Positions 1 through 64,000 of a stretch of DNA of 64,000 nucleotides are shown piece after piece; positions within the stretch are counted from its first letter, which is position 1; the number at the start of each line of letters is the position of its first letter. Both the position numbers and the translations under genes were made by a program. Origin of the DNA: Escherichia phage ES12. Where the stretch lies: sequence record MN508614.1; one strand, written 5' to 3'. The notes under the pieces were generated by a model that saw only the letters and a list, made by a program, of their open reading frames with translations, was not told where the DNA came from and did not search any database.

Positions 1-185
1 CCTTCAATTTTAACTGTAGGTTGTGTTTCAATTTCAATTTCACGGGCATGCAAACCGTAGAAAATTTCCGGGTCTACAAAAGAGTCCTCTTTAAAGGTTT
101 TAGAGACAATAATTCGTGCTTGAATACCATCTTCAAAATAAATAGTACCTTTATGTGTGCCTTCAAGAATTTGATATGCTTTCAT
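1..185 (-). CDS. Hypothetical protein, 5' part only (gene continues past window start); N-terminus MKAYQILEG resembles a gp21-cleavable leader (I-L-E)
   Basis: ATG at 185 with GAGG Shine-Dalgarno 5 nt upstream; open frame runs to window edge; hand translation [29 protein letters not shown]... Confidence 0.45.
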
Positions 186-519
186 ATAAACCTCAATTAG
201 AAAATAAATTTATCCAAGATTGTTCTTTAATTAAAAATGGCTCAGAATCATATGCCATTAAACTTTGGGTGATTAGTCCTTTAAAAGGTCCATCAATAAA
301 TTCCATGGTAAAATATGGAATTTTATTCATTAGCCGTGCATTAGGAGCAGTGCACAAAACTCTGCATCCTTTGAATACGCCTTTTTGTAATTTGTATTGC
401 TTGGGATAAAATTCGCTCAAAATGTTATTATTTGCCAAAATTTCAAAATGATTCACCAATTTATTTTTAATAGTTTTTTGGCGAAAAATAAAGATATTCG
501 AAAAGCTGTGTGTCTGTCA

Positions 520-1110
520 TCATTGCATTCCAATCACAAAAAATTGAGGACGAACTGTTTCACCTGTTTCAGCATTATAGCTTCGACAACAGTGTTGTAC
601 CGTTTTAATATGGATATTGTAAATCTTATCCATATCAGGAGCTTTAATAGGTTCGTCAATTATGTACAAGATACGAGAAAGCGATAACCCACGGAATTTA
701 TGACCTTCATTACCGATAAAACTACGGACAGAGTCAGTAAATAAACGAAAACGTATATCATCATTAGAATAACGCGAAAATTCCTTTTTAATGTTATTTG
801 CAGAAATTTTAGCGTAAGCTGAAGTATTAGAAAGAACAATAACTGTTCCGCCATCATACAGCCAATTAGCAGCAAAGTTAGTCACAGCAATTGATTTACC
901 GGATTGACGTCCACCATCTATACGAAGTGTGCAGTACTGTTTGAGCACATCTTCCATTGGTGGAAGATAATCATTCTTACAAATTTCTTCTACTCTAGCA
1001 TCAGAATGGTGTGTAAAAGCATTCATCAGGGATAGATAAGGACCAGTTAAAAATGTTCTCATTTTATTCTCTCTAAGTTTGGGCCATTCCGTGGCGCATG
1101 AATTGTCCAT
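520..1110 (-). CDS. Standalone P-loop NTPase with terminase-large-subunit-like ATPase core (Walker A GGRQSGKS, Walker B ILYIIDEP)
   Basis: 196-aa ORF; motifs RQSGKS and FRGLSLSRILYIIDEP parallel gp17 motifs RQLGKT and [16 protein letters not shown] seen in this same window; alternative start at Met17 (1062). Confidence 0.6.
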   Translation of the reverse strand: MDNSCATEWPKLRENKMRTFLTGPYLSLMNAFTHHSDARVEEICKNDYLPPMEDVLKQYCTLRIDGGRQSGKSIAVTNFAANWLYDGGTVIVLSNTSAYAKISANNIKKEFSRYSNDDIRFRLFTDSVRSFIGNEGHKFRGLSLSRILYIIDEPIKAPDMDKIYNIHIKTVQHCCRSYNAETGETVRPQFFVIGMQ

Positions 1111-1203
1111 TTCTGTATTTACCCATTACCGCACTTGGGCTCGACCTTAACACAGGTTGGCGGGAATCCCTCACAGAATCATGAGGTCCAGGTTGTTCCC
1201 ATA

Positions 1204-1677
1204 TTATTTGAACGATTTAACGTACTGAATAGAACCCTTGCTATTCACAAAGGCAATTTTACCATTTTTATTATACATGGTAGCAGTACGCTGATAACCA
1301 TAGGTTTGTTTACCAGATTGATAACCAACTAATGCAAAATTATCTTCACCCATTTTATTCTGTTTAGCGCGAATGCGTTCATGACCATGTGCCATAAGAA
1401 CCTTAGCATCACCAGTTGCAATGGATCGACGAGTTTTTTCATCTTCAACTGCATTAACAAAGTCGTCAAATGAATCAAATTTAGCATGAGATTTATTATA
1501 CAATTTTCCATCTACTGCATAATTATATCCCTGTACATCCATCTCAACTTCTGTACCATCATCCAATACAGCAGTAATTTTTTGACCTTTTTTAAATTTC
1601 AAAAGATCAGTAAAAGATTCAGCAATAATTTGAGAATTAATAGCTGCTTCAGTGATAAATTCTTGATATGTTTTCAT
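1204..1677 (-). CDS. Internal-protein-like head-packaged protein with N-terminal capsid targeting sequence MKTYQEFITEA
   Basis: 157-aa ORF, AGGA RBS before ATG at 1677; N-terminal decapeptide matches T4 internal protein CTS consensus MKTYQEFIAE (recalled). Confidence 0.7.
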   Translation of the reverse strand: MKTYQEFITEAAINSQIIAESFTDLLKFKKGQKITAVLDDGTEVEMDVQGYNYAVDGKLYNKSHAKFDSFDDFVNAVEDEKTRRSIATGDAKVLMAHGHERIRAKQNKMGEDNFALVGYQSGKQTYGYQRTATMYNKNGKIAFVNSKGSIQYVKSFK

Positions 1678-1686
1678 GGGTTTCCT

Positions 1687-2103
1687 TTAAATGTAAATAT
1701 TTTTACCGTAATACTTATACCAATGTGGTTTCATTAAAATTTTTTCATCAAGTCGTTGTTGACTCAATTTAATAGCTGATTTGCATGGATTATAATCATT
1801 TTTCCATTCTATTGGAATATCGCTGATGTCAGGAACTTCAGTATCTTTTATACTGAACCCGCGTTTTAAGCATTCCGTTATAATGTCTAATTGACGCTTT
1901 CGCAAAAATTCTAACTTATCGTAAAAGAACGTAACATGACCAGAACCTAAAATAAACTCGGAAGATATTTTAAAATCTTTAACGCGCTTACCGTTTGCCA
2001 CATGCTTACGAACTATACCAAAAACACGCGGCAATTCACGGTATTCTGCGATTAAATGTTGATCAGCAAGTTCAGATACTAAAGTCAAATTAATACGAGT
2101 CAT
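1687..2103 (-). CDS. denV: Endonuclease V, pyrimidine dimer DNA glycosylase/AP lyase
   Basis: 138-aa ORF beginning [29 protein letters not shown], matching T4 endo V size and sequence from memory. Confidence 0.95.
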
Positions 2104-2162
2104 TTTATCCCTCCAAGTAACTGTGAATATACTATCACAATTCTAGGAGAAAGTAAACAACT

Positions 2163-3131
<969 letters not shown>

Positions 3132-3150
<19 letters not shown>

Positions 3151-3620
3151 TCAGTGATAAAGTTATTTAAATTTTGAGTATATTTCTTTTCATCAAAAAT
3201 CTTTTGTTGTCTGCGTAGCCGCCATGGCATTTCAATGAACGTATACCATATCCCAGATAATATTGATGCAGTAAAAATATTAACAAGTATGGTTAAAAGA
3301 ATCCAATCTCCTATTCTGTCCATTGGATTTTTTATAAAAAAGTAAAATACGAATAATGTCACAGGAAGACTAATAATATACCACAGAATCATAATTTTAT
3401 CTGTGAACCAATCAGCGTTCGTTAACTTAGCGCGACCATTATGAATACACACGAATTTATCATCTGTTATAATAGATGGCTTAGCTGCTTGATATCCCAT
3501 TCTAAACTCCCTAATCAACAAATTTTTCATATCTTCGGAACAACCATTCCAGTCAACTCTATCAACTGAAATGCCATCATCCCCATCATCTAAATCATAC
3601 CAGCGAGTTTTTAAAATCAT
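3132..3620 (-). CDS. Small membrane protein (two predicted TM helices), translationally coupled
   Basis: 162-aa ORF, hydrophobic segments ILWYIISLPVTLFVFYFFI and ILLTILVNIFTASILSGIWYTF; stop overlaps nudE start. Confidence 0.6.
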
Positions 3621-3991
3621 TTAATTTTCCTACAATCACTCACAAACTCTTCCATTGATTCTTTTTCAATATAAGACATGTAGCTATTATATTCCTTTAA
3701 TTGTATTTTGTAATCTTTTTTTCTTTGCCAATTTATTTTAAAATTATCATAATGAAAATATAACATGGTACCAAAGAATGAAAATAATGAAATCGCTATA
3801 GTATAATGAAGTTCACTCCAAACTTCTATTATATCTATTATACCGCTGACGTTACTACGGATGTTTAAAATAAGACAGTCAATTAACAATCCAAAAAGAC
3901 TACCCGCAAGAGCTGCAGCCAACGCTACAGCAAAAATTAAAAATGACTCATGAAGAGAATATTTGACTTTATTTAGTTTTGGCTTTTGCAT
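3617..3991 (-). CDS. Small membrane protein (two predicted TM helices), translationally coupled
   Basis: 124-aa ORF, ATG at 3991; stop TGA overlaps next start as ATGA; hydrophobic segments. Confidence 0.6.
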   Translation of the reverse strand: MQKPKLNKVKYSLHESFLIFAVALAAALAGSLFGLLIDCLILNIRSNVSGIIDIIEVWSELHYTIAISLFSFFGTMLYFHYDNFKINWQRKKDYKIQLKEYNSYMSYIEKESMEEFVSDCRKIK

Positions 3992-4365
3992 CGTGATTCC
4001 TTAACAAATTTCATAATTTCATCAAATTCATGCGCAGCAAGTTTAAGCTGATGTTCCTTTTTAATCTTTTTACACTGAGCTTTCCAATCACGTACACGTT
4101 TACGATAGTGTCTTCCTTGATACCAATATCCTATCCAATTTATAGGTACTAATAAAAGCGGAACTACCAACGGAAGAATTAGTGTTGCTCCAAATATTGC
4201 ACCAGATTCAATATCAGTCATAACGTCTATAACCATTCCAGCAATCACCAGAATCACAAATGATACAACTACCACAGGACCTATTAACACATCAGTAGAA
4301 ATTATCTGACGCTTTAATTCATACTTCAACGGTTTACTTGGAAGGTATAGTGATGGTTTTGACAT
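3973..4365 (-). CDS. Small membrane protein; start moved to first ATG (ORF-track start at 4386 is TTG)
   Basis: Hand check: codon at 4386 is TTG, first ATG at 4365; hydrophobic core ILVIAGMVIDV...ILPLVVPLLLVPI. Confidence 0.55.
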   Translation of the reverse strand: MSKPSLYLPSKPLKYELKRQIISTDVLIGPVVVVSFVILVIAGMVIDVMTDIESGAIFGATLILPLVVPLLLVPINWIGYWYQGRHYRKRVRDWKAQCKKIKKEHQLKLAAHEFDEIMKFVKESRCKSQN

Positions 4366-4942
4366 ATTCTCTACATTCCTTAACAAATTTTTCTAATAAT
4401 AAATCGCTTTCAAAATTGGGATTTTCTACGAATTTATCAAAAAGATCATCGACAATAGTTAAGATATTCTTTTTACTAAGAATACGTTTATTTTCATATT
4501 TTGTTTCAGAGTCAACTATAAGAGTAAAGAAATATTTCTTGCCCTGAAATTTTACAGTAGTATCAATATAGAATAAATTTGACTTTTGTAAATTACGTTT
4601 AAACCATGCATCACTTAAACTATAAACGCCAAGATAATCATAATCGTCGTTTAAATAACAGACCGTCCATTCAGGAGAAACAAAATCAGTAAATTCAACG
4701 TCAAAATCGCATGTTAATAAATGAATTGATTCAATACTGTTAATAAGTATTCCAGGACGTATTAAAGACTTTTTACCTCTAGAAAATCTTCCAGAAAGAC
4801 TTTCAACAGTTTCATATGAAGAACCCCAATAATAATTACGTCCTTCTGCCATACGTTTAAGAGCATTTAATAATTGGTCTGGAACATCAACCTGTCTTTG
4901 GAACTCTTCAAACATTGAATTGAAATCACTTTGCATTTTCAT
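4334..4942 (-). CDS. Hypothetical protein
   Basis: 202-aa ORF with ATG; likely real start at Met3 (4936) with AGGAA RBS. Confidence 0.6.
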   Translation of the reverse strand: MKMQSDFNSMFEEFQRQVDVPDQLLNALKRMAEGRNYYWGSSYETVESLSGRFSRGKKSLIRPGILINSIESIHLLTCDFDVEFTDFVSPEWTVCYLNDDYDYLGVYSLSDAWFKRNLQKSNLFYIDTTVKFQGKKYFFTLIVDSETKYENKRILSKKNILTIVDDLFDKFVENPNFESDLLLEKFVKECREYVKTITIPSK

Positions 4943-4962
4943 TCCTACTTACTCCAAGTAAT

Positions 4963-4978
4963 AGGGGCCGAAGCCCCT
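4963..4978 (-). terminator. GC hairpin with UUCG loop on minus strand, after the 4984..5577 gene
   Basis: aggggccgaagcccct perfect inverted repeat directly after the stop codon. Confidence 0.5.
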
Positions 4979-4983
4979 TATCA

Positions 4984-5577
4984 TTATTTCAGAGAATTAA
5001 TATATTCCTGAACATCGGCAGAGGTAGTTTCAACCCCAGAAATATTACCATTAAAGGTTTCAACTCGAGCAAGAGTATCTTCAATATCAACCTTAGTCAG
5101 TGCTGCAATTTCAACTACATCATCAGCAGTACTAATTCCAAGGGCATTCGCGGCGCGAGTTTCACGGATATATTCCAATTTAACTGCAAGTTCTTGGCGA
5201 GCATCATCTAACTCAACTACTTTCTTGGCGATTTCAATTCGCATTTCAGCATAACCATCAGCTTTAGTAGTCAACTGCTCAGCTGTTCGACGATATAGTA
5301 AACCAAGTTTAGCATGCATTGTTACATCTTGACCTTCCGAAAGGAGCTTGCGAATTTCACGCTCTTTTGATTCGGCCTGCTTATTCTTTTCGACAATAAG
5401 TTCACGAATACGCTTTTCTTCATTAATAGATTTAACAGAAGCAGTTTTTAGATCTTTAATCTTATCAAGTAGTTTTGCTGCCGCAGCAGTATACTGTTCT
5501 TCAACAGATAGATTTTTAGCCATAGCAGAACCAAGTTTAGTGCGAATAAACTCAACAATTTTCTTCAGTGTGTTCAT
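4984..5577 (-). CDS. Coiled-coil protein, possibly PspA/IM30-like
   Basis: 197-aa ORF, AGGAAA RBS, own early promoter; heptad-rich sequence with DTLARV segment. Confidence 0.7.
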
Positions 5578-5621
5578 AACATTTCCTTTAGTTAATTAAG
5601 GGTTTTATAATCCGTGGGAGT

Positions 5622-5651
5622 ATTATACTCTACTCCCAAGAGTTTGTAAAC
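5622..5651 (-). promoter_or_regulatory. T4-type early promoter (-35 GTTTAC, 18-nt spacer, -10 TATAAT) within a stem-loop (PeSL-like)
   Basis: Minus strand reads GTTTAC-aaactcttgggagtagag-TATAAT; inverted repeat gggagta/tactccc brackets the -10. Confidence 0.55.
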
Positions 5652-5984
5652 TTATTCTTCGTCCAATTCATCAATAAATTTATCGATACTATTATTAATA
5701 GACTCATCGATGATTAACAAAGCATCATCATCCATAATATTAATATTTTCTAAAGCATCAATATAAGCTTGATTGACTATAGACCATGCCCTTTGAAAAT
5801 ATGGGACTTCATCATCAGGACTGAACCAACGTACACCTTCAAAGATACGTTTGGCATAATCTAACACCCATTGTACAGGCATGTTTTGAGAACGTTCGTT
5901 AAACTCTTTAAAGTCCTTAGATTCAAAAAGCTCTTCAGGATAATAATTTCTATTACAAAAATCTTTACTAAAGTTACGTTTCAT
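5652..5984 (-). CDS. Hypothetical protein with acidic C-terminus
   Basis: 110-aa ORF preceded by early promoter. Confidence 0.6.
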   Translation of the reverse strand: MKRNFSKDFCNRNYYPEELFESKDFKEFNERSQNMPVQWVLDYAKRIFEGVRWFSPDDEVPYFQRAWSIVNQAYIDALENINIMDDDALLIIDESINNSIDKFIDELDEE

Positions 5985-6010
5985 AATGTTCTCCTCAAAG
6001 TTATAGGCTC

Positions 6011-6040
6011 ATAATATCTCAATCATGAGCCTGTGTAAAC
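6011..6040 (-). promoter_or_regulatory. T4-type early promoter within stem-loop (PeSL-like)
   Basis: Minus strand GTTTAC-18 nt-TATTAT; inverted repeat aggctcat/atgagcct. Confidence 0.55.
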
Positions 6041-6316
6041 TTATTTCATATTATTGAAATATTCTTCTGCGATTTCGTCGTTATCATGGTAAACTTTAGA
6101 AGACAGTTTAACATAACCTTCAGCAGTGAACATGTTAATCACAACCTTTACAGTATACCACTGACCGTCTTCATTACCCATTACTGCATAAGTTTCAAAC
6201 ATCGGATGGTCAGGACCGATAACTTTAATATCATTCACCGTACGACCAAAATCTTCTGAAACACATTTCATAAAGAAGTTGAACAGTTCACCGTAATTAT
6301 CCATTTCATTCTCCAA
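6041..6316 (-). CDS. Hypothetical protein
   Basis: 91-aa ORF preceded by early promoter. Confidence 0.6.
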   Translation of the reverse strand: MENEMDNYGELFNFFMKCVSEDFGRTVNDIKVIGPDHPMFETYAVMGNEDGQWYTVKVVINMFTAEGYVKLSSKVYHDNDEIAEEYFNNMK

Positions 6317-6347
6317 GTTGTTTTCTATATCAGTAGTTGATAGTTGT

Positions 6348-6377
6348 ATAGTACCATAGAAGAACAGTCTTGTAAAC
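6348..6377 (-). promoter_or_regulatory. T4-type early promoter
   Basis: Minus strand GTTTAC-18 nt-TACTAT, preceded by TTTCACAAAACT upstream element shared with other copies. Confidence 0.55.
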
Positions 6378-6514
6378 AGTTTTGTGAAAAAATTTTTAAA
6401 AAGTTTTGGGGAATTCTAGGGCAGGGAGTGGAAATCAAAGGATAGGATAATATATTATAAAGGATAGAAACTAAATGATGCCTAGAGAGGCCCGGAAAGG
6501 CCTAGATACCAAAA

Positions 6515-6538
6515 AGCCCCGACCAAAAGGTTGGGGCT
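6515..6538 (-). terminator. Rho-independent terminator (minus strand)
   Basis: agccccaacc-uuuu-ggucggggcu hairpin followed by UUUUUGG on the minus strand, just after the stop at 6546. Confidence 0.6.
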
Positions 6539-6545
6539 AAGAATG

Positions 6546-7019
6546 TTATTTGATTTGTTTAGCAGACCAAATGCGGTCTTTAATAATTTTTTGGATGTCT
6601 TCAACATACTCTAGGTCATGAGCATGTGGATTATCTTTGAAACTATAAGCACGGGCTAACTTTTGGCCTTCGGTTTTGATTACTAAAAGCTCTTTAAGGA
6701 TAGCTTCATATTTAGCGATAATTCCTTTAACGATATTTTTTTCTTGTGCCGCTTTAGGATCTGCTTTAGGAGCAGGTTTACCAGAAGCCTTTGCAAAAGC
6801 AGCGCCAGTAGCAACTAAACTTTTCCAGGCCATACTAACTGCATTTCCCGTAAATCCTTCCGCTTTCATGTCGCGTGCAAACTGGAATCGTGATTCATCA
6901 GAAGCATCTTTATAGGAATATTTACCCGCGGCAATGGCAGCTTTTGCAACAGCTTGAATTTCGGTGCTAGATGCTTCATTTAACACCGCTTCATTTAAAA
7001 ATTGAGTATATGATTTCAT
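6546..7019 (-). CDS. Internal-protein-like protein with CTS-like N-terminus MKSYTQFLNEA; Ala/Lys-rich
   Basis: Internal ATG at 7019 with AGGAAA RBS; the ORF-track N-terminal extension to 7196 crosses a terminator and structured RNA region and is rejected. Confidence 0.65.
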   Translation of the reverse strand: MKSYTQFLNEAVLNEASSTEIQAVAKAAIAAGKYSYKDASDESRFQFARDMKAEGFTGNAVSMAWKSLVATGAAFAKASGKPAPKADPKAAQEKNIVKGIIAKYEAILKELLVIKTEGQKLARAYSFKDNPHAHDLEYVEDIQKIIKDRIWSAKQIK

Positions 7020-7057
7020 CTTATTTCCTGTTTTAATTTGTAGATTTAATATACTAA

Positions 7058-7065
7058 TATTTATA
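7058..7065 (-). promoter_or_regulatory. T4-type late promoter box TATAAATA upstream of the 6546..7019 gene
   Basis: Reverse complement of plus tatttata, about 39 nt upstream of the ATG. Confidence 0.45.
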
Positions 7066-7071
7066 CCAAAA

Positions 7072-7095
7072 AGCCCCAACCTTTCGGTCGGGGCT
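7072..7095 (-). terminator. Rho-independent terminator (minus strand); inverted copy of the 6515..6538 hairpin
   Basis: agccccgacc-gaaa-gguuggggcu followed by UUUUUGG on minus strand. Confidence 0.6.
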
Positions 7096-7099
7096 AAGC

Positions 7100-7401
7100 C
7101 TTGCGGCAACCTTGTCGGGGTTCCACCTGCTAAGGCAAGTGTTTGTACGAAACGCCGGGATTCGAACCCGGTTATTAAGTAGTTGACGCTACTCAATATT
7201 TTTAAAAGGCCATATCTCGACCATATCCGAACGTTCCGTCAAAAACGCTACTCGGCTTACGGCAAAGATATTTCCTCGAATCGATAATTCGGTGCGCCGT
7301 TTCAGCTGTGATAGTAAAGAACCAGAACATAGTAAAACTGTGGGAGGAACTATACTCCAGGGAACATCAGTCCGACGACTTACCGGTAGCGACCCGGTTT
7401 C
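7100..7401 (-). ncRNA. Candidate stable structured RNA(s) downstream of the tRNA cluster, with a tRNA-like T-arm
   Basis: No credible ORF; T-arm-like ccgggttcgaatcccgg plus a 7-bp acceptor-like pairing; sits between tRNA cluster and a terminator. Confidence 0.3.
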
Positions 7402-7752
7402 TTAATATTCTTTTAAAGCATCAATCTGTTCACGGCGTTTACGCCATAAATCAATTGCTTCATACGCAGATTCAGCATTTCGAATTGGACGGCATTTATA
7501 TAAAGACTTGTGATTTTGATATTGCGTAGATAACGGAATTTTATCTAAAAGGTCTTTATGTTCAAAGTATTCATAACCATCTAAGCCAAATGAACGATTT
7601 TTAAGAAATTGCCAATGACCGTATTCGTTTTCGACATAAACATAATCTGCGTGCTGATAAAGCAAATTAATTACACGTTCAGAAATAACAGTGTCATTAT
7701 GATTAAAATAGAATGTTAAATCATGAACTACTAAATAAACATTACCTTTCAT
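7402..7752 (-). CDS. Hypothetical protein
   Basis: 116-aa ORF, GAGGAA RBS, start 17 nt downstream of tRNA-Arg 3' end. Confidence 0.55.
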   Translation of the reverse strand: MKGNVYLVVHDLTFYFNHNDTVISERVINLLYQHADYVYVENEYGHWQFLKNRSFGLDGYEYFEHKDLLDKIPLSTQYQNHKSLYKCRPIRNAESAYEAIDLWRKRREQIDALKEY

Positions 7753-7768
7753 ATTTTCCTCACTTAAT

Positions 7769-7844
7769 TGGTCGAGGCAGTAGGGATCGAACCTACGACC
7801 TAGGACTTAGAAGGTCCTTGCTCTTCCTTCTGAGCTATGCCTCG
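7769..7844 (-). tRNA. tRNA-Arg (anticodon UCU)
   Basis: Hand-folded cloverleaf: acceptor CGAGGCA/UGCCUCG, anticodon loop CUUCUAA, T-loop GGTTCGATCC, CCA encoded. Confidence 0.85.
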
Positions 7845-7848
7845 GATT

Positions 7849-7923
7849 TGGCGGACGTGATAGGATTCGAACCTATAACCAATCGCTTAACAGGCGATCG
7901 CTCTGCCATTGAGCTACACATCC
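7849..7923 (-). tRNA. tRNA-Asn (anticodon GUU)
   Basis: Acceptor GGATGTG/CACGTCC, anticodon stem ATCGC/GCGAT, loop CTGTTAA, T-loop TTCGAAT, discriminator G, CCA encoded. Confidence 0.8.
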
Positions 7924-7927
7924 AAAT

Positions 7928-8014
7928 TGGTGGGGAGTGATGGAGTCGAACCACCCGAGTCGCAATGACAATGGATTTACAGTCCACACCGCTACCTCTA
8001 CGGGATAACTCCCC
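7928..8014 (-). tRNA. tRNA-Tyr (anticodon GUA), long variable arm
   Basis: Acceptor GGGGAGT/ACTCCCC, anticodon loop CTGTAAA, 15-nt variable arm, T-loop TTCGACT, CCA encoded. Confidence 0.8.
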
Positions 8015-8023
8015 AAATTAATT

Positions 8024-8098
8024 TGGTGGCCCTGGGTGGAATTGAACCACCATCTGGCGATTATGAGTCGCTTGCTTGAACCTTCCAGCTACAGGGCC
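8024..8098 (-). tRNA. tRNA with CAU anticodon (Ile2 or Met; Ile expected by analogy with T4)
   Basis: Acceptor GGCCCTG/CAGGGCC, anticodon loop CTCATAA, T-loop TTCAATT, CCA encoded. Confidence 0.75.
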
Positions 8099-8099
8099 T

Positions 8100-8175
8100 T
8101 GGTGCTGATTGACGGAATCGAACCGCCGACCTTCTCATTACAAGTGAGTTGCTCTACCTACTGAGCTAAATCAGC
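8100..8175 (-). tRNA. tRNA-Thr (anticodon UGU)
   Basis: Acceptor GCTGATT/AATCAGC, D-arm GCTCAGTAGGTAGAGC, anticodon loop CTTGTAA, T-loop TTCGATT, CCA encoded. Confidence 0.85.
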
Positions 8176-8180
8176 AAAAC

Positions 8181-8270
8181 TGGCGGAGGCGATAGGATTT
8201 GAACCTATGAGTCGCCGGAGCGACTGCCGGTTTTCAAGACCGGTGCATTAAACCACTCTGCCACGCCTCC
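8181..8270 (-). tRNA. tRNA-Ser (anticodon UGA), type II
   Basis: Acceptor GGAGGCG/CGCCTCC, anticodon stem CCGGT/ACCGG, loop CTTGAAA, long variable arm, CCA encoded. Confidence 0.85.
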
Positions 8271-8272
8271 AG

Positions 8273-8346
8273 TCTCCATACAAGGATTTGAACCTTGGAC
8301 CTCCTGATCCCAAATCAGGCGCTCTACCAAACTGAGCTACACGGAG
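8273..8346 (-). tRNA. tRNA-Pro (anticodon UGG), CCA not encoded
   Basis: Acceptor CTCCGTG/TATGGAG (two G-U pairs), anticodon loop TTTGGGA, T-loop TTCAAAT; 3' end followed by CTG not CCA. Confidence 0.8.
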
Positions 8347-8356
8347 TAAATTAAAT

Positions 8357-8430
<74 letters not shown>

Positions 8431-8435
8431 AAATT

Positions 8436-8522
8436 TGGTGCGAGAAGTGGGACTCGAACCCACAAGGAAATCATTCCGCAGCATTTTAAGTGCTGTGCCT
8501 TTACCAATTTGACCATTCTCGC
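8436..8522 (-). tRNA. tRNA-Leu (anticodon UAA), type II
   Basis: Acceptor GCGAGAA/TTCTCGC, anticodon stem CAGCA/TGCTG, loop CTTAAAA, long variable arm, T-loop TTCGAGT, CCA encoded. Confidence 0.85.
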
Positions 8523-8528
8523 GCTATA

Positions 8529-9137
8529 TTATTTATTACGTGAAAAAGAATGTTCTATCAATTCTGGACACTTTCGTTCTATCCATTTTCTAGCTTTTTG
8601 TGGGCTTATACCTATTATTTTAGCAGCTTTACTAACCCATCCAAATTTAGAATAATCGATTTTAACTAATTCTTCGTAAATTTCATCAGTTAAAATCTTT
8701 TCATTAATATTTACCAGTAAATGATATAATTTATTATCATTAGCAATTTTAATGAATCTTTTATAGTTTCCGCCTTTACTTAAACCTAATGAAGTAATTG
8801 CAGATGATATAGTAGTCGAATTTAATAGTGCGTTTAAAATTTCTTCATCACTAACATTATAACGCTTTCTATTATTTTTAATATTTTTACCAGCAAAAGT
8901 ATCAGTTTGCGAATGGCAATTTGGACATAATAATCTTAAATTTGATTTAAGATGATTTTTGTTATTTCCATCAATATGGTCTAATTGTAGAACAATATGC
9001 TTATTTTGCCATTTTGAAATTTTACAAATTGCACACTCATATGGAAAAATATTTTCTTTTATTATTTTGTCTTTTAGCTTTCCTGTACTAAAATTTGGGT
9101 GTTTTCCTTCAAAAATTTCAGCTAATTTAGTATCCAT
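8529..9137 (-). CDS. HNH-family homing-endonuclease-like protein
   Basis: HNH motif CAICK...LQLDHIDGNNKNHLKSNLRLLCPNCHSQTD; ORF-track start at 9161 is TTG, first ATG at 9137; stop 7 nt from tRNA-Leu 5' end. Confidence 0.8.
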   Translation of the reverse strand: MDTKLAEIFEGKHPNFSTGKLKDKIIKENIFPYECAICKISKWQNKHIVLQLDHIDGNNKNHLKSNLRLLCPNCHSQTDTFAGKNIKNNRKRYNVSDEEILNALLNSTTISSAITSLGLSKGGNYKRFIKIANDNKLYHLLVNINEKILTDEIYEELVKIDYSKFGWVSKAAKIIGISPQKARKWIERKCPELIEHSFSRNK

Positions 9138-9236
9138 AATATGATTCCCAATTATTAACAAAGGCTCTTAAGCAAGAACCCTTGATGATAGAGGGTATTA
9201 ATCAGTGCGATATGAGTTAATAATAACAAATAATTC

Positions 9237-9752
9237 TTAAAGCAAATTAAACATTTTAACGGTCGGCAAAACAATTTCTTCTTCTATATAAGAGTATTTA
9301 ACACTCTCAACTACACGCAAAAAATCATAATCATAATACTCAGAAGCATTACCTAAAATATTAATAAGTCCTTCAAGCACTTTATTACCATTCACAAAAA
9401 ATAAGTCAAATACACGTTCTTCATCTTCTTCAGATTTATTACCAAGATCAACTTCTATGCGAAAGACCTTTTTAATGAATTCTGGATAAATCTGGTCTGA
9501 GAACAGTCCTTCAACCAAGTATTCATAAATAAAAAGAGATTGCTCGCTGAACAAACCATTACCGCAATAGCGCTCAATTTTAGTACTAGAATATCTGCTT
9601 TTAAATTTCTTTAAAAGATACTGAAATTGTAAGATTTCATGCTCTTCTACGCCAAACAGTGTTTTAGTTTTATAGTTGTCACCATCATTTTCCCAGGTAG
9701 TGACATCAATTACGTAGCCCTGCGGAATTGTAGTACCTAAACAAATATTCAT
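9237..9752 (-). CDS. Hypothetical protein
   Basis: 171-aa ORF with ATG start, tightly packed with neighbours. Confidence 0.55.
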   Translation of the reverse strand: MNICLGTTIPQGYVIDVTTWENDGDNYKTKTLFGVEEHEILQFQYLLKKFKSRYSSTKIERYCGNGLFSEQSLFIYEYLVEGLFSDQIYPEFIKKVFRIEVDLGNKSEEDEERVFDLFFVNGNKVLEGLINILGNASEYYDYDFLRVVESVKYSYIEEEIVLPTVKMFNLL

Positions 9753-9755
9753 TTT

Positions 9756-10052
9756 TCACCATGCTGCGTTAATGTAAGTATATTTAATACATTCAAGACC
9801 CAAAGGATTCTTGAAAATATCATATTCAAGAAGACCTTTTTCTGTTTCAATAAAGAAATCAAAATTTACTGTATTAAATTTACGGTCTTCCTTCACTAAT
9901 TTAACTTGTGAAGATGAACGGTCAATGTAAACCTTTTCAACTTCAAAACATGTTAAAATGCCATAATCATCAATCAAGGCTTTAGCTGCTTCTTGATCAT
10001 ATTTATATCCATTTTCAATGGATGATACTTTAGCATAAAGAATCATTATCAA
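9756..10052 (-). CDS. Hypothetical protein
   Basis: 98-aa ORF; start overlaps upstream stop (ATGA). Confidence 0.5.
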   Translation of the reverse strand: MIMILYAKVSSIENGYKYDQEAAKALIDDYGILTCFEVEKVYIDRSSSQVKLVKEDRKFNTVNFDFFIETEKGLLEYDIFKNPLGLECIKYTYINAAW

Positions 10053-10447
10053 CCTTCATCAACAACAGTATGCGTATTAGCATTTACGATTTGCCACCAA
10101 TCAAAGCGATTAGAATCCATCGGTTTGTTTTCATTTTCTTTGATAATGTCACGGAGTTCATCTTCAGAGAATGCTTTAGCGATTAAATCGGTATACCCAC
10201 CACGTGGATAATAATTATCACCTGCAAACAAAAGGAAATTTACCTTCCCGGAAGGAACATACGCTTCCTTAGGATACTTGTTTCCTGCGTGGTCAACCAC
10301 TTCAATATAACGGTAAGGAATATCGGTTCTTTCAACCCATTGCCATGCCGCTGCAGGGGAATCGAAAGCATCTACACCTAAACGATTATCTTCATCTTTA
10401 GACGGATTATTTTCGTAATCCGCATATACATAATATTCAACGTTCAT
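10049..10447 (-). CDS. Hypothetical protein
   Basis: 132-aa ORF; start overlaps upstream stop (TAATG). Confidence 0.55.
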   Translation of the reverse strand: MNVEYYVYADYENNPSKDEDNRLGVDAFDSPAAAWQWVERTDIPYRYIEVVDHAGNKYPKEAYVPSGKVNFLLFAGDNYYPRGGYTDLIAKAFSEDELRDIIKENENKPMDSNRFDWWQIVNANTHTVVDEG

Positions 10448-10632
10448 TATTCACCTTTAGAAATTTTATCCATAACAATAGCAATTAAACCAATTAAAAA
10501 TGCTACTACAAGTGAAAACACATTTTCTGCTGTAGTCAATAATCCACATATAAATCCAACAAACATTGAAAAACTAAAAGCGGAAGCAGAAATTGCAATA
10601 GCAACATTTCGAATTAATTCACAACGTTTCAT
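10447..10632 (-). CDS. Small hydrophobic membrane protein
   Basis: 61-aa ORF, GAGGAG RBS, own early promoter; two hydrophobic segments. Confidence 0.5.
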   Translation of the reverse strand: MKRCELIRNVAIAISASAFSFSMFVGFICGLLTTAENVFSLVVAFLIGLIAIVMDKISKGE

Positions 10633-10654
10633 TTTATTCTCCTCAGTAGTAGAT

Positions 10655-10692
10655 AGGGTAATAGTATCACTACCCTATCTAAAAGTAAACTT
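10655..10692 (-). promoter_or_regulatory. PeSL-like early promoter plus stem-loop module
   Basis: Minus strand GTTTAC-18 nt-TACTAT; inverted repeat gatagggta/taccctatc around conserved core aatagtatcac. Confidence 0.55.
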
Positions 10693-10924
10693 ATTTTTTA
10701 CGAAAAATTGATTTATTTTCTGCTGCCCATTTTTCAATAACTGCAGCAGGACCAGTAACAACAATTTTATCACCGTAATCTTCTGCGGCGAGTTGACCGA
10801 AATTATCTAATGCATCACGAAGAACTCCATGAGGCATTTCACCCATTTTATCTTTCTTGCCAGTGTAAATAAACTCAACTTTTACATCAGCAGTTTCAGC
10901 AATAAATTCTTGGTAAGTTTTCAT
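10691..10924 (-). CDS. Small internal-protein-like protein with exact CTS MKTYQEFIAE
   Basis: Start set at Met5 of the ORF-track ORF (GGAAA RBS); 77 aa; N-terminus MKTYQEFIAETADVK. Confidence 0.65.
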   Translation of the reverse strand: MKTYQEFIAETADVKVEFIYTGKKDKMGEMPHGVLRDALDNFGQLAAEDYGDKIVVTGPAAVIEKWAAENKSIFRKK

Positions 10925-10952
10925 TTTGATTTCCATTTGGTTTTGTTTTGAT

Positions 10953-10990
10953 AGGGTAATAGTATCACAACTAAAACCCTATGTAAACAA
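10953..10990 (-). promoter_or_regulatory. PeSL-like early promoter plus stem-loop module
   Basis: Minus strand GTTTAC-18 nt-TACTAT with inverted repeat atagggt/accctat; core aatagtatcac. Confidence 0.55.
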
Positions 10991-11000
10991 CTTTGTGAAA

Positions 11001-11258
11001 TTATTTTAAATCTTCTAATCGTTTCTTCATCTTAGAACCGTTCTTAGCGATTTCGCCTGCATCAGAGCATAATGCTAAAAGCGCTTTAACTTTAGTTTGG
11101 TCTCCTTTAAAAGATGAAGGATCAACAGCAGCAGCAAGTTCTTTAATACGAGAGAAAAGACGCTCAGCTTCAGCTAAAGCCATTCCAAGCTTTACTTCCA
11201 TACCATGAGAAGATTCAGTAATAGTAGTTTTTGTAGCAAACTCTTTGAAAGTTTTCAT
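11001..11258 (-). CDS. Small protein with CTS-like N-terminus MKTFKEFATK (I-T-E site at residues 13-15)
   Basis: 85-aa ORF, AGGAAA RBS, own early promoter. Confidence 0.55.
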   Translation of the reverse strand: MKTFKEFATKTTITESSHGMEVKLGMALAEAERLFSRIKELAAAVDPSSFKGDQTKVKALLALCSDAGEIAKNGSKMKKRLEDLK

Positions 11259-11282
11259 TTTTATTTTCCTAATTAATTTTGA

Positions 11283-11320
11283 TGAGGTAATAGTATCACT
11301 ACCTCATCAGTATGTAAACA
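11283..11320 (-). promoter_or_regulatory. PeSL-like early promoter plus stem-loop module
   Basis: Minus strand GTTTAC-18 nt-TACTAT; inverted repeat gatgaggta/tacctcatc; core aatagtatcac. Confidence 0.55.
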
Positions 11321-11331
11321 ACTTTGTGAAA

Positions 11332-12028
<697 letters not shown>

Positions 12029-12029
<1 letters not shown>

Positions 12030-12754
12030 TATAGTACCTTTAGTGTATTTTTAATTTTAGAAAAAAGTTCTTCAAGAGAACCATCGTTTGTAATTACTAA
12101 ATCGCCATCACGAATTGGCAATCCAGCTTCTGTAATATGTGTATCATTGGATTTTTGACCAGGACGAACTACATGAATTACTGTAGCACCCATCGCCCTA
12201 GCCGCATCCATTTCATGATCTTGACGGGTATCAGGAACGATATAATAATCATAACCTGAGTTAAATTTATCAAGATAATCTAAAGCAAATAATTTTACCC
12301 AGTACATGCGGTCGAAGTTATTAACAATCAAATCCGTACCTAGGGCTTGCATCAGACGACGGACTGACCATTGATCTTCAATATTATTTATAACGTCAGT
12401 AATTTTGTTAAATGCTACGAAATTAACTGATTCTTTTCCTTCGTCGTCAAAAACAAACACGCCTTTAATCGGGCTTTTACTATTAAGATAGCAAAATGCT
12501 TGTTCCATAATCATAATTACTTCTAATTTAGTCAAATTCAAATTAGTCTCACGATCATAGTCAATTCCTTCAAACTCTTTACGAGTTAAGCAAGGATAAT
12601 CATTGTTTGCAGCAAATACACCCCATGCATAAGCCAATGCATCCTTAATAGGACCAGCAAGTTGATATTTAACTGCAGAATAATTATTCATGATAAAATC
12701 TGCAGTAGTATCTTTTCCACTACGCTTTACACCACTTAAAAAGATTAGTTTCAT
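12029..12754 (-). CDS. 1: Deoxynucleoside monophosphate kinase (gene 1)
   Basis: 241-aa ORF with P-loop GVKRSGKDT; T4 synteny and size. Confidence 0.95.
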
Positions 12755-12779
12755 GTGTTTCTCCTCAAATTTAGTTAAG

Positions 12780-12806
12780 ATTATAACACATGAAACTGAA
12801 GCATTA
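12780..12806 (-). promoter_or_regulatory. Candidate T4 middle promoter (MotA box plus -10) upstream of gene 1
   Basis: Minus strand TAATGCTTCA then 13 nt then TATAAT preceded by TG. Confidence 0.45.
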
Positions 12807-13334
12807 AACTTCTGCTATAATTTTGCCATCTTTTTCTACTTGAAAATACGTATAAGGAATCGTTGCTGTGCATACTAAAGCCGGGTCTGAATCTTCCGTG
12901 TAGCTAAATTCTACTTCAGACAGGTCAGAAACCCAGGGCTTATAAAAATTTATTGACATCACGATTTCAGTTTTACTATTATCTAAAATGTAAAGCGTAA
13001 TGTATTCAGGACCTGTTTTTTGGGCAGTATTTTCGCCTGTAAGATAGTTACTAGTTCCTAACATCCATTCATACATTCCTATCCACGACTTAAGTTCTTC
13101 ATCAACTATAAATCTCACAATGAGTGGATCATACTCAAATGTAACACCTGGACGTTGTGCTCGACCCAGGCCAAATGGCCCAGTCACGGTATCAGTAACA
13201 GGTATCCTAATTCCTGGAATAGGAACTGACTGAGCATTTAAAGTAAAAGCAGATGTAGTATTACTATGCGGTATTGATACTACAAAGTTAGTTGTATTTG
13301 CTTGGTTAAAAATTTGTTGCAGTGCTTGCGACAT
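12804..13334 (-). CDS. 3: gp3 tail tube terminator / sheath stabiliser
   Basis: ORF-track start at 13415 is TTG; first ATG at 13334 has GAGGAA RBS and gives 176 aa, matching T4 gp3. Confidence 0.85.
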   Translation of the reverse strand: MSQALQQIFNQANTTNFVVSIPHSNTTSAFTLNAQSVPIPGIRIPVTDTVTGPFGLGRAQRPGVTFEYDPLIVRFIVDEELKSWIGMYEWMLGTSNYLTGENTAQKTGPEYITLYILDNSKTEIVMSINFYKPWVSDLSEVEFSYTEDSDPALVCTATIPYTYFQVEKDGKIIAEV

Positions 13335-13440
13335 ATATTCCTCATAATGCTTTATAAATGTTGGTGGTATAATGGGTCTAAGTCCCTTCCATTCAATTCC
13401 AATTAGAACAAACAATAGAAAAGAATGGAAGATAATAGAA

Positions 13441-14265
13441 TTAGATATTTGACCAGACTTTGTTTGCAGAGAAACGTTTTCCTTTTGAAACGAACTGCTG
13501 AAGTGGCATCAACACAACGTTCGCCCAGTCTTTCGGGGCGATTTCAACAAGGCTACCCATAATATTACCAGGTATATATGCCTTAATCATTTGGTCTGCA
13601 CCCCTAAATCCTTTCACTTGACTCCAATCAATTTTTAATTTCGTTTTATTAGTAATAGTAGGTGTATTTGAGTATTGCTTTAAAAGCTCTTCTAGAAACT
13701 GTTGACGAGCTTTAGGTGGAATATAGTGCAAGTTTAATCCATACATTAAATTATGCTTACCTAAACCAAGGTAAATTATTAAAGGAAATTTATCCCAGTA
13801 AGGAAGAGTTTCCTTGTGTTTAGCATCATAAGCAAAAGCATATATTCGTCCCGGCTGCGGGCGAACAACTTTATGTCCTTTTACTTGCTTAATAGTTTCA
13901 GCAAACCACTTTCTGGTTTTATTATTAATTGCTGCACCTTCATTACGAATTTTATCACGCAATGTTTGTCTGAATGAATTTATCATAAGCAGTTGTCTTT
14001 CTTGCTTATTGAGTTTATTCATTGGTTTTGATTCAAGCTTTTGAATCTTTTCAGCCGTTTTAATTCCTGAAGCATATTTTGACATTGCCGAAGTAAACGT
14101 AGAGTATTTAATTCCTCTTTCTTCAGCAAATTGCTTTCCTGACATTCCTTTTGCTTTGGCCTTTTTATATTCAAGACCTATTTGAATCCATTTCTTTTCG
14201 TTTAATGATTGCTTAACCTTTGGAACTTGGGGAGTGCTTTCATTAATTATTTGAAAAATAGCCAT
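13441..14265 (-). CDS. 2: gp2 DNA end-protector protein
   Basis: 274-aa ORF, T4 synteny and size. Confidence 0.9.
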
Positions 14266-14717
14266 TATGCCCCCTTAAAGCCAAGAGCTCGTAATCCATC
14301 TTCTGTTAGAATTCTAAATTTTATTCCACGCTTTTCAGCTAAAGATTGCGCTGCTTTCCATTTGTCAGTATTAACGGAATATGTATAAATTTCATTCATA
14401 AATCTTTTCTTCGCTGCAGTTGTTAGATGTGCTGGTTTAACTGGTGGTTGTGTTTCTTTTTTAGGTTTTATTTCAATAAAAAATTCTTGTCCAGAAGAAT
14501 CTTTCATCCAAATATCCATGAAGTATCTACGTTTTTTCCCTTCTGCATTACAAAAATAAGGAATTACTGCTGTTTCACTACCCCATGCAATAATTTCTGG
14601 ATTTTTATCTAACCATTCAAAAAAGAATTTTTCCCAATTTGATCTATACGTAATTTTTTTAGGGTCACCTCTATACTTTGATATATTTTTAGGAACCCAT
14701 TTTCCAGAATATGCCAT
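14265..14717 (-). CDS. 4: gp4 head completion protein
   Basis: 150-aa ORF, T4 synteny and size. Confidence 0.9.
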
Positions 14718-14728
14718 TGGATTCTCCT

Positions 14729-14736
14729 TATAAATA
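14729..14736 (+). promoter_or_regulatory. T4 late promoter TATAAATA upstream of gene 53
   Basis: Exact TATAAATA about 30 nt upstream of the ATG at 14765. Confidence 0.5.
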
Positions 14737-14764
14737 GATAATATATTTATAAACAGGAGGGCCC

Positions 14765-15355
14765 ATGCTCTTTACATTTTTTGATCCGATTGAATATGCG
14801 GCCAAAACGGTGAATAAAAACGCGCCGACTATTCCTATGACAGATATTTTTAGAAACTATAAAGACTATTTTAAACGCGCTCTTGCGGGATACCGCTTAC
14901 GTACTTATTATATCAAAGGTTCACCACGCCCGGAAGAATTAGCAAATACTATATATGGAAATCCACAGTTGTATTGGGTTTTATTGATGTGTAATGATAA
15001 TTATGACCCGTATTATGGATGGATTACTTCACAAGAAGCAGCTTATCAAGCATCTATACAAAAATACAAAAATGTAGGTGGAGACCAAATAGTATATCAT
15101 GTGAATGAGAACGGTGAAAAATTTTATAATTTAATATCATACGATGATAATCCATATGTTTGGTATGATAAAGGTGATAAAGCTAGAAAATATCCTCAAT
15201 ATGAAGGAGCACTTGCTGCTGTTAATACGTATGAAGATGCTGTTCTTGAAAATGAAAAACTTCGTCAAATAAAAATAATAGCAAAATCAGACATTAATTC
15301 ATTTATGAACGACCTTATACGTATAATGGAGAAATCTTATGGAAATGATAAGTAA
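14765..15355 (+). CDS. 53: gp53 baseplate wedge protein
   Basis: 196-aa ORF, T4 synteny and size. Confidence 0.9.
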   Translation: MLFTFFDPIEYAAKTVNKNAPTIPMTDIFRNYKDYFKRALAGYRLRTYYIKGSPRPEELANTIYGNPQLYWVLLMCNDNYDPYYGWITSQEAAYQASIQKYKNVGGDQIVYHVNENGEKFYNLISYDDNPYVWYDKGDKARKYPQYEGALAAVNTYEDAVLENEKLRQIKIIAKSDINSFMNDLIRIMEKSYGNDK

Positions 15356-17066
15356 TAACCTTAATTGGTTTGTTGGTGTTGTTGAAGATAGAATGGACCC
15401 ATTAAAATTAGGTCGTGTTCGTGTTCGTGTGGTTGGTCTGCATCCACCTCAAAGAGCACAAGGCGATGTAATGGGTATTCCAACTGAAAAATTACCATGG
15501 ATGTCAGTTATTCAACCTATAACTTCTGCAGCAATGTCTGGAATTGGAGGTTCTGTTACTGGACCGGTAGAAGGAACTAGAGTTTATGGTCATTTTTTAG
15601 ACAAATGGAAAACTAACGGAATTGTCCTTGGCACGTATGGTGGAATAGTTCGCGAAAAACCGAATAGACTTGAAGGATTTTCTGACCCAACTGGGCAATA
15701 TCCTAGACGTCTAGGAAATGATACTAACGTATTAAACCAAGGCGGAGAAGTAGGATATGATTCGTCTTCTAATATTATCCAAGATAGCAATCTAGACACT
15801 GCAATAAATCCCGATGATAGACCACTATCAGAGATTCCAACCGATGATAATCCAAATATGTCAATGGCTGAAATGCTTCGCCGTGATGAAGGATTAAGAT
15901 TAAAAGTTTATTGGGATACCGAAGGATATCCGACAATTGGTATTGGTCATCTTATCATGAAGCAACCAGTTCGTGATATGGCTCAAATTAATAAAGTTTT
16001 ATCGAAACAAGTTGGTCGTGAAATTACTGGAAACCCAGGTTCTATTACAATGGAAGAAGCGACGACTTTATTTGAACGTGATTTGGCTGATATGCAAAGG
16101 GATATTAAATCACATTCTAAAGTAGGACCAGTCTGGCAAGCTGTCAACCGTTCTCGTCAAATGGCATTAGAAAATATGGCGTTTCAGATGGGTGTTGGCG
16201 GTGTAGCTAAATTTAACACAATGTTAACTGCTATGTTAGCAGGAGATTGGGAAAAAGCATATAAAGCCGGTCGTGATTCATTGTGGTATCAACAAACAAA
16301 AGGCCGTGCATCCCGTGTTACCATGATTATTCTTACGGGGAATTTGGAATCATATGGTGTTGAAGTGAAAACCCCAGCTAGGTCTCTATCAGCAATGGCT
16401 GCTACTGTAGCTAAATCTTCTGACCCGGCTGACCCTCCTATTCCAAATGACTCGAGAATTTTATTCAAAGAACCAGTTTCTTCATATAAAGGTGAATATC
16501 CTTATGTGCATACAATGGAAACTGAAAGCGGACATATTCAGGAATTTGATGATACTCCTGGGCAAGAACGATACAGATTAGTTCATCCGACTGGAACTTA
16601 TGAAGAAGTATCACCGTCAGGAAGAAGAACAAGAAAAACTGTCGATAATTTGTATGATATAACCAACGCTGATGGTAATTTTTTGGTAGCCGGTGATAAA
16701 AAGACTAACGTCGGTGGATCAGAAATTTATTACAACATGGATAATCGTCTTCACCAAATAGATGGAAGCAATACAATATTTGTACGTGGCGATGAAACTA
16801 AGACAGTTGAAGGCAATGGAACTATCCTAGTTAAAGGTAATGTTACTATTGTAGTTGAAGGTAATGCTGACATTACAGTTAAAGGAGATGCTACTACTTT
16901 AGTTGAAGGAAATCAAACTAACACAGTAAATGGAAATCTTTCTTGGAAAGTTGCTGGGACAGTTGATTGGGACGTTGGTGGTGATTGGACAGAAAAAATG
17001 GCATCTATGAGTTCTATTTCATCTGGTCAATACACAATTGATGGATCGAGGATTGACATTGGCTAA
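15339..17066 (+). CDS. 5: gp5 baseplate hub and tail lysozyme (cell-puncturing device)
   Basis: 575 aa; N-terminus MEMISNNLNWFVGVVEDRMDPLKLGRVRVRVVGLH; lysozyme domain; C-terminal VxGxxxxx beta-helix repeats. Confidence 0.97.
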   Translation: MEMISNNLNWFVGVVEDRMDPLKLGRVRVRVVGLHPPQRAQGDVMGIPTEKLPWMSVIQPITSAAMSGIGGSVTGPVEGTRVYGHFLDKWKTNGIVLGTYGGIVREKPNRLEGFSDPTGQYPRRLGNDTNVLNQGGEVGYDSSSNIIQDSNLDTAINPDDRPLSEIPTDDNPNMSMAEMLRRDEGLRLKVYWDTEGYPTIGIGHLIMKQPVRDMAQINKVLSKQVGREITGNPGSITMEEATTLFERDLADMQRDIKSHSKVGPVWQAVNRSRQMALENMAFQMGVGGVAKFNTMLTAMLAGDWEKAYKAGRDSLWYQQTKGRASRVTMIILTGNLESYGVEVKTPARSLSAMAATVAKSSDPADPPIPNDSRILFKEPVSSYKGEYPYVHTMETESGHIQEFDDTPGQERYRLVHPTGTYEEVSPSGRRTRKTVDNLYDITNADGNFLVAGDKKTNVGGSEIYYNMDNRLHQIDGSNTIFVRGDETKTVEGNGTILVKGNVTIVVEGNADITVKGDATTLVEGNQTNTVNGNLSWKVAGTVDWDVGGDWTEKMASMSSISSGQYTIDGSRIDIG

Positions 17067-17595
17067 TATACTTCCAATGAGCGCTGATTTAGGAGAATCC
17101 ATGGAAGGTTCTTCTATCGACGTCACCTTTACCGCTCAATTAGAAACAGGTGAAACGTTAGTATCTATAAATATAACTAGTTACGAAGAAACTCCTGGGG
17201 TTTTAGTAGAAGAAAATCGCTTATACGGAACATATGAATCTGTGTTTGGATTTGGAAATGACGCGTTGAAATATCGTTTAGGCGATGAATTTAAAACTGC
17301 TGCTTCATGGGAAGAACTTCCTACTGATTCTGATACTCAGTTGTATTTGTGGAAAGCTCCTCAGAACCTCCAGAAGACATTCACTTACGAAGTAACATTA
17401 ATATATGACTACCAAGAACAAAGTGAATCTGGAGGTTCTGGCAGTAATTCTAGGTCATCCTCTGATACTACTGAACCGACGGATCCTCCTGCTCCAGTAA
17501 GAAAAACTCTAGTTAAAAATTACACAAAAACTATAGTTGGAAATTGGAGTCGTTGGGCTAATAAATTAAGAAGCTATGTATATGAGAGGTCATAA
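17038..17595 (+). CDS. 5.1: gp5.1-like protein (start uncertain)
   Basis: ORF between gp5 and gp5.4 in T4 synteny. Confidence 0.6.
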
Positions 17596-17889
17596 ATGTC
17601 AGGATTGAGTTATGATAAGTGTGTTACTGCTGGCCATGAAGCGTGGCCTCCAACAGTTGTGAATGCTACGCAAAGTAAAGTATTCACTGGAGGAATTGCT
17701 GTTCTAGTAGCAGGCGATCCAATTACAGAACATACAGAAATTAAAAAGCCATATGAAACACATGGCGGAGTGACACAACCTAGAACTTCTAAGGTATATG
17801 TCACTGGAAAGAAAGCTGTTCAAATGGCTGATCCAATATCATGCGGTGATACTGTGGCTCAGGCATCATCTAAAGTATTCATTAAATAG
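17596..17889 (+). CDS. 5.4: gp5.4 PAAR-repeat spike tip protein
   Basis: 97-aa ORF in T4 gp5.4 position. Confidence 0.85.
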
Positions 17890-17897
17890 GATTTAAA

Positions 17898-19880
17898 ATG
17901 ACAAATACCCCTGTAAATTATCAATTAACAAGAACAGCAAATGCTATTCCCGAGATATTCGTCGGGGGTACGTTTGCTGAAATAAAACAAAACCTCATTG
18001 AATGGCTTAATGGCCAAAATGAATTTTTGGATTATGATTTTGAAGGCTCAAGATTAAACGTTCTGTGTGACCTTTTAGCTTATAATACATTGTACATTCA
18101 ACAGTTTGGTAATGCTGCTGTGTATGAAAGCTTTATGCGTACTGCTAACTTACGAAGTTCAGTTGTTCAAGCTGCACAAGATAACGGATATTTACCTACT
18201 TCAAAATCCGCTGCGCAGACCGAAATTATGTTAACATGCACCGACGCATTGAATAGGAATTACATTACTATTCCTCGCGGAACTCGCTTTTTAGCATATG
18301 CAAAAGATACTTCTGTTAATCCATATAACTTCGTTTCTACCGAAGACGTTATTGCTATTCGTGATAAAAATAACCAATATTTTCCGCGTTTAAAATTGGC
18401 CCAGGGACGTATAGTAAGAACTGAAATCATTTATGATAAATTAACACCTATTATCATTTATGATAAAAATATTGATAGAAACCAGGTTAAATTATATGTT
18501 GATGGAGCGGAATGGATTAACTGGACGAGAAAGTCAATGGTTCATGCTGGTTCAACATCAACGATTTACTATATGCGTGAAACTATTGATGGAAACACTG
18601 AATTCTATTTTGGTGAAGGTGAAATTTCTGTTAATGCTTCTGAAGGAGCTTTAACTGCCAATTATATCGGAGGTCTTAAACCTACTCAGAACTCTACGAT
18701 TGTTATTGAGTACATCAGTACTAATGGTGCTGACGCGAACGGAGCAGTCGGATTTTCATACGCAGATACATTAACAAATATAACTGTTATCAATATTAAT
18801 GAAAATCCAAACGATGACCCAGATTTTGTTGGGGCAGATGGAGGCGGTGATCCAGAAGATATTGAGCGTATTCGCGAATTGGGTACTATTAAACGCGAAA
18901 CCCAGCAACGATGCGTAACTGCGACTGATTATGATACATTCGTTTCAGAGAGATTCGGTTCTATTATTCAGGCGGTTCAGACTTTCACTGATTCTACTAA
19001 ACCTGGGTATGCATTTATTGCTGCTAAACCTAAATCAGGTCTGTATTTAACTACCGTACAGCGTGAAGATATTAAAAATTATCTCAAAGACTATAATTTA
19101 GCTCCTATTACGCCATCAATTATTTCTCCTAATTATCTTTTTATTAAGACTAATTTAAAAGTCACATATGCTTTAAATAAACTGCAAGAATCCGAACAGT
19201 GGCTTGAAGGTCAAATAATTGATAAAATTGATCGCTATTATACCGAAGATGTAGAAATTTTTAACTCATCTTTCGCTAAATCTAAGATGTTAACTTATGT
19301 AGATGATGCAGATCATTCTGTCATCGGTTCATCGGCGACTATTCAAATGGTTCGTGAAGTACAAAACTTCTATAAAACACCTGAAGCAGGTATTAAATAC
19401 AATAATCAAATAAAAGATCGTTCTATGGAATCTAATACGTTTTCATTTAATTCTGGACGAAAGGTTGTAAATCCTGATACTGGTTTAGAAGAAGATGTAT
19501 TATATGATGTTCGTATAGTATCAACAGACCGAGATTCTAAAGGAATTGGTAAAGTTATTATTGGTCCATTTGCTTCTGGCGATGTTACTGAAAATGAAAA
19601 CATTCAGCCGTATACGGGCAACGATTTTAACAAATTAGCAAATTCTGATGGACGCGACAAATACTATGTTATCGGTGAAATAAATTATCCAGCTGACATG
19701 ATTTATTGGAATATCGCTAAAATTAATTTAACATCTGAAAAATTTGAAGTTCAGACTATTGAATTATATTCTGACCCAACCGATGATGTTATCTTTACTC
19801 GCGATGGTTCACTGATTGTATTTGAAAATGACTTACGTCCACAATACTTAACTATCGATTTGGAGCCTATATCACAATGA
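17898..19880 (+). CDS. 6: gp6 baseplate wedge protein
   Basis: 660 aa, T4 synteny and size. Confidence 0.95.
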   Translation: MTNTPVNYQLTRTANAIPEIFVGGTFAEIKQNLIEWLNGQNEFLDYDFEGSRLNVLCDLLAYNTLYIQQFGNAAVYESFMRTANLRSSVVQAAQDNGYLPTSKSAAQTEIMLTCTDALNRNYITIPRGTRFLAYAKDTSVNPYNFVSTEDVIAIRDKNNQYFPRLKLAQGRIVRTEIIYDKLTPIIIYDKNIDRNQVKLYVDGAEWINWTRKSMVHAGSTSTIYYMRETIDGNTEFYFGEGEISVNASEGALTANYIGGLKPTQNSTIVIEYISTNGADANGAVGFSYADTLTNITVININENPNDDPDFVGADGGGDPEDIERIRELGTIKRETQQRCVTATDYDTFVSERFGSIIQAVQTFTDSTKPGYAFIAAKPKSGLYLTTVQREDIKNYLKDYNLAPITPSIISPNYLFIKTNLKVTYALNKLQESEQWLEGQIIDKIDRYYTEDVEIFNSSFAKSKMLTYVDDADHSVIGSSATIQMVREVQNFYKTPEAGIKYNNQIKDRSMESNTFSFNSGRKVVNPDTGLEEDVLYDVRIVSTDRDSKGIGKVIIGPFASGDVTENENIQPYTGNDFNKLANSDGRDKYYVIGEINYPADMIYWNIAKINLTSEKFEVQTIELYSDPTDDVIFTRDGSLIVFENDLRPQYLTIDLEPISQ

Positions 19881-22800
19881 CAGTAAAAGCACCTTCAGTC
19901 ACTAGTCTCAGAATTTCCAAGTTATCCGCTAATCAGGTGCAAGTACGCTGGGATGACGTTGGTGCTAATTTCTACTATTTTGTAGAAATCGCTGAGACAA
20001 AAACAAACTCGGGGGAAAATCTCCCGAGTAATCAATACAGATGGATTAACTTAGGATATACTGCAAATAACAGCTTCTTTTTTGATAATGCTAATCCATT
20101 GACATCGTACATTATCAGAGTAGCTACAGCTGCGCAAGATTTTGAGCAGTCTGATTGGATTTATACCGAAGAGTTTGAAACTTTTGCTACAAATGCTTAT
20201 ACATTTCAAAACATGATTGAAATGCAATTAGCCAATAAATTCATTCAGGAAAAATTTACTCTTAATAATTCTGATTATGTTAATTTTAATAATGACACAA
20301 TAATGGCTGCGTTGATGAATGAATCATTTCAGTTCAGCCCATCGTATGCTGATGTCTCATCAATTAGTAATTTTATTATTGGTGAAAACGAGTATCATGA
20401 AATACAAGGTTCTATTCAGCAAGTATGTAAGGATATTAACCGAGTTTATTTGATGGAATCAGAAGGGATTCTATATCTTTTTGAGCGTTATCAACCCGTA
20501 GTTAAAGTATCAAATGATAAAGGACAAACTTGGAAAGCTGTAAAGCTCTTCAATGACCGTGTAGGATATCCTTTATCTAAGACTGTATATTACCAATCTG
20601 CAAACACAACATACGTTCTAGGATACGATAAGATTTTCTATGGCCGTAAATCGACTGACGTTAGATGGTCAGCAGATGATGTCAGATTCAGTTCGCAGGA
20701 TATAACATTTGCTAAATTAGGAGACCAACTTCATTTAGGATTCGATGTTGAAATCTTCGCTACTTATGCGACTTTACCAGCGAATGTATATCGTATAGCT
20801 GAAGCCATTACTTGTACGGATGATTATATCTATGTTGTTGCCAGAGATAAAGTTAGATATATAAAAACGAGTAATGCACCTATAGATTCTGACCCGTTAT
20901 CACCAACATACTCGGAAAGACTTTTTGAATCTGATACAATGACTATAACTGGAAATCCTAAAGCTGTATGCTATAAAATGGATTCTATTGGTGATAAAGT
21001 TTTTGCTCTTATTATTGGTGAAGTTGAAACATTAAATGCCAATCCGAGAACTTCAAAAATAATTGATTCCGCTGATAAAGGAATATATGTTTTAAATCAT
21101 GACACAAAAACGTGGAAAAGAGTTTTTGGCAACACTGAAGAAGAAAGAAGACGTATTCAACCTGGGTATGCGAATATGTCAACTGATGGTAAATTAGTTT
21201 CTCTATCTTCGAGTAATTTTAAATTTTTAAATGATAACGTTGTTAATGACCCTGAAACTGTAGCAAAATATCAGTTAATCGGTGCCGTTAAATATGAATT
21301 TCCTCGTGAATGGTTAGCTGATAAGCATTATCATATGATGGCATTTATAGCAGATGAAAAGTCTGATTGGGAAACTTTTACGCCTCAGCCAATGAAATAC
21401 TATGCAGAACCATTCTTTAACTGGTCTAAAAAGTCTAATACACGGTGCTGGATAAACAACTCTAATAGGGCTGTGGTAGTTTATGCAGATTTAAAATATA
21501 CTAAAGTTATTGAAAATTTTCCAGAAACATCGCCAGATAGATTAGTTCATGAATACTGGGATGACGGCGATTGCACTATAGTAATGCCAAACGTTAAATT
21601 CACGGGATTTAAAAAATATGCGTCTGGGATGCTTTTTTATAAATCCTCTGGTGAAATAATTTCTTATTATGATTTTAACTATCGAGTGAGAGACACGGTT
21701 GAAATAATTTGGAAGCCAACTGGAATATTTTTAAAAGCATTTTTACAAAACCAAGAGCATGAAACTCCTTGGGCACCAGAAGAAGAGCACGGATTAGCTG
21801 ACCCTGATTTAAGACCATTGATTGGCACAATGATGCCTGATTCTTATTTGTTACAGGATTCGAATTTTGAGGCATTTTGCGAAGCATATATTCAATATCT
21901 TTCTGATGGATATGGAACTCAGTATAACAATTTACGAAATTTAATTCGTAACCAATATCCACGAGAAGAGCATGCGTGGGAATATTTATGGTCAGAAATA
22001 TATAAAAGAAACATTTATTTAAATGCTGACAAACGTGATGCTGTTGCAAGATTTTTTGAATCACGTAGTTATGATTTTTATTCTACTAAAGGAATTGAAG
22101 CATCATACAAATTTCTTTTTAAAGTTCTTTATAATGAAGAAGTTGAAATTGAAATTGAATCTGGAGCTGGTACTGAATATGATATAATCGTTCAATCTGA
22201 TTCTTTGACTGAGGATTTAGTAGGACAAACGATTTATACAGCTACAGGAAGATGTAATGTTACTTATATAGAAAGAAGTTATTCTAATGGTAAATTGCAA
22301 TGGACCGTGACTATACATAATCTTTTGGGGCGTTTAATAGCAGGGCAAGAAGTTAAAGCAGAAAGACTTCCTAGTTTTGAAGGCGAAATTATTCGTGGGG
22401 TTAAAGGAAAGGATTTGCTTCAAAATAATATAGACTATATTAATAGAAGTCGATCATATTATGTAATGAAAATTAAATCCAATTTACCTTCTTCTCGTTG
22501 GAAATCTGACGTTATTCGTTTTGTTCATCCAGTAGGATTTGGATTTATAGCAATCACGCTTTTAACTATGTTTATTAATGTCGGTTTAACTCTTAAACAC
22601 ACAGAGACAATAATTAATAAATATAAAAACTACAAATGGGATTCTGGATTACCTACTGAATACGCAGACCGTGTAGCTAAATTGACTCCGACTGGTGAAA
22701 TTGTGCATGATTCAGTAACAGGCGAAGCAATTTATGAGCCTGGCCCAATGGCTGGTGTAGAATATCCTCTTCCTGATGACTATAATGCTGAAAATAACAA

Positions 22801-22975
22801 TTCAATATTTCAAGGTCAATTGCCGTCTGAACGACGTAAATTAATGAGTCCTTTATTTGATGCATCTGGAACAACATTTGCGCAATTTAGAGATTTAGTT
22901 AATAAACGTCTAAAAGATAATATAGGAAATCCAAGAGACCCTGAAAATCCAACACAGGTTAAAATAGATGAATGA
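19877..22975 (+). CDS. 7: gp7 baseplate wedge protein
   Basis: 1032 aa, T4 synteny and size; ATGA overlap with gene 6. Confidence 0.95.
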   Translation: MTVKAPSVTSLRISKLSANQVQVRWDDVGANFYYFVEIAETKTNSGENLPSNQYRWINLGYTANNSFFFDNANPLTSYIIRVATAAQDFEQSDWIYTEEFETFATNAYTFQNMIEMQLANKFIQEKFTLNNSDYVNFNNDTIMAALMNESFQFSPSYADVSSISNFIIGENEYHEIQGSIQQVCKDINRVYLMESEGILYLFERYQPVVKVSNDKGQTWKAVKLFNDRVGYPLSKTVYYQSANTTYVLGYDKIFYGRKSTDVRWSADDVRFSSQDITFAKLGDQLHLGFDVEIFATYATLPANVYRIAEAITCTDDYIYVVARDKVRYIKTSNAPIDSDPLSPTYSERLFESDTMTITGNPKAVCYKMDSIGDKVFALIIGEVETLNANPRTSKIIDSADKGIYVLNHDTKTWKRVFGNTEEERRRIQPGYANMSTDGKLVSLSSSNFKFLNDNVVNDPETVAKYQLIGAVKYEFPREWLADKHYHMMAFIADEKSDWETFTPQPMKYYAEPFFNWSKKSNTRCWINNSNRAVVVYADLKYTKVIENFPETSPDRLVHEYWDDGDCTIVMPNVKFTGFKKYASGMLFYKSSGEIISYYDFNYRVRDTVEIIWKPTGIFLKAFLQNQEHETPWAPEEEHGLADPDLRPLIGTMMPDSYLLQDSNFEAFCEAYIQYLSDGYGTQYNNLRNLIRNQYPREEHAWEYLWSEIYKRNIYLNADKRDAVARFFESRSYDFYSTKGIEASYKFLFKVLYNEEVEIEIESGAGTEYDIIVQSDSLTEDLVGQTIYTATGRCNVTYIERSYSNGKLQWTVTIHNLLGRLIAGQEVKAERLPSFEGEIIRGVKGKDLLQNNIDYINRSRSYYVMKIKSNLPSSRWKSDVIRFVHPVGFGFIAITLLTMFINVGLTLKHTETIINKYKNYKWDSGLPTEYADRVAKLTPTGEIVHDSVTGEAIYEPGPMAGVEYPLPDDYNAENNNSIFQGQLPSERRKLMSPLFDASGTTFAQFRDLVNKRLKDNIGNPRDPENPTQVKIDE

Positions 22976-23972
22976 TTCAAGTGTTATCTATCGTGCGATA
23001 GTTACTTCAAAATTTAGAACAGAAAAAATGTTGAATTTTTATAATTCAATTGGAAGTGGTCCGGATAAAAACACTATCTTTATCACATTTGGAAGATCAG
23101 AACCGTGGTCATCAAATGAAAATGAGGTGGGCTTTGCCCCACCTTATCCTACCGATTCTGTATTAGGTGTAACTGACATGTGGACTCATATGATGGGAAC
23201 AGTAAAAGTTCTTCCATCAATGCTTGATGCTGTTATTCCTCGCAGAGATTGGGGAGATACTAGATATCCGGATCCATACACATTTAGAATTAACGATATT
23301 GTAGTGTGTAACTCAGCTCCTTACAACGCTACTGAATCAGGCGCAGGCTGGTTAGTATATCGTTGTTTAGATGTTCCTGATACCGGAATGTGTTCAATAG
23401 CATCTTTAACTAATAAGGATGAATGCCTCAAATTAGGCGGAAAATGGACTCCTTCTGTTAGGTCAATGACTCCTCCTGAAGGTCGAGGAGATGCGGAAGG
23501 AACAATCGAACCTGGAGACGGATATGTTTGGGAATATCTTTTTGAGATTCCGCCCGATGTATCTATAAATAGATGCACAAATGAATATATCGTAGTTCCT
23601 TGGCCTGAGGAATTAAAAGAAGATCCAACTAGATGGGGGTATGAAGATAATCTCACTTGGCAACAAGATGATTTTGGATTAATTTACCGGGTTAAGGCAA
23701 ATACTATCCGTTTTAAAGCATATTTAGATTCAGTTTACTTTCCTGATGCTGCATTGCCAGGAAATAAAGGATTTAGACAAATATCAATAATCACAAATCC
23801 TCTTGAAGCTAAAGCTCATCCAAATGACCCAAATGTTAAAGCTGAAAAGGATTATTATGATCCAGAAGATTTAATGAGGCATTCGGGCGAAATGATTTAT
23901 ATGGAAAATAGGCCACCTATTATCATGGCAATGGATCAGACAGAAGAAATCAATATTCTGTTTACATTTTAA
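22968..23972 (+). CDS. 8: gp8 baseplate wedge protein
   Basis: 334 aa, T4 synteny and size. Confidence 0.95.
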   Translation: MNDSSVIYRAIVTSKFRTEKMLNFYNSIGSGPDKNTIFITFGRSEPWSSNENEVGFAPPYPTDSVLGVTDMWTHMMGTVKVLPSMLDAVIPRRDWGDTRYPDPYTFRINDIVVCNSAPYNATESGAGWLVYRCLDVPDTGMCSIASLTNKDECLKLGGKWTPSVRSMTPPEGRGDAEGTIEPGDGYVWEYLFEIPPDVSINRCTNEYIVVPWPEELKEDPTRWGYEDNLTWQQDDFGLIYRVKANTIRFKAYLDSVYFPDAALPGNKGFRQISIITNPLEAKAHPNDPNVKAEKDYYDPEDLMRHSGEMIYMENRPPIIMAMDQTEEINILFTF

Positions 23973-23977
23973 ATTAA

Positions 23978-24000
23978 GGGAGCCCATGGGCTCCCTTTTT
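23978..24000 (+). terminator. Rho-independent terminator after gene 8
   Basis: gggagccc-atg-ggctccc hairpin followed by TTTTT. Confidence 0.65.
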
Positions 24001-24003
24001 CTT

Positions 24004-24011
24004 TATAAATA
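24004..24011 (+). promoter_or_regulatory. T4 late promoter TATAAATA upstream of gene 9
   Basis: Exact TATAAATA 25 nt upstream of the ATG at 24036. Confidence 0.55.
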
Positions 24012-24035
24012 CTATAAACTCATAAGGAAACCGCT

Positions 24036-24902
24036 ATGTTCATTCAAGAACCAAAGAAATTGATTGATACCGGCGAAATTGGTAACGCTTCTACTGGTGA
24101 TATCTTATTCGACGGTGGTAATAAAATTAATAGTGATTTTAACGCAATTTATAACGCGTTTGGCGATCAACGTAAAATGGCAGTAGCAAATGGCACTGGA
24201 GCTGATGGTCAAATTATCCATGCTACTGGATATTATCAAAAACACTCTATCGCGGAGTACGCAACTCCAGTAAAAGTTGGCACTAGACATGATATTGATA
24301 CTTCTACCGTAGGTGTTAAAGTTATCATTGAAAGAGGCGAACTTGGCGACTGCGTTGAATTTATTAACTCGAATGGATCAATATCAGTTACTAATCCTTT
24401 AACGATTCAAGCTATTGATTCAATTAAAGGCGTTTCAGGTAATTTAGTAGTAACTAGTCCATATAGTAAAGTTACTTTACGTTGTATTTCATCTGATAAT
24501 TCTACGTCGGTTTGGAATTATTCTATTGAAAGTATGTTTGGGCAAAAGGAATCACCAGCTGAAGGTACATGGAATATTTCTACATCTGGATCAGTTGACA
24601 TTCCACTATTTCATCGCACTGAATACAATATGGCTAAATTGCTAGTTACGTGCCAATCAGTAGATGGAAGAAAAATTAAAACAGCAGAAATAAATATTCT
24701 TGTGGATACTGTTAATTCAGAGGTCATTTCTTCTGAATATGCTGTCATGCGAGTTGGGAATGAAACCGAAGAAGACGAAATCGCTAATATTGCATTTAGT
24801 ATTAAAGAAAATTACGTAACGGCGACTATAAGTTCTTCAACTGTCGGTATGAGAGCAGCAGTTAAAGTTATCGCTACGCAGAAAATCGGGGTGGCTCAAT
24901 AA
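24036..24902 (+). CDS. 9: gp9 baseplate protein (long tail fiber attachment)
   Basis: 288 aa, T4 synteny and size. Confidence 0.95.
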   Translation: MFIQEPKKLIDTGEIGNASTGDILFDGGNKINSDFNAIYNAFGDQRKMAVANGTGADGQIIHATGYYQKHSIAEYATPVKVGTRHDIDTSTVGVKVIIERGELGDCVEFINSNGSISVTNPLTIQAIDSIKGVSGNLVVTSPYSKVTLRCISSDNSTSVWNYSIESMFGQKESPAEGTWNISTSGSVDIPLFHRTEYNMAKLLVTCQSVDGRKIKTAEINILVDTVNSEVISSEYAVMRVGNETEEDEIANIAFSIKENYVTATISSSTVGMRAAVKVIATQKIGVAQ

Positions 24903-26707
24903 TGAAACAAAATATTAATATCGGTAATGTTGTAGATGATGGTACCGGTGACTACCTGCGTAAAGGTGGTATAAAAATAAATGAAAACTTTGATGAGCTT
25001 TATTATGAACTCGGTGATGGTAATGTTCCATATTCAGCCGGTGCTTGGAAAACTTATAATGCTTCATCTGGTCAAACATTAAAAGCTAAGTGGGGAAAAT
25101 CATACGCTATTAATACCTCTTCTGGAAGAGTAACTTTACAACTTCCTAAAGGAACTGTTAATGATTATAATAAAGTAATTAGAGCTAGGGATGTATTTGC
25201 AACATGGAACATTAATCCAGTTACTTTAGTAGCTGCTTCTGGAGATACAATTAAAGGGTCGTCATCATCGGTTGAAATTAATACTCAATTTAGTGATTTA
25301 GAGCTCGTTTATTGCGCTCCAGGACGTTGGGAGTATGTCAAAAACAAACAAATTGACAAAATTATTAGTTCAGATATTAGTAATGTAGCACGTAAAGAAT
25401 TTTTAGTCGAAGTTCAAGGACAAACGGACTTTTTAGATGTTTTCCGTGGAACTAGCTATAATGTTAATAACATCCGAGTAAAACATCGTGGTAACGAATT
25501 ATATTACGGCGATGTATTTAGTGAAAACAGTGACTTTGGCTCTCCAGGGGAAAATGAAGGAGAATTGATTCCTCTTGATGGATTTAATATTAGGTTAAGA
25601 CAGCCTTGTAATATTGGCGACACTGTTCAAATTGAAACGTTTATGGATGGTGTATCACAATGGAGAAGTTCATATACAAGACGCCAAATAAAAGTGCTAG
25701 ATTCAAAACTAACATCAAAGACTTCTTTAGAAGGAAGCATTTATGTTACTGATTTATCGGCGATGAAATCAATTCCATTTTCAGCTTTTGGATTAATTCC
25801 TGGCGAACCCATTAATCCTAATTCTCTTGAGGTTCGTTTTAATGGAATTTTACAGCAACAGGCTGGAACAGCTGGGTATCCTCTGTTTTTGTGCGAAGGC
25901 GCTAATTCAGATACGCAAGAAGGATGTATATCTCTTGGTGGCGAATGGAAAGAATCAAACACAGATTATTCTATAGAATATGAAGATGGAAAACCTACCA
26001 GTCTTTTATTTGATAGAAAATTTGAATCAGGCGATATAATCGTTATAACGTGGTTCAATAATGATTTAGGAACTCTTTTAGAAAAAGATGACATCATTGA
26101 ATTAACGGATGACCGTTATGTTAGTAAAGGATCATCTACCGAAGTTACTGGTGATGTAGCCTTAACAGATTTTGATAAAATCGGTTGGCCAAATGTTGAA
26201 AAAGTTGATTCTTATACTAGAACGTATAATTCAATATCATCTATTTTCGATAGCATTTATCCTGTAGGTTCAATTTATGAAAATGCTATAAATCCAAATA
26301 ATCCGGTGACTTATATGGGATTTGGTTCATGGAAATTATTTGGTAAAGGACAAGTTTTAGTAGGATGGAATGATGATGTTACGGATCCAAACTTTGCTTT
26401 AAACAATAATGATTTAGATTCTAGCGGAAATCCTTCACACACTGCCGGTGGAACAGTTGGAACAACAACAGTGACACTTGAGAATGCAAATCTTCCTGCA
26501 ACTAAAACCGACGAAAGAGTTTTAATTGAAGACGAAAACGGGTCAGTTATTATTGGAGGTTGCCAATATGACCCAGATGAAACTGGTCCTATATATACAA
26601 AATATCGTGAAGACTATGCAACAACAAACTCTTCACATACTCCTCCTGCTAATATTAGTAATATTCAACCGTCTATTACTGTATACCGTTGGATAAGGAT
26701 TGCATAA
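24902..26707 (+). CDS. 10: gp10 baseplate wedge protein
   Basis: 601 aa, T4 synteny and size. Confidence 0.95.
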
Positions 26708-27366
26708 TGAGTTTACTTAATAATAAAGCGGGAGTTATTTCCCGCTTAGCAGATTTTCTTGGTTTTAGAACTAAGAAAAATGATATTTCGGTTATGAATA
26801 ATCAGCCAGTAGGCGCTGTAACAATTTCACAAATAGCAAAAGGTTTTTATGACCCGAATGTAGAATCTGCTATCAATGATGTTAGAAATATGGCAGAGCA
26901 ACAGGTTGGAGCTGTATTAGTTAATATAAGCGGCGTATCTCCTACTGGCGTGCAACAAACAGACTATTGGTCATTTGAAGGAACCGTTACTGATACTTCA
27001 GCCAAACCAGGTGATCCAGTTATTGTTAACATGTTTGGTATTCCAGTTAAAGCTACTAATGGAATGACTTCAATCGAATTCACTAGTGCCGTTAGAATAG
27101 CTCTACAGGAAATGGTTGTAAAATTTATTGCAATTGATTCGTTTGAAGACCATCCTACCATAGGAAATAAAATACAAGTTAAGTATTTAGATAACCAAGA
27201 ACATATCTTAGAACAATACTCTGATAAAGGAATTACTTTCAAACAGGAAATAATTTCTCCTTCTAAACCTGGGTACGGAACGTGGCAATTATTAGGTGCG
27301 CAAACTGTCACGCTAGATAGTCACACACAACCTACAGTATTTTATTATTTTGAGAGAATAGCATGA
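26707..27366 (+). CDS. 11: gp11 baseplate wedge protein (short tail fiber connector)
   Basis: ATG at 26707 overlaps gene 10 stop (TAATG) and gives 219 aa; ORF-track start at 26689 lies inside gene 10. Confidence 0.9.
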
Positions 27367-28913
27367 GTAACAATACATATCAGCACGTATCAAATGAATC
27401 AAAATATGTTAAATTCGATCCTACTGGATCGAATTTTCCTGACACTGTTACGACAGTGCAGTCTGCATTATCAAAAATAAGTAATATCGGCGTAAATGGT
27501 ATTCCTGATGCAACTATGGAAGTTAAAGGAATAGCAATGATTGCGTCAGAACAAGAGGTTTTAGATGGAACTAATAATTCTAAAATCGTTACGCCAGCTA
27601 CATTAGCAACAAGGTTATTATATCCAAATGCTACTGAAACTAAGTATGGTTTAACGCGCTATTCAACAAATGAAGAAACATTAGAAGGCTCAGATAATAA
27701 TTCATCAATAACGCCACAAAAACTGAAATACCATACTGACGATGTGTTCCAAAATAGATATTCGTCTGAGTCATCAAACGGGGTTATTAAAATATCATCA
27801 ACACCTGCAGCTTTGGCTGGTGTTGATGATACTACGGCGATGACTCCGCTAAAAACCCAAAAACTCGCAATAAAATTAATTTCACAAATAGCTCCTTCCG
27901 AAGATACTGCATCAGAATCTGTGAGAGGTGTGGTTCAGTTATCAACTGTCGCTCAAACTCGTCAAGGAACTCTCCGCGAAGGATATGCAATTTCTCCGTA
28001 TACCTTTATGAATTCTGTTGCAACACAAGAATATAAGGGTGTTATACGTTTAGGAACACAATCGGAAATTAACAGTAATTTAGGAGATGTTGCAGTAACA
28101 GGTGAAACACTAAATGGTCGAGGAGCTACTGGTTCTATGCGTGGAGTAGTTAAATTAACGACGCAAGCCGGTATTGCCCCTGAAGGTGATAGTTCTGGAG
28201 CATTAGCGTGGAACGCAGATGTAATTAATACGCGTGGTGGACAAACTATTAATGGTTCTTTAAATTTAGACCATCTTACAGCAAACGGAATTTGGTCGCG
28301 CGGCGGAATGTGGAAAAATGGCGATCAACCTGTTGCCACTGAAAGATATGCGTCCGAACGAGTTCCTGTTGGAACTATTATGATGTTTGCGGGTGATTCA
28401 GCACCTCCAGGTTGGATTATGTGTCATGGTGGAACCGTGTCAGGTGACCAATTTCCTGATTATAGAAACGTAGTTGGAACAAGATTTGGTGGCGATTGGA
28501 ATAATCCTGGCGTTCCTGATATGCGGGGTCTTTTCGTCAGAGGAGCTGGCACAGGCGGTCATATTTTAAATCAACGAGGACAAGATGGTTATGGAAAGGA
28601 TAGACTTGGCGTAGGATGTGACGGAATGCATGTTGGTGGTGTTCAAGCACAACAAATGTCATACCATAAACACGCCGGTGGTTGGGGGGAATATAACAGA
28701 AGTGAAGGCCCATTTGGCGCGTCTGTTTATCAAGGATATCTTGGAACTAGAAAATATGCCGACTGGGATAATGCTTCATACTTCACTAATGATGGATTTG
28801 AATTAGGCGGACCGAGAGATGCCCTTGGTACACTTAATCGTGAAGGATTAATTGGTTATGAAACTAGACCATGGAATATATCATTAAACTATATTATTAA
28901 AGTTCATTACTAA
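27363..28913 (+). CDS. 12: gp12 short tail fiber
   Basis: 516 aa, T4 synteny; ATGA overlap with gene 11. Confidence 0.93.
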
Positions 28914-28922
28914 GGATTACAA

Positions 28923-30380
28923 ATGATTGAATTAAAAGATTTACCTTTTGTTGATAGCGTTCCTGATGAAGGTCAGGAACGTATTTCATGGATTAAAAAT
29001 GGTGAAGAAATACTAGGAGCTAGCACTAAGTATGGAAACGATGGATCAATGAATAGACCAATTGTTTCCGTGTTTAAAAATGTTGAGGTTCTTGACGAAA
29101 ATATAGGAATTCTTAAAACTGCCATTGAAACATCGCAGAAAGATATTAAAACAATTCAAGGAGTTTTAGATGTATCAGGAGATATAGAAGCACTATCGCA
29201 GATCAGTGTTAATAAAAATGACATATCAAATTTAAAGACACTTACTAATGAACACACTGATATATTAACTGGAACTAATAATACAGTTGACAAAATTATT
29301 GCTGATATAGGTCCATTTAATGATGAAGAAAACTCTGTTTATAGAACAATTAGAAATGATTTATTGTGGATTAAACAGGAATTAGGACAATATTCTGGCC
29401 AAGACATTAACGGTCTTCCTGTTGTTGGTAATGCTAGCACAGGAATGAAACACAGAATAATAACAAATAGTACATTATTATCTTCACAGGGCATTCGTTT
29501 AAGCGAATTAGAAAATAAATTTACTGAATCTGACGTAGGATCATTAACTGTTGAAGTTGGTAAATTACGTGATGAACTTGGTAATAAACCGGTAGATTTT
29601 GGACCAAATATTTATAATAGATTAAACACTATAGATGATAAACAAACTTTAATAAATTCTGATATAGCAGAAATTAAATCTTCTATTGGATACCCAGAAA
29701 ATGTTTCTATAATAACAGAAATTAATAATAACAAAAGTAGCATTGAATCTATTAATAATGAATTAAATCAGAGTGAAGGTGTTAAACAGCGCTTAACAGC
29801 TATTGAAACTTCTATAGGTTCAGATGATATTCCTTCTAGTATTAAAGGAAAAATTAAAAATCACACAACTTCTATTGAGTCTTTAAACGGAATTGTTGGT
29901 GAAAACACTTCGTCTGGTTTAAGAGCGAATGTTTCGTGGTTAAATCAAATTGTTGGAACTGACTCCAGCGGAGGACAACCGTCTCCTTCTGGGTCTCTAT
30001 TAAATAAAGTTTCAGTGCTTGAAGGAGAAGTTTCAGTTTTAAACAATAATGTTCAAAATATACAAGTTGAAATAGGAAATAATAGAACAGGAATTAAAGG
30101 TCAAGTTATTGAACTTACTTCACTTATAAATGGAAATAATCCTGACGGATCAACTGTTGAAGAACGAGGATTAACTAATTCTATAAAAACGAATGAAACT
30201 AACATTGCGGCAGTCACGCATGAAGTAAATACAGCTAAAGACAATATATCCTCTTTACAGAGCAGCGTTCAAGCTCTACAAGAAGCGGGTTATATTCCTG
30301 AAGCTCCAAAAGATGGCCAAGCTTACGTTCGTAAAGACGGCGAATGGGTACTACTTTCTACCTTTTTATCACCAGCATAA
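28923..30380 (+). CDS. wac: Fibritin (whisker antigen control) with C-terminal foldon
   Basis: 485 aa; C-terminus [27 protein letters not shown] matches the T4 foldon. Confidence 0.95.
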
Positions 30381-30411
30381 CATGGGGCCGCAAGGCCCCA
30401 AAGGATTTTAA

Positions 30412-32113
<1,702 letters not shown>

Positions 32114-32154
32114 TAAATATTATAAACTAATTAAAGCCCAGATTAGGAGAAATC

Positions 32155-35292
<3,138 letters not shown>

Positions 35293-35323
35293 ATATATTA
35301 AAGCATATTAAAGAGGATTAAAA

Positions 35324-37303
35324 ATGACTTTATTATCTCCGGGCATTGAGCTCAAAGAAACTACGGTTCAAAGCACCGTGGTTAATAACTCTACTGGTAC
35401 AGCAGCTTTGGCCGGTAAATTCCAGTGGGGTCCTGCTTTTCAGATTAAACAGGTTACAAATGAAGTAGATTTAGTTAATACTTTTGGTCAACCAACCGCT
35501 GAAACTGCTGACTATTTTATGTCTGCGATGAATTTCTTGCAGTACGGAAATGACTTACGAGTAGTTCGTGCTGTTGATAGAGATACCGCTAAAAACTCAT
35601 CTCCGATTGCCGGTAATATTGAATACACTATTTCTACCCCAGGTAGTAACTACGCGGTTGGAGATAAAATCACGGTTAAGTATGTTTCAGATGATATTGA
35701 AACTGAAGGTAAAATTACCGAAGTAGACGCAGATGGAAAAATTAAGAAAATTAATATTCCTACTGCAAAAATTATCGCTAAAGCGAAAGAAGTCGGTGAA
35801 TATCCAGCACTAGGTTCTAACTGGACTGCCGAAATTTCTTCGTCTTCCTCTGGTTTAGCTGCAGTAATAACTCTTGGAAAAATTATTACTGATTCTGGTA
35901 TTTTATTAGCTGAAATTGAAAATGCTGAAGCTGCTATGACAGCGGTTGACTTTCAAGCAAATCTCGAAAAATACGGAATTCCAGGAGTAGTAGCGCTTTA
36001 TCCAGGCGAGTTGGGCGATAAAATTGAAATTGAAATCGTATCTAAAGCTGACTATGCAAAAGGAGCTTCTGCATTACTCCCAATTTATCCAGGTGGTGGT
36101 ACTCGTGCATCTACTGCCAAAGCAGTGTTTGGATATGGACCACAAACTGATTCACAGTACGCTATTATAGTTCGTCGTAATGATGCTATTGTTCAAAGCG
36201 TTGTTCTTTCAACTAAGCGTGGTGAAAAAGATATTTACGATAGTAACATCTATATCGATGACTTTTTCGCAAAAGGTGGTTCAGAATATATTTTTGCAAC
36301 TGCACAAAACTGGCCAGAAGGCTTCTCTGGAATTTTAACTCTGTCTGGTGGATTATCATCAAATGCTGAAGTAACAGCAGGAGATTTGATGGAAGCTTGG
36401 GACTTCTTTGCTGACCGCGAATCTGTTGACGTTCAACTGTTTATTGCGGGTTCTTGTGCCGGTGAATCTTTAGAAACAGCATCTACTGTCCAAAAACACG
36501 TCGTTTCAATTGGGGATGCTCGTCAAGATTGCTTAGTATTGTGCTCACCACCACGTGAAACTGTAGTTGGAATTCCTGTAACTCGTGCTGTTGATAACTT
36601 AGTCAATTGGAGAACTGCAGCAGGTTCATACACTGATAATAACTTTAATATCAGTTCAACCTATGCAGCAATCGATGGCAACTACAAATATCAGTATGAC
36701 AAATATAATGATGTGAATCGTTGGGTTCCATTAGCAGCTGATATTGCTGGTTTATGCGCAAGAACTGATAACGTATCTCAGACTTGGATGTCTCCAGCTG
36801 GTTATAATCGTGGCCAGATTCTTAACGTTATTAAACTTGCTATTGAAACTCGCCAGGCTCAGCGCGACCGTTTATACCAAGAAGCTATCAACCCGGTAAC
36901 TGGTACAGGCGGTGATGGTTACGTATTGTATGGTGATAAAACAGCTACTTCTGTTCCTTCTCCATTTGATCGTATTAACGTTCGTCGTCTGTTTAATATG
37001 TTGAAAACGAATATCGGACGTAGTTCAAAATATCGTTTGTTCGAATTAAACAATGCGTTTACTCGTTCATCATTCCGCACAGAAACTGCCCAGTACTTAC
37101 AGGGAATTAAAGCTCTCGGTGGAATTTATGAATATCGTGTAGTTTGCGATACAACAAATAACACTCCGTCAGTAATTGATAGAAATGAGTTTGTTGCAAC
37201 ATTCTACATCCAACCGGCTAGAAGCATTAACTACATTACCTTAAACTTCGTAGCAACTGCTACTGGTGCAGACTTCGATGAGTTAACTGGTCTTGCAGGT
37301 TAA
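35324..37303 (+). CDS. 18: gp18 contractile tail sheath protein
   Basis: 659 aa, T4 synteny and size. Confidence 0.97.
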   Translation: MTLLSPGIELKETTVQSTVVNNSTGTAALAGKFQWGPAFQIKQVTNEVDLVNTFGQPTAETADYFMSAMNFLQYGNDLRVVRAVDRDTAKNSSPIAGNIEYTISTPGSNYAVGDKITVKYVSDDIETEGKITEVDADGKIKKINIPTAKIIAKAKEVGEYPALGSNWTAEISSSSSGLAAVITLGKIITDSGILLAEIENAEAAMTAVDFQANLEKYGIPGVVALYPGELGDKIEIEIVSKADYAKGASALLPIYPGGGTRASTAKAVFGYGPQTDSQYAIIVRRNDAIVQSVVLSTKRGEKDIYDSNIYIDDFFAKGGSEYIFATAQNWPEGFSGILTLSGGLSSNAEVTAGDLMEAWDFFADRESVDVQLFIAGSCAGESLETASTVQKHVVSIGDARQDCLVLCSPPRETVVGIPVTRAVDNLVNWRTAAGSYTDNNFNISSTYAAIDGNYKYQYDKYNDVNRWVPLAADIAGLCARTDNVSQTWMSPAGYNRGQILNVIKLAIETRQAQRDRLYQEAINPVTGTGGDGYVLYGDKTATSVPSPFDRINVRRLFNMLKTNIGRSSKYRLFELNNAFTRSSFRTETAQYLQGIKALGGIYEYRVVCDTTNNTPSVIDRNEFVATFYIQPARSINYITLNFVATATGADFDELTGLAG

Positions 37304-37338
37304 TACGGTGCATTCTAAAGGCCTGTTTCGGCAGGCCA

Positions 37339-37346
37339 TATAAATA
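37339..37346 (+). promoter_or_regulatory. T4 late promoter TATAAATA (distal) upstream of gene 19
   Basis: Exact TATAAATA just after a hairpin at 37320..37337. Confidence 0.5.
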
Positions 37347-37397
37347 CACTATATCCTTAATTCTTTAATTCTATATGCCCTAGGTTAAACATAGGGA

Positions 37398-37405
37398 TAT
37401 AAATA
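37398..37405 (+). promoter_or_regulatory. T4 late promoter TATAAATA (proximal) upstream of gene 19
   Basis: Exact TATAAATA 15 nt upstream of the ATG at 37420. Confidence 0.55.
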
Positions 37406-37419
37406 CTACAGAGGCTAAT

Positions 37420-37911
37420 ATGTTTGTAGATGATGTAACACGAGCGTTTGAATCTGGTGATTTTGCTCGACCTAACTTATTCCAAGTAGAAATTTCTTAT
37501 CTTGGACAAAATTTTACGTTTCAATGTAAAGCCACTGCTTTACCAGCTGGTATTGTAGAAAAAATTCCAGTCGGTTTTATGAACCGTAAAATTAACGTAG
37601 CAGGCGATCGTACATTCGATGACTGGACTGTTACAGTAATGAACGATGAGGCACATGATGCTCGTCAGAAGTTTGTTGATTGGCAAAGCATTGCTGCTGG
37701 GCAAGGGAACGAAATTACTGGTGGAAAACCAGCAGAGTATAAAAAGAGCGCTGTTGTTCGCCAATATGCTCGTGACGCTAAAACTGTAACAAAAGAAGTT
37801 GAAATTAAAGGCCTGTGGCCTACTAACGTGGGTGAACTTCAATTAGATTGGGATTCAAACAATGAAATCCAAACCTTTGAAGTAACTCTCGCTCTCGATT
37901 ATTGGGAATAA
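37420..37911 (+). CDS. 19: gp19 tail tube protein
   Basis: 163 aa, T4 synteny and size. Confidence 0.97.
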   Translation: MFVDDVTRAFESGDFARPNLFQVEISYLGQNFTFQCKATALPAGIVEKIPVGFMNRKINVAGDRTFDDWTVTVMNDEAHDARQKFVDWQSIAAGQGNEITGGKPAEYKKSAVVRQYARDAKTVTKEVEIKGLWPTNVGELQLDWDSNNEIQTFEVTLALDYWE

Positions 37912-37943
37912 AATGAATGGGGAGAAATCCCCATCCTGCTTAA

Positions 37944-39568
<1,625 letters not shown>

Positions 39569-39569
<1 letters not shown>

Positions 39570-39814
39570 TGGAAGGTTTAATTGAAGCTATTAAATCAAA
39601 CGACCTCGTAGCCGCTCGTAAATTATTTGCTGAAGCCATGGCTGCAAGAACGATTGATTTAATTAAAGAAGAAAAAATCGCTATCGCTCGTAATTTCTTA
39701 ATCGAAGGTGAAGAACCTGAAGACGAGGATGAAGATGAAGATGATGACGAAGATAGCGATGATAAAGACGACAAAAAAGACAAAGACTCTGACGAAGACG
39801 AGGATGATGAATAA
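39569..39814 (+). CDS. 67: gp67 prohead core protein with acidic C-terminal tail
   Basis: 81 aa with [29 protein letters not shown] tail, T4 synteny. Confidence 0.9.
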
Positions 39815-40239
39815 TGCTTCTGATCCCTGAAACTCATGAATTAGTTCTCGAGAATGTCGAAGCACTTATTCCTGAAGCACAGGGTCGCTTTGACGAATTG
39901 TCTTCTGCTTTAAATAAAGACGATATAAATACAATTGTCGAGAATATGCTTGATGATGAAACTGATTTAGCGGTTGCATTAGCTTCTATTAATGAAAATA
40001 TGCCGTTAAATGAATTCATCGTTAAACATGTTTCCGCTCGTGGTGAAATTACTCGCACTAAAGACCGCAAAACGCGTGAACGTAATGCATTTCAAACCAC
40101 TGGGCTGTCTAAAGCAAAACGTAGACAAATTGCTCGTAAAGCTACCAAAACGAAGATTGCCAATCCAGCAGGTCAATCTCGTGCTCAGCGTAAGCGTAAA
40201 AAAGCTCTTAAACGCCGTAAAGCATTAGGATTAAGCTAA
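39814..40239 (+). CDS. 68: gp68 prohead core protein
   Basis: 141 aa, basic C-terminus, T4 synteny. Confidence 0.9.
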
Positions 40240-40877
40240 TGAATGAACCCCAATTACTAATTGAAACTTGGGGTCAACCTGGCGAAATTATTGATGGCGT
40301 ACCAATGCTTGAATCTCATGATGGAAAAGACTTAGGTTTAAAACCGGGTTTATACATCGAAGGAATATTCATGCAAGCGGAAGTCGTCAATAGAAATAAA
40401 CGTCTTTATCCAAAACGTATATTAGAAAAAGCGGTAAAAGACTATATTAATGAGCAAGTTTTAACTAAACAAGCTCTCGGAGAATTAAATCATCCTCCAC
40501 GCGCTAATGTTGACCCGATGCAAGCCGCTATCATTATAGAAGATATGTGGTGGAAAGGAAATGACGTATACGGACGAGCTCGTGTTATTGAAGGTGACCA
40601 TGGTCCTGGAGATAAATTAGCAGCTAATATTCGTGCCGGATGGATTCCAGGAGTTTCTTCTCGTGGATTAGGTTCATTGACTGACACAAATAAAGGTTAT
40701 CGTATCGTAAATGAAGGATTCAAATTAACTGTAGGTGTTGATGCAGTATGGGGTCCAAGTGCTCCAGATGCATGGGTAACTCCTAAGGAAATTACCGAAT
40801 CACAGACGGCGGAAGCCGATACAAGTGCCGATGACGCCTATATGGCTCTCGCAGAGGCCATGAAAAAAGCGTTATAA
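40239..40877 (+). CDS. 21: gp21 prohead protease
   Basis: 212 aa, T4 synteny and size. Confidence 0.95.
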   Translation: MNEPQLLIETWGQPGEIIDGVPMLESHDGKDLGLKPGLYIEGIFMQAEVVNRNKRLYPKRILEKAVKDYINEQVLTKQALGELNHPPRANVDPMQAAIIIEDMWWKGNDVYGRARVIEGDHGPGDKLAANIRAGWIPGVSSRGLGSLTDTNKGYRIVNEGFKLTVGVDAVWGPSAPDAWVTPKEITESQTAEADTSADDAYMALAEAMKKAL

Positions 40878-40907
40878 ATATTATTATCTAAACAACAGGA
40901 CTACAAA

Positions 40908-41717
40908 ATGCTTAAAGAACAACTGATTGCTGAAGCGCAAAAAATTGATGCTTCCGTTGCTCTTGATAGTATTTTCGAATCAGTTAATATTTCTCCGGAA
41001 GCAAAAGAAACTTTCGGCACTGTATTCGAAGCTACCGTCAAGCAGCATGCCGTTAAATTAGCTGAATCTCATATCGCTAAAATTGCTGAAAAAGCAGAAG
41101 AAGAAGTAGAAAAAAATAAAGAAGAAGCCGAAGAAAAAGCTGAGAAGAAAATCGCTGAGCAAGCTTCTAAATTCATCGACCATCTTGCGAAAGAATGGCT
41201 CGCCGAAAATAAATTAGCAGTTGATAAAGGCATCAAAGCCGAACTGTTTGAATCCATGCTTGGTGGATTAAAAGAGCTCTTTGTTGAACACAACGTTGTT
41301 GTTCCAGAAGAATCAGTTGATGTTGTAGCTGAAATGGAAGAAGAGCTGCAAGAACATAAAGAAGAATCAGCTCGTCTGTTCGAAGAACTCAATATGCGCG
41401 ACGCATATATCAATTATGTGCAGCGTGAAGTGGCATTGAGCGAAAGTACTAAAGATCTGACTGAGTCTCAAAAAGAAAAAGTCTCTGCTCTGGTCGAAGG
41501 TATGGATTATTCAGATGCATTCTCAAGTAAATTGAGTGCCATCGTAGAAATGGTGAAGAAGTCTAATAAAGATGAAAGCACTATTACTGAGAGTATAAAT
41601 ACTCCTGATACTGAAGCAGCCGGACTGAATTTCGTCACTGAAGCTGTAGAAGATAAAACTGCACCTGGTGCAGAAGATATTGTAAGTGTATATGCGAAAG
41701 TCGCATCTCGTTTCTAA
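40908..41717 (+). CDS. 22: gp22 prohead scaffolding core protein
   Basis: 269 aa, acidic coiled-coil, T4 synteny. Confidence 0.95.
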   Translation: MLKEQLIAEAQKIDASVALDSIFESVNISPEAKETFGTVFEATVKQHAVKLAESHIAKIAEKAEEEVEKNKEEAEEKAEKKIAEQASKFIDHLAKEWLAENKLAVDKGIKAELFESMLGGLKELFVEHNVVVPEESVDVVAEMEEELQEHKEESARLFEELNMRDAYINYVQREVALSESTKDLTESQKEKVSALVEGMDYSDAFSSKLSAIVEMVKKSNKDESTITESINTPDTEAAGLNFVTEAVEDKTAPGAEDIVSVYAKVASRF

Positions 41718-41735
41718 TTTTAAAGGTTAACACAA

Positions 41736-43301
41736 ATGACTATCAAAACTAAAGCTGAACTTTTGAACAAATGGAAGCCATTACTGGAAGGTGAAGGTTT
41801 ACCGGAAATTGCTAATAGCAAACAAGCGATTATCGCTAAAATCTTTGAAAACCAGGAAAAAGATTTCCAGACAGCTCCAGAGTACAAAGACGAAAAAATC
41901 GCCCAGGCATTTGGTTCTTTCTTAACAGAAGCTGAAATCGGTGGTGACCACGGTTACAACGCTACTAACATCGCTGCTGGTCAGACTTCTGGCGCAGTAA
42001 CTCAGATTGGCCCAGCTGTTATGGGTATGGTACGTCGTGCTATTCCTAACCTGATTGCTTTCGATATTTGTGGTGTTCAGCCGATGAACAGCCCGACTGG
42101 CCAGGTATTCGCACTGCGCGCAGTATATGGTAAAGACCCAATCGCTTCCGGTGCTAAAGAAGCATTCCACCCAATGTATGGTCCAGATGCAATGTTCTCT
42201 GGTCAGGGTGCTGCTAAGAAATTCCCAGCTCTGGCTGCTAATACTACTACAGTTGTAGGTGACATCTATTCTCACTTCTTCCAGGAAACTGGCACTGTAT
42301 ATCTGCAAGCTTCTGCTGTCGTAACACTTGATTCTAGTGCGACTGATGCTGCTAAATTAGATGCCGAAGTTAAGAAACAAATGGAAGCTGGTGCACTTGT
42401 AGAAATCGCTGAAGGCATGGCAACTTCTATCGCTGAACTTCAGGAAGGTTTCAATGGTTCTACCGATAACCCATGGAATGAAATGGGCTTCCGTATCGAT
42501 AAACAAGTTATCGAAGCTAAATCTCGTCAGCTGAAAGCTGCTTACTCTATCGAATTAGCACAAGACCTCCGCGCTGTTCACGGTATGGATGCTGATGCTG
42601 AACTGTCTGGTATTCTGGCTACAGAAATTATGCTGGAAATCAACCGTGAAGTTGTTGATTGGATTAACTACTCAGCTCAGGTTGGTAAATCTGGTATGAC
42701 CCTGACTCCGGGTTCTAAAGCTGGTGTATTTGACTTCCAGGACCCAATCGATATTCGTGGTGCTCGCTGGGCAGGTGAATCCTTTAAAGCTCTGTTGTTC
42801 CAGATTGACAAAGAAGCAGTTGAAATTGCTCGTCAGACTGGTCGTGGTGAAGGTAATTTCATTATCGCTTCCCGTAACGTAGTTAACGTTCTGGCTTCAG
42901 TTGATACCGGCATTTCTTATGCTGCACAGGGTCTGGCTACTGGCTTTAACACCGATACTACCAAGTCAGTATTTGCTGGTGTTCTGGGTGGTAAATACCG
43001 TGTATATATCGACCAGTATGCTAAACAGGATTATTTCACTGTAGGTTATAAAGGTCCGAACGAAATGGATGCTGGTATTTACTACGCTCCATATGTAGCT
43101 CTGACTCCACTGCGTGGTTCTGATCCGAAGAACTTCCAACCAGTAATGGGATTCAAAACTCGTTACGGTATCGGTATCAACCCATTTGCAGAATCCGCTG
43201 CTCAGGCTCCGGCTTCTCGCATTCAGAGTGGTATGCCTTCTATCCTGAACAGCCTTGGTAAGAACGCTTACTTCCGCCGTGTATATGTTAAAGGTATCTA
43301 A
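41736..43301 (+). CDS. 23: gp23 major capsid protein
   Basis: 521 aa, N-terminus MTIKTKAELLNKWKPLLEGEGLPEIANSK. Confidence 0.98.
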   Translation: MTIKTKAELLNKWKPLLEGEGLPEIANSKQAIIAKIFENQEKDFQTAPEYKDEKIAQAFGSFLTEAEIGGDHGYNATNIAAGQTSGAVTQIGPAVMGMVRRAIPNLIAFDICGVQPMNSPTGQVFALRAVYGKDPIASGAKEAFHPMYGPDAMFSGQGAAKKFPALAANTTTVVGDIYSHFFQETGTVYLQASAVVTLDSSATDAAKLDAEVKKQMEAGALVEIAEGMATSIAELQEGFNGSTDNPWNEMGFRIDKQVIEAKSRQLKAAYSIELAQDLRAVHGMDADAELSGILATEIMLEINREVVDWINYSAQVGKSGMTLTPGSKAGVFDFQDPIDIRGARWAGESFKALLFQIDKEAVEIARQTGRGEGNFIIASRNVVNVLASVDTGISYAAQGLATGFNTDTTKSVFAGVLGGKYRVYIDQYAKQDYFTVGYKGPNEMDAGIYYAPYVALTPLRGSDPKNFQPVMGFKTRYGIGINPFAESAAQAPASRIQSGMPSILNSLGKNAYFRRVYVKGI

Positions 43302-43314
43302 TCTTTGACGATTT

Positions 43315-43337
43315 AAGGGACCTTCGGGTCCCTTTAG
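43315..43337 (+). terminator. Rho-independent terminator after gene 23
   Basis: agggacc-uucg-ggucccu hairpin followed by T-rich run. Confidence 0.7.
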
Positions 43338-43349
43338 TTGTTTTTATGG

Positions 43350-43357
43350 TATAAATA
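43350..43357 (+). promoter_or_regulatory. T4 late promoter TATAAATA upstream of gene 24
   Basis: Exact TATAAATA 28 nt upstream of the ATG at 43385. Confidence 0.55.
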
Positions 43358-43384
43358 AATCATATAAACCAAAAGGAAAGCGCA

Positions 43385-44668
43385 ATGGCTAAAATCAACG
43401 AACTTCTGCGCGAATCAACCACAACGAATAGCAACTCAATCGGTCGCCCAAATCTCGTTGCTTTGACTCGCGCTACCACTAAATTAATATATTCTGACAT
43501 TGTAGCAACGCAAAGAACTAATCAACCTGTTGCTGCTTTTTATGGTATCAAATACCTTAACCCAGATAACGAATTTACATTTAAAACTGGTGCTACTTAC
43601 GCTGGCGAAGCTGGATACGTAGACCGAGAACAAATCACAGAATTAACAGAAGAGTCTAAATTAACTCTCAATAAAGGCGATTTATTCAAATATAATAATA
43701 TCGTTTATAAAGTATTAGAAGATACACCATTTGCTGATATTGAAGAAAGCGATTTAGAATTGGCTCTTCAGATTGCAATTGTTCTTTTAAAGGTTCGTCT
43801 ATTTTCTGACGCAGCGTCAACAAGCAAATTTGAAAGCTCTGATAGTGAAATTGCGGATGCTAGATTCCAGATTAATAAATGGCAAACCGCAGTTAAATCT
43901 CGCAAACTTAAAACTGGTATCACAGTTGAATTAGCACAAGATTTAGAAGCAAATGGATTCGATGCTCCTAATTTCTTGGAAGATTTGCTTGCAACTGAAA
44001 TGGCAGATGAAATCAATAAAGATATTCTGCAGTCTTTGATTACAGTGTCAAAACGCTATAAAGTTACAGGAATTACTGATACTGGATTCATCGATTTGAG
44101 TTATGCATCTGCTCCTGAAGCTGGTCGTTCATTATACCGAATGGTATGTGAAATGGTTTCGCATATCCAAAAAGAATCAACTTATACAGCAACGTTCTGT
44201 GTTGCTTCTGCTCGTGCCGCTGCGATTCTTGCTGCATCAGGTTGGTTAAAACATAAACCAGAAGATGACAAATATCTTTCACAAAATGCCTACGGGTTCT
44301 TAGCTAATGGTTTACCGCTTTATTGCGATACTAACAGCCCATTAGATTATGTAATCGTTGGCGTAGTAGAAAATATCGGTGAAAAAGAAATTGTTGGATC
44401 AATTTTCTATGCTCCGTATACAGAAGGTCTTGACTTAGATGACCCTGAACATGTAGGTGCATTTAAAGTTGTTGTTGATCCAGAAAGCTTACAACCGTCT
44501 ATCGGTTTATTAGTTAGATATGCTTTATCAGCAAATCCTTATACCGTAGCAAAAGATGAAAAAGAAGCAAGAATAATTGACGGTGGAGACATGGATAAAA
44601 TGGCGGGTCGTTCAGATTTGTCTGTTTTATTAGGTGTTAAATTACCAAAAATTATTATTGATGAATAA
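43385..44668 (+). CDS. 24: gp24 capsid vertex protein
   Basis: 427 aa, gp23 paralog, T4 synteny; no gene lies between 23 and 24. Confidence 0.97.
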   Translation: MAKINELLRESTTTNSNSIGRPNLVALTRATTKLIYSDIVATQRTNQPVAAFYGIKYLNPDNEFTFKTGATYAGEAGYVDREQITELTEESKLTLNKGDLFKYNNIVYKVLEDTPFADIEESDLELALQIAIVLLKVRLFSDAASTSKFESSDSEIADARFQINKWQTAVKSRKLKTGITVELAQDLEANGFDAPNFLEDLLATEMADEINKDILQSLITVSKRYKVTGITDTGFIDLSYASAPEAGRSLYRMVCEMVSHIQKESTYTATFCVASARAAAILAASGWLKHKPEDDKYLSQNAYGFLANGLPLYCDTNSPLDYVIVGVVENIGEKEIVGSIFYAPYTEGLDLDDPEHVGAFKVVVDPESLQPSIGLLVRYALSANPYTVAKDEKEARIIDGGDMDKMAGRSDLSVLLGVKLPKIIIDE

Positions 44669-44673
44669 AACAA

Positions 44674-44697
44674 AGGGACCGAAAGGTCCCTTTTTAT
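44674..44697. terminator. Bidirectional rho-independent terminator between convergent genes 24 and rnlB
   Basis: agggaccgaaaggtccct hairpin flanked by T-runs on both strands. Confidence 0.65.
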
Positions 44698-45705
44698 TTA
44701 GCTCACCAACTCAATCCAAGCTGGACGAAGTACATCTTGTACCATTTTAACTAATTCCTTTTTAATCAAAGAAGGATTATCTGCTTGAGTTAGAGTAATA
44801 CCTTCACGAGAAGTTTCTTCCAAAATATCTTGAACAGTTAGCCCCATCACCTTTCCAAAATCCTTTGGACCAATTTCGCCAATTTTAGAAATAACGTTAT
44901 TTACGCGGTTTAGTGTAACGTAACAAGCTAAAATTCCAACCAATTTGTTATCAGCTTCTGATAGCTCAACTTTAGCTTTAATAGGCTTATCAGACTTTTT
45001 CTTTTCACTAAATTTAGAGTTCTTGCATTTAATCGCTACACGAGCACCGTTTGGCAGCCATTTAGGGAAACAAGGCTTCAGAACATAACCTTCTGCAGTA
45101 TTATCACCAATAACATTAGCATCAAATACACAATTATTTGCTTCGACAAGGTCTTCCGATGCCGTAACGTTATAAGCGGCTAAGACGGAATCAAGGTCGT
45201 TTGGAATCATGATAAGAGCATCAAATGTTCCACGTCCAAGCATTGGTGCCATTTTAAAACCAAACGTATTACAGAAATCTTGCATTTCGTAATCACTCAT
45301 GTAATAAGTATCACCGCTTTCCGTGTTTATGATGATATCGAATACATAGAAATCTTTTTCACCGTAGTCAACACCTTTCTGAATTCCACCACCAGCGAAT
45401 TCACCAAAGACTTGATATGTCACCGGCACTGAAGTTGAAATACTGTCCATGACTTCTTGAACGCCTTTAATAGCTTTATCATACTTTTTGAGTACTATTT
45501 CATAGCCATAAAAATCTTCTACTGGAAGAATAGGGCCAGTACGTTTAGCGCAAGTTACTTTATCACGCTCAATAATCAATGAGAAATTTGTACCATGAAT
45601 CTTTTCACGAGCTACCCACTCCCCACCAGTCAATCCCAAGCTATAAAGTTTTTCAATAAATTTAGAGTTATAATGATTTTCAAGACTGCTATACTTTTTA
45701 AACAT
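44698..45705 (-). CDS. rnlB: RNA ligase 2
   Basis: 335 aa, nucleotidyltransferase lysine motif KIHGTN near N-terminus, T4 synteny. Confidence 0.92.
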
Positions 45706-45714
45706 AATTAATCC

Positions 45715-45993
45715 TCAAAATGTAATTTCTAACCAATCACCATCACGCTGATCACTATTAACTTTAAAGCTGAATCCTTCTTTTCTCAGCCAATCACCAA
45801 TTTCTTCAGTAATCAATTTATCGCGAGCAGTACAATAATAACTAAAATATGTTTTACCTTGTTCAGCTGCTTTATTAGCAAGTTCTGAAAAATCTTTAAT
45901 AAAACACTCTAACTTAAACTGTTTACTTTTTAATGCTTTTTCGCGTAATTGATTAGCAAAAGATTCATTTTCATAAAGATCATACTGTTCCAT
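45715..45993 (-). CDS. Hypothetical protein (24.3 position)
   Basis: 92-aa ORF between rnlB and hoc. Confidence 0.6.
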   Translation of the reverse strand: MEQYDLYENESFANQLREKALKSKQFKLECFIKDFSELANKAAEQGKTYFSYYCTARDKLITEEIGDWLRKEGFSFKVNSDQRDGDWLEITF

Positions 45994-46195
45994 TTTTCAC
46001 CTTTTTATTGATATGTCTTTTTCTATAGACAACTTTTTCTCGAGTTTCAAATTTATTCTTAGCAGTCATAGCTCGAGCCCATAATACAGCAACTTCTTTT
46101 GCCTGTAAGTTTAATTCACGAGCAATTTCAATGAATGACTTTCCAGACTCATGAAGAGTAAACACCACAACCTCAGTTCTCATAATCAATCTCAT
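45980..46195 (-). CDS. Small basic protein with helix-turn-helix-like segment (24.2 position)
   Basis: 71-aa ORF, ATG verified at 46195; segment SGKSFIEIARELNLQAKEV. Confidence 0.55.
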   Translation of the reverse strand: MRLIMRTEVVVFTLHESGKSFIEIARELNLQAKEVAVLWARAMTAKNKFETREKVVYRKRHINKKVKNGTV

Positions 46196-46263
46196 GTTAT
46201 CGAGTTGTTGCCATTATATACATCATTTTCTGATTGTGTTTTGTGTGCTTTCAAAATGAAGAA

Positions 46264-46279
46264 AGGGGCCGAAGCCCCT
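46264..46279 (-). terminator. GC hairpin with UUCG loop downstream of hoc (minus strand)
   Basis: aggggccgaagcccct, identical to the hairpin at 4963..4978. Confidence 0.5.
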
Positions 46280-46284
46280 TATGA

Positions 46285-47421
46285 TTATGGATAGGTATAG
46301 ATGATACCAGTTTCTAAAGCAGTTTTATGAATGATGTATCCATTACGTGATTCTTGGACATCAACTTCTGGATAGTCTTTCATCATCTTCTGAAGAGTGT
46401 AACGATGCAGGTAGTATTTACTATCTGGGTCTTCAGTTTTCCAATCTTTACCTTCTTCAGTCATTTTTTGAATTTCATCCATAACCCACCAACCGCACCA
46501 GATGTAAGCTGAGCTACGGTGTGGAAGAGGATGAACATAAGGTAATTCACCTTCTGGTTCTGGAGCAACTTTATCAGTTACCTGAACTTGACCTTCTGCC
46601 GTAATAGTTTTGCTATCATAATCAGCAGCAGTAACAGTTGCAGTAACTTCAATAGTTTGACTTCCAATAGATGAGGTATCAACGGTGTATACATTAGTTG
46701 ACCCTTCTACAGGAGAAGAATCTTTCTTCCATGAATACTCAATTTGCGCTTCTTCTGGAGCATCAGTGACATTAGCGGTAAATGTAGCCGAAGCATCTTG
46801 CTGCACGTTAATAGAAGGAGGAGTCAATGTAACCTGTGGATTCATTGTCTTCTTATTAACCGTTAATGATACTTCATTGGAAGTAACTTCCTTTTCATTG
46901 TAATTTTCTGCAGTTACTTGCGCTACACATTTAATTCTTTTTACTCCACTTGTAGTTGGAGTATAGTTAAATGTAGAGTTAGTTTCTCCACCAATTTGAG
47001 AATCATCTACATACCACTTATATGTAGCAGACGCTCCATCAGGTTGAGAAGCTAAGGCAGCGGTAAATTGAACTGGAGTTCCAATTACTCCAGCTGAAGG
47101 ACTATTAGGAGTTACTGTTATTGTAGTAGTCTGTGTCTTATTTTGAACTGTGATAGTTGTCGTAGCTTCTGCTGTTTCAGGTTCAGATTCAGATTCTGGA
47201 ACTGTATTTGTTGCAACGACTTTAATAGTCTTTTGACCGGCAGGTCCTTTTAGTACATAACTAAAAGTTGCTTCAGCTCCATCCTGTGGAACATTATCTA
47301 CACTCCAAGCATAGGTAATAGTTCCACCTTCAGTTTGACCACTGGGTGCAGCAGTAAACTGCTTGGTTTCATCAATAACTCCTGTTGGGGTTTTAGGAGT
47401 TATATCAACTGTAAAAGTCAT
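46285..47421 (-). CDS. hoc: Hoc, highly immunogenic outer capsid protein (Ig-like domains)
   Basis: 378 aa, repeated Ig-like T/V-rich modules, T4 synteny. Confidence 0.92.
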   Translation of the reverse strand: MTFTVDITPKTPTGVIDETKQFTAAPSGQTEGGTITYAWSVDNVPQDGAEATFSYVLKGPAGQKTIKVVATNTVPESESEPETAEATTTITVQNKTQTTTITVTPNSPSAGVIGTPVQFTAALASQPDGASATYKWYVDDSQIGGETNSTFNYTPTTSGVKRIKCVAQVTAENYNEKEVTSNEVSLTVNKKTMNPQVTLTPPSINVQQDASATFTANVTDAPEEAQIEYSWKKDSSPVEGSTNVYTVDTSSIGSQTIEVTATVTAADYDSKTITAEGQVQVTDKVAPEPEGELPYVHPLPHRSSAYIWCGWWVMDEIQKMTEEGKDWKTEDPDSKYYLHRYTLQKMMKDYPEVDVQESRNGYIIHKTALETGIIYTYP

Positions 47422-47430
47422 AAGTTATCC

Positions 47431-48111
47431 TTATTTTAATGTTACGAAAGAAGAATTACGTGTTTCACGAATTAGAACTGATCCGTCACGATTAATGTAG
47501 TAAATTAAGCTAAATAAAGTTTGGTGTGCCGACGCATGTTCAAAACTAGTTGGGTGAGATTTCCAATCTGGGGTTTCAGCAATCCATTGATAAATCCACC
47601 AAGGAACAGTGCAGAATCCTGGATTTTTTCCAATCAGCTGAAGATTCGGGCTAAAGTTTTCCGGAAGAGTAAATACAGACGGCTTTTCAGATTCAATAAT
47701 CTTATCTACAGCTTGTTCAAACTTTTCTTCAACAAAAGGAGTGTCTTCAATCAAAACATCAGTATTTTCAGGAATTTTATCCGTTTCTACCACTTCAATT
47801 TTAATATCAGATTTAACTGGAGAATCAATCAGAAGTGCTGCTTCTGGATTAACTTCTTCATCGTCATATTTTAATCCCTCTGCAGCATCAGCAGCATCAA
47901 TTAAGTCTTTAATAGATAACCCATCAGTCTCTGGCATAGGTTCACTAGCGAGCTTCTGGAGGGCTTCTTCAATATCAACAACGATATTATCAAAAGATTT
48001 GTTCTTTTTGACCTTTATACCAAACTGCTCAGCATATTCAGCTAATTTAGCTTTAGCTTCTTTATTATCATCAAGAGCCTTTAACTCTGCAATATAATCT
48101 TTATCTATCAT
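47431..48111 (-). CDS. inh: Inh, inhibitor of prohead protease
   Basis: 226 aa, T4 synteny and size. Confidence 0.85.
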   Translation of the reverse strand: MIDKDYIAELKALDDNKEAKAKLAEYAEQFGIKVKKNKSFDNIVVDIEEALQKLASEPMPETDGLSIKDLIDAADAAEGLKYDDEEVNPEAALLIDSPVKSDIKIEVVETDKIPENTDVLIEDTPFVEEKFEQAVDKIIESEKPSVFTLPENFSPNLQLIGKNPGFCTVPWWIYQWIAETPDWKSHPTSFEHASAHQTLFSLIYYINRDGSVLIRETRNSSFVTLK

Positions 48112-48124
48112 AATATTTCCTCAG

Positions 48125-48132
48125 TATAAATA
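48125..48132 (+). promoter_or_regulatory. T4 late promoter TATAAATA upstream of segE
   Basis: Exact TATAAATA 29 nt upstream of the ATG at 48161. Confidence 0.5.
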
Positions 48133-48160
48133 TAGATATATTTATTACTCGGAAAATAGT

Positions 48161-48778
48161 ATGTACCACTTTGTATATGAAACAACAAATCTAATAAATG
48201 GTAAAAAGTATATAGGAAAACACTCTACTGATGACTTGAATGATGGTTACCTTGGTTCCGGTAAGGCAATTCAGCAGGCTATAAAGAAATATGGTGAAAA
48301 CAATTTCTCTAGAACAATACTAAAAGAGTTTAAAACTTCCGAAGAAGCGTACATGTATGAAGAAGAAATTATAACTCCTGAAATAATAAAAAGCAAAAAT
48401 TATTATAATATGAAACCCGGTGGAATTGGTGGAATTGTTATGACTACAGAGGTTATAGCAAAGATGAAAGAATCTTCCGCTAAGAGATTTGAAAACTCAC
48501 CGGGCACGGTATTAGGTACAACTTGTTACACTAATGGAACTAAAAATATTTTTATTAAACCTGGAGAACTTGTTCCAGAAGGATTTGTAAAAGGGATGGT
48601 TCATCCTAATAGAAAGTCCAGAAAAGGATGTAAAGTCAAACCGACTACCACAGGAACTTTTTGGGTCAATAATGGTGCAATAAATAAATTAATACAGCCA
48701 GACGGTATTATTCCCGACGGATTTATTAAAGGTCGTCTCATGAAAAGAGATTCTAAAGGCAAATTTAGTAAGGCATAA
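48161..48778 (+). CDS. segE: GIY-YIG homing endonuclease
   Basis: 205 aa, N-terminal GIY-YIG-like VYETTNLINGKKYIGKH; between inh and uvsW. Confidence 0.88.
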   Translation: MYHFVYETTNLINGKKYIGKHSTDDLNDGYLGSGKAIQQAIKKYGENNFSRTILKEFKTSEEAYMYEEEIITPEIIKSKNYYNMKPGGIGGIVMTTEVIAKMKESSAKRFENSPGTVLGTTCYTNGTKNIFIKPGELVPEGFVKGMVHPNRKSRKGCKVKPTTTGTFWVNNGAINKLIQPDGIIPDGFIKGRLMKRDSKGKFSKA

Positions 48779-48780
48779 TT

Positions 48781-50289
48781 ATGGATATTAAAGTACATTT
48801 TCACGACTTCAGTCATGTACGCATCGATTGTGAAGAGAGCACGTTCCACGAATTAAGAGATTTCTTTTCGTTTGAGGCCGATGGATATAGATTTAACCCT
48901 CGCTTCAGATATGGCAACTGGGATGGACGAATTCGTCTTTTAGATTATAATCGCCTTCTTCCATTCGGTTTAGTCGGGCAAATTAAAAAGTTCTGTGATA
49001 ACTTTGGCTATAAAGCCTGGATTGACCCACAAATTAACGAAAAAGAAGAATTATCAAGAAAAGATTTTGATGAATGGCTTTCTAAATTAGAAATCTATTC
49101 AGGAAATAAAAGAATTGAACCACACTGGTATCAAAAAGATGCAGTGTTCGAAGGATTAGTTAATCGTCGTAGAATTCTTAATCTTCCAACATCCGCTGGT
49201 AAATCTTTAATTCAGGCTCTGCTCGCTCGGTATTATTTGGAAAATTACGAAGGTAAAATTCTTATCATTGTTCCAACAACTGCTCTAACAACTCAGATGG
49301 CTGATGACTTCGTTGACTATCGTTTATTCAGTCATGCAATGATAAAGAAAATTGGTGGCGGAGCATCAAAAGATGATAAATATAAAAATGATGCACCAGT
49401 CGTTGTTGGTACATGGCAAACTGTAGTTAAACAACCAAAAGAATGGTTCTCACAGTTTGGAATGATGATGAATGATGAATGTCATCTTGCTACAGGAAAA
49501 AGTATTTCATCTATCATATCAGGTTTAAATAACTGCATGTTCAAATTTGGTCTATCTGGTTCATTACGTGATGGCAAAGCCAATATCATGCAGTATGTTG
49601 GAATGTTTGGTGAAATATTTAAGCCAGTAACGACTTCTAAGTTAATGGAAGATGGACAAGTAACTGAGCTAAAAATTAATAGTATTTTTCTTCGCTATCC
49701 CGATGAGTTCACTACTAAATTAAAGGGAAAAACTTATCAAGAAGAAATAAAAATTATTACGGGGCTTAGTAAAAGAAATAAATGGATCGCTAAATTAGCT
49801 ATTAAGCTTGCGCAAAAAGATGAAAACGCTTTTGTCATGTTTAAACATGTATCACATGGTAAAGCTATTTTCGATTTAATTAAAAATGAATACGATAAAG
49901 TTTATTACGTATCAGGGGAAGTTGATACCGAAACCCGCAATATAATGAAAACCTTAGCTGAAAATGGTAAAGGAATAATTATAGTAGCTAGTTATGGTGT
50001 ATTTTCTACTGGTATTTCAGTTAAAAATCTGCATCACGTTGTTTTAGCGCACGGTGTTAAATCAAAAATCATTGTATTACAAACAATCGGTCGTGTATTA
50101 CGTAAGCATGGTTCTAAGACAATAGCAACAGTCTGGGACCTCATAGATGATTGTGGTGTTAAGCCAAAATCTGCTAATACGAAAAAGAAATATGTTCATT
50201 TGAACTATCTTTTAAAACACGGCATTGATCGTATTCAGCGCTACGCAGATGAAAAATTTAATTACGTAATGAAAACAGTTAATTTATAA
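48781..50289 (+). CDS. uvsW: UvsW DNA/RNA helicase
   Basis: 502 aa; Walker A LPTSAGKS and DECH box. Confidence 0.95.
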   Translation: MDIKVHFHDFSHVRIDCEESTFHELRDFFSFEADGYRFNPRFRYGNWDGRIRLLDYNRLLPFGLVGQIKKFCDNFGYKAWIDPQINEKEELSRKDFDEWLSKLEIYSGNKRIEPHWYQKDAVFEGLVNRRRILNLPTSAGKSLIQALLARYYLENYEGKILIIVPTTALTTQMADDFVDYRLFSHAMIKKIGGGASKDDKYKNDAPVVVGTWQTVVKQPKEWFSQFGMMMNDECHLATGKSISSIISGLNNCMFKFGLSGSLRDGKANIMQYVGMFGEIFKPVTTSKLMEDGQVTELKINSIFLRYPDEFTTKLKGKTYQEEIKIITGLSKRNKWIAKLAIKLAQKDENAFVMFKHVSHGKAIFDLIKNEYDKVYYVSGEVDTETRNIMKTLAENGKGIIIVASYGVFSTGISVKNLHHVVLAHGVKSKIIVLQTIGRVLRKHGSKTIATVWDLIDDCGVKPKSANTKKKYVHLNYLLKHGIDRIQRYADEKFNYVMKTVNL

Positions 50290-50302
50290 GGGCTTCGGCC
50301 CT

Positions 50303-50545
50303 TTGGAGAAAAAGATGTTACTAGAATTTAAACAATTTCTTTATGAAGCTTCTATTGATGAATTTATGGGTAAAATTGCCTCTTGTCAAACATTAGAAGG
50401 TTTAGAAGAGCTTGAAGCTTATTATAAGAAAAGAGTTAAAGAAACTGAATTAAAAGATACTGATGACATCTCAGTCAGAGATGCTTTGGCAGGAAAAAGA
50501 GCTGAATTAGAAGATTCAGACGATGAAGTAGAAGAAAGCTTTTAA
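50303..50545 (+). CDS. uvsW.1: UvsW.1-like small acidic protein
   Basis: 80-aa ORF immediately after uvsW. Confidence 0.8.
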   Translation: MEKKMLLEFKQFLYEASIDEFMGKIASCQTLEGLEELEAYYKKRVKETELKDTDDISVRDALAGKRAELEDSDDEVEESF

Positions 50546-50600
50546 ATTAAAAAAGGCCCAACCAAAAAGGAAGGGCCAAAACTATAGACTAAAGGTCACA

Positions 50601-50768
50601 CTATAGCAAAAGTTGCGTTTCATTTAATTGTTCTTCCGAACTTTCTGAAACTGGTAGTTCTTTAATGTAATTATAGCAAGGCCCAGGATGTACAGGACCT
50701 TTGTCTGTTTCAACAACCAATGCAGAATCGATTGGAGTTTTACAGACAACACAAATCTTATCTGACAT
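50601..50768 (-). CDS. Small Cys-rich protein (CxxC ... C), not in the supplied ORF track
   Basis: Hand translation MSDKICVVCKTPIDSALVVETDKGPVHPGPCYNYIKELPVSESSEEQLNETQLLL; GGAG RBS 6 nt upstream of ATG. Confidence 0.5.
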   Translation of the reverse strand: MSDKICVVCKTPIDSALVVETDKGPVHPGPCYNYIKELPVSESSEEQLNETQLLL

Positions 50769-50796
50769 GATTGTCTCCTCTGAATTATATATCTAT

Positions 50797-51021
50797 TTAT
50801 ACAACTCTCATATGCATATCAATGCCCATATCTTTAGAATAAAAATATTCATCAAGATATCCGGCAAATTTTCCTTTAATATAAAGAACATCTTCACCGC
50901 ACGGGTGGTCGGCCAGGATACGAATATCCTGACGCTTAAGATTATGCTTTTTCATTAAGAATTGAATTTCCGTTTCAAATTCTTCTTCATAATTAAAAGC
51001 ATCATCAATGTTATATCTCAT
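50797..51021 (-). CDS. Hypothetical protein (uvsY.-1 position)
   Basis: 74-aa ORF directly downstream of uvsY. Confidence 0.65.
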   Translation of the reverse strand: MRYNIDDAFNYEEEFETEIQFLMKKHNLKRQDIRILADHPCGEDVLYIKGKFAGYLDEYFYSKDMGIDMHMRVV

Positions 51022-51434
51022 TATTTTCCAGCCTCAAATGCCCGCATGTCTTGAATATGCTTAATAGCAAATCCGCGTGATTTGATAGCATCAAGAGCTC
51101 CGCTACAGAAATCTAATAAAATTCCCCAATATTGTAATGAAGTATCAACCTTTAAAACATCCTTATCAGCTGATAGAACTGTTTTCATTTCTGATTTCTC
51201 GTAACGATCCATACTAAATTCATCACCATCTCCTCGTCCCGAGTAGTAGTCTAATTTAGCTTTAAGAGCAACTTTTTTCTGTGCTTCAATTCTAAGCATT
51301 TCCTTTTTAATACTTGAATGCTTATTAAGCCATTTACTATATAACATCACATTATTAGCTGCTTCATACTGTAATTTAGTCGAATCTATAAACACATCTT
51401 TCTTCAATTCTTCTTGAAGATCTTCTAATCTCAT
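51021..51434 (-). CDS. uvsY: UvsY recombination mediator protein
   Basis: 137 aa, T4 synteny and size. Confidence 0.93.
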   Translation of the reverse strand: MRLEDLQEELKKDVFIDSTKLQYEAANNVMLYSKWLNKHSSIKKEMLRIEAQKKVALKAKLDYYSGRGDGDEFSMDRYEKSEMKTVLSADKDVLKVDTSLQYWGILLDFCSGALDAIKSRGFAIKHIQDMRAFEAGK

Positions 51435-51474
51435 ATTGTTCTCTATTCAATTGTTATTGGATGGACTTAGATTC

Positions 51475-51503
51475 ATTATACCACGTTTATACGTGAAGCA
51501 TTA
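51475..51503 (-). promoter_or_regulatory. Candidate T4 middle promoter (MotA box plus -10) upstream of uvsY
   Basis: Minus strand TAATGCTTCA then 13 nt then TATAAT. Confidence 0.5.
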
Positions 51504-51899
51504 TACTCTATTACTGGAAGCCAGTTGTAGTTTTATCTGCTCAATATCATCAGGGTTATCGATGACTGAAAAGCGTATTTCTACTATCAGAGTATAATCA
51601 TCATAAACTGGTATCACATTAACTGCTAATTTATCAATACGTGGCTCATAGTTTCTTACTGCGCTTTCGATATTGCGCTCAACTGTGTCAGCAGTAAGAG
51701 GAGTCATATTTTCAAAAAGCTGGTCTGATAAATCACATCCAAATTCAGGGTCAAACGGTCTTGAACCTTTTCTTGTTGTAATAATTCCCAAAAGACTGTT
51801 TTTAATTGACCTTAATCCAAGCGATCTGGAAACATCTTTGTTCCAATCCATTTTCATTTCTGGGTCAATGTCAGAATAAAGCTTATTAATATTTGCCAT
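51501..51899 (-). CDS. 25: gp25 baseplate wedge protein
   Basis: 132 aa, T4 synteny and size. Confidence 0.95.
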   Translation of the reverse strand: MANINKLYSDIDPEMKMDWNKDVSRSLGLRSIKNSLLGIITTRKGSRPFDPEFGCDLSDQLFENMTPLTADTVERNIESAVRNYEPRIDKLAVNVIPVYDDYTLIVEIRFSVIDNPDDIEQIKLQLASSNRV

Positions 51900-52525
51900 T
51901 ATAGTAACTCAAAGAACTCTTTGAGGCCTCTTATTACATGAGCATGGGTTTTTCCACACTCTGGACACTTAATTGGAACAGCCAAATAAACGGTAGGTTT
52001 TAAAAGCATATCTTTTATAGCTACAATATCTGACTCTGTGATGATAGAATATAAATCTTCTAGTTCCTTTTCATTTAAGTCTTCAACTGGAATGCTTTCC
52101 CCGTTAGCATGAATCGTTTCTATGCATGATACTATCATGTGGGCTATATTTTTATCATCAAAAATTTTAGGGTATTGGAATTTAATTTTAATGTCACCCA
52201 GTGTATACCAGAGGTCTTCTGGTGCATCTATTTGTGTATGTAATAGATTTATATGGGTTGGTATTTCAGTTCCACAGGTGCACTTCCAAGAGTTTTCGTG
52301 ATTAACTTCACCAAGAGAATGCGCCCATAAATGAATCAACAATAGTTCTGATTCTTGGCGATTTAAATCTTTTGCATTTGTGCAGTCTTTGATTAGCTTT
52401 TTAACAATTACTTCTACAGAACCATTATTTTTGGCAGTAATAAGTTCTAGATATTCTTTAAGAGTAAATGCGCGACAGTTGATTATTTTAGAACCAACTC
52501 TCACATCAAATTTGTATTCATACAT
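51899..52525 (-). CDS. 26: gp26 baseplate hub protein
   Basis: 208 aa, T4 synteny and size. Confidence 0.93.
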
Positions 52526-52546
52526 ATTTAGCTCCTTTATTTATCA

Positions 52547-52558
52547 TATTTATAAATA
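52547..52558. promoter_or_regulatory. Palindromic pair of overlapping late promoters between divergent genes 26 and 51
   Basis: TATTTATAAATA contains TATAAATA on both strands. Confidence 0.5.
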
Positions 52559-52575
52559 GAATAAAAGGAGCATCT

Positions 52576-53325
52576 ATGGCAAACATTATTCGTTGTAAAT
52601 TACCAGATGGTGTTCATCGTTTTAAACCATTTACGGTAGAAGATTATCGAGATTTTTTGTTAGTTCGAAACGATATAGAGCATCGGTCACCACAAGAACA
52701 AAAAGAAATAATTACTGATTTAATTGATGATTATTTTGGAGACTATCCGAAGACTTGGCAACCATTTATATTTTTGCAGGTATTTGTAGGGTCAATAGGT
52801 AAAACTAAAGTACCGGTCACATTTGTATGTCCAAAATGTAAAAAAGAAAAGACAGTTCCATTTGAAATATACCAAAAAGAATTAAAGGAACCTGTTTTTG
52901 ATGTAGCTAATGTTAAAATTAAATTAAAGTTTCCTTCTGAGTTTTATGAAAATAAAGCAAAGATGATTACTGAAAATATTCATTCTGTCCAAGTAGATGA
53001 AATATGGTATGATTGGAAGGAAATTAGCGAGTCCAGTCAAATAGAACTTGTTGACGCCATCGAGATAGAAACATTAGAAAAAATTCTCGATGCAATGAAT
53101 CCTATTAATTTAACTCTACATATGTCATGCTGTAATAAGTATGTAAAAAAATACACTGATATAGTAGATGTGTTTAAGCTATTAGTTAATCCAGATGAGA
53201 TATTTACTTTTTATCAAATTAATCACACGCTTGTAAAAAGTAATTATAGCTTAAATTCAATAATGAAAATGATTCCTGCTGAGCGCGGATTCGTATTAAA
53301 ACTGATTGAGAAGGATAAACAATAA
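52576..53325 (+). CDS. 51: gp51 baseplate hub assembly protein
   Basis: 249 aa, T4 synteny and size. Confidence 0.93.
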
Positions 53326-54497
53326 TGAGTATGTTGCAACGCCCCGGATATCCAAATCTCAGCGTTAAATTATTTGAGAGTTATGACGCTTGGAGTAATA
53401 ATAGATTTGTTGAATTAGCTGCTACTATTACCACATTAACTATGCGGGATTCTCTTTATGGTCGAAATGAAGGAATGCTACAATTTTATGATTCTAAAAA
53501 TATCCATACAAAAATGGATGGAAATGAAATAATTCAGATTTCTGTAGCTAATGCAAACGATATTAATAATGTTAAAACAAGAATTTATGGATGTAAGCAT
53601 TTTTCTGTATCTGTAGATTCAAAAGGTGATAACATCATTGCTATTGAATTGGGAACTATTCATTCTATAGAAAATCTTAAATTTGGTAGACCATTTTTCC
53701 CTGATGCCGGTGAATCTATAAAGGAAATGCTTGGCGTAATTTATCAAGATCGTACATTATTAACTCCAGCGATAAATGCTATTAATGCTTATGTTCCTGA
53801 TATTCCATGGACTAGCACATTTGAAAACTATTTGTCATATGTAAGAGAAGTTGCTCTAGCGGTAGGAAGCGATAAGTTCGTATTTGTATGGCAAGACATC
53901 ATGGGAGTTAACATGATGGACTATGATATGATGATAAATCAAGAACCATATCCAATGATTGTAGGTGAGCCAACTTTAATAGGTCAATTCGTCCAAGAAT
54001 TGAAATATCCATTAGCATATGATTTTGTTTGGTTGACTAAATCAAACCCGCATAAACGTGATCCAATGAAAAATGCTACTATCTATGCTCATTCATTTTT
54101 AGATTCTTCATTACCAATGATTACTACAGGAAAGGGTGAAAACTCTATTGTAGTGTCAAGGTCAGGTGCTTATTCTGAAATGACTTATAGAAATGGATAT
54201 GAAGAAGCTATTCGTCTTCAGACTATGGCGCAATATGACGGCTATGCTAAATGTTCTACTGTCGGTAATTTTAACTTGACTCCTGGCGTTAAAATTATTT
54301 TTAATGATAGTAAAAACCAATTTAAAACAGAATTTTACGTTGATGAAGTTATTCACGAATTATCAAATAATAATTCCGTAACTCATCTATATATGTTCAC
54401 TAATGCAACGAAACTGGAAACAATCGACCCAGTTAAGGTTAAAAATGAATTTAAAACTGATACTACCACTGAAGAAAGTAGTTCTTCCGATAAGTAA
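53325..54497 (+). CDS. 27: gp27 baseplate hub protein
   Basis: 390 aa, T4 synteny and size. Confidence 0.95.
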
Positions 54498-54978
54498 TAA
54501 AGAAGTTTCTATTCCTAAGATGGGTCTTAAACATTATAACATTTTAAAAGATGTTAAAGGTCCTGATGAAAATTTAAAGCTTCTTATTGATTCTATTTGT
54601 CCAAATTTATCACCGGCAGAAGTTGATTTCGTTTCCATTCATTTATTGGAATTTAATGGAAAGATTAAATCTCGTAAAGAAATAGATGGTTATACTTATG
54701 ACATTAATGATGTTTATGTGTGCCAAAGATTAGAATTTCAATACCAAGGAAATACATTTTATTTTAGACCTCCTGGAAAATTTGAACAATTTTTAACGGT
54801 GAGCGATATGTTATCCAAATGCTTGCTTAAGGTCAATGATGAAGTTAAAGAAATTAATTTTCTTGAGATGCCAGCATTCGTTTTAAAATGGGCAAATGAT
54901 ATTTTTACAACTTTAGCAATTCCTGGCCCTAATGGTCCAATAACCGGAATTGGCAATATTATTGGATTATTTGAATGA
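54445..54978 (+). CDS. 28: gp28 baseplate hub distal protein
   Basis: Start set at internal Met ([11 protein letters not shown]) giving 177 aa, the T4 gp28 length as recalled; overlaps 3' end of gene 27. Confidence 0.85.
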
Positions 54979-56747
54979 AAAAGCCACAAGAAATGCAAAC
55001 GATGCGTAGAAAAGTTATTTCAGATAATAAACCAACACAGGAAGCGGCTAAATCCGCTTCTAACACTTTATCTGGACTTAACGATATATCTACGAAATTG
55101 GATGATGCTCAAGCTGCTTCTGAATTAATTGCTCAAACTGTTGAAGAAAAATCGAATGAAATAATTGGAGCAATTGACAATGTAGAAAGCGCAGTGAGTG
55201 ATACTACTGCTGGTTCTGAGTTAATTGCTGAAACTGTCGAAATTGGCAATAATATTAATAAAGAAATCGGTGAATCGCTCGGAAGTAAATTAGATAAATT
55301 AACGAGTTTACTCGAGCAAAAAATCCAGACAGCCGGAATTCAACAAACAGGAACTAGTTTAGCTACGGTTGAAAGCGCTATTCCTGTTAAAGTTGTTGAG
55401 GACGATACAGCTGAATCCGTGGGTCCTTTATTACCAGCTCCTGAAGCAGTTAATAATGATCCTGATGCTGATTTTTTCCCTACCCCTCAGCCAGTTGAAC
55501 CTAAACAAGAATCGCCAGAAGAAAAACAGAAAAAAGAAGCATTTAACTTAAAATTATCTCAAGCTTTAGATAAATTAACAAAGACTGTTGATTTTGGATT
55601 TAAGAAATCTATTTCAATTAGTGATAAAATATCAAGCATGTTATTTAAGTATACCGTTAGTGCTGCTATTGAAGCTGCTAAAATGACTGCAATGATATTG
55701 GCTGTTGTTGTTGGAATAGATCTGTTGATGGTTCACTTCAAATATTGGTCAGATAAATTTTCGCAGGCATGGGATTTGTTTAGTACAAACTTTACCAAAT
55801 TCTCTAGCGAAACCGGAACGTGGGGTCCTTTATTACAGAGCATCTTTGGTTCTATTGATAAAATTAAGAAGCTGTGGGAAGCTGGAGACTGGGGCGGATT
55901 GACAGTAGCTATTGTCGAAGGACTTGGAAAGGTTCTTTTTAATTTAGGAGAGCTTATTCAACTTGGAATGGCTAAATTATCTGCGGCAATTCTTCGAGTT
56001 ATTCCTGGTATGAAGGATACTGCTGATGAAGTAGAAGGAAGAGCACTAGAAAATTTCCAAAATACTACAAATGCTTCTCTTAGCAAAGAAGACCAAGAAA
56101 AAGTTGCAAATTATCAATATAAAAGAATGAATGACGATCTTGGTCCAATAGCAAAAGGGCTAGACAAAATTGCGAACTGGAAAACTCGTGCATCTAACTG
56201 GATTCGTGGTGTTGATAATAAAGAAGCACTAACGACTGATGAAGAGAGAGCAGAGGAAGAAGAAAAATTAAAGCAACTTTCTCCGGAGGAAGCTAAAATT
56301 GCTTTAATGAAAGCTAATGAAGCTCGTGCTGCTATGAATCGTTTTGATGAATACGCTAATTCAGCTGATATGAGTAAAGACTCAACGGTTAAATCAGTTG
56401 AAGCTGCCTATGAAGACCTTAAAAAACGAATGGATGACCCGGATTTAAATAATTCACCGGCAGTTAAAAAAGAACTTGCTGCTAGATTTTCTAAAATTGA
56501 TGCTACTTATCAAGAGCTCAAGAAAAATCAGCCTAATGCCAAACCTCAAACTTCTGCTAAATCGCCAGAAGCAAAACAAGTCCAGGTAATAGAAAAGAAC
56601 AAAGCACAGCAAGCTCCTATTCAACAAGCATCTCCTTCAATCAATAATACTAATAATGTTATTAAGAAAAATACTGTCGTTCATAATATGACACCCGTAA
56701 CGAGCACGACTGCTCCTGGTGTATTTGATGCGACTGGAGTTAATTAA
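54975..56747 (+). CDS. 29: gp29 tail tape measure / baseplate hub protein
   Basis: 590 aa, T4 synteny and size. Confidence 0.95.
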   Translation: MKKPQEMQTMRRKVISDNKPTQEAAKSASNTLSGLNDISTKLDDAQAASELIAQTVEEKSNEIIGAIDNVESAVSDTTAGSELIAETVEIGNNINKEIGESLGSKLDKLTSLLEQKIQTAGIQQTGTSLATVESAIPVKVVEDDTAESVGPLLPAPEAVNNDPDADFFPTPQPVEPKQESPEEKQKKEAFNLKLSQALDKLTKTVDFGFKKSISISDKISSMLFKYTVSAAIEAAKMTAMILAVVVGIDLLMVHFKYWSDKFSQAWDLFSTNFTKFSSETGTWGPLLQSIFGSIDKIKKLWEAGDWGGLTVAIVEGLGKVLFNLGELIQLGMAKLSAAILRVIPGMKDTADEVEGRALENFQNTTNASLSKEDQEKVANYQYKRMNDDLGPIAKGLDKIANWKTRASNWIRGVDNKEALTTDEERAEEEEKLKQLSPEEAKIALMKANEARAAMNRFDEYANSADMSKDSTVKSVEAAYEDLKKRMDDPDLNNSPAVKKELAARFSKIDATYQELKKNQPNAKPQTSAKSPEAKQVQVIEKNKAQQAPIQQASPSINNTNNVIKKNTVVHNMTPVTSTTAPGVFDATGVN

Positions 56748-56755
56748 GGAATAAT

Positions 56756-57850
56756 ATGGCAATTGTTAAAGAAATAACTGCTGATTTAATTAAAAAGTCC
56801 GGTGAGAAAATTTCAGCCGGACAGAGTACTAAATCAGAAGTAGCAACTAAAACATACACTGCCCAGTTTCCAACTGGGCGTGCTAGTGGTAATGACACTA
56901 CAGGGGACTTCCAGGTAACAGATCTATATAAGAATGGATTATTATTTACTGCATACAATATGTCATCTAGGGATTCTGGAAGTCTTAGAACGATGAGATC
57001 TAACTACTCTTCTTCATCTTCGAGTATTTTACGTACAGCCAGAAACACTATCAGTAATACAGTATCAAAACTATCAAATGGACTAATATCAGATAATAAT
57101 TCAGGAACAATAAGTAAAGTTCCTGTTGCAAATATTCTTTTACCTAGATCTAAATCTGACGTCGATACGTCATCACATAGATTTAATGATGTTCAAGATA
57201 GTCTTATTACAAAAGGTGGAGGTACTGCTACTGGTGTGCTAAGCAATATGGCTTCAACCGCAGTATTTGGAGCGCTGGAAAGTATAACACAAGGTATAAT
57301 GGCTGATAATAATGAACAGATTTATACGACAGCCAGAAGCATGTACGGCGGTGCTGAAAATAGAACTAAAGTGTTCACTTGGGATTTGACTCCGCGCTCA
57401 ACAGAAGATTTAATGGCTATTATTAATATCTATCAGTATTTTAACTATTTTTCTTACGGTGAAACTGGTAAATCTCAATATGCTGCTGAAATAAAAGGAT
57501 ATTTAGATGAGTGGTACCGTTCTACTTTTATTGAGCCGTTAACTCCAGAAGATGCAGTTAAAAATAAGACGTTATTTGAGAAAATGACATCGAGTTTAAC
57601 TAACGTTCTTGTAGTTTCAAACCCGACAATTTGGATGGTGAAAAACTTTGGTGCAACATCTAAGTTTGATGGAAAAACGGAAATATTCGGTCCATGTCAA
57701 ATCCAGAGTATCAGATTTGACAAAACACCTAATGGTAACTTTAACGGATTAGCTATTGCTCCAAACCTCCCTAGTACATTTACTCTCGAGATTACTATGA
57801 GAGAAATTATCACGTTAAACCGTGCTTCTTTATATGCGGGGACTTTTTAA
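56756..57850 (+). CDS. 48: gp48 baseplate tail tube cap protein
   Basis: 364 aa, T4 synteny and size. Confidence 0.95.
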   Translation: MAIVKEITADLIKKSGEKISAGQSTKSEVATKTYTAQFPTGRASGNDTTGDFQVTDLYKNGLLFTAYNMSSRDSGSLRTMRSNYSSSSSSILRTARNTISNTVSKLSNGLISDNNSGTISKVPVANILLPRSKSDVDTSSHRFNDVQDSLITKGGGTATGVLSNMASTAVFGALESITQGIMADNNEQIYTTARSMYGGAENRTKVFTWDLTPRSTEDLMAIINIYQYFNYFSYGETGKSQYAAEIKGYLDEWYRSTFIEPLTPEDAVKNKTLFEKMTSSLTNVLVVSNPTIWMVKNFGATSKFDGKTEIFGPCQIQSIRFDKTPNGNFNGLAIAPNLPSTFTLEITMREIITLNRASLYAGTF

Positions 57851-58815
57851 TGTATTCTTTAGAGGAATTTAATAATCAAGCAATAAACGCAGATTTCCAA
57901 CGTAATAATATGTTTAGCTGCGTTTTTGCTACAACTCCATCAACTAAAAGCTCTTCGTTGATAAGTTCAATTAGCAACTTTTCTTATAATAACTTGGGCC
58001 TAAATTCAGATTGGTTAGGATTAACTCAAGGCGATATTAATCAGGGAATTACTACGCTAATTACAGCTGGCACACAAAAACTGATAAGAAAATCAGGAGT
58101 TAGTAAATATCTTATTGGTGCCATGAGTCAACGTACAGTTCAAAGTTTATTAGGCTCATTTACAGTTGGTACATATTTAATTGACTTCTTTAACGTGGCA
58201 TATAACTCATCTGGATTGATGATATACTCTGTAAAAATGCCAGAGAATAGATTATCCTATGAAACTGACTGGAACTATAATTCTCCTAATATTCGTATAA
58301 CTGGGAGAGAATTAGACCCTTTGGTTATTTCATTCAGAATGGATTCAGAAGCTTGTAACTATCGTGCAATGCAAGACTGGGTTAACGCTGTTCAAGACCC
58401 AGTAACTGGATTGCGTGCTTTGCCGCAAGATGTCGAGGCTGATATTCAGGTTAATCTTCATTCTCGCAATGGATTACCACATACTGCGGTGATGTTCACT
58501 GGATGCATTCCAGTGTCCGTAAGCGCTCCTGAGTTATCATATGATGGAGATAACCAAATAACTACATTTGATGTTACTTTTGCGTATAGAGTCATGCAGG
58601 CTGGAGCAGTTGATAGACAAGCTGCGCTTGAATGGCTTGAATCTGCTGCTATAAATGGTATTCAAAGCGTTCTCGGAAATAGTGGAGGTGTTACTGGACT
58701 ATCTAATTCGCTTTCACGACTCAGTAGATTAGGGGGAACTGCAGGAAGCATTTCAAACATTAATACTATGACAGGAATTGTCAATTCGCAAAGTAAAATA
58801 TTAGGAGCAATATAA
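57850..58815 (+). CDS. 54: gp54 baseplate tail tube initiator
   Basis: 321 aa, T4 synteny and size. Confidence 0.95.
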   Translation: MYSLEEFNNQAINADFQRNNMFSCVFATTPSTKSSSLISSISNFSYNNLGLNSDWLGLTQGDINQGITTLITAGTQKLIRKSGVSKYLIGAMSQRTVQSLLGSFTVGTYLIDFFNVAYNSSGLMIYSVKMPENRLSYETDWNYNSPNIRITGRELDPLVISFRMDSEACNYRAMQDWVNAVQDPVTGLRALPQDVEADIQVNLHSRNGLPHTAVMFTGCIPVSVSAPELSYDGDNQITTFDVTFAYRVMQAGAVDRQAALEWLESAAINGIQSVLGNSGGVTGLSNSLSRLSRLGGTAGSISNINTMTGIVNSQSKILGAI

Positions 58816-58819
58816 CAAT

Positions 58820-58845
58820 GGGGACCTTTCGGTCCCCATATTTTT
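58820..58845 (+). terminator. Rho-independent terminator after gene 54
   Basis: ggggacc-tttc-ggtcccc hairpin followed by atattttta. Confidence 0.65.
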
Positions 58846-59134
58846 ATTTACGGAATGAAATGAAAGCAGCAACTGAAGCAACTAAACTGTCTTCAATATA
58901 AACTTCAATTTTTACCGGAGCTTCTGACTCAAATTTACCTGTTACTACACCCTGAAAAATACTTTCAGTCTGTTCTGGCTTTGAAAAATTTTCAGAAGGA
59001 AAAATTCCGAACTTTTTATCTGTTCCAAAAATTTTGATAAATTCATCGTAAACTGCTTCATTAAAAGCATTATCAGCAGGAATAACGCCTTCAACTACAA
59101 GTTCTTGACCTAAAAAGCGCAAAGAAGATTTCAT
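58844..59134 (-). CDS. Hypothetical protein downstream of the Alt paralogs, with own early promoter
   Basis: 96-aa ORF, ATG at 59134 with GAGGAA RBS. Confidence 0.6.
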   Translation of the reverse strand: MKSSLRFLGQELVVEGVIPADNAFNEAVYDEFIKIFGTDKKFGIFPSENFSKPEQTESIFQGVVTGKFESEAPVKIEVYIEDSLVASVAAFISFRK

Positions 59135-59165
59135 TTTGTGTTCCTCATGTTATGTCAGTAAGACT

Positions 59166-59195
59166 ACTATAACACAACACGAGGGACTTGTAAAC
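59166..59195 (-). promoter_or_regulatory. T4-type early promoter (GTTTAC, 18-nt spacer, TATAGT)
   Basis: -35 overlaps the stop codon of the upstream Alt paralog. Confidence 0.5.
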
Positions 59196-61252
59196 TACAT
59201 CTTGAACTTTTTAGACATTCCGTTGATGTTAACCAAAGAAGCTAAGATTTGAGAAACTTCATTTTCCTCTTCTTTTGATTCTTCTACAAGGAATTGATTA
59301 AATCCAGCCATTGGACGAACTTCACCAGTTTCCATTAGATGGTCTCCATCATATACTGATTCTTCTAATTGTTCAGAAGGAGGAACGATTGTACCTTCGA
59401 TTAGATACTTGTTATAAGCAGTTTCTTTCATAAAGTACGTACTTACTTTATTAATCTTCAGTAAAATTCCACGTGGTAGAATAACTTCAGCTTCTGATGG
59501 AAATCCTGATAAATGACCTGGAACGATAACTTTGATTCGCTCAGCTCCTTTAATTACCATACCCACGCTAGTTTCAGCATCTTCATTAGCATATGTAGAA
59601 TGACTACCCATATGCATCAAATCTTCTGCATCAACGGAACCTTCTCCTTCGCCAGAAAATACTGCGCCAGAATCATCTAGAGCCATATAGTTTTTACCAT
59701 GCTCACCGAAGATATTTGGTTTAAGCGATGTGGATACGAAGTTCTTGAAATAGAACATTTTGTTTTCAATGTTATGACGCAAAGTTTTAAAGGTAACTTC
59801 TTGTCCACGATAAAGCGTAGTTCCTGGAGGAAGAACTGAACCTTTAGCGAATGCAGAATCCAACGTCTCGATGTGCTTAATAGCTCGTTCCATATATTCT
59901 TCACGGGTAGAATCTGGTTTACCCAAAAGGAACGAGTTCATTTCAACATATGAATCTGCACAATAATCTTCAATTACATCAGACTCAGCCTGAGTTAATC
60001 CTTTTGGAGTTACTTCGGTGCTTGCGTATTCATATGCCTGAGCAGCAGATTCATTAATCAATTTATAAATGCCATTCATGACAAATTGAATAATAGCTAC
60101 CTTTTCGTCTGGTGTGGCTTTAGAACCTTTAACCAAATCATTGATAATTTTCTTAATAACATCAAAGCTATTAGAAATATTAATATCAGCGAGATCGCTT
60201 AAAATTTTATCAGTCTTATAATCAAAGAATTCTTTATTCTTTAAATATTCTTGAGAACCTTGATATGTTATATCGCTCTGTAACTTGATAGATGGATCAC
60301 GTAAACGTGCATGGGCTAATGCAATATGATTTCGGAAGCTTTCGAGTTCATAATCACTAGATTTAAAACGAGAAGCGCTTCTCATACCGCCTATAGCTCC
60401 TTTGCTGAAGTTTGAACCAATTTGAATAACGCCAGAGTTCATTGGTCCTTCTGCTTTATACACCGGAACTTTAGATTCAAACTCTTGATATTTCTTAGCA
60501 GCGAAGCTATCACCCTGAAGTGAAGCATCAACAGTAGAATATTGAGCTTGTGCTGCTAATCGACGACTAATTTTAGTTTTCTGAATAACAGCTTGGTCCG
60601 TGCGCTTATCATTTTCTAAAGCAATAGAAGCAGCAACAGCAACAGCTTTAGGAACAGCATTTCCTGTTTTAACGTCTACATAAACATCACCGACCTTTGA
60701 TTCAACTTTTGTGAATAACTCAGTTGAAATAGGAGGTACACCTGTAATGTCTTCTAAATTGGCATTTTTACGGTAAACCATAATATATGCATATTTCTTA
60801 TCATAGTCCCAGATTTCCTTTAAAAGAACATATCGACCTGCTCCTTTAGTACGTACTAAACGGTCAGCAATAACTTGCATTTGACGAGCTGCGCCATTTG
60901 TTTTACTTTTTATTACGCGGAATAGGCATGCGTCGATTTTATACTGTTTCATTGTTTGAAGAGCAGTATCAAAAACGGCATTAATGACACCAATTGGATT
61001 TCCACCCAAGTTTTTAAGCTTAACTAATGATAGTTTCTCATTAACACCTATCATTACGATATGCATCATTTTATCGCCTGGCTTAACGTTTTTATTCGTA
61101 TCACCACCAGAGGTATATGTACAAAATCTAAATCCAGGAAGCACGCTTTCTTCGCCGGCTTGAATAGCAAAAATTTGTGGTATTTTATGCTTAGGATTTA
61201 AGTTAACAACCGGCGCCGAAGCGCCGTCAAATAATTCTGTAATAAGTTCCAT
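59195..61252 (-). CDS. Alt-like ADP-ribosyltransferase, divergent tandem paralog
   Basis: 685 aa; N-terminus MELITELFD shared with Alt; ART motifs present (LYRGQ, FVSTSL, EAEVILPRG); central region diverged. Confidence 0.85.
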   Translation of the reverse strand: MELITELFDGASAPVVNLNPKHKIPQIFAIQAGEESVLPGFRFCTYTSGGDTNKNVKPGDKMMHIVMIGVNEKLSLVKLKNLGGNPIGVINAVFDTALQTMKQYKIDACLFRVIKSKTNGAARQMQVIADRLVRTKGAGRYVLLKEIWDYDKKYAYIMVYRKNANLEDITGVPPISTELFTKVESKVGDVYVDVKTGNAVPKAVAVAASIALENDKRTDQAVIQKTKISRRLAAQAQYSTVDASLQGDSFAAKKYQEFESKVPVYKAEGPMNSGVIQIGSNFSKGAIGGMRSASRFKSSDYELESFRNHIALAHARLRDPSIKLQSDITYQGSQEYLKNKEFFDYKTDKILSDLADINISNSFDVIKKIINDLVKGSKATPDEKVAIIQFVMNGIYKLINESAAQAYEYASTEVTPKGLTQAESDVIEDYCADSYVEMNSFLLGKPDSTREEYMERAIKHIETLDSAFAKGSVLPPGTTLYRGQEVTFKTLRHNIENKMFYFKNFVSTSLKPNIFGEHGKNYMALDDSGAVFSGEGEGSVDAEDLMHMGSHSTYANEDAETSVGMVIKGAERIKVIVPGHLSGFPSEAEVILPRGILLKINKVSTYFMKETAYNKYLIEGTIVPPSEQLEESVYDGDHLMETGEVRPMAGFNQFLVEESKEEENEVSQILASLVNINGMSKKFKM

Positions 61253-61255
61253 GAT

Positions 61256-63313
61256 TTATCCTTGAACGAACTTGTAAGGCATGTTTGCAATATCTATACA
61301 AGACGCAATAATTCCAAGAGATGATTCTACTTTCTGTTTAACGTTTGATGAAACAAATGATGCAAAGTCAACTCTGTCTTCTATTTCAATATCACCTGTC
61401 ATTGCAACTACTTCGCCGGTTTCCATTAGACGGTCACCGTCATAAATTACCGATTCGGTGAGTTCTTCTGTGGTCATAACTTCAGCTTGAATAAGCTTGT
61501 TGTTAGTTTTAACTGTTCCATCATTGTAAGATGCATCGGTTATTTTATTAACTTTGACCATTAATCCACGTGGCAAAATGACTTCCATTTCATTTGAAGG
61601 TGCTAAACTTCCACCTGGTAAAACAACATTGACTTTATCAGCCCCAGTAATAACCCATCCAATTCCAACTAAATTATCGCTAGAATTTACTAGTCCTTCA
61701 TCAGTTTTATCAATAGAAACACTTAAACGCTTTTCGTCTGGTAAAACACCCACAGATGAATCAGTCATCCAGGTACCAAAAATGTTTGGATATAATGATG
61801 TTGACACAAAATTTCTAAAATAAAAAACTCGATTTTTTACCAGTGCTTCATATATTGAAGGTAACATTCGTTGTGAACGATACAAAGTAATACCTTTTGG
61901 TAATCGTTCACCATTTTTAAAGGCAGAATCTAAATTATCAATAGCTTTTTCTATATCAGATGCTGTCAAAATACTTGTACGCTCATCTGGATTATATAAT
62001 CCCAAAAGAGCGTTATTTATGTCTACATATCCTGAACTTACGTATTCACGAATTCCACGTTTTTGTGCCGGTGTGTATTTAGATGAATCTTTATTTTCGA
62101 CTATAGGATGTAGTGACCATCCAGCGGTAAGAGCATATCCACGCAATTCTCTTCGAATAATCTTTGTTTTTATTGCATTCCAAGAATTTTGTACTAACTC
62201 ATTCGCAGCATCTTGATTTAAATGCGAATGCTTGTTAATGTTTCTTTCTAACCAAGCACCTTTATATTTTTCTAAAGTATCATCAACTATAGAAGCAATA
62301 GTTTCTAAAGTTTTTATTGAAGTAATAGATTCTTTTCGTAATCTTTCTAAAGCTTTATTTTTTATTTCTGCATTAACATCAGATTCTTTATCTTCAGGAA
62401 TTATAGAAGCTTCTCTGAATGCCATTCCAGCTGTAACACTACTAAGAGCATTCTCTAATGCAAATCCTGAAGTAGAAATAACAGTTAATTCATTAGCGTC
62501 AGAAATTAAAGGAGCGTCAGCAGGTTTATTTAATTCTGCTGCTGAAGCCTCAAATTTTTGAAACATCGGCGTTTCAAATCTAGAAGATTCCAATGATTGA
62601 CTTTGCGCAATTGCTCTACGGGAAATTTTAACTTTAACGATTACAGCTTGGTCAGAACGTTTATCATTTTCTTGCGCAATAGATGCTGCAATTGCCTCAT
62701 TTTTAGTTACTTGAGCTCCAGTATCTTTATTGATATAAACATCACCGACCTTCGATTCAACTTTAGTAAAGAGCTCAGTACTAATTTCCGGAACTCCCGG
62801 AATGTCTTCTAGTGATACATTTTTGCGATGTATAAGAATATATGCATACTTTTTATCGTAATCCCAGAGTTCCTTAAGAAGGACGTATCTGCCACCTGAA
62901 CGACTACGGATAAGTCTATCAGCAATAACTTGAATTTGTCGAGCTTGACCAGCGGTTTTAGACTTAAGAATACGAAGCATACAGGCATCAATTTTATACT
63001 GACGCATTGTTTGCATCGCAACAGTAAAAACTGAATTGATATAATTAATTGGGCTTGGACCAAGACCTTTTAATTTAGCAATTGAACCTTTAGCAGTTAA
63101 TGTAAAAGGAACAATATGCATCATTTTATCGCCCATCTTTAAATCGCGATTAGTATCACCTCCAGATGTATAGGTACATAAACGAAAGCCTGGTTGTTCA
63201 ATTGCATCATCAACATGAACTGAAAAAATTTGCGGTATTTTCTTCTTTGGATTTAAGTTTGTAATCGGAAGAGTAGTATCTTCGTCAAATAATTCTGTAA
63301 TAAGTTCCATCAT
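61256..63313 (-). CDS. alt: Alt ADP-ribosyltransferase (head-packaged)
   Basis: 685 aa; MMELITELFDEDTTLPITNL; ART motifs LYRSQ, FVSTSL, EMEVILPRG. Confidence 0.93.
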   Translation of the reverse strand: MMELITELFDEDTTLPITNLNPKKKIPQIFSVHVDDAIEQPGFRLCTYTSGGDTNRDLKMGDKMMHIVPFTLTAKGSIAKLKGLGPSPINYINSVFTVAMQTMRQYKIDACMLRILKSKTAGQARQIQVIADRLIRSRSGGRYVLLKELWDYDKKYAYILIHRKNVSLEDIPGVPEISTELFTKVESKVGDVYINKDTGAQVTKNEAIAASIAQENDKRSDQAVIVKVKISRRAIAQSQSLESSRFETPMFQKFEASAAELNKPADAPLISDANELTVISTSGFALENALSSVTAGMAFREASIIPEDKESDVNAEIKNKALERLRKESITSIKTLETIASIVDDTLEKYKGAWLERNINKHSHLNQDAANELVQNSWNAIKTKIIRRELRGYALTAGWSLHPIVENKDSSKYTPAQKRGIREYVSSGYVDINNALLGLYNPDERTSILTASDIEKAIDNLDSAFKNGERLPKGITLYRSQRMLPSIYEALVKNRVFYFRNFVSTSLYPNIFGTWMTDSSVGVLPDEKRLSVSIDKTDEGLVNSSDNLVGIGWVITGADKVNVVLPGGSLAPSNEMEVILPRGLMVKVNKITDASYNDGTVKTNNKLIQAEVMTTEELTESVIYDGDRLMETGEVVAMTGDIEIEDRVDFASFVSSNVKQKVESSLGIIASCIDIANMPYKFVQG

Positions 63314-63333
63314 AGCCTCTCTAGTGTTTATTC

Positions 63334-63341
63334 TATTTATA
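63334..63341 (-). promoter_or_regulatory. T4 late promoter TATAAATA upstream of alt
   Basis: Minus strand TATAAATA about 20 nt upstream of the alt ATG. Confidence 0.5.
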
Positions 63342-63346
63342 AAATT

Positions 63347-63364
63347 AAAGGCCCGAAGGCCTTT
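63347..63364 (-). terminator. Hairpin with UUCG loop between the 63363..63551 gene and alt
   Basis: aaaggcc-cgaa-ggccttt inverted repeat. Confidence 0.45.
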
Positions 63365-63551
63365 AGTAATCTAGTGGTAAGAGAGTACGATATATTTCAA
63401 ACTTTGGTCCTTTTTCATAGGCATCAAATGTTTCTGTAAATTTATTATAAGCGTATGCATCTACAAATTCGAGAATGACTTGTGATACAGAAGTAGAAAC
63501 ATCTCCACCTTCTTTTTGAGCAATGACAATTGTTTCTAAGTAAGCTTTCAT
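63363..63551 (-). CDS. Hypothetical small protein between ligase and alt
   Basis: 62-aa ORF; ATG overlaps ligase stop as ATGA. Confidence 0.6.
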   Translation of the reverse strand: MKAYLETIVIAQKEGGDVSTSVSQVILEFVDAYAYNKFTETFDAYEKGPKFEIYRTLLPLDY

Positions 63552-64000
63552 AAACCAGTTACCTCATGAAAATCACCAAATACATCCTCGAATGTATTAG
63601 CTTTAGTTTTATCTTCACGTAAACGAATCGCAATCGGAAGAAATAATTTAACGTAATCAGTGCGGCCATCAGATTTTAACCAACCGTTGCATTCGCACTC
63701 TAGAATTTTTCCAATATAATAATTTTGGTTTTCCATAATGCGAGTACGGTCAAGTTCATGTGATTTTACGCCGGCTTTGTCTTTTAAGCCTGAACCAGCA
63801 TTTACCTTAATTTTTCCACACTCTGACTCAAGAATAAATCCACCTGCTTTAGTAGGGTCTTTACGGTGAGGATAAATTCCTACAATTTTTAAATCAACAT
63901 CAATTACTTCTTTAAATTTATAGAGATTTTTTGAACGAGCATTTTCCCATAATCCATCGATATTTTTGAGAATAATACCTTCAAGACCTTGGTCAATATA
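63548..64000 (-). CDS. 30: DNA ligase (gene 30), 3' portion only; gene continues past window end
   Basis: Frame reads ...KSHELDRTRIMENQNYYIGKILECECNGWLKSDGRTDYVKLFLPIAIRLREDKTKANTFEDVFGDFHEVTGL; ORF-track entry 63548..63736 is only the part after an internal Met. Confidence 0.9.
   Translation of the reverse strand, partial: YIDQGLEGIILKNIDGLWENARSKNLYKFKEVIDVDLKIVGIYPHRKDPTKAGGFILESECGKIKVNAGSGLKDKAGVKSHELDRTRIMENQNYYIGKILECECNGWLKSDGRTDYVKLFLPIAIRLREDKTKANTFEDVFGDFHEVTGL

Follow-up and report, generated by a model that had tools for sequence, protein, structure and literature searches.

The 157-residue protein encoded next to denV at the start of the window (the whole 64,000-nucleotide stretch of Escherichia phage ES12, sequence record MN508614.1, that was analysed here) is, judged by sequence homology, a member of the known Ip4 (IPIV) family, DUF7412 in Pfam and PHROG 3155. 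Taken as a whole, the data are best explained if ip4 encodes a known T4-type internal protein that would be targeted to the head by its leader, cleaved by gp21, injected and may be directed against host defence, and if the partial open reading frame at the window start is vs.6. We hold this combined reading with high confidence.

The reading frame of the 157-residue protein starts with MKTYQEFITEAAINS. Against the Pfam profile DUF7412 the protein scored 318.7 bits (cut-off 27), with residues 1-157 aligned on the 158-position profile, and it matched PHROG 3155, 'internal virion protein', at 1.2e-101. The RB51 orthologue is annotated as 'Ip4 ... similar to T2, RB70 Ip4', and the name Ip4 is also used in the wV7 record. 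Protein identity to the window Ip4 was 99.3% for T2 ipIV and 98% for the UniProt/BFVD entry 'Ip4 [phage K3]'. The copies of T2, K3, RB51 and wV7 are the same gene, with 98-99% protein identity and the same length, leader and right flank. The mature part of Ip4 was found in about 470 phage records. Homologues above 95% identity came from Escherichia, Shigella, Yersinia, Salmonella and Citrobacter phages, and those of 60-80% identity from Klebsiella and Salmonella phages. A representative library of 1.84 billion proteins contained only three remote Ip4 homologues, which belong to the same family at about 35% identity. Ip4 is thus an already named and widely annotated protein and not a new one. 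Under the names Ip4 or ipIV, the literature yielded only a brief reference in a study of T2 repeats.

Over bases 1-2700 of the window, identity was 100% with Escherichia phage ES26 (MN508618), about 99% with wV7, RB51 and RB68, and 95.5% with Yersinia phage phiD1/fD1, phages that all belong to Tequatrovirus. The genes of this region lie on the minus strand and follow each other in the order of transcription e, denV, the 157-residue gene, a 140-nt GC-rich spacer, vs.8, vs.7 and vs.6 (Table 1). The position directly downstream of denV, as given by an earlier reading of the sequence only, was confirmed: 9 nt separate the denV stop codon from the ATG of ip4. These nucleotides, AGGAAACCC, are Shine-Dalgarno-like. 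Searches by tblastn with RB51 proteins showed that gp21, gp22, gp67, gp68, gp20 and gp23 are all encoded within the window. As a separate observation, vs.7 is frameshifted by a run of six A (A6) at 474..479, which is A5 in RB51 and T4.

Table 1. Coordinates of the ip4 locus and of the head genes referred to in the text
Feature	Position	Strand	Basis
e (lysozyme)	2163..2657	-	
denV (endonuclease V), upstream of ip4 in the same transcription unit	1687..2103	-	Pfam Pyr_excise E=2e-13; RB51 annotation
Spacer AGGAAACCC, 9 nt, putative ip4 ribosome-binding site, left edge of the ip4 cassette	1678..1686	-	
ip4 (ipIV), predicted internal head protein precursor, 157 aa (coordinates include the stop codon)	1204..1677	-	
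Predicted capsid targeting sequence, residues 1-10, MKTYQEFITE	1648..1677	-	T4 IPII/IPIII leader except A9T
Second predicted gp21 site, I18-A19-E20 then S21	1618..1626	-	invariant E20
Predicted mature Ip4 domain, residues 21-157, basic	1207..1617	-	
Conserved GC-rich non-coding element upstream of vs.8, constant right flank of the variable internal-protein slot	1064..1203	-	
vs.8, P-loop-like protein, downstream neighbour	520..1062	-	RB51 annotation; PHROG 1488; alignment with T4 and RB51 vs.8
vs.6, 5' part, phage GrcA homologue, starts MKAYQILEG	1..185	-	100% identical to RB51, 98% to T4
Late promoter motif TATAAATA, upstream of e	2684..2691	-	exact motif
Gene 21, prohead maturation protease	40239..40874	+	tblastn with RB51 proteins: gp21 100% identical
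Scaffold gene 22	40908..41714		tblastn with RB51 proteins: gp22 97.8%

We compared the protein with the internal proteins of T4. The sequence-only reading had described its leader as a one-residue variant of the T4 capsid targeting sequence and its size as that of neither IPII nor IPIII. Both statements were correct: the leader differs by A9T from the MKTYQEFIAEA of IPII and IPIII, and these two proteins have 100 and 193 residues, respectively. In BLASTP, similarity to IPIII was restricted to residues 1-13, and the match to IPII (31% identity over 77 residues) was driven by the leader. Leaderless T4 IPI, IPII and IPIII used as tblastn queries found no match anywhere in the window. Orthology to IPII or IPIII was ruled out by pairwise and multiple alignment together with the leaderless tblastn; the similarity ends after the leader, without full-length orthology. 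Ip4 and T4 IPII/IPIII have in common a leader identical in 10 of 11 residues, a basic character, the neighbourhood between e and vs.8, a reliance on upstream promoters and, presumably, the route of packaging and gp21 processing. They differ in their mature parts, which lack detectable homology, and in lying on the other side of denV. It had further been proposed that the locus carries a distinct set of head-packaged proteins. This stands insofar as a leader-bearing 157-residue protein unlike IPII and IPIII is encoded here, but that protein is the already known Ip4 and the second reading frame is vs.6.

The leader was then considered residue by residue. In the leader, residues 4 and 7 are those mainly responsible for capsid targeting, and residues 8 and 10 those for processing (PMC9026906, review of the Mullaney and Black experiments). 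The Ip4 leader MKTYQEFITE has all four determinants (Y4, F7, I8 and E10), and the changed residue is at position 9. Across 15 family members, F7 and E10 were invariant or nearly so. The remote metagenomic homologues of about 35% identity begin with MNFEQFLNES, MNFKDFLNES and MVTFKEIYNS...LNES. That the determinants are kept down to this level of identity argues for selection on the leader. An [LI]-x-E motif was present within the first 12 residues of 19 of the 76 window reading frames of at least 80 aa (25%), and such a motif alone therefore means little. The full leader MKTYQEFI.E, unlike [LI]-x-E, is specific; at the DNA level, close matches to the leader-coding sequence occurred at just two places in the window, 1677 and 10924.

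From this sequence, cleavage by gp21 is predicted after E10. A second cleavage, after E20, is probable. E20 is invariant, [ILVM]-x-E-S is kept in all close Ip4 homologues, and the remote homologues keep L-N-E-S. In the window Ip4 the second site reads I-A-E-S, whose I-A-E also occurs at the canonical leader site of T4. The AlphaFold2 model had low confidence for residues 1-20 and was confident from about residue 21. Furthermore, T4 IPI, which is likewise leader-bearing and injected, has a 19-residue propeptide ending in I-T-E. The invariant E20, the start of the fold near residue 21 and the IPI propeptide together led us to predict the second cleavage. If this site is used, the Ip4 propeptide would comprise 20 residues and end in I-A-E. 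The mature protein is predicted to have 137-147 residues and a pI of 9.1-9.3. IPI differs from Ip4 in its leader (MKTFKEF...), its unrelated mature sequence, its locus beside 57B and its established function as inhibitor of GmrSD-CT596.

The position of the gene was compared between related phages. In the window, RB51 and fD1 the order is e - denV - ip4 - vs.8, whereas T4 has e - ipIII - ipII - denV - vs.8. In T2 the order is e - ipIV - vs.8 remnant, and denV is lacking. Klebsiella Jiaodavirus shows e - ip4 - IPII-like - vs.8 homologue, and Salmonella Gelderlandvirus denV - ip4 - another leader-bearing reading frame. T2 thus differs by context only: its ipIV follows directly after e, whereas the gene follows denV in the window, RB51, wV7 and fD1. 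In a DNA alignment, ip4 together with its ribosome-binding site fills precisely the interval from the denV stop codon to a conserved GC-rich block, which in T4 comes directly after denV. The sequence TTTAAAGGAAAC-N-CATG precedes ipIV also in T2, where denV is absent. By these sequence comparisons, ip4 behaves as a movable cassette in a hypervariable slot.

The GC-rich block that bounds this slot was analysed separately. Its G+C content is about 52% (by-eye count); the phage average was taken to be roughly 35%. T4, T2 and the window share the element in highly conserved form, and a blastn search gave matches in 980 phage records. In Jiaodavirus (two copies), Gelderlandvirus and Marfavirus it comes after the last gene for an internal protein. 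A 31-nt core of the element also turned up in Vequintavirus, beside tRNA clusters, and in unrelated viral contigs about 47-70 kb long. When 23 distinct copies were aligned without gaps, a helix of 3-4 bp was seen to enclose the core, with the pairs CG, GC, UA, AU and GU. The covariation score of this helix was 0.253 compared to 0.099 in shuffles (0 of 500 reached 0.253) and at most 0.084 when the partners were slid, but the structure was derived from the same sequences and these controls are therefore inflated. Single-sequence folding of the element was no better than that of shuffled sequences (z = 0.76), an Rfam search gave no match at E<=1 and ARAGORN found no tRNA in it. A coding role was also considered and rejected: in T4 this stretch is annotated as an N-terminal extension of vs.8, and since stop codons break this frame both in the window and in further phages, the element is not coding. 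On the strength of the alignment, it appears to be an undescribed conserved structured element with a covarying closing helix.

Based on these observations, the following course of events is proposed for Ip4. The gene would be transcribed together with denV; late in infection, transcripts started at the late promoter of e would probably read through into it. By means of its 10-residue leader, the precursor would dock to the scaffolding core of the prohead. There, gp21 would cut after I8-T9-E10 and probably again after I18-A19-E20, and the basic protein of about 15.5-16.5 kDa would remain in the DNA-filled head. Mature Ip4 would finally be injected along with the DNA.

What the injected protein may do was approached by structure prediction. 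With 13 close sequences AlphaFold2 reached a pLDDT of 53; after the three remote homologues had been added, the value rose to 84. The model suggests that mature Ip4 has an alpha/beta fold with small beta-barrel-like parts. A Foldseek search of the PDB with this model returned nothing below E=0.25, and a sequence profile search of the PDB nothing below E=0.6. The fold search of BFVD returned only Ip4 of K3, and PADLOC gave nothing meaningful. The fold, as modelled, thus has no solved relative and gives no functional clue.

T4 Ip1, Ip2 and Ip3 each inhibit one distinct GmrSD type IV restriction enzyme (PMC12373910). The same work assayed ip4-10 against a panel of GmrSD variants and observed no reproducible inhibition (PMC12373910 Supplementary Fig. 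9), and T2, which carries ipIV, was restricted by all three characterised GmrSD systems (PMC12373910). Whereas T4 Ip2 and Ip3 have GmrSD targets, the panel yielded none for Ip4. Given the negative ip4-10 screen and the restriction of T2, an anti-GmrSD role of Ip4 is unproven and, for the enzymes tested, somewhat disfavoured. Because each of the three T4 proteins blocks one GmrSD-type enzyme, we regard an anti-defence function as the most likely role. By this analogy, it is quite possible that Ip4 neutralises an immediate-acting host defence whose target lies outside the GmrSD variants tested. We put forward more tentatively the fuller picture, in which mature Ip4 would enter the cell to inhibit a host defence other than the GmrSD variants screened, with a fold without solved relative, encoded in a slot that is bounded on its 3' side by a covarying RNA element common to unrelated phage groups.

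As the main alternative, Ip4 could be packaged but serve mostly as a basic, DNA-associated filler or ejection protein that neutralises charge or helps the DNA to condense and exit, without a specific target in host defence. We consider this unlikely. The gene is dispensable, patchy in its distribution (T4 is without it) and mobile as a cassette, which fits an accessory anti-defence function better than a structural need, and all three T4 internal proteins that have been tested turned out to be specific inhibitors. Since the three characterised T4 proteins are specific restriction inhibitors, the anti-defence reading makes Ip4 a reasonable handle on another defence system.

Support for packaging came from published virion data. 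Protein g129 of Yersinia phage fD1 is identical to the window Ip4 in 156 of 157 residues. LC-MS/MS on purified fD1 virions found g129 to be particle-associated, and its neighbours g126 (vs.6), g127 and g128 were not listed (PMC8309999 Table S3). The preparation was impure, however, and contained 113-137 of 277 phage proteins, denV and lysozyme among them, plus 672 host proteins (PMC8309999). By analogy with fD1, the detection of g129 is therefore supportive of Ip4 packaging rather than proof of it.

Expression of ip4 was addressed by searching for promoter motifs. Within 3 kb, the sole exact copy of the late motif TATAAATA on the minus strand is the one upstream of e. No exact motif that could serve as an own late promoter was found directly upstream of ip4, and none was closer than about 1 kb. 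In T4, exact TATAAATA motifs likewise occur only upstream of e for ipIII and ipII, whose products are known packaged proteins. As the T4 genes show the same promoter pattern, late ip4 transcripts arising by read-through from the e promoter are plausible. A weak early-promoter-like sequence (GTTTAC, 17 nt, TAGTAT) was detected between e and denV, and this promoter-like sequence directly precedes ipIV in T2.

The same arrangement, with just 9 nt between ip4 and the preceding early/middle gene denV and the exact late promoter at a distance of about 1 kb or more, could mean that Ip4 is not packaged here; expressed early along with denV, it would act in the cytoplasm, and its leader would be a relic of cassette shuffling. 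We judge this very improbable. A relic would hardly be expected to keep its determinants in homologues down to about 35% identity, the fD1 orthologue was seen in virions, in contrast to the products of the adjacent early genes vs.6-vs.8, and the packaged T4 ipII and ipIII are equally without an exact late promoter of their own. Packaging of Ip4 by way of its leader remains the reading that we prefer.

The sequence-only reading had also noted an N-terminus like a cleavable leader in the partial reading frame at the window start. This frame opens at base 185 and extends past the first base of the window. It does begin with MKAYQILEG, and an I-x-E motif is present as I6-L7-E8. The interpretation as a leader, however, did not hold. 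The 61 residues within the window were 100% identical to vs.6 of RB51 and 98% identical to vs.6 of T4. Full-length RB51 vs.6 matched Pfam Gly_radical at 2.2e-18 and was about 73% identical to E. coli GrcA, and the vs.6 N-terminus aligned with the N-terminus of bacterial GrcA. The glycine-radical domain of E. coli GrcA (YfiD) is nearly identical to that of the full-length vs.6 orthologue, whereas the N-terminal 60 residues of vs.6 have diverged from bacterial GrcA; their likeness to an internal-protein leader is just M-K-x-Y-Q. Orthologues of vs.6 start with MNAYQILNG, MYAYQIMSG or IKAKQILSG and thus read ILN, IMS or ILS, so that E8 is not conserved. Among the leader determinants only Y4 fits, since L, E and T stand at positions 7, 8 and 10, respectively. 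From its sequence, the partial frame is assigned to vs.6, a homologue of the autonomous glycyl radical cofactor GrcA that is unrelated to head packaging. That vs.6 is leader-bearing and head-packaged as well, for which its MKAYQ start, the agreement of 14 of its first 15 nucleotides with the ip4 start and the I-L-E at residues 6-8 could be cited, can be given hardly any credence in view of its GrcA-like N-terminus, the leader positions being out of register, the loss of E8 in orthologues, the frequency of [LI]-x-E in the window and the fD1 data, in which the vs.6 orthologue g126 was not detected in virions and g129 was (PMC8309999).

The ip4 gene call itself matters little, as this is a named gene with Pfam and PHROG families that an anti-restriction screen has covered before. 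The more original outputs are the structured element beside the internal-protein slot and a further internal-protein candidate, reading frame 6546..7019. Its product also has 157 residues, starts with MKSYTQFLNEAVLNEA and contains Y4, F7, L8 and E10. The frame was found in 511 phage records and is called 'hypothetical' among the matches listed; its homologues start with MKTYNEFLNES and similar sequences. Its ATG is preceded, at a distance of 39 nt, by an exact late promoter, terminator-like repeats flank the gene, and fD1 g140, which is 98% identical to the product, was detected in virions. Reading frame 6546..7019 probably encodes an unannotated internal protein. Two more internal-protein genes lie next to 57B, namely the Ip5 gene at 11001..11258 and, at 10691..10924, a gene for a 77-residue protein with the exact T4 leader, which is absent at that position in RB51.

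The product of the ORF at 6546..7019, labelled 'hypothetical protein' and belonging to the RB32ORF132c family (PHROG 2280), was found to have a leader resembling the capsid-targeting type, MKSYTQFLNE/AVLNE/A. No Pfam family was found for this product. Its orthologue in the Yersinia phage fD1, g140, was found in virions. The gene has its own late promoter and is flanked by terminator-like repeats, and it is probably an unannotated internal protein gene in a self-contained late cassette. Two further internal-protein genes adjoin 57B, encoding Ip5 and a 77-aa product. In contrast to the window, the close relative RB51 lacks the 77-aa gene at the matching position.

Features of the window and of comparison phage loci (L003-L006 and L012-L014; L004, T2; L005, Klebsiella phage ValerieMcCarty03)
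Feature	Locus	Coordinates	Strand	Remark
vs.7	window	193..520	minus	homopolymer with extra A at 474..479
GC-rich non-coding element	window	1064..1203	minus	between ip4 and vs.8
GC-rich element copy	L003	2305..2441
GC-rich element copy	L004	2943..3081
GC-rich element, two copies	L005	2986..3088 and 3480..3617
GC-rich element copy	L006	3333..3432
GC-rich element copy	L012	1186..1298
GC-rich element copy	L013	1186..1244
GC-rich element copy	L014	1187..1289
157-aa ORF	window	6546..7019	minus	PHROG 2280
Terminator-like repeats	window	near 7075..7105 and 6505..6540		flank 157-aa ORF
Late promoter	window	7058..7065	minus	motif TATAAATA
77-aa gene	window	10691..10924	minus	exact T4 leader MKTYQEFIAE; PHROG 8111
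Ip5, 85 aa	window	11001..11258	minus	sequence MKTFKEFATKTTITE...

The GC-rich element downstream of ip4 is kept across T4-like genera, and an Rfam search with it gave no match. A short helix whose paired positions covary encloses its 31-nt core (CCTGTnnnAAGGnCnAGCnnAAGnGnGGnAA), which also adjoins tRNA clusters in Vequintavirus and occurs in unrelated viral contigs. In the T4 record the element is annotated, probably spuriously, as extending vs.8 at its N-terminus. A second annotation concerns L005 3580..4161, labelled 'putative IpIII internal head protein'. This gene is a vs.8 homologue (34% identity to the vs.8 of the window) and its product has no leader; thus, the label appears to be wrong.

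In vs.7, the window carries A6 where RB51 and T4 have A5. This one extra A shifts the frame and leads to an early stop. Either genuine slippage in the phage or a sequencing error in its ES26 record could account for the difference.

The T2 locus (L004 2380..3285) was compared with window 1040..2160. No denV was found at the T2 ipIV locus; instead, ipIV directly follows e, and the promoter-like sequence preceding it is the one that precedes denV in the window. T2 is known to be UV-sensitive, and the missing denV fits this phenotype.

Follow-up and report, generated by a model that had tools for sequence, protein, structure and literature searches.

The window analysed here is a stretch of 64,000 nucleotides of Escherichia phage ES12 (sequence record MN508614.1). 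Near its left end, positions 520..1110 on the minus strand hold an open reading frame (ORF) of 196 aa. Over the first 2.2 kb of the window, identity is 100% with Escherichia phage ES26 and 99% with RB51 and RB68, and the counterpart of the ORF is annotated as vs.8 in RB51 and likewise in T4. The PHROG family phrog_1488 matched the ORF with an E-value of 1.9e-79 (ORF residues 19-196 on profile positions 2-177 of 177) and was matched by 30/30 aligned relatives; amino-acid identity to T4 vs.8 (UniProt P13318) is 86.7%. Judged by these matches, the ORF is a real gene, the Tequatrovirus accessory gene vs.8. Several GenBank records label vs.8 'endoribonuclease' (RegB), which was rejected as a spurious, propagated label because the same RegB note has been pasted on unrelated neighbouring ORFs. 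One GenBank record (H117) names vs.8 'terminase large subunit'.

In annotated relatives, e.g. RB51, vs.8 starts at the second in-frame methionine (Met17 of the ORF), 16 codons later, and the equivalent of Met17 is the start in 30 of 30 diverse relatives, which share the N-terminus MxxLTxxYLxLMxAF. Because this start and N-terminus are conserved, the coding sequence was taken as 520..1062 on the minus strand, encoding 180 aa with the stop codon at 520-522. The 48 extra bases of the ORF (1063-1110) fall inside a conserved non-coding element. Similarly, the T4 vs.8 coding sequence as annotated (651-660 nt) is over-extended into this upstream RNA-like element.

The gene order on the minus strand is e.2, nudE, e (lysozyme), denV, Ip4, vs.8, vs.7 and vs.6 (GrcA). 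The first-pass annotation had pointed out that the gene sits among denV and internal-protein-like genes, an unusual context for a packaging-type ATPase, and the gene order is indeed as it described. According to the annotation of RB51 and T4, the placement of vs.8 upstream of vs.7/vs.6 and downstream of the denV/Ip block is kept in these phages. T4 vs.8 occupies the same place upstream of vs.7, vs.6 and regB, but denV adjoins vs.8 in T4, whereas Ip4 lies between the two in this phage. The gene vs.7 (193..523, minus strand, from the RB51 annotation) has an ATG that overlaps the vs.8 stop codon; in the window it is frameshifted. A vs.7 homologue follows immediately after vs.8 in 35/40 independent T4-like loci, and in 34 of the 40 the vs.8 stop codon and the vs.7 ATG overlap (ATGA) or are directly adjacent. 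This stop-start arrangement suggests co-translation and a common function, with vs.8 translationally coupled to vs.7 almost everywhere.

The spacer between Ip4 and vs.8 (141 nt) is GC-rich and conserved far above the vs.8 protein. A conserved structured-RNA-like element of ~120 nt makes up the vs.8 leader (1081..1200, minus strand). Its invariant core, CCTGT...AAGGTCGAGCCCAAGTGCGGTAA, lies at 1126-1156 on the minus strand, and the core sequence ...ACCTGTAATAAGGTCGAGCCCAAGTGCGGTAA... of the IMG/VR T4-like loci corresponds to the same window positions and strand. In 40 of 41 such loci (vs.8 proteins with 32-88% identity to that of the window), a 45-nt core was present as a single copy on the vs.8 strand upstream of vs.8, usually 60-130 nt from the ATG; no second core copy was found elsewhere in the genome of this phage. 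An exact-pattern scan of IMG/VR returned 56 stretches, including some on contigs of ~38, 46, 70, 75, 92 and 117-140 kb (the largest rV5-like) with no vs.8 nearby. On these contigs, the element lies within or beside tRNA gene clusters of unrelated phages, on the same strand as these, and three copies have an intrinsic-terminator-like hairpin after them. In the tRNA clusters the element would thus resemble an independent small RNA gene.

Several other identities of the element were considered and rejected. It is absent from E. coli genomes, which rules out a host-derived sequence, and in 596 Gb of bacterial sequence 7 matches were found versus about 9 expected by chance. No family of Rfam 15 matches it and ARAGORN rejected a tRNA. 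The PeSL promoter-terminator cassettes of T4-like phages are multi-copy and have a different consensus. Nor is the fold of the window copy unusually stable (folding energy z = +0.76), and from raw MAFFT alignments RNAalifold derived hardly any structure, or structures that disagreed.

By hand we defined four proposed helices on the minus strand, P1 (1196-1200/1162-1166), P2 (1182-1186/1169-1173), P3 (1158-1160/1123-1125) and P4 (1154-1157/1144-1147), along with a proposed 3' hairpin (1092-1095/1083-1086, same strand). Paired changes were seen in P1 (GGGAA/UUCCC, GGGAG/CUCCC, AAAGGC/GCCUUU), P3 (CCCU/AGGG, CUGG/CCAG, CCAU/GUGG) and P4 (ACCU/AGGU, GCCU/AGGC). Among 27 'standard-type' sequences, which are phylogenetically related and for which helices were chosen by eye and then counted, 87.3% of the cells were paired versus 80.9% in shuffles, and 32 double-sided changes were counted versus 14.2; in neither case did any of 500 shuffles reach the observed value. 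The covariation score of the same 27 sequences was 0.197 versus 0.074 in shuffles and at most 0.138 with the partners slid. When P3 partners were swapped among 30 flank types, native partners paired better than permuted ones (p about 5e-5), with the same reservation as to relatedness and choice of helices. Altogether, these comparisons describe a single-copy, covarying phage element that is RNA-like in character.

The six frames of the whole phage genome contain 492 ORFs of 70 aa or more, and only 10 of these carry the motif [AG]x4GK[ST]. In vs.8 this motif forms the Walker A or P-loop sequence G50-G-R52-Q-S-G-K56-S57 (892..915, minus strand) with the TerL-typical arginine at position 3; an arginine at position 3 or 4 of Walker A, the 'arginine toggle', is near-universal in TerL (PMC6379665). 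The vs.8 motif, which is invariant in the narrow alignment A1 and at least 90% conserved in the 30-member alignment A2 (members 19-67% identical to the window protein), aligned to S161-RQLGKT of gp17, the large terminase of the same phage, encoded as a 610-aa ORF at 33460..35292 on the plus strand and carrying SRQLGKTT. The Walker B strand I131-L-Y-I-I-D136 with the catalytic-type E137 (652..672, minus strand) aligned to MIYID255-E256 of gp17, and residues 131-136 form a beta strand in the AlphaFold2 model. E137 and P138 are invariant in A1, and 27/30 members of A2 have two acidic residues after the hydrophobic strand. Eleven residues before the Walker B aspartate lies the 'RG' motif F123-R124-G125 (688..696, minus strand), aligned to V244-R245-G246 of gp17 by both hmmsearch and hhalign. 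R124 may act as an arginine finger, in trans if vs.8 oligomerises. At the C-terminal end, F174-F-V-I-G-M-Q180 (523..543, minus strand) comprises a predicted strand (173-177) and the A1-invariant residues G178 and Q180; from ASCE topology, we infer that this end is the position of the TerL/helicase motif III or coupling motif. Residues at least 90% conserved across the 30 relatives are G51, R52, Q53, G55, K56, R113, R124 and G125. Three distant relatives have His in place of the Walker A Lys, and in these three the Glu is absent. The first-pass annotation had named the Walker A sequence GGRQSGKS, a Walker B-like motif and a parallel to gp17 that includes the RG before hhhhDE; all three were found in the protein, at residues 50-57, as ILYIIDE at 131-137 and as FRG at 123-125, respectively.

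We then compared this family with all six-frame ORFs of at least 70 aa of the 166.7-kb phage genome. With the hidden Markov model of the 30 relatives, gp17 was the best non-self match among the 492 ORFs (28.0 bits, E 5e-8) and outscored every other P-loop ORF of the genome by 18 bits. The runners-up were Walker-A ORFs of 447 and 478 aa with 10.0 and 9.7 bits, probably Dda and gp41 judging by their motifs, and UvsW, encoded in the same window, gave no score with this profile. Against 177,635 distinct PDB sequences, the top three matches of the same profile were gp17 chains (E 1.7e-5, 2.1e-5 and 6.8e-5), the fourth match having an E-value of only 0.068. The alignment joins vs.8 residues 26-142 to gp17 residues 138-262, from the helix before Walker A through RG and Walker B. 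The TerL family phrog_2 was matched by 17/30 relatives (best E 3.9e-8), and TerL families were the only PHROGs with a named function to be matched by any of the 30.

The link to gp17 came to light only with the broader profile of 30 sequences. The narrow alignment A1 found no match in the PDB, and hhalign of A1 with the single gp17 sequence gave 14% probability. Pfam Terminase_6N was matched by 15/30 relatives (best member E 1.4e-4), always under the curated cut-off (12.8-13.1 bits versus 22), and all Pfam AAA models likewise stayed under their curated cut-offs. With the single sequence, the sub-threshold Pfam matches were AAA_14 at 0.016 and Terminase_6N at 0.09, and searches of NCBIfam, PADLOC and the PDB (phmmer) gave nothing above threshold. 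A profile search run exhaustively over 1.84 billion representative proteins returned 49 relatives with E-values up to 0.001; no terminases were among them, all being small vs.8-like proteins of 66-259 aa. No vs.8 domain inside a larger protein was seen among the 49, and the search gave no trace of a fusion or 'split terminase' origin. Neither a match to a kinase-family profile nor a kinase-type P-loop fold, i.e. one without the extra strand and the catalytic Glu, was found for vs.8. Two TerL features are found in it, the ASCE P-loop with a Walker A arginine (R52, conserved in at least 90%) and the Walker B hhhhD followed by Glu (ILYIID136-E137). The resemblance to the ATPase core of the terminase large subunit, first noticed from the sequence alone, is thus borne out by the profile searches in both the genome and the PDB, and we hold it very likely that the protein is Tequatrovirus vs.8 and homologous to the TerL ATPase.

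The AlphaFold2 model, built with 16 relatives, consists of one alpha/beta domain with five strands (pLDDT 80.4, pTM 0.81), in line with the first-pass description of a standalone small protein of ~180 aa; the structure prediction gives a single-domain ASCE-type core. The protein is this core only, with no lid subdomain, nuclease or second RecA domain, and the chain ends after the post-Walker B strand. In particular, the TerL lid (subdomain II) and the coupling C-motif are absent, the C-terminus of vs.8 being GMQ and not TTT. An RNase-H-like nuclease domain is likewise absent from the 180 aa, and none of the 49 relatives has a larger architecture; the earlier statement that the protein lacks any nuclease domain stands. 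Foldseek against the PDB was uninformative, returning mostly helicases, and ATP synthase, at E-values above 3e-4, the best being the helicase domains of Sen1 and SLFN11. The fold alone cannot tell TerL from the RecA1 domains of SF2 helicases; the fold points to a helicase/terminase-type ASCE core and the sequence profiles to terminase.

These matches bear on the possibility that the terminase likeness is generic and that vs.8, as a minimal NTPase of the RecA1 type, derives from helicases or other P-loop proteins; it might then, for example, be an ATPase that depends on nucleic acid and has early RNA or DNA as its target. The Sen1 and SLFN11 matches would fit such an ancestry, as would the fact that AAA_14 and AAA_30 match as many relatives as Terminase_6N. 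However, gp17 reaches 28 bits, no other P-loop ORF of the genome exceeds 10 bits and UvsW gives no score, gp17 is the sole significant PDB family, and TerL alone matches among the named-function PHROGs. Moreover, PSI-BLAST started from vs.8 arrives at T4-like terminases (PMC13601566), and the helicase motifs (Q, Ia, TPGR, DEAD/H, SAT) and the second RecA domain are missing. A generic origin of the likeness therefore appears very improbable to us. The explanation that accounts best for the data, and in which we have good confidence, is that vs.8 is an ASCE P-loop protein of one domain, and that this domain is a homologue of N-subdomain I of gp17, the nucleotide-binding Rossmann core.

By tblastn, vs.8 was found in ~1009 phage records and is full-length in 1007 of them; all among the matches listed belong to T4-like Straboviridae of enterobacteria and relatives. 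Structurally similar proteins of 140-170 aa occur in BFVD, in jumbo phages and in Aeromonas T4-like phages. In seven informative pairs, dN/dS (Nei-Gojobori) was 0.13-0.43; vs.8 is under purifying selection. In the T2 record LC348380.1, two 2-bp deletions make vs.8 a pseudogene, and a few records contain fragmentary vs.8 ORFs. Together with the dispensability described below, such broken copies are what one would expect if vs.8 were a decaying, functionless relic of a duplicated terminase gene. The nearly universal full-length state and the dN/dS values speak against this, as do the catalytic residues kept down to roughly 20-30% identity, the detection of the protein early in T4 infection and the conserved coupling to vs.7. 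As the purifying selection already largely refutes a relic, we consider this explanation extremely improbable.

In T4, both vs.8 RNA and vs.8 protein are early (PMC9697503 supplement). The gene is non-essential, as HIDEN-SEQ found 59/59 insertion sites tolerated (bioRxiv 10.1101/2025.11.20.689424), and it was scored 'Not Fit' in CRISPRi-ART (PMC11879866). The guides used in the latter screen cover T4 64,887-64,937, at a mis-annotated start ~110 nt upstream of the conserved Met; because the T4 coding sequence is annotated too long, these published guides were aimed at the leader and not at the true start codon. For the same over-long 'vs.8' annotation, insertions were tolerated all across it, and the RNA-like element is therefore dispensable in T4 as well. 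Since vs.8 is non-essential and a pseudogene in one T2 record, any role of it must be conditional.

Genes 16 and 17 are 32 kb away from vs.8, which lies in a block of early accessory genes. Both this position and the timing matter for the idea that vs.8 modulates the packaging motor, either by joining gp17 oligomers or through contact with the small terminase gp16 or the portal, as a regulator or a poison subunit. The protein is a paralogue of the oligomerising ATPase core of gp17, which is encoded in the same genome, and the RG arginine could act in trans. On the other hand, vs.8 is early in T4 and packaging is late, the gene is remote from genes 16 and 17, insertion or knock-down had no fitness cost, the T2 copy is a pseudogene, and the TerL subdomains that touch the portal and neighbouring subunits are missing from vs.8. 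A motor modulator is, in our view, quite improbable.

Parts of this interpretation are already in print (PMC13601566, Nature Communications, 3 August 2026). In that study T4 proteins were screened in silico against the bacterial immune sensor EcAvs2 and vs.8 was picked out, described as 'an uncharacterized ATPase-like protein' with sequence and structural homology to the T4 terminase ATPase and with Walker A/B motifs; its PSI-BLAST from vs.8 is the one mentioned above. Co-expression of vs.8 and EcAvs2 was toxic, and AlphaFold 3 modelled vs.8 in the Avs2 pocket just where the terminase ATPase sits, with an ATP as bridge, so that EcAvs2 is reported to recognise the TerL-like surface of vs.8 with ATP bound (PMC13601566). 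The authors proposed that non-terminase activators of Avs2 are maybe anti-defence proteins that Avs2 evolved to sense, and they explicitly left open the role of vs.8 for the phage (PMC13601566). The terminase assignment reached here is hence right yet not new, because the vs.8-terminase homology was already published. With this kinship and the Avs2 detection already known, the residual interest lies in the function of vs.8/vs.7 and in the upstream RNA-like element.

Read as a homologue of gp17 N-subdomain I, vs.8 descends, by duplication and minimisation, from the ATPase core of the phage's own DNA-packaging enzyme. The retained motifs make it likely that vs.8 binds ATP; Mg-ATP would be held in a TerL-like pocket via K56/S57, D136 and R52, and then probably be hydrolysed with the help of E137. 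In TerL the partner of the Walker A arginine is the lid, which is missing here, and therefore TerL-style catalysis may not carry over. A role as packaging motor is closed to vs.8, which has neither a lid nor a nuclease nor the parts that bind the portal, and it would be unable to translocate or cut DNA. More likely, it would serve as a binding or switch protein that depends on nucleotide and probably works together with the product of the translationally coupled vs.7. The biological context that we rate as most likely, tentatively and at somewhat less than even chances, is one in which the benefit of vs.8 lies in phage-host conflict (counter-defence) and not in packaging. In the sole published immune test, vs.8 triggered and did not block Avs2 (PMC13601566).

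Counter-defence could take the form of a decoy for TerL sensors. Made early, before gp17, vs.8 would occupy Avs1, Avs3 or Upx, which need more than the ATPase core, and so blunt the detection of late TerL, while Avs2 would have evolved a response to the decoy itself. The TerL-like fold with its ATP site would suit this task, and so would the early expression in T4, the status as a non-essential accessory gene, the confinement of vs.8 to one phage lineage and the anti-defence origin raised for non-terminase Avs2 activators (PMC13601566). Yet EcAvs2 was activated and not inhibited in the only reported experiment (PMC13601566), and PADLOC and anti-defence families gave no match for vs.8. Furthermore, a decoy has no need for a selected catalytic Glu, RG and Walker A, although this argument is softened by the contacts of Avs2 with the ATP site. 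We consider a decoy unlikely. Decidedly unlikely is that vs.8 and vs.7 form an ATP-dependent counter-defence module, in which an early, stripped-down terminase ATPase would engage or mislead host terminase sensors. The leader would then belong to an undescribed structured RNA family, covarying, single-copy, confined to phages and common to the tRNA clusters of unrelated virulent phages, and may act with the module or regulate it.

The reading of the raw sequence thus recovered a real and non-obvious kinship, namely that T4-like phages carry a duplicated, pared-down copy of the terminase ATPase core. This kinship has turned out to be of biological relevance: bacterial STAND immunity senses the conserved fold of the terminase, and apart from the terminase itself no T4 protein but vs.8 is reported to trigger EcAvs2. 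The over-long annotation of the T4 coding sequence, the coupling to vs.7 and the upstream RNA-like element affect the design of clean knock-outs as well as the reading of existing screens.

Compared with gp17 N-subdomain I (Pfam Terminase_6N; PDB 2o0h, 3cpe, 3ezk), vs.8 keeps Walker A with the arginine, the RG motif and hhhhD plus Glu, matching ~150 aligned residues of the 610 aa of gp17. Unlike gp17, it has no N-terminal extension, lid, linker, nuclease, portal-binding parts or TTT coupling motif. Whereas gp17 is late and essential, vs.8 is an early accessory gene located away from genes 16 and 20; it is not the essential late gene beside small terminase and portal that is typical of TerL. 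From the RecA1 domain of SF2 helicases (DDX1, 8tbx; T4 UvsW, 2oca), vs.8 differs by having no RecA2 and helicase motifs limited to I and II; the two RecA-like domains and the full set of motifs Q, I, Ia, Ib, II, III, V and VI of SF2 were not found. Pfam DEAD was matched by 1/30 relatives with an E-value of 0.077.

The packaging ATPase gp16 of phage phi29 is an ASCE protein that has no nuclease and operates together with a structured pRNA. By analogy, vs.8 may be likened to it, being likewise nuclease-less and encoded beside a conserved structured RNA-like element; compared with phi29 gp16 it is half the size and non-essential, and the neighbouring RNA is found without vs.8 in other phages.

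The other non-terminase activators of Avs2 are Ksap1 and Ksap2, small lineage-restricted phage proteins built around a central beta sheet flanked by helices (PMC13601566). They occur in Dhillonvirus and Stephanstirmvirinae and not in T4-like phages (PMC13601566). Like vs.8, they are predicted to occupy the Avs2 pocket as the TerL ATPase does, and they too are toxic in combination with Avs2 (PMC13601566). Unlike Ksap1 and Ksap2, vs.8 alone is reported with sequence homology to TerL and with Walker motifs (PMC13601566).

Directly 5' of vs.8 (window 520-1062, minus strand), the stand-alone homologue of the ATPase core of the large terminase gp17, lies a conserved non-coding, RNA-like element (window 1081-1200, core 1126-1156, minus strand). 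It is single-copy, highly conserved and covarying, and was found in this position in 40 of 41 T4-like loci; outside the window, copies are in L010-L049, L004:1500-1544, L052, L056, L058, L072, L073, L091, L096 and other loci. In unrelated phages, on contigs of ~46, 70, 92 and 117-140 kb, the same core was detected inside or beside clusters of tRNA genes, where an intrinsic-terminator-like hairpin sometimes follows it on the 3' side. A search of Rfam with the element gave no match, it was not found in E. coli, and its pattern occurred in bacterial genomes no more often than expected by chance. The element is a candidate for a new phage small-RNA or leader family.

Some T4-like loci carry an Ip-like ORF between the element and vs.8, the start of which (MKTYKE...) resembles the N-terminus of Ip4 (MKTYQEF), the gene between denV and vs.8 in the window. 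In some others an additional, degenerate copy of the element is present. The loci with one or the other variation are L028, L030 and L043 (~500 nt upstream of vs.8) as well as L019, L031 and L046.

The T4 vs.8 CDS is annotated with a length of 651-660 nt (L003:1090-1740, MT984581.1) and starts within the conserved element; the equivalent stretch of the window is 1063-1200. The CRISPRi-ART guides against vs.8, at T4 64,887-64,937, yielded the call 'Not Fit' (PMC11879866). With the CDS start annotated inside the element, these guides therefore fall in the leader, ~110 nt upstream of the conserved vs.8 start codon, and the call may not reflect a true knock-down of vs.8.

On the 3' side, the next gene was a vs.7 homologue in 35 of 40 T4-like loci, and in 34 of the 40 (L010-L049) the vs.7 start codon overlapped (ATGA) or abutted the vs.8 stop codon (window 520-526). 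vs.8 and vs.7 form a conserved, probably translationally coupled gene pair. Whereas RB51, an annotated close relative, has an intact vs.7 of 108 aa, the copy in the window (190-523, minus strand) is frameshifted near 470-480, next to a homopolymer run, and reads MMTDTQLFEYLYFSPKNY*. This frameshift may be a sequencing error, since the matching GenBank record of ES26 (MN508618.1) is flagged UNVERIFIED and lacks annotation.

The T2 record LC348380.1 (L009:601-1133) holds vs.8 as a pseudogene with two separate 2-bp deletions, annotated just as a C-terminal ORF of 110 aa, and vs.8 fragments from T2 (57 aa) and phage Lutter (133 aa) are also present in BFVD. Several GenBank records, including KP869105.1, label vs.8, vs.7, vs.3 and vs.1 alike as 'endoribonuclease RegB', an erroneous annotation that has been propagated. 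In one record of a Klebsiella phage (OR359401.1), the vs.8 homologue is named 'terminase large subunit'.

When 30 diverse vs.8 relatives were aligned, three distant members (P0055, P0062 and P0065) stood out: the Lys of Walker A is replaced by His (SGHS/TGHT), and the Glu after Walker B is missing (hhhDxx). These members may represent a catalytically inactive sub-branch. Structural matches in BFVD (Foldseek E 1e-5 to 3e-3, identity 9-20%) included stand-alone P-loop proteins of 140-170 aa from jumbo phages of Pseudomonas and T4-like phages of Aeromonas, namely B3FJV4 (201phi2-1), F8SJJ9 (PhiPA3), Q2Z0Y6 (EL), I6ZI47 (Aes012) and E1A261 (phiAS5). These matches hint that minimal ASCE proteins form a wider class in large phages.

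Follow-up and report, generated by a model that had tools for sequence, protein, structure and literature searches.

A C-terminal motif shared by the coupled early proteins e.2 to e.5 of a T4-type phage is probably a conserved protein motif onto which downstream ribosome-binding sites are written

Four consecutive genes of the accessory early operon e.6-e.5-e.4-e.3-e.2-nudE of T4-type phages, e.5 to e.2, encode proteins whose tails share the core Φ-x-x-F-[I/V]-x-[E/D]-[C/S]-R. We analyzed this operon in a stretch of 64,000 nucleotides from Escherichia phage ES12 (MN508614.1; hereafter the window), in which three tandem small membrane-protein ORFs with a common ending had been noticed, the ending being regarded as a probable by-product of translational coupling. 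As judged from the comparison of orthologues, the ending is probably a conserved protein motif, and the ribosome-binding site (RBS) of the downstream cistron appears to be written onto it by codon choice, rather than the motif being a by-product of the RBS.

Results

The e.6-nudE operon

The window DNA shows 100% identity to phage ES26 (Tequatrovirus), and all features described here lie on its minus strand. By profile matching and synteny, the three ORFs are the known T4-type early genes e.2 (162 aa, 3132..3620; PHROG 2203, E=3.2e-78), e.3 (124 aa, 3617..3991; PHROG 2330, E=4.4e-62), and e.4 (130 aa, 3973..4365; PHROG 2604, E=1.8e-69), orthologues of the T4 genes. They are preceded by e.5 (202 aa, 4334..4942; PHROG 2607, E=6e-109) and followed by nudE (e.1), a Nudix hydrolase gene with which the coupled chain ends (2695..3135; Pfam NUDIX, E=6.2e-13; PHROG 1185). 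The matches to phrog_2203, phrog_2330, and phrog_2604 span the entire e.2, e.3, and e.4 proteins, and the assignments were accompanied by hydropathy, charge, and an alignment of nine homologues for e.2, by alignment and hydropathy for e.3, and by alignment for e.4. Gene order matches the annotated AR1, T2, PST, and T4 records, with e.2-e.4 on the early strand, flanked by e.5 and nudE/e, so that the comparison with T4 e.2 to e.6 suggested by the original prediction confirms orthology through both PHROG E-values and synteny. T4 has the same gene order (e.6-e.5-e.4-e.3-e.2-nudE-e), overlaps, and tails, and its e.2, e.3, and e.4 are recorded as 'conserved hypothetical, predicted membrane protein'; e.2 is intact in the window phage (162 aa), whereas a 1-nt loss in an A-run cuts the T4 protein to 102 aa.

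Precomputed Pfam assignments place e.2 homologues in PF26896 and e.5 homologues in PF26876. When we scanned e.2-e.6 against Pfam, NCBIfam, and PADLOC, no match rose above noise, and none to the PADLOC profiles of anti-phage defence families was obtained at E<=0.1, and a PDB sequence search with e.5 and e.6 found no match. A tblastn search found e.3 in 607 phage records. Word-indexed homologue searches returned Tequatrovirus sequences only, plus one Mosigvirus e.5, and a full HMMER scan with e.2 found only 11 clusters, which indicates that the e.2 family is narrow. In the searchable literature, we found no functional work on e.2-e.6 and no description of the shared motif.

Along e.5→e.4→e.3→e.2→nudE the genes overlap by 32, 19, 4, and 4 nt, respectively, consistent with the predicted chaining by ATGA or longer overlaps; the ATGA overlaps are those of e.3/e.2 and e.2/nudE. 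The end of the triplet had been placed at 4386, which is a TTG start, but homologues and annotated relatives begin e.4 at the ATG at 4363-4365 (MSKPSLY), as in the 130-aa e.4 annotated in AR1, T2, and T4. At all four successive overlaps, the Shine-Dalgarno sequence (SD) lies inside the upstream ORF, with duplex energies of -4.2 to -6.1 kcal/mol and spacers of 5-10 nt at three junctions; the nudE SD at the e.2/nudE junction (CAGGAA, spacer ~6) was placed by hand. By this arrangement, the genes from e.5 to nudE are predicted to be translationally coupled. A conserved RNA hairpin at the junctions was considered and rejected, since no significant structure was found there (fold z-scores -1.77 to +1.80). 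Between e.6 and e.5, a GGGGC-UUCG-GCCCC tetraloop hairpin (4962..4979) delimits the overlapping chain on its 5' side, and the best sigma-70-like promoter match (TTTACA-17-TATAAT, 11/12; 5622..5650), identified by consensus alone and located upstream of e.6, is likely the early promoter driving e.6 through nudE.

A common tail motif

The motif reads FITECR in e.2 (3144..3161; codons TTT ATC ACT GAA TGC AGG; SD for nudE, CAGGAA, at 3142-3147), FVSDCR in e.3 (3629..3646; TTT GTG AGT GAT TGT AGG; SD for e.2, TAGGAA, at 3627-3632), FVKESR in e.4 (3991..4008; TTT GTT AAG GAA TCA CGA; SD for e.3, TTAAGGAA, at 3997-4004), and FVKECR in e.5 (4370..4387; TTT GTT AAG GAA TGT AGA; SD for e.4, also TTAAGGAA, at 4376-4383). 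Within the 166.8-kb genome, the core is confined to this locus. When all six frames were searched for F[IVL]x[ED]CR, three occurrences were found, every one of them at this locus and C-terminal; the shared ending is not due to chance. The predicted (E/D)CRK(I/L)K ending was therefore real, but wrongly delimited: e.4 ends FVKESRCKSQN, and the e.5 copy (LLLEKFVKECREYVK) ends 11 codons ahead of the stop, FVKECREYVK being followed by 11 further residues. With a hydrophobic residue at -3 from the Phe, the pattern becomes that of an amphipathic helix reaching well 5' of any SD.

The motif recurs across genera. Beside the four Tequatrovirus forms (FVKECR, FVKESR, FVSDCR, and FITECR), Mosigvirus proteins carry FIMECR, FVKEIR, FIKECR, and FITECR, with another FIKECR in ORF133c, a further two-transmembrane (2-TM) paralogue. 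Dhakavirus forms are FI[ATK]ECR, FIKEVR, FIKECK, and FI[EK]ECR, and those of Kanagawavirus are FVEQCR, FIRNVR, FIQMCR, and FIKGCR, while metagenomic relatives of e.2 (33-36% identity) end in FIKECRK, FIKMCRNS, or FIKGCRK. In the e.2 alignment (nine homologues, 26-47% identity), only 15 columns are invariant, and F, I, C, and R of the motif account for four of these. The Cys-Arg pair is not absolute, since Cys is replaced by Ser, Ile, or Val in e.4 and Arg by Lys in Dhakavirus e.3. An IMG/VR scan for the FIKECRK coding pattern gave 44 matches, two of which were relevant (Mosigvirus e.3), the others being internal or chance occurrences. The helix is conserved at the protein level.

Junction repeats and cassette loss

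Two pairs of direct repeats bracket single genes. Pair A flanks e.4 and consists of an exact 16-nt repeat (AAATTTGTTAAGGAAT; 3996..4011 and 4375..4390; z=6.8). Pair B flanks e.2 and consists of a gapped repeat of ~60 nt at the e.2/nudE (3100..3161) and e.3/e.2 (3585..3646) junctions (local alignment z=5.4, 0/500 shuffles). Some of the tail similarity within the genome is repetition at the DNA level, and this could be a trace of past recombination rather than of function.

Natural deletions coincide with these sites. T2 and PST do not have e.2, their e.3-nudE joint representing a crossover in TGCAGGAAA; Dhakavirus L015-L017 lack an e.4-like gene, with the joint in AA[AG]G[AG]GGTTC..AATGG; and L019 lacks ORF-131. 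Comparison of these genomes shows the junction sequences behaving as short direct repeats, at which whole cassettes have been deleted with the coupled chain left unbroken. Not every rearrangement uses them, as UFV05, which like UFV09 has lost e.3, carries an e.4::e.2 hybrid joined inside TM1. Some natural e.3 alleles are frameshifted ahead of the tail (97-aa forms), which together with the split T4 e.2 suggests weak selection on the individual members. In addition, the final 21 aa of e.2 are fused to an unrelated body in one metagenomic ORF, P0119. We give this ORF little weight, as nothing in the phage collection corresponds to its N-terminal body and it is known from a single 524-bp contig.

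The arrangement resembles PeSLs, the promoter-early stem-loop repeats that mediate modular shuffling in T4-type phages (PMC2839356, PMC4122927). In both cases, accessory ORFs in hyperplastic regions have short repeated regulatory sequences, with an SD and a start codon, on either side, and recombination between repeats excises or inserts single-gene cassettes, as the ORF losses at pairs A and B illustrate. PeSLs, however, are intergenic and combine a sigma-70 promoter, a stem-loop, and an SD, whereas the e-cluster junctions have neither promoter nor stem-loop, are located inside the 3'-terminal coding region of the upstream gene, keep a translationally coupled chain intact, and encode a conserved peptide.

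These observations raise the alternative that the tail is a recombination relic, namely the retained 3' end of earlier cassettes, so that crossover at RBS-containing junctions would have left unrelated bodies with the same last 20-60 nt, a DNA-level history with no selected protein function. The bracketing repeats, the exact losses in T2, PST, Dhakavirus, and L019, and the structure of P0119 would agree with this, as would hhalign, in which only 13-43 C-terminal columns of e.2, e.3, and e.4 align with one another; with similarity confined to the tails, paralogy of the whole 2-TM bodies is unproven. However, A-type and B-type junctions encode the same motif with no DNA similarity between them (z ~0), and substitutions are concentrated at synonymous sites. 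Orthologues from different genera, moreover, retain gene-specific forms (FITECR for e.2 in two genera, FVKE[SI]RC for e.4, and ECREY[VA]K for e.5), which points to vertical descent under purifying selection and not to repeated homogenisation. We regard the relic as rather unlikely, although of the alternatives to a conserved protein motif it fares best.

Membrane topology and the terminal helix

As predicted, each of the three ORFs has two hydrophobic segments (Kyte-Doolittle windows), a reading supported by charge, with TM2 of e.3 being the weaker case. In e.2, a cytoplasmic N-domain (residues 1-75) precedes TM1 (~76-96; nt 3333-3395), TM2 (~105-128; nt 3237-3308), and a basic tail. In e.3, TM1 spans residues ~17-43 (nt 3863-3943), TM2 residues ~63-79 (nt 3755-3805), and the tail ends in SMEEFVSDCRKIK; its TM2 is borderline, as a Kyte-Doolittle value of 1.6 is attained across only ~17 residues. 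In e.4, TM1 (~26-48) and TM2 (~56-81) are followed by an internal W94-x3-C98-K copy in the tail (RVRDWKAQCKKIK), ahead of the terminal motif. Positive-inside counts show a basic N-terminus and C-tail and acidic or short loops in all three, which supports small inner-membrane proteins folded as an N-in/C-in hairpin, whereas e.5 has no hydrophobic segment and is predicted to be soluble. Thus, the basic cytoplasmic tails of e.2-e.4 terminate in a short helix of amphipathic character, Φ-x-x-F-[I/V]-x-[E/D]-C-R, and soluble e.5 has the same helix. AlphaFold2 models, built from shallow alignments, were poor (e.5, pLDDT 59/pTM 0.55; e.2, pLDDT 54/pTM 0.26).

A terminal, amphipathic, basic helix could also serve as an in-plane anchor to the membrane surface, comparable to the targeting helices of MinD and FtsA, and not as a docking site; it would then attach e.5 peripherally to the membrane, with the tails of the hairpins lying along the bilayer. 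Hydrophobic residues at -3, 0, +1, and +4 share one face, K/R residues follow the helix, and the hydrophobic moments of 11-mers in or adjoining the motif reach 0.59-0.71 (the best 11-mer of e.2 lies just upstream of the core); the presence of the helix in e.5, which has no TM segment, fits as well. Membrane-targeting helices, however, tolerate wide sequence variation, so that an invariant Cys and Arg and an acidic +3 residue would be unexpected, and the helix is short, with ~9 conserved positions. On this evidence, a surface anchor is an unlikely explanation of the motif.

Ribosome-binding sites within the motif

Ordinary ATGA stop/start coupling in phage and bacterial operons likewise places an SD inside the upstream ORF, and the original prediction had seen in the common ending a probable by-product of it: SD plus ATGA would translate to CRK(I/L)K, with no function at the protein level. 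The underlying observation holds for e.2 and e.3, whose last codons (TGC/TGT-AGG-AAA-TTA/ATT-AAA-TGA) include both the AGGAAA SD and the start ATG of the gene that follows. Part of the interpretation also holds. Residues after Cys-Arg are free to vary in relatives (CRKLK*, CRKIK*, CRK*, CRGK*, CRNLR*, and CKS*) and track spacer length, and AGG and AAG, which make up 3.3% of Arg and 20% of Lys codons genome-wide, are used exactly at the SD sites; both features are explained by the SD and start of the next gene being written there.

The core, however, does not follow from coupling. In e.2 and e.3, most of it, Φxx-F-I/V-x-E-C, is located 5' of the SD, and the SD lying within e.4 stands in another register than those within these two genes. 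Measured from the Phe codon, the SD is found in three registers in the four genera, coinciding with the I/V-K-E codons, with the C-R-K codons, or with a position 27-29 nt further downstream; it moves by 10 to 25 nt among orthologues, and F, I/V, C, and R are retained in all three. The motif is therefore kept even where the site of the next gene does not overlap it, which in effect is the observation that the original prediction had named as refuting it: Dhakavirus e.5 preserves FI[ATK]ECRE in non-SD codons, with the SD 27-29 nt downstream. Five codons (AGG, AGA, CGA, CGT, and CGC) are in use for the motif Arg, with TTT/TTC for Phe and TGT/TGC for Cys, so the variation falls at synonymous sites. 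Furthermore, the tails of five other ATGA-coupled pairs in the window are unrelated, which means that ordinary junctions impose no common peptide, whereas those of the e.5-nudE chain carry one that is unique in the genome. The comparison of SD registers and codons appears to have largely refuted a pure by-product, which we consider very improbable; coupling would account for the residues past Cys-Arg and for the AGG/AAG choice, and not for the core.

Relation to lysis

That the membrane triplet controls lysis as a holin, antiholin, or spanin-like module is the most improbable proposal of all: the ORFs are small membrane proteins <1 kb from the lysozyme gene e, but holin, antiholin, and spanin families gave no match in Pfam, NCBIfam, or PHROG, e.2 is truncated in T4 and absent from T2 and PST, which lyse normally, e.3 is deleted in UFV05 and UFV09, and the T4 holin and antiholins (t, rI, and rIII) map elsewhere. 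Published T4 data class all e.2-e.6 transcripts as early, with the e.4 and e.5 proteins early, e.2 middle, and e.3 late (PMC9697503 supplements). Early transcription with the proteins detected would argue against a late lysis role, and, taken with the truncation or loss of e.2 in T4, T2, and PST, against a core one.

Discussion

The explanation that we prefer, and consider probable as a whole, is a conserved peptide whose DNA also serves translation. Since each motif directly precedes the next cistron, the SD and start codon of that cistron are written into or just after it, and synonymous or near-neutral codon choices (AAG-GAA, GAG-GAA, AGG-AAA, or CGA-GGA) supply the SD. One stretch thus performs two jobs, specifying the peptide motif and the SD/start of the next cistron, and spacer, start codon, and stop codon together set the residues past Cys-Arg.

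As to what the peptide does, we would guess that it is a cytoplasmic helix for docking or assembly, through which the three hairpins and e.5 may bind a common partner, or one another, on the inner side of the membrane. The T4 clamp (gp45)-binding tails of gp43, gp33, and gp55 are a precedent for a common short C-terminal peptide on otherwise unrelated proteins; the concept is alike, whereas the sequences are unrelated and the e-cluster carriers include three membrane proteins. Among phage exclusion proteins, T4 Imm and others are likewise small, early, non-essential, hairpin-type inner-membrane proteins, but the PHROG and Pfam scans gave no cross-match between them and e.2-e.4. The module may be a dispensable accessory of the host-interaction or exclusion type, outside the lysis machinery. 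In a bolder form, which we offer tentatively and think doubtful as a complete account, the helix would unite e.2, e.3, e.4, ORF133c-type paralogues, and e.5 on one partner or in a hetero-oligomer at the inner membrane during early infection, as a modular 'tail-tag' whose DNA doubles as an RBS and as a recombination joint for cassette swapping.

Four T4 early proteins thereby gain a testable handle, since they share one invariant C-terminal peptide, and a single bait could reveal their partner. The same sequence may carry out three jobs, as protein motif, translation-initiation region of the next cistron, and recombination joint, which would be separable by codon choice. More generally, C-terminal similarities at overlapping gene junctions should not be dismissed as RBS artefacts before orthologues have been checked.

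Identity, overlaps and membrane topology

At 100% identity, the window matches the Tequatrovirus Escherichia phage ES26. PHROG profiles match each of the proteins end to end (E = 1e-62 to 1e-109), and the genes are arranged as in the annotated records of AR1, T2, PST and T4; on this sequence basis, and through the comparison with the T4 e.2-e.6 region that the original prediction had proposed, its three tandem ORFs can be identified as orthologues of T4 e.2, e.3 and e.4, labeled in the T4 annotation as 'conserved hypothetical, predicted membrane protein'. All genes lie on the minus strand: e.6 (4984-5577), e.5 (4334-4942; 202 aa), e.4 (3973-4365; 130 aa), e.3 (3617-3991; 124 aa), e.2 (3132-3620; 162 aa), the Nudix hydrolase gene nudE (2695-3135), and the lysozyme gene e (2163-2657). 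Upstream of e.8/e.7, nine tRNA genes (Arg, Asn, Tyr, Met, Thr, Ser, Pro, Gly, Leu; 7769-8522, minus) form the T4-type tRNA cluster. The e.6 gene is conserved far above e.2-e.5, retaining ~80% nucleotide identity in phages that megablast does not match to the remainder of the query; its product has the appearance of a coiled coil, and a Pfam search with it gave no significant match.

The proposed chaining by ATGA or longer overlaps was seen throughout, with 32 nt shared by e.5/e.4, 19 nt by e.4/e.3, and an ATGA joining e.3 to e.2 and another joining e.2 to nudE. The proposed end of the triplet at 4386 should probably be moved, as the TTG there is unlikely to be the e.4 start: all e.4 homologues begin with MSKP(S/T)LY, from the ATG at 4365. 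Hydropathy supports two transmembrane (TM) segments, as predicted for each ORF, in e.2 and e.4, whereas in e.3 one strong segment is accompanied by a weaker one of ~17 residues; e.5 has no hydrophobic segment. Since the N-termini and C-tails of e.2-e.4 are basic and the loops short or acidic, charge analysis indicates N-in/C-in hairpins with cytoplasmic tails.

A shared C-terminal motif

The (E/D)CRK(I/L)K ending ascribed to all three proteins and to the next gene is confined to e.2 (ECRKLK) and e.3 (DCRKIK), whereas e.4 terminates in ESRCKSQN, and e.5 carries ECREYVK followed by 11 further residues. The four proteins e.2-e.5 have in common a more extended core, Φ-x-x-F-[I/V]-x-[E/D]-[C/S]-R (Φ, hydrophobic; LEKFVKECR in e.5), in which Φ at -3, 0, +1, and +4 occupies one face of an amphipathic helix. 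The pattern F[IVL]x[ED]CR occurs three times in the six frames of the 166.8-kb genome, always at this locus and always C-terminally; the shared tail motif is real and far exceeds chance expectation. An alignment of nine e.2 homologues (26-47% identity) retains only 15 invariant columns, four of which are the motif F, I, C, and R; metagenomic e.2 relatives end in FIKECRK, FIKMCRNS, and FIKGCRK.

Whole-gene paralogy of these proteins is possible but unproven, because alignments by BLASTP and by profile-profile comparison are limited to the tails following TM2 (13-43 columns, probabilities 32-92%). Across genera, the orthologues of each gene keep their own form of the motif (FITECR for e.2 in two genera, FVKE[S/I]RC for e.4, ECREY[V/A]K for e.5), a pattern that favors vertical descent under purifying selection over recent homogenization.

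Two features lie outside the terminal motif. Residues 88-102 of e.4 (4078-4119, minus; RVRDWKAQCKKIK) repeat the pattern internally, with W94 and C98 invariant in three genera, and the terminal copy has lost its Cys; e.4 could have arisen from the old fusion of a two-TM gene to the 3' terminus of a neighbor since lost. Residues 1-28 of e.2 (3537-3620, minus) contain an invariant block of their own, W7..[LI]-D11-D12...G16......D23-W24..C27, in which C27 is a second invariant Cys; family and fold searches with this N-domain gave no match.

The motif and the ribosome-binding site

The motif had been explained as a probable by-product of the Shine-Dalgarno (SD) sequence and start codon of the following gene. 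In loci from Tequatrovirus, Mosigvirus, Dhakavirus, and Kanagawavirus, we searched ahead of each downstream start for the site with the best anti-SD pairing, placing the true start and SD by hand at the Tequatrovirus and Mosigvirus e.2 junctions, where the automatic scan took an earlier in-frame ATG. Measured from the Phe codon, the SD occupies three registers across the four genera. At +4 to +6 it falls on the I/V-K-E codons (TTAAGGAA, TTGAGGAA, TAAGGAGGT, AAAGGGT) in Tequatrovirus e.5 and e.4, Mosigvirus e.3 and e.4, Dhakavirus e.2, e.3, and e.4, and Kanagawavirus e.2; at +14 to +16 it falls on C-R-K/G (YAGGAA, CGAGGA, GAAGGAA) in Tequatrovirus e.2 and e.3, Mosigvirus e.2 and ORF133c, and Kanagawavirus ORF-139; and at +27 to +29 it lies beyond the motif in Dhakavirus e.5, where no SD is present among the motif codons (ATT GCT/ACT/AAA GAA TGY CGY). 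F, I/V, C, and R are retained in all three registers, and their codons vary (Arg as AGG, AGA, CGA, CGT, or CGC; Phe as TTT or TTC; Cys as TGT or TGC). AGG and AAG, which make up 3.3% of Arg and 20% of Lys codons genome-wide, appear at the motif exactly where an SD is required and are replaced elsewhere by CGY or AAA. Elsewhere in the window, five further gene pairs coupled by ATGA have unrelated tails, and the junctions show no conspicuous RNA structure.

The by-product explanation thus holds for the final three or four codons, in that the residues after Cys-Arg and the codon choice follow from the SD and start codon, but not for the whole motif. Because SD register and codons vary while F, I/V, C, and R stay, and the control tails are unrelated, the core is best read as a protein-level motif.

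Repeated junction sequences and lost cassettes

An exact 16-mer repeat, AAATTTGTTAAGGAAT, flanks e.4 (3996-4011 and 4375-4390), and a gapped repeat of ~60 nt flanks e.2 (3100-3161 and 3585-3646), reaching beyond the start codon to a common GCTGGTAT. In local alignment the two pairs score z = 6.8 and 5.4, respectively, and neither score was reached in 500 shuffles; cross-type junction pairs give z ~0. In T2 and PST, e.2 is missing; the e.3-nudE joint there follows e.3 sequence to TGCAGGAAA and e.2/nudE sequence thereafter. Three Dhakavirus loci (L015-L017) lack an e.4-like gene, with the joint inside the SD-spacer-ATG of both flanking junctions. In a Kanagawavirus-like contig (L019, 5995-6501; compared with PEi26, L009, 4929-5743), e.2, ending in FIKGCRNGRN, is joined straight to nudE at the two start codons, with removal of ORF-131 of PEi26. 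The fall in tblastn matches at ≥60% identity from 503 (e.4) and 498 (e.3) to 447 records (e.2) suggests that roughly one-tenth of Tequatrovirus-type records lack e.2. The repeats delimit the cassettes missing from relatives. Such loss resembles the shuffling mediated by promoter-early stem-loop repeats in T4-type phages (PMC2839356, PMC4122927), but the e-cluster repeats lie in coding sequence, lack both promoter and stem-loop, and leave the coupled chain intact.

Not all rearrangements use these repeats: phages vB_EcoM-UFV05 and UFV09 encode a hybrid e.4(1-31)::e.2(87-162) protein (P0110), joined inside TM1 at a CCTGT microhomology, with the remaining e.4, whole e.3, and the e.2 N-domain removed. 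An 83-aa ORF on a single 524-bp ENA contig (P0119) combines an unrelated soluble N-terminal body with the last 21 residues of e.2, representing either cassette replacement retaining the junction or an assembly chimera.

Mosigvirus, Dhakavirus, and Kanagawavirus have 7-14 additional ORFs in the interval from e.3 to e.2. In this interval lie three to six tandem small soluble paralogues of 65-106 aa (L006 5584-6378, L007 5691-6936, and L009 711-2322), all ending W-x-[S/P]-S-S-x-x-C-stop (e.g., GAWVSSSALC, GGWVSSSMEC, GFWFSSSMSC); the next gene's TAAGGAA SD comes after each, with 318-aa and 228-aa ORFs (RB69 ORF134c and ORF132c types) downstream; by analogy, the layout may resemble a multi-copy precursor-peptide family.

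Expression, dispensability and possible function

The best sigma-70-like site (5622-5650) lies upstream of e.6. A GGGGC-UUCG-GCCCC tetraloop hairpin (4962-4979, minus) within the 41-nt e.6/e.5 gap is more likely a stabilizer or processing element than a terminator, because it lacks a T-run on the mRNA strand. In T4, the RNA of e.2-e.6 and nudE is early, and the proteins are classed as early (e.4, e.5), middle (e.2, e.6, nudE), and late (e.3) (PMC9697503 supplements).

The e.2 gene is intact in ES26 and truncated to 102 aa in T4 (L005 2860-3168) by loss of one A in the A-run TTTTTTATAAAAAATCC (window 3322-3345, minus); the downstream part has an in-frame ATG (MDRIGDW...) for a possible restart, and the two pieces correspond to PHROGs 35263 and 35580. 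Several natural e.3 alleles are frameshifted ahead of the tail. The module is accessory, and a core lysis function is unlikely.

Profile, solved-structure, and fold searches with the proteins yielded no evidence of function. We infer, as the best reading, that the common cytoplasmic helix would serve as a docking element through which e.5 and the three hairpins bind one partner, or each other, at the inner membrane early in infection; the main functional rival would have the same helix act as an in-plane membrane anchor. The ORFs themselves are already catalogued in T4; the new points are a conserved C-terminal peptide common to e.2-e.5, an SD overlaid on this shared peptide by codon choice, and junction repeats that mark the limits of the cassettes lost in relatives.

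What the first reader, a model, noticed from the sequence alone, without database searches (positions are those of the whole stretch)
4984..5577. Early coiled-coil protein with possible PspA/IM30-like character
The 197-aa product is largely heptad-rich helix with charged faces and carries a DTLARV segment, which I recall resembles a stretch of E. coli PspA. It has its own early promoter and a terminator hairpin. A membrane-stress or membrane-remodelling role during infection is possible.
Basis: inference. Interest (0 to 1): 0.45.

Follow-up and report, generated by a model that had tools for sequence, protein, structure and literature searches.

The report
T4 e.6: a phage-encoded PspA/Vipp1-like protein
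The gene is phage T4's early gene e.6, and it does encode a shortened, very diverged relative of the bacterial membrane-repair proteins PspA and Vipp1 (ESCRT-III superfamily); two papers had already noted this in passing, and nobody has tested what it does.

Summary
The ORF at 4984-5577 (- strand, 197 aa) is real. It is gene e.6 of a Tequatrovirus and is 100% identical in protein to T4 e.6. The early promoter (TTTACA-17-TATAAT), the Shine-Dalgarno site and a C(UUCG)G hairpin are all present. The hairpin has no U-tract on the coding strand, so calling it a terminator is unproven.

- T4 e.6 alone hits nothing in Pfam or the PDB.
- A 59-member family profile hits Vipp1/PspA chains as the top 8 PDB matches (E 8.8e-5 to 2.4e-3, colinear from residue 1).
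- Diverged family members from Ackermannviridae pass Pfam's PspA_IM30 threshold (E 8.9e-10).
- hhalign gives 88-90% probability.
- Two AlphaFold models give Vipp1 as the top 8-9 Foldseek hits.
- None of 10,000 shuffled Vipp1 sequences reached the real score.

DTLARV literally matches PspA's DTLARM, but out of register (chance p=0.11). In register it aligns with PspA's alpha4 segment EAMARF.

The homology had already been noted computationally (PMC7862958, PMC9409062). I found no experiment.

The likely function is an early-made polymer that binds and stabilises the inner membrane and preserves the proton-motive force. This is inferred, not shown.

The parts
4984..5577 (-). e.6 coding sequence: 197 aa plus stop, 22.0 kDa, pI 6.1. 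It belongs to PHROG 1203.
5512..5568 (-). Residues 4-22: predicted N-terminal amphipathic helix, the counterpart of alpha0 in PspA/Vipp1. Hydrophobic positions 4, 7, 10/11 and 15 and R12 align with Vipp1.
   Evidence: Helix in both models but pLDDT about 40. Hydrophobic moment 0.45, against PspA 0.42 and Vipp1 0.57; shuffle p=0.06. Aligned to alpha0 by HMMER and hhalign.
5143..5505 (-). Residues 25-145: long antiparallel helical hairpin (helix 25-80, tip 81-85, helix 86-145). It is the counterpart of the alpha1-alpha2/3 hairpin motif (aa 24-142) that marks PspA, Vipp1 and ESCRT-III.
   Evidence: pLDDT 85-97. Foldseek 6zvs_A: 3.1 A rmsd over 122-123 aligned columns, TM 0.69. Profile alignments. 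Hairpin definition from PMC8281802.
4987..5142 (-). Residues 146-197: short C-terminal part. It holds the near-invariant G147 (possible 'elbow' hinge), helices 151-160, 166-170 and 186-196, and the conserved end motif DVxEYLxSLK. It is a possible reduced alpha4/alpha5.
   Evidence: Conservation: G147 98%, Y192 95%, L196 88%. The end-to-end hhalign places it on PspA alpha4-alpha5, but on its own this part is not significant (P=0.09).
5062..5079 (-). DTLARV, residues 167-172. In register it aligns with PspA alpha4 'EAMARF' (162-167), not with PspA 'DTLARM' (112-117).
5622..5650 (-). Sigma-70-type early promoter: -35 TTTACA (5650-5645), 17-nt spacer, -10 TATAAT (5627-5622).
   Evidence: 11 of 12 matches. 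-35 conserved in T4. e.6 RNA is classed as early.
5582..5588 (-). Shine-Dalgarno sequence AAGGAAA, ending 5 nt before the ATG.
   Evidence: Read directly from the sequence.
4963..4978 (-). C(UUCG)G tetraloop hairpin between e.6 and e.5. It may stabilise the RNA or act as a weak terminator.
   Evidence: No U-tract on the - strand.

Best explanation
Shown: the gene is T4 e.6. It is transcribed from its own early promoter and the protein is detected in infected cells. It is a diverged, compact (197 aa against 222-267 aa) member of the PspA/IM30(Vipp1) branch of the ESCRT-III superfamily. It keeps the N-terminal helix and the aa 25-145 helical hairpin in register with PspA/Vipp1. The family is confined to phages, namely T4-like Straboviridae and some Ackermannviridae.

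Inferred: soon after infection e.6 binds the host inner membrane through its amphipathic N-terminal helix and the hairpin. It polymerises by side-by-side hairpin packing, with the conserved C-terminal helix possibly acting as the alpha5-type contact. It thereby stabilises or reseals the membrane and keeps the proton-motive force up. The damage it counters could come from phage penetration or superinfection, from holin build-up during lysis inhibition, or from host abortive-infection effectors that depolarise the membrane.

In short, it would be an effector-only PspA, with no regulatory Psp partners.
For: Identity and expression.

Homology:
- Family profile against the PDB: top 8 hits are Vipp1/PspA, E 8.8e-5 to 2.4e-3, colinear.
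- Pfam PspA_IM30 passes its gathering score in P0188 (E 8.9e-10) and P0186 (E 1.4e-8). It is by far the best-scoring family over 59 members.
- Those two proteins are firmly in the e.6 family: 88-92 bits to a T4-clade-only profile, and blastp of e.6 against FEC14 gp042 gives E 1.5e-12.
- hhalign: 90% to Vipp1, 82% to PspA+Vipp1, and 88% over 199 columns to a 9-sequence PspA profile.
- Empirical null: 0 of 5000 plain shuffles and 0 of 5000 heptad-phase shuffles reach 28.0 bits (maxima 14.6 and 9.9). The reversed sequence scores -1.1.
- Foldseek top 8 and top 9 hits are all Vipp1, followed by archaeal CdvB2/CdvB.
- Published HHpred result of 99.9% to 4WHE_A for the homologue Metamorpho gp163, and the PspA assignment of phrog_1203.

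Function (indirect):
- The N-terminal helix is as amphipathic as that of PspA.
- Conservation peaks at the start of alpha2 after the hairpin tip (87-99), the end of alpha3 (127-141), G147 and the C-terminal helix. That pattern fits the hinge and alpha5-hairpin contacts described for the superfamily.
- No PspB, PspC or PspF-like genes are nearby.
Against: - T4 e.6 on its own has no Pfam, NCBIfam or PDB hit.
- E. coli PspA itself scores only 3 bits against the family profile. hhalign to a shallow E. coli-type PspA profile gave 31%, and to the single PspA sequence 9.6%.
- The C-terminal 50 residues are about 25 residues shorter than alpha4-alpha5 of PspA, and their alignment is not significant on its own.
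- The N-terminal helix has pLDDT about 40, and its amphipathicity is only marginal against shuffles (p=0.06).
- No conserved neighbouring gene points to a pathway.
- No experiment on membrane binding, oligomerisation or phenotype was found.
Confidence: 0.6

Rival explanations
1. Dedicated counter-defence. e.6 exists specifically to neutralise abortive-infection systems that kill by depolarising or permeabilising the inner membrane (Rex-like, AbiZ-like, transmembrane effectors of CBASS, Pycsar or retrons). It does so by patching the membrane long enough for the phage to finish. This is a narrower version of the best explanation.
For: Gendre et al. proposed this for the Kuttervirus member of phrog_1203, which they found in only 4 of 15 Kuttervirus genomes; that patchiness is typical of accessory anti-defence genes. 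The gene is expressed early. It moves between unrelated gene neighbourhoods as a single-gene module.
Against: Within T4-like phages the gene is widespread rather than patchy: 1099 phage records. No defence system is known to be sensitive to it. No experiment was found.
Confidence: 0.25
2. Regulatory mimic or dominant-negative. e.6 binds host PspF, PspB/C or host PspA. It either silences the host Psp response or poisons host PspA polymers.
For: In E. coli, PspA also acts as an anti-activator of PspF through its N-terminal half (established knowledge). That half is the part conserved in e.6. A truncated Klebsiella pspA allele acts as a gain-of-function envelope modifier.
Against: e.6 is closer to Vipp1-type sequences than to the host's own PspA (28 against 3 bits), which is not what a mimic of the host protein would look like. 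T4 shuts off host transcription anyway (established knowledge), so repressing the psp operon would bring little benefit.
Confidence: 0.1
3. Generic coiled-coil protein unrelated to PspA, for example a scaffold, a spanin-like protein or, as many GenBank records say, a 'host specificity protein'.
Against: The profile, Pfam, hhalign, Foldseek and shuffle controls all single out PspA/Vipp1. Early expression does not fit a virion or lysis protein. The 'host specificity' label comes with no evidence.
Confidence: 0.05

Closest known systems
Cyanobacterial/plastid Vipp1 (IM30), e.g. Synechocystis sll0617 and Nostoc Vipp1 (PDB 7O3W, 6ZVR, 8QFV)
   Same: It is the best sequence and fold match: E 8.8e-5, hhalign 90%, Foldseek ranks 1-9. 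The N-terminal helix, the linker and the aa 24-145 hairpin are in the same register, and the hairpin tip sits at the same position.
   Different: e.6 is 197 aa, against 214-277 aa for the listed Vipp1 chains. It lacks the KAEDP linker proline and has a much shorter alpha4/alpha5 region. From established knowledge, not tested here: Vipp1 also carries a C-terminal helix alpha6 that e.6 is too short to hold, and it works on thylakoid membranes. e.6 is encoded by a virulent phage, and its assembly and membrane activity are untested.
E. coli PspA (P0AFM6, PDB 4WHE), effector and regulator of the phage-shock response
   Same: Same family (Pfam PF04012) and same helix order. The end-to-end hhalign covers e.6 1-197 against PspA 1-218. 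e.6 [11 protein letters not shown] aligns with PspA LDEAMARFESF. HHpred gave 99.9% for a close e.6 homologue.
   Different: Direct similarity is very low: 3 bits to the family HMM. There are no pspB, pspC or pspF partners in the phage. e.6 is driven by a sigma-70 early promoter, whereas pspA uses a sigma-54/PspF promoter (established knowledge). e.6 is 25 residues shorter.
Bacillus subtilis LiaH (PspA homologue recruited by the small membrane protein LiaI)
   Same: The Ackermannviridae member P0188 has a weak colinear hit to the LiaH model (E 0.005). In several phages a small membrane-protein gene lies next to the e.6-like gene, which recalls the LiaI-LiaH arrangement.
   Different: The neighbouring membrane proteins are not homologous to LiaI or to each other. 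In T4 the immediate neighbour, e.5, has no membrane segment.
ESCRT-III proper (archaeal CdvB/CdvB2, Snf7, CHMP1B)
   Different: No sequence-profile match to Snf7-type families. No Vps4-type ATPase or MIM motif is evident. Membership holds at superfamily level only.

Membership tests
PspA/IM30 family (Pfam PF04012) | The protein itself scores above the family's curated profile threshold. | tested here: not met
   T4 e.6 alone gives no PF04012 hit even at E<=10, no NCBIfam PspA or LiaH hit and no PDB hit by phmmer.
PspA/IM30 family (Pfam PF04012) | Homology can be shown through the protein's own family, by profile or by transitive links. | tested here: met
   e.6-family members P0188 and P0186 pass the gathering score (39.0 and 35.1 against 33.9 bits, profile positions 2-143 of 220). 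The family HMM hits Vipp1/PspA chains at E 8.8e-5 to 2.4e-3. hhalign gives 88-90%. Shuffle controls are clean. Published HHpred: 99.9%.
PspA/IM30 family (Pfam PF04012) | alpha1-alpha2/3 helical hairpin spanning about aa 24-142, the hallmark motif (PMC8281802). | tested here: met
   Helices 25-80 and 86-145 at pLDDT 85-97 in two models. They superpose on the Vipp1 hairpin 6zvs_A at 3.1 A over about 122 columns. Definition.
PspA/IM30 family (Pfam PF04012) | N-terminal amphipathic helix alpha0 that binds membrane. | tested here: inconclusive
   A helix at 4-22 is predicted and aligned to alpha0. Its hydrophobic moment of 0.45 is comparable to PspA's 0.42. But pLDDT is about 40 and shuffle p=0.06. 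Membrane binding itself cannot be tested here.
PspA/IM30 family (Pfam PF04012) | alpha4 and alpha5 with elbow and wrist hinges, and an alpha5 domain-swap contact to a neighbour's hairpin tip. | tested here: inconclusive
   Short helices 151-160, 166-170 and 186-196. G147 and the C-terminal helix are highly conserved. The end-to-end hhalign covers them, but the C-terminal part alone gives P=0.09. The region is about 25 residues shorter than in PspA.
PspA/IM30 family (Pfam PF04012) | Self-assembly into rings, rods or carpets, and membrane stabilisation or maintenance of the proton-motive force. | not testable with these tools
   This needs purified protein (EM, liposome assays) and infection physiology. 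No published experiment was found.
Proteobacterial Psp system (pspF-pspABCDE) | PspA encoded together with PspB/PspC sensors and the PspF activator, and PspA binding to PspF. | tested here: not met
   The neighbours e.2-e.5, e.7 and e.8 have no Pfam match and fall in PHROGs of unknown function or labelled 'membrane protein'. The context is not conserved across phages. PspF binding was not tested.
ESCRT-III / Snf7 family | Sequence-profile membership in Snf7/CdvB-type families. | tested here: not met
BAR-domain proteins | Sequence or profile similarity to BAR families in addition to the shape of the helical bundle. | tested here: not met
'Host specificity protein' (label in many GenBank records) | A virion or tail-fibre component that determines host range. 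| not tested
   The label comes without evidence. Early RNA and middle protein timing and the PspA homology argue against it.

The most novel reading that the evidence does not exclude
T4-like and Vi1-like phages carry their own minimal ESCRT-III-type membrane-repair polymer. Made within minutes of infection, it would either seal the inner membrane after DNA injection or superinfection, or override host suicide systems that depolarise the membrane. It would be the first viral effector of the bacterial ESCRT-III superfamily, and a new class of phage counter-defence that acts on the membrane itself rather than on a defence protein.
Probability: 0.3. Interest if true: 0.7.

Novelty: new member of a known kind. 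Interest (0 to 1): 0.5.

Why it matters
T4 is the reference virulent phage, yet e.6 is still listed as 'conserved hypothetical' in T4, as 'unknown function' in PHROG 1203, and wrongly as 'host specificity protein' in many genomes. Homologues are found in about 1,100 sequenced phage genomes.

The e.6 family appears to be essentially the only PspA/IM30 lineage carried by phages: canonical PspA and Vipp1 queries hit just two unverified metagenomic fragments among 50,697 phage records.

A 2025 review of bacterial and archaeal ESCRT-III-like systems and a 2024 survey of Psp evolution say nothing about phage-encoded members in the passages I searched.

If e.6 stabilises the host membrane, that would give a direct handle on an old question: how T-even phages keep the host energised after puncturing its envelope and during lysis inhibition. 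It would also offer a very small, self-contained ESCRT-III-superfamily protein for structural work. The homology itself is not new, because two papers noted it computationally.

Tried and rejected
1. Single-sequence searches of e.6 against Pfam, NCBIfam and the PDB found nothing. Only family profiles work.
2. A T4-clade-only profile (31 sequences) gave just E 1-2.4 to Vipp1. Members down to 18% identity had to be added, taken from the 1.84-billion-protein search.
3. Attempts to get a diverse PspA/Vipp1 alignment failed. A PspA query, a mixed PspA+Vipp1 profile query and a genome-contig scan all returned only Enterobacterales PspA at 78% identity or more. hhalign against that shallow profile gave only 31%. 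I partly got round this with the Vipp1 fragment printed and two metagenomic PspA genes.
5. The afdb50 library was not available.
6. Aligning the C-terminal region alone to PspA alpha4-alpha5 was not significant.
7. I looked for a conserved partner gene across T4, RB43, FEC14 and three metagenomic contexts and found none. There is only a loose tendency to sit near unrelated small membrane-protein genes.
8. Literature searches for experiments on e.6 or on phage PspA found none. This covered the CRISPRi-ART T4 screen text and supplement, UniProt and RefSeq identifiers, and ESCRT-III reviews.
9. I considered and rejected the literal DTLARV/DTLARM match as evidence of homology.

Full report
WHAT IS THERE

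The window is a Tequatrovirus genome segment. It is 100% identical over 3 kb to Escherichia phage ES26 and 96-97% identical to AR1 and other T4-like phages. The ORF at 4984..5577 on the - strand (ATG start, 197 aa) is gene e.6. It lies in the run e - nudE - e.2 - e.3 - e.4 - e.5 - e.6 - e.7 - e.8 - tRNA cluster. Its protein is 100% identical to T4 e.6 (GenBank L13089, called 'msp3' there). T4 and AR1 annotate it as a conserved hypothetical protein. PHROG 1203, which it matches at E 8e-88, is of 'unknown function'. Many GenBank records call it 'host specificity protein' without giving any evidence.

CHECKING THE OBSERVATION

- Promoter. TTTACA-17-TATAAT (11 of 12 matches) lies at 5650..5622 on the - strand. 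AAGGAAA lies 5 nt before the ATG. The -35 element is conserved in T4.
- Expression. Published T4 time-course omics class e.6 as early RNA and middle protein, so it is expressed and the protein is detected (PMC9697503 supplement).
- Hairpin. Five nucleotides after the stop codon lies AGGGGC-UUCG-GCCCCU, a C(UUCG)G tetraloop hairpin. On the coding strand it is followed by AUUACUUGG and then the e.5 ribosome-binding site, not by a U-tract. The scan scored it as terminator-like only on the opposite strand. So it is a real hairpin, but 'terminator' is unproven. An RNA-stabilising role is just as likely.
- Helical content. Two AlphaFold models predict 82% helix.
- DTLARV. It sits at residues 167-172. 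However, that match is out of register with every alignment obtained later, 11% of shuffled e.6 sequences share a 5-mer with PspA, and DTLARV is not conserved in the family.

IS IT PspA/IM30-LIKE?

On its own, e.6 matches nothing. It gives no PspA_IM30 hit in Pfam even at E<=10, no PDB sequence and no relevant NCBIfam model.

The family is small and confined to phages. An exhaustive profile search of 1.84 billion representative proteins found only 45 at E<=0.001. The full-length ones are 195-209 aa and the rest are shorter fragments. tblastn finds the gene in 1099 phage records. These are T4-like phages of Escherichia, Klebsiella, Shigella, Aeromonas, Enterobacter, Yersinia, Citrobacter and others. 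A diverged clade sits in Ackermannviridae such as FEC14 and SJ3.

A profile of close relatives (31 sequences, A1) already placed three Vipp1 sequences among its six weak PDB hits, colinear from the N-terminus (E 1-2.4). After adding members down to 18% identity (59 sequences, A2), the evidence became specific:

1. The eight best PDB matches out of 177,635 sequences are all Vipp1/PspA-family chains. E-values run from 8.8e-5 to 2.4e-3, with e.6 1-146 aligned to Vipp1 1-147.
2. Ackermannviridae members P0188 and P0186 pass Pfam's own gathering score for PspA_IM30 (39.0 and 35.1 bits against 33.9; E 8.9e-10 and 1.4e-8). P0189 scores E 1e-4. Five of 59 members hit this family, and its best E-value is orders of magnitude better than that of any other family.
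3. These proteins are safely e.6 homologues. They score 88-92 bits to the T4-clade-only profile, and blastp of e.6 against FEC14 gp042 gives 24% identity over 194 aa at E 1.5e-12.
4. hhalign of A2 gives 90% (P 1.6e-6, 134 columns) to a single Vipp1 sequence. It gives 82% to a PspA+Vipp1 pair. It gives 88% (P 2.8e-6) over 199 columns, end to end, to a nine-sequence PspA profile.
5. As a control for coiled-coil composition, the A2 HMM scores real Vipp1 at 28.0 bits. The maximum over 5000 plain shuffles is 14.6 bits and over 5000 heptad-phase-preserving shuffles 9.9 bits. The reversed sequence scores -1.1.
6. Archaeal ESCRT-III (CdvB2, CdvB) follows. The hairpin superposes on Vipp1 6zvs_A at 3.1 A over about 122 columns.

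There are weak points.

- The host's own PspA is barely recognised: 3 bits to the HMM, 31% in hhalign against a shallow E. coli-type profile, and 9.6% against the single PspA sequence.
- The last 50 residues are not significant on their own (P 0.09).

Taken together, homology to the PspA/IM30 family is well supported. e.6 is closer to the family consensus or to Vipp1-type sequences than to enterobacterial PspA, so it is not a recent capture from the host.

ANATOMY

| e.6 residues | Prediction | Counterpart in PspA/Vipp1 |
|---|---|---|
| 4-22 | helix | alpha0 |
| 25-80 and 86-145 | long hairpin, pLDDT 85-97 | aa 24-142 hairpin, the hallmark of PspA, Vipp1 and ESCRT-III |
| 146-197 | short helices 151-160, 166-170, 186-196 | possibly a reduced alpha4/alpha5 |

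- alpha0. The hydrophobic positions 4, 7, 10/11 and 15 and R12 are shared with Vipp1. The hydrophobic moment is 0.45, against 0.42 for PspA and 0.57 for Vipp1. The helix has low model confidence, and the moment is only marginal against shuffles (p 0.06).
- Linker. The KAEDP linker of PspA/Vipp1 is replaced by KNLSVE.
- Hairpin. The family definition comes from PMC8281802. The tip [13 protein letters not shown] aligns with Vipp1 LTNGEENLAREAL.
- Conservation. Within the family it peaks at 87-99 (start of the second hairpin helix), 127-141, G147 (98%, a candidate 'elbow' hinge) and the C-terminal helix DVxEYLxSLK (Y192 95%).
- In-register fate of DTLARV. e.6 [11 protein letters not shown] aligns with PspA alpha4 LDEAMARFESF.
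- C-terminal part overall. It is about 25 residues shorter than in PspA. Whether it still makes the alpha5-to-hairpin-tip contact that defines polymer formation in this superfamily could not be tested.

CONTEXT

No psp partner genes are present. e.2-e.5, e.7 and e.8 have no Pfam match and fall in PHROGs of unknown function or labelled 'membrane protein'. The neighbourhood is not conserved between T4, RB43, the Kuttervirus FEC14 and three metagenomic contigs. Only the e.6-like gene itself is shared. So it behaves as a self-contained single-gene module.

Small membrane-protein genes often lie nearby: e.2-e.4 in T4, FEC14 gp041, L089 5690-6223 and L087 5928-6296. These proteins are unrelated to each other, and such genes are common in phage early regions, so I treat this only as a lead.

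HOW IT MOST LIKELY WORKS

Shown: identity, early expression, and PspA/Vipp1 homology of the N-terminal 145 residues.

Inferred from what the family does (membrane binding through alpha0 and the hairpin, polymerisation, membrane stabilisation and repair; PMC8281802 and established knowledge of PspA): e.6 is an effector-only PspA. It coats or patches the host inner membrane early in infection and preserves the proton-motive force.

Plausible sources of the damage it counters:
- the phage's own penetration and superinfection;
- holin accumulation during lysis inhibition;
- host abortive-infection effectors that depolarise the membrane.

The last idea was proposed in print for the Kuttervirus homologue (PMC9409062).

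A regulatory or dominant-negative role towards the host Psp system is less likely. e.6 resembles the host protein least of all, and T4 shuts off host transcription (established knowledge). The generic-coiled-coil and 'host specificity' readings are effectively excluded.

WHAT IS ALREADY KNOWN

- A 2021 genome announcement states that Metamorpho gp163, an e.6 homologue, aligns with E. coli PspA 4WHE_A at 99.9% in HHpred (PMC7862958).
- A 2022 paper assigns phrog_1203 in a Kuttervirus to PspA and suggests an anti-abortive-infection role.
- I found no experimental study.
- A 2024 survey of Psp evolution and a 2025 review of bacterial and archaeal ESCRT-III-like systems do not mention phage-encoded members in the passages searched.
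- Canonical PspA or Vipp1 genes are essentially absent from 50,697 phage records, with only two unverified metagenomic fragments. The e.6 family therefore looks like the only PspA lineage carried by phages.

VERDICT

The membrane function is a reasonable but untested inference. e.6 is a diverged, shortened member of a known family. The relationship is not new to the literature, but it is missing from reference annotation and has not been explored experimentally. Interest is moderate (0.5).

Noticed in passing
window 3132-4942 (- strand): e.2 3132-3620, e.3 3617-3991, e.4 3973-4386, e.5 4334-4942: Four consecutive genes end in a shared C-terminal motif, (E/K)F(I/V)x(E/D)(C/S)R(K)(L/I)K: [35 protein letters not shown] and EKFVKECREYVK. 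In e.2 and e.3 the codons TGY AGG AAA (A)TT AAA TGA also carry the Shine-Dalgarno site and the ATGA start/stop overlap of the next gene. The peptide motif may therefore be the imprint of a translational-coupling signal, or a sign that the genes are paralogues. e.2, e.3 and e.4 have membrane-spanning-like segments.
   Followed up: partly
window 5615-5638 (- strand): An 8-bp stem-loop, UGGGAGUA-N8-UACUCCCA, straddles the -10 element of the e.6 promoter just after the e.7 stop codon (5652). For the region, dG is -14.1 kcal/mol and z is -2.5. It is present in AR1 but absent from T4, whose intergenic region differs. It could end or stabilise e.7 read-through RNA, or modulate the promoter.
   Followed up: partly
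window 4963-4978 (- strand): The e.6-e.5 intercistronic hairpin has the extra-stable C(UUCG)G tetraloop, which is known from memory to be frequent between T4 cistrons. The next stem (4944-4961) covers the e.5 ribosome-binding site, so it could affect e.5 translation.
   Followed up: partly
L083 5647-6225 (FEC14 gp041); L089 4510-4937 and 5690-6223; L087 5928-6296: In unrelated phages the e.6-like gene is flanked by small membrane-protein genes that share no sequence similarity with each other or with T4 e.2-e.4. They could be LiaI- or PspB-like anchors, or the adjacency could be coincidence.
   Followed up: partly
GenBank records of e.6 homologues: Dozens of phage genomes annotate this protein as 'host specificity protein' (traced in one record to ACLAME 1259). 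This conflicts with its early expression and its PspA homology, and looks like a propagated mis-annotation.
   Followed up: partly
window 6320-8522: Between e.8 and the tRNA cluster (9 tRNA genes, 7769-8522, - strand) this phage has ORFs 6546-7196 and 7402-7752, like AR1 and RB32. T4 has rnaC, rnaD, tRNA-Arg and segB at that position. It is a variable island next to the conserved e.x genes.
   Followed up: no
L085 301-978 (MT835668) and L086 301-984 (MT839532): The only canonical PspA-like genes found in the phage collection (28-32% identity to E. coli PspA, 225 and 227 aa) are on two 'UNVERIFIED Bacteriophage sp.' scaffolds from human faeces. They may be bacterial contamination rather than phage genes.
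   Followed up: no

Follow-up and report, generated by a model that had tools for sequence, protein, structure and literature searches.

Judged by their sequence and by orthology with T4, eight sites in the 64-kb window (by which we mean the whole stretch of DNA that was analysed) are T4-type early promoters (Pe). Taken as a whole, the arrangement is probably explained by seven of these eight promoters carrying a hairpin of the promoter-early stem-loop (PeSL) type, which would form in read-through RNA at the 3' boundary of the upstream gene, and by the cassettes that contain them acting as recombination points.

Promoter sequence and genomic setting

The window is a 100% match to Escherichia phage ES26 (MN508618.1), a Tequatrovirus whose record is unannotated and whose coordinates, minus 63, give the positions used here. 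Eight exact matches to GTTTAC-N18-TAnnnT are found in it, all on the minus strand (2129, 5622, 6011, 6348, 10661, 10959, 11290 and 59166), compared with 0.88 on average in dinucleotide shuffles, where the maximum is 4 and none of 100 reaches eight. A sequence-only reading of the same DNA had already described minus-strand promoters of this form, and its motif and orientation hold; it had nevertheless missed the site at 2129 and placed three others 6-7 nt away, at 10655, 10953 and 11283 instead of their true starts at 10661, 10959 and 11290, the numbers given lying close to the predicted transcription starts. The same reading had described the 18-nt spacer as invariant. When spacers of 13 to 23 nt are compared in the window, enrichment is indeed seen at 18 only, and T4 itself has 39 motif matches at this spacer, every one of which lies on the minus strand (the plus strand has none), as against 0-4 at any other spacer. 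There is nothing special about this spacing, though: with GTTTAC, the -35 of T4 early promoters is taken one base too far to the left relative to the TTGACA register, the real form being TTTACW-N17-TAnnnT, and the distance is thus the canonical 17-bp spacer of σ70 promoters. The published consensus for the PeSLs of PST/T4 is TTTACW-N17-TAYWAT (PMC4122927), to which all eight sites conform in the -35 and six of the eight conform exactly in the -10. A generic σ70 scan parsed six sites as TTTACA-17-TAxxxT, the two TTTACT sites at 2129 and 10661 not being among the matches listed.

A position weight matrix derived from 32 intergenic T4 sites returns exactly the same eight sites, with scores of 16-53 bits, and nothing else on either strand of the 64 kb; the 99.99th percentile of scores in the window is 0.9 bits and the top score, 53 bits, belongs to site 6348. 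T4 early promoters are described as having the order UP/-35/TGn/-10 (PMC2988021). The TGn of the extended -10 is present in six of the eight sites, being missing at 5622 and 6011, and the T4-derived profile includes an A-rich block upstream. Every site lies directly upstream of an early ORF on the same strand, which is preceded by a Shine-Dalgarno sequence and has its ATG 22-44 nt after the -10. The sites therefore agree with T4-type early promoters in -35, spacer, -10, TGn/UP region and orientation. In addition, the T4 GenBank record names an “early promoter Pe133295” that lies 7 nt downstream of the -10 of the T4 motif site 133331, which links the motif with a promoter already catalogued and shows where the start is to be expected. 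The host σ70 RNA polymerase would thus be expected to read an A/T-rich upstream region, (G)TTTACW, the 17-bp spacer, TGn in six of eight cases and TAnnnT, and to start about 7 nt after the -10.

When compared with annotated relatives and with T4, the first 13 kb of the window (1-13 kb) correspond to the early block of T4, which lies entirely on the minus strand and whose order in T4 is ipIII, e, nudE, e.2-e.8, the tRNA cluster, trna.4, ipI, 57B, 57A and gene 1. For six of the eight sites, an orthologous motif site occupies the same junction in T4 (between e.8, e.7, e.6, trna.4, ipI, 57B, ipIII and alt.-3), and the internal-protein loci ipI and ipIII together hold four of the eight window sites. 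The relationship of the phage to T4, these orthologous junctions and the consensus fit (PMC4122927) bear out the earlier suggestion that the sites match the promoter-early stem-loop modules of T4-type phages. The -35 was also said to abut the stop codon of the upstream gene in every case, which is strictly true of four sites: the gap is 0 nt at 5622, 6011 and 10661, and at 59166 there is a 1-nt overlap, the G of GTTTAC being the last base of the alt stop codon TAG. Elsewhere the gap amounts to 4 nt (2129), 12 nt (10959 and 11290) or 168 nt (6348). From a practical point of view, the eight sites define the early transcription units of this region, for which the ES26 record carries no annotation.

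Inverted repeats around the -10 box

Folding 50 nt of RNA starting at the -35 yields a hairpin across the -10 in seven of the eight sites, with free energies of -12.8 to -18.5 kcal/mol and z scores of -3.0 to -4.95, site 6348 being the exception. The perfect Watson-Crick repeats that bracket the -10 measure 11 bp at 10661, 10 bp at 11290 and 8 bp at both 5622 and 6011, and they are shorter at 10959 (7 bp), 59166 (6 bp), 2129 (5 bp) and 6348 (3 bp). Hence, the repeats of 7-9 bp previously proposed for most of these promoters do reach at least 7 bp in five of eight, with the range being in fact 3-11 bp and 6348 lacking the hairpin. In all eight cases a stem-loop is found in or adjacent to the promoter, seven lying over the -10 and the eighth promoter having a separate hairpin upstream.

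All the elements described in this and the next paragraph lie on the minus strand. The cassette 5' of the e.6 homologue (5611-5651) has its -35, GTTTAC at 5646-5651, against the TAA of the e.7 homologue and its -10, TATAAT, at 5622-5627; the hairpin (5611-5641) has the core TGGGAGTA/TACTCCCA and a fold of -14.0 kcal/mol (z -3.8), with a predicted start at about 5615. This cassette equals the T4 7215 cassette except in the stem, which reads GGGAGTA/TACTCCC against GGGACCA/TGGTCCC in T4, the changes being compensatory. The cassette 5' of the e.7 homologue (6005-6040), in which the -35 (6035-6040) directly adjoins the e.8 homologue's TAA and the -10 is TATTAT at 6011-6016, carries the hairpin AGGCTCAT/ATGAGCCT at 6005-6032 (-15.7 kcal/mol, z -4.3). 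The early promoter 5' of the e.8 homologue (6348-6377) consists of a -35 at 6372-6377, TGn and the -10 TACTAT at 6348-6353; no hairpin forms over its -10 (z of the RNA fold +0.58), and the site is a member of a repeated T4 cassette with the conserved leader ACAACTATCAACTACTGATA. Upstream of it, a classic terminator-like hairpin with a T-run, AGCCCCAACC-TTTT-GGTCGGGGCT-TTTTT, occupies 6511-6538, just past the stop codon of the upstream ORF and 133 nt upstream of the -35 of the 6348 promoter.

Between the homologue of the lysozyme gene e and an internal-protein gene, a cassette at 2110-2158 has its -35 at 2153-2158, TGn and the -10 TAGTAT at 2129-2134, with a hairpin at 2110-2150 (-16.7 kcal/mol, z -3.4) whose outer stem CUCCU/GGAGG pairs the downstream Shine-Dalgarno sequence. 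The cassette 5' of the trna.4 homologue (10650-10690) comprises a -35 at 10685-10690 that abuts a TAA, TGn, the -10 TACTAT at 10661-10666 and the hairpin AGATAGGGTA/TACCCTATCT at 10650-10681 (-18.5 kcal/mol, z -3.7); its downstream leader contains GGAGAATAAAA, a perfect fit to the RegB consensus GGAGRAYARAA (PMC3014915). The cassette at 10945-10988 precedes a second internal-protein-like ORF (10691-10936) and has its -35 at 10983-10988, TGn, its -10 at 10959-10964 and the hairpin ATAGGGT/ACCCTAT at 10951-10982 (-16.5 kcal/mol, z -4.4). Between the 57B homologue and an ipI-like ORF lies the cassette at 11280-11319, identical to T4 73939, with its -35 at 11314-11319, TGn, its -10 at 11290-11295 and the hairpin GATGAGGTA/TACCTCATC at 11280-11309 (-17.4 kcal/mol, z -4.95). 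Finally, the cassette between alt and the alt.-3 homologue (59146-59195), in which the alt stop codon TAG shares its G with GTTTAC, has the -10 TATAGT at 59166-59171 and a long, imperfect hairpin at 59146-59181 that takes in the downstream Shine-Dalgarno sequence; the fold amounts to -12.8 kcal/mol (z -3.0) over 50 nt and to -22.0 kcal/mol when the Shine-Dalgarno sequence is included, and T4 123093 and 136336 are paralogues of this cassette. A search of Rfam returned tRNAs only, at 7772-8522, and no match at the hairpins.

The repeats are far more frequent at these promoters than elsewhere. Repeats of at least 7 bp occur in five of the eight window sites as against 4.7% of random positions (P about 1e-5, a value that, like the other P-values given here, overstates independence, many sites being paralogues or orthologues). 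In T4 they bracket the -10 in 10 of 39 sites, with random positions at about 4-5%, and when the windows are shifted by 40-60 nt, 0-2 such repeats are found. A position-free scan from -40 to +90 returned 25 repeats of at least 7 bp, 16 of which have their loop centres at +12 to +32, with a sharp mode exactly at the edge between TGn and the -10. The arms occupy low-information positions of the T4 promoter profile (at most 0.5 bit in the spacer and at most 0.7 bit after the -10); that is, they consist of the spacer and the initial transcribed bases, and the loop contains the informative TGn and -10.

The pairing is also kept where the sequence varies. In relatives, the stem at 6011 reads ACAGGCTCAT/ATGAGCCTGT (G8, IME339), ATAGGCTCAT/ATGAGCCTAT (T4, KMB23) or ATGGGCTCAT/ATGAGCCCAT (NC-G), a covariation that preserves pairing as ACAGG..CCTGT, ATAGG..CCTAT and ATGGG..CCCAT. 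When ten distinct cassettes, pre-selected for at least six inner pairs, are stacked in one register, 88% of the cells are paired, as against 37-54% when the partner is slid by 1-3 columns, and 11 of the 12 pairs change on both sides; this covariation is based on about a dozen phages plus paralogues. It is in the light of these data that one should consider whether the inverted repeats arose by chance, or were inherited without selection through duplication of a single ancestral cassette. Several cassettes are clearly paralogous, as that explanation would have it; however, the stems differ in sequence and yet pair in one register, and their enrichment over random and shifted windows is strong, which makes this origin extremely improbable.

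Read-through RNA and the 3' end of the upstream transcript

Because the predicted start is located within the 3' arm or at its end, the hairpin can be expected only in RNA that reads through from the upstream gene. That RNA begun at the local promoter cannot form it follows directly from this geometry, insofar as the starts are correctly predicted. The preliminary observation that the sense strand folds better than the antisense strand at 28 of 32 sites, by 4.2 kcal/mol, was dropped, because random windows selected for sense stability display the same bias. When selection is made strand-symmetric, by requiring a Watson-Crick repeat of at least 6 bp, the sense strand still folds 2.55 kcal/mol better than the antisense strand, compared with 0.89 kcal/mol in random repeat-bearing windows (P = 0.002), which provides modest support for selection acting on RNA.

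One function that such a hairpin might have is to mask the downstream ribosome-binding site in read-through RNA, so that translation would proceed only from the transcript of the gene's own promoter. At 2129 and 59166 the hairpin would additionally pair the downstream Shine-Dalgarno sequence, whose unpaired probability falls from 0.65 in local RNA to 0.13 in read-through RNA at the former and from 0.43 to 0.22 at the latter, and clear cases exist in T4 at 62797 (regB), 53943 and 136336. Against this, the Shine-Dalgarno sequence is equally open in both kinds of RNA at 5622, 6011, 10661 and 11290, and across 38 sites read-through accessibility is 0.41, compared with 0.46 when the upstream part is shuffled (P = 0.10), five of the 38 being individually significant. 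Masking was on these grounds rejected as a general purpose, and it seems distinctly unlikely to be the reason why the hairpins exist.

Termination was the other role to be considered, given that the sequence-only reading had suggested that the hairpin could terminate or process read-through transcripts. The part of this suggestion that places the action on read-through RNA fits the predicted start-site geometry, whereas “terminate” is the weak part. Intrinsic terminators are recognized by a G+C-rich stem followed by a U-run, and the seven stems do not have this form: none of the seven hairpins is followed by a T-run, none was called in a terminator scan, and the ARNOLD annotation in OE5505 and G8 marks other hairpins and none of these. 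In view of the missing U-runs and the absent predictor calls, the reading as classic intrinsic terminators was rejected. Terminators of the classic kind are present elsewhere in the window (7068-7095, 6511-6538 and 4963-4978), and their appearance is different.

The distribution of classic terminators in T4 gave the most informative result as to what the hairpins may do. Nine T4 early promoters that lie in long intergenic gaps are preceded by a textbook terminator, for instance GGGAGCCTTCGGGCTCCC followed by TTTTTT, and six of these nine have no hairpin over the -10. With layout classes compiled by hand from annotation tables, and with a strong fold defined as an MFE of -11 kcal/mol or lower over the promoter segment, which need not enclose the -10 (at least one T4 case, 13186, does not), such a fold is present in 18 of 22 T4 promoters without an upstream terminator and in 3 of 9 with one (Fisher P = 0.015). 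The window follows the same pattern, since its sole hairpin-less promoter, 6348, is also the sole one with an upstream terminator-like hairpin and T-run (6511-6538). We read these as two layouts of one module: a split layout, in which stop codon, terminator, UP element and promoter follow one another, and a compact layout, represented by seven of the eight cassettes, in which the stop codon lies at, or close beside, the -35 and the -10 is enclosed by the hairpin. With the stop codon at the -35 there is no space for a separate terminator. In a compact cassette, the inverted repeat would take only unconstrained bases, namely those of the spacer and the first transcribed ones, leaving TGn and the -10 in the loop; this packing argument is an explanation of the geometry and not a proof of function.

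The complementarity between hairpin and terminator in T4 indicates that, as far as can be judged from DNA sequence, the hairpin is most likely a part of the upstream transcript's 3' end and serves it. There it would mark, in read-through RNA, the 3' boundary of the upstream cistron, and it would work both as a weak attenuator or pause site and as an obstacle to 3' exonucleases after cleavage by RegB or RNase E in the downstream leader. A stronger version would have the hairpins act as efficient terminators, each small early gene being essentially monocistronic, in line with a literal reading of the PeSL as a “promoter-terminator”. The stem-loop of an RB49 PeSL reduced lacZ expression about as much as rrnB T1 (PMC2839356), and the distribution complementary to classic terminators in T4 would also be accounted for. 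Nevertheless, besides the lack of a T-run after all seven hairpins and the silence of both the terminator scan and ARNOLD, the stems are A/T-rich and weaker than the polyG/polyC stems of RB49 (PMC2839356), and purified polymerase on T4 DNA reads through to delayed-early RNA unless Rho is added (PMC2988021). Strong termination is unlikely because T4 depends on early transcripts being extended and purified polymerase reads through unless Rho is added (PMC2988021), and we consider this version doubtful. No T4 transcript-end maps (dRNA-seq, Term-seq or Cappable-seq) were found in the literature searched.

A more far-reaching idea, which we put forward as speculative and on balance unlikely, is that placing the -10 in the loop does more than save space and amounts to a general insulation device, the fate of an RNA being set by which promoter made it. 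If this were true, a boundary hairpin would be present in read-through RNA, where it would stabilise the upstream cistron and pause the polymerase, and local RNA would be made without it; in a subset of cases the hairpin in read-through RNA would also mask the next ribosome-binding site; each of the small early genes would become a portable, self-contained expression unit; and hairpin and classic terminator could functionally replace each other, as is suggested by their mutually exclusive distribution in T4. More remotely, structure at these repeats might contribute to shutting off the early promoters, a process that is still unexplained.

Possible gene exchange at the cassettes and comparison with known systems

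An 861-nt query matches 4385 places in 763 records, which corresponds to about 6-9 places per Tequatrovirus genome and reflects the repetition of the cassettes. In ten phages, the e.6-e.8 slot contains 0, 1 or 2 ORFs that are unrelated and of differing length, and the repeated element thus lies, as PeSLs do, in hyperplastic regions beside variable ORFs. All 14 homology breakpoints with respect to ES26 fall in or beside two cassettes (5599-5652 and 5980-6041), and in SHFML-26 a clean deletion joins window position 5632 to 5992, inside both cassettes, though breakpoints in intergenic DNA are expected anyway. To judge by this comparison, the pattern agrees with PeSL-mediated exchange, with the same proviso that intergenic breakpoints are to some extent expected: the repeated cassettes, of roughly 50-100 bp, would be sites where recombination swaps, inserts or deletes small early genes.

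The clustering of breakpoints at the cassettes raises the question of whether the inverted repeats act as DNA, by extruding cruciforms or forming hairpins in single strands and in this way favouring recombination (mini-circles, deletions) or influencing promoter opening, with the RNA hairpin as a mere by-product. Each of the two DNA strands is able to fold, and the crossovers of RB49 mini-circles lie in the stem-loop (PMC2839356). However, when folded as single-strand DNA the hairpins attain no more than -6 to -8 kcal/mol, with loops of 8-12 nt, so that extrusion from duplex DNA should be unfavourable; the sense-strand bias toward G·U pairs points to RNA; and the intergenic breakpoints would be expected in any case. 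An action at the level of DNA therefore appears improbable, and a hairpin acting in read-through RNA remains the preferred reading.

When compared with T4 early promoters as reviewed by Hinton (2010, PMC2988021), the window sites share the UP element, -35, TGn and -10, as well as the counter-clockwise (minus) orientation and the location upstream of early genes; no promoter part differs, and the inverted repeat is not discussed in that review. With intrinsic terminators, the hairpins have in common a stable stem right after a gene, but they lack the U-run.

In T4, the ribosome-binding sites of e, soc, 49 and I-TevI are sequestered when the RNA comes from read-through and become accessible in transcripts that start at a promoter located inside the hairpin. 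The likeness resides in this promoter inside a hairpin and in the two transcript forms, the window cassettes at 2129 and 59166 pairing their Shine-Dalgarno sequences likewise. In contrast, the T4 genes use late or middle promoters for temporal control, whereas both window transcripts are early, and most window hairpins leave the Shine-Dalgarno sequence untouched. Another similar case of a sequestered ribosome-binding site, mobE of Aeh1, is cited in PMC3014915.

The closest parallels are the PeSL cassettes themselves, defined in RB49/phi1 (Arbiol et al. [quoted passage not shown] They differ in having a near-perfect TTGACA-N17-TATAAT and polyG/polyC stems, as opposed to the GTTTAC -35 and the varied, A/T-richer stems of the window. 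Terminator and mini-circle activity were tested in RB49/phi1 only, and the T-even elements are regarded by the authors as analogues, not homologues, of PeSLs (PMC2839356). Analogous repeated early-promoter elements in the internal-protein loci of T-even phages were described by Repoila et al. (1994), as summarised in PMC2839356, and the PeSLs of PST/T4 were catalogued by Comeau et al. (2014, PMC4122927). The latter share with the window the phage group, the consensus, the loci and the association with gene swaps; however, according to the legend of Fig. 3 in that work (PMC4122927), the position of the stem-loops is “just upstream” of the promoter. That corresponds to the split layout, represented in the window only by 6348 with 6511-6538, whereas the other seven cassettes have the -10 in the loop, an arrangement better documented for RB49/phi1 than for T-even phages. 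The cassettes are thus a correct re-discovery of an element that is already known, described in T-even phages in 1994 and as PeSLs in 2010-2014, and the modest refinement offered here is an apparent alternation between compact cassettes, which have the -10 in the loop and lack a U-run, and split terminator-promoter cassettes, which suggests that both kinds do the same job at the upstream transcript's 3' end.

Hairpins and the leader of the hairpin-less promoters

Three hairpins of the classic terminator type lie on the minus strand of the window: those at 7068-7095 and 6511-6538, each with a G+C-rich stem followed by a T-run, and one with a UUCG tetraloop between e.6 and e.5 (4963-4978), the 16-mer of which recurs identically at 46264-46279. 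In contrast to these, the promoter hairpins are A/T-richer and lack a U-run. In the hairpin-less promoter family, an initial transcribed sequence, ACAACTATCAACTACTGATAC, is conserved immediately 3' of TACTAT; this leader occupies 6320-6347 (minus strand) in the window and has T4 paralogues at 27080, 55384, 70696, 163673 and 167086. For the shorter motif AACTACTGA, T4 has eight minus-strand occurrences and a single plus-strand one. A cluster of 8-9 tRNA genes lies at 7772-8522, also on the minus strand; Rfam gives eight tRNA hits and one weak tRNA-Sec-like hit (7932-8014), which is probably a long-arm tRNA.

Variable gene content

The interval between the e.6 and e.8 homologues (window 5578-6040) is a small hyperplastic slot. 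When compared with loci L014-L021 of T4-like relatives, it holds zero, one or two unrelated small ORFs, with lengths across ten T4-like phages of 0, 165, 177, 336, 399, 519 and 336+165 nt. At 10691-11258, ES26, the phage of the window, encodes two small internal-protein-like ORFs (81 and 85 aa) that have separate promoter cassettes, whereas T4 has a single gene, ipI, at the same position. ES26 also lacks both alt.-1 and alt.-2, the partial duplicates found in T4 between alt and alt.-3. At 59195-59197, the G of the alt stop codon TAG is also the G of the next promoter's -35 GTTTAC.

Degraded cassettes in relatives

Upstream of e.6, RB3 (locus L017, 762-785) carries a degraded cassette in which GTTTAC is kept but TATAAT is shifted out of register by a shortened spacer. 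The cassette upstream of e.6 in HY03 (locus L020) is also degraded, with no motif match there. Both resemble the “half PeSLs” (promoter-early stem-loops) described for the T-even phage PST.
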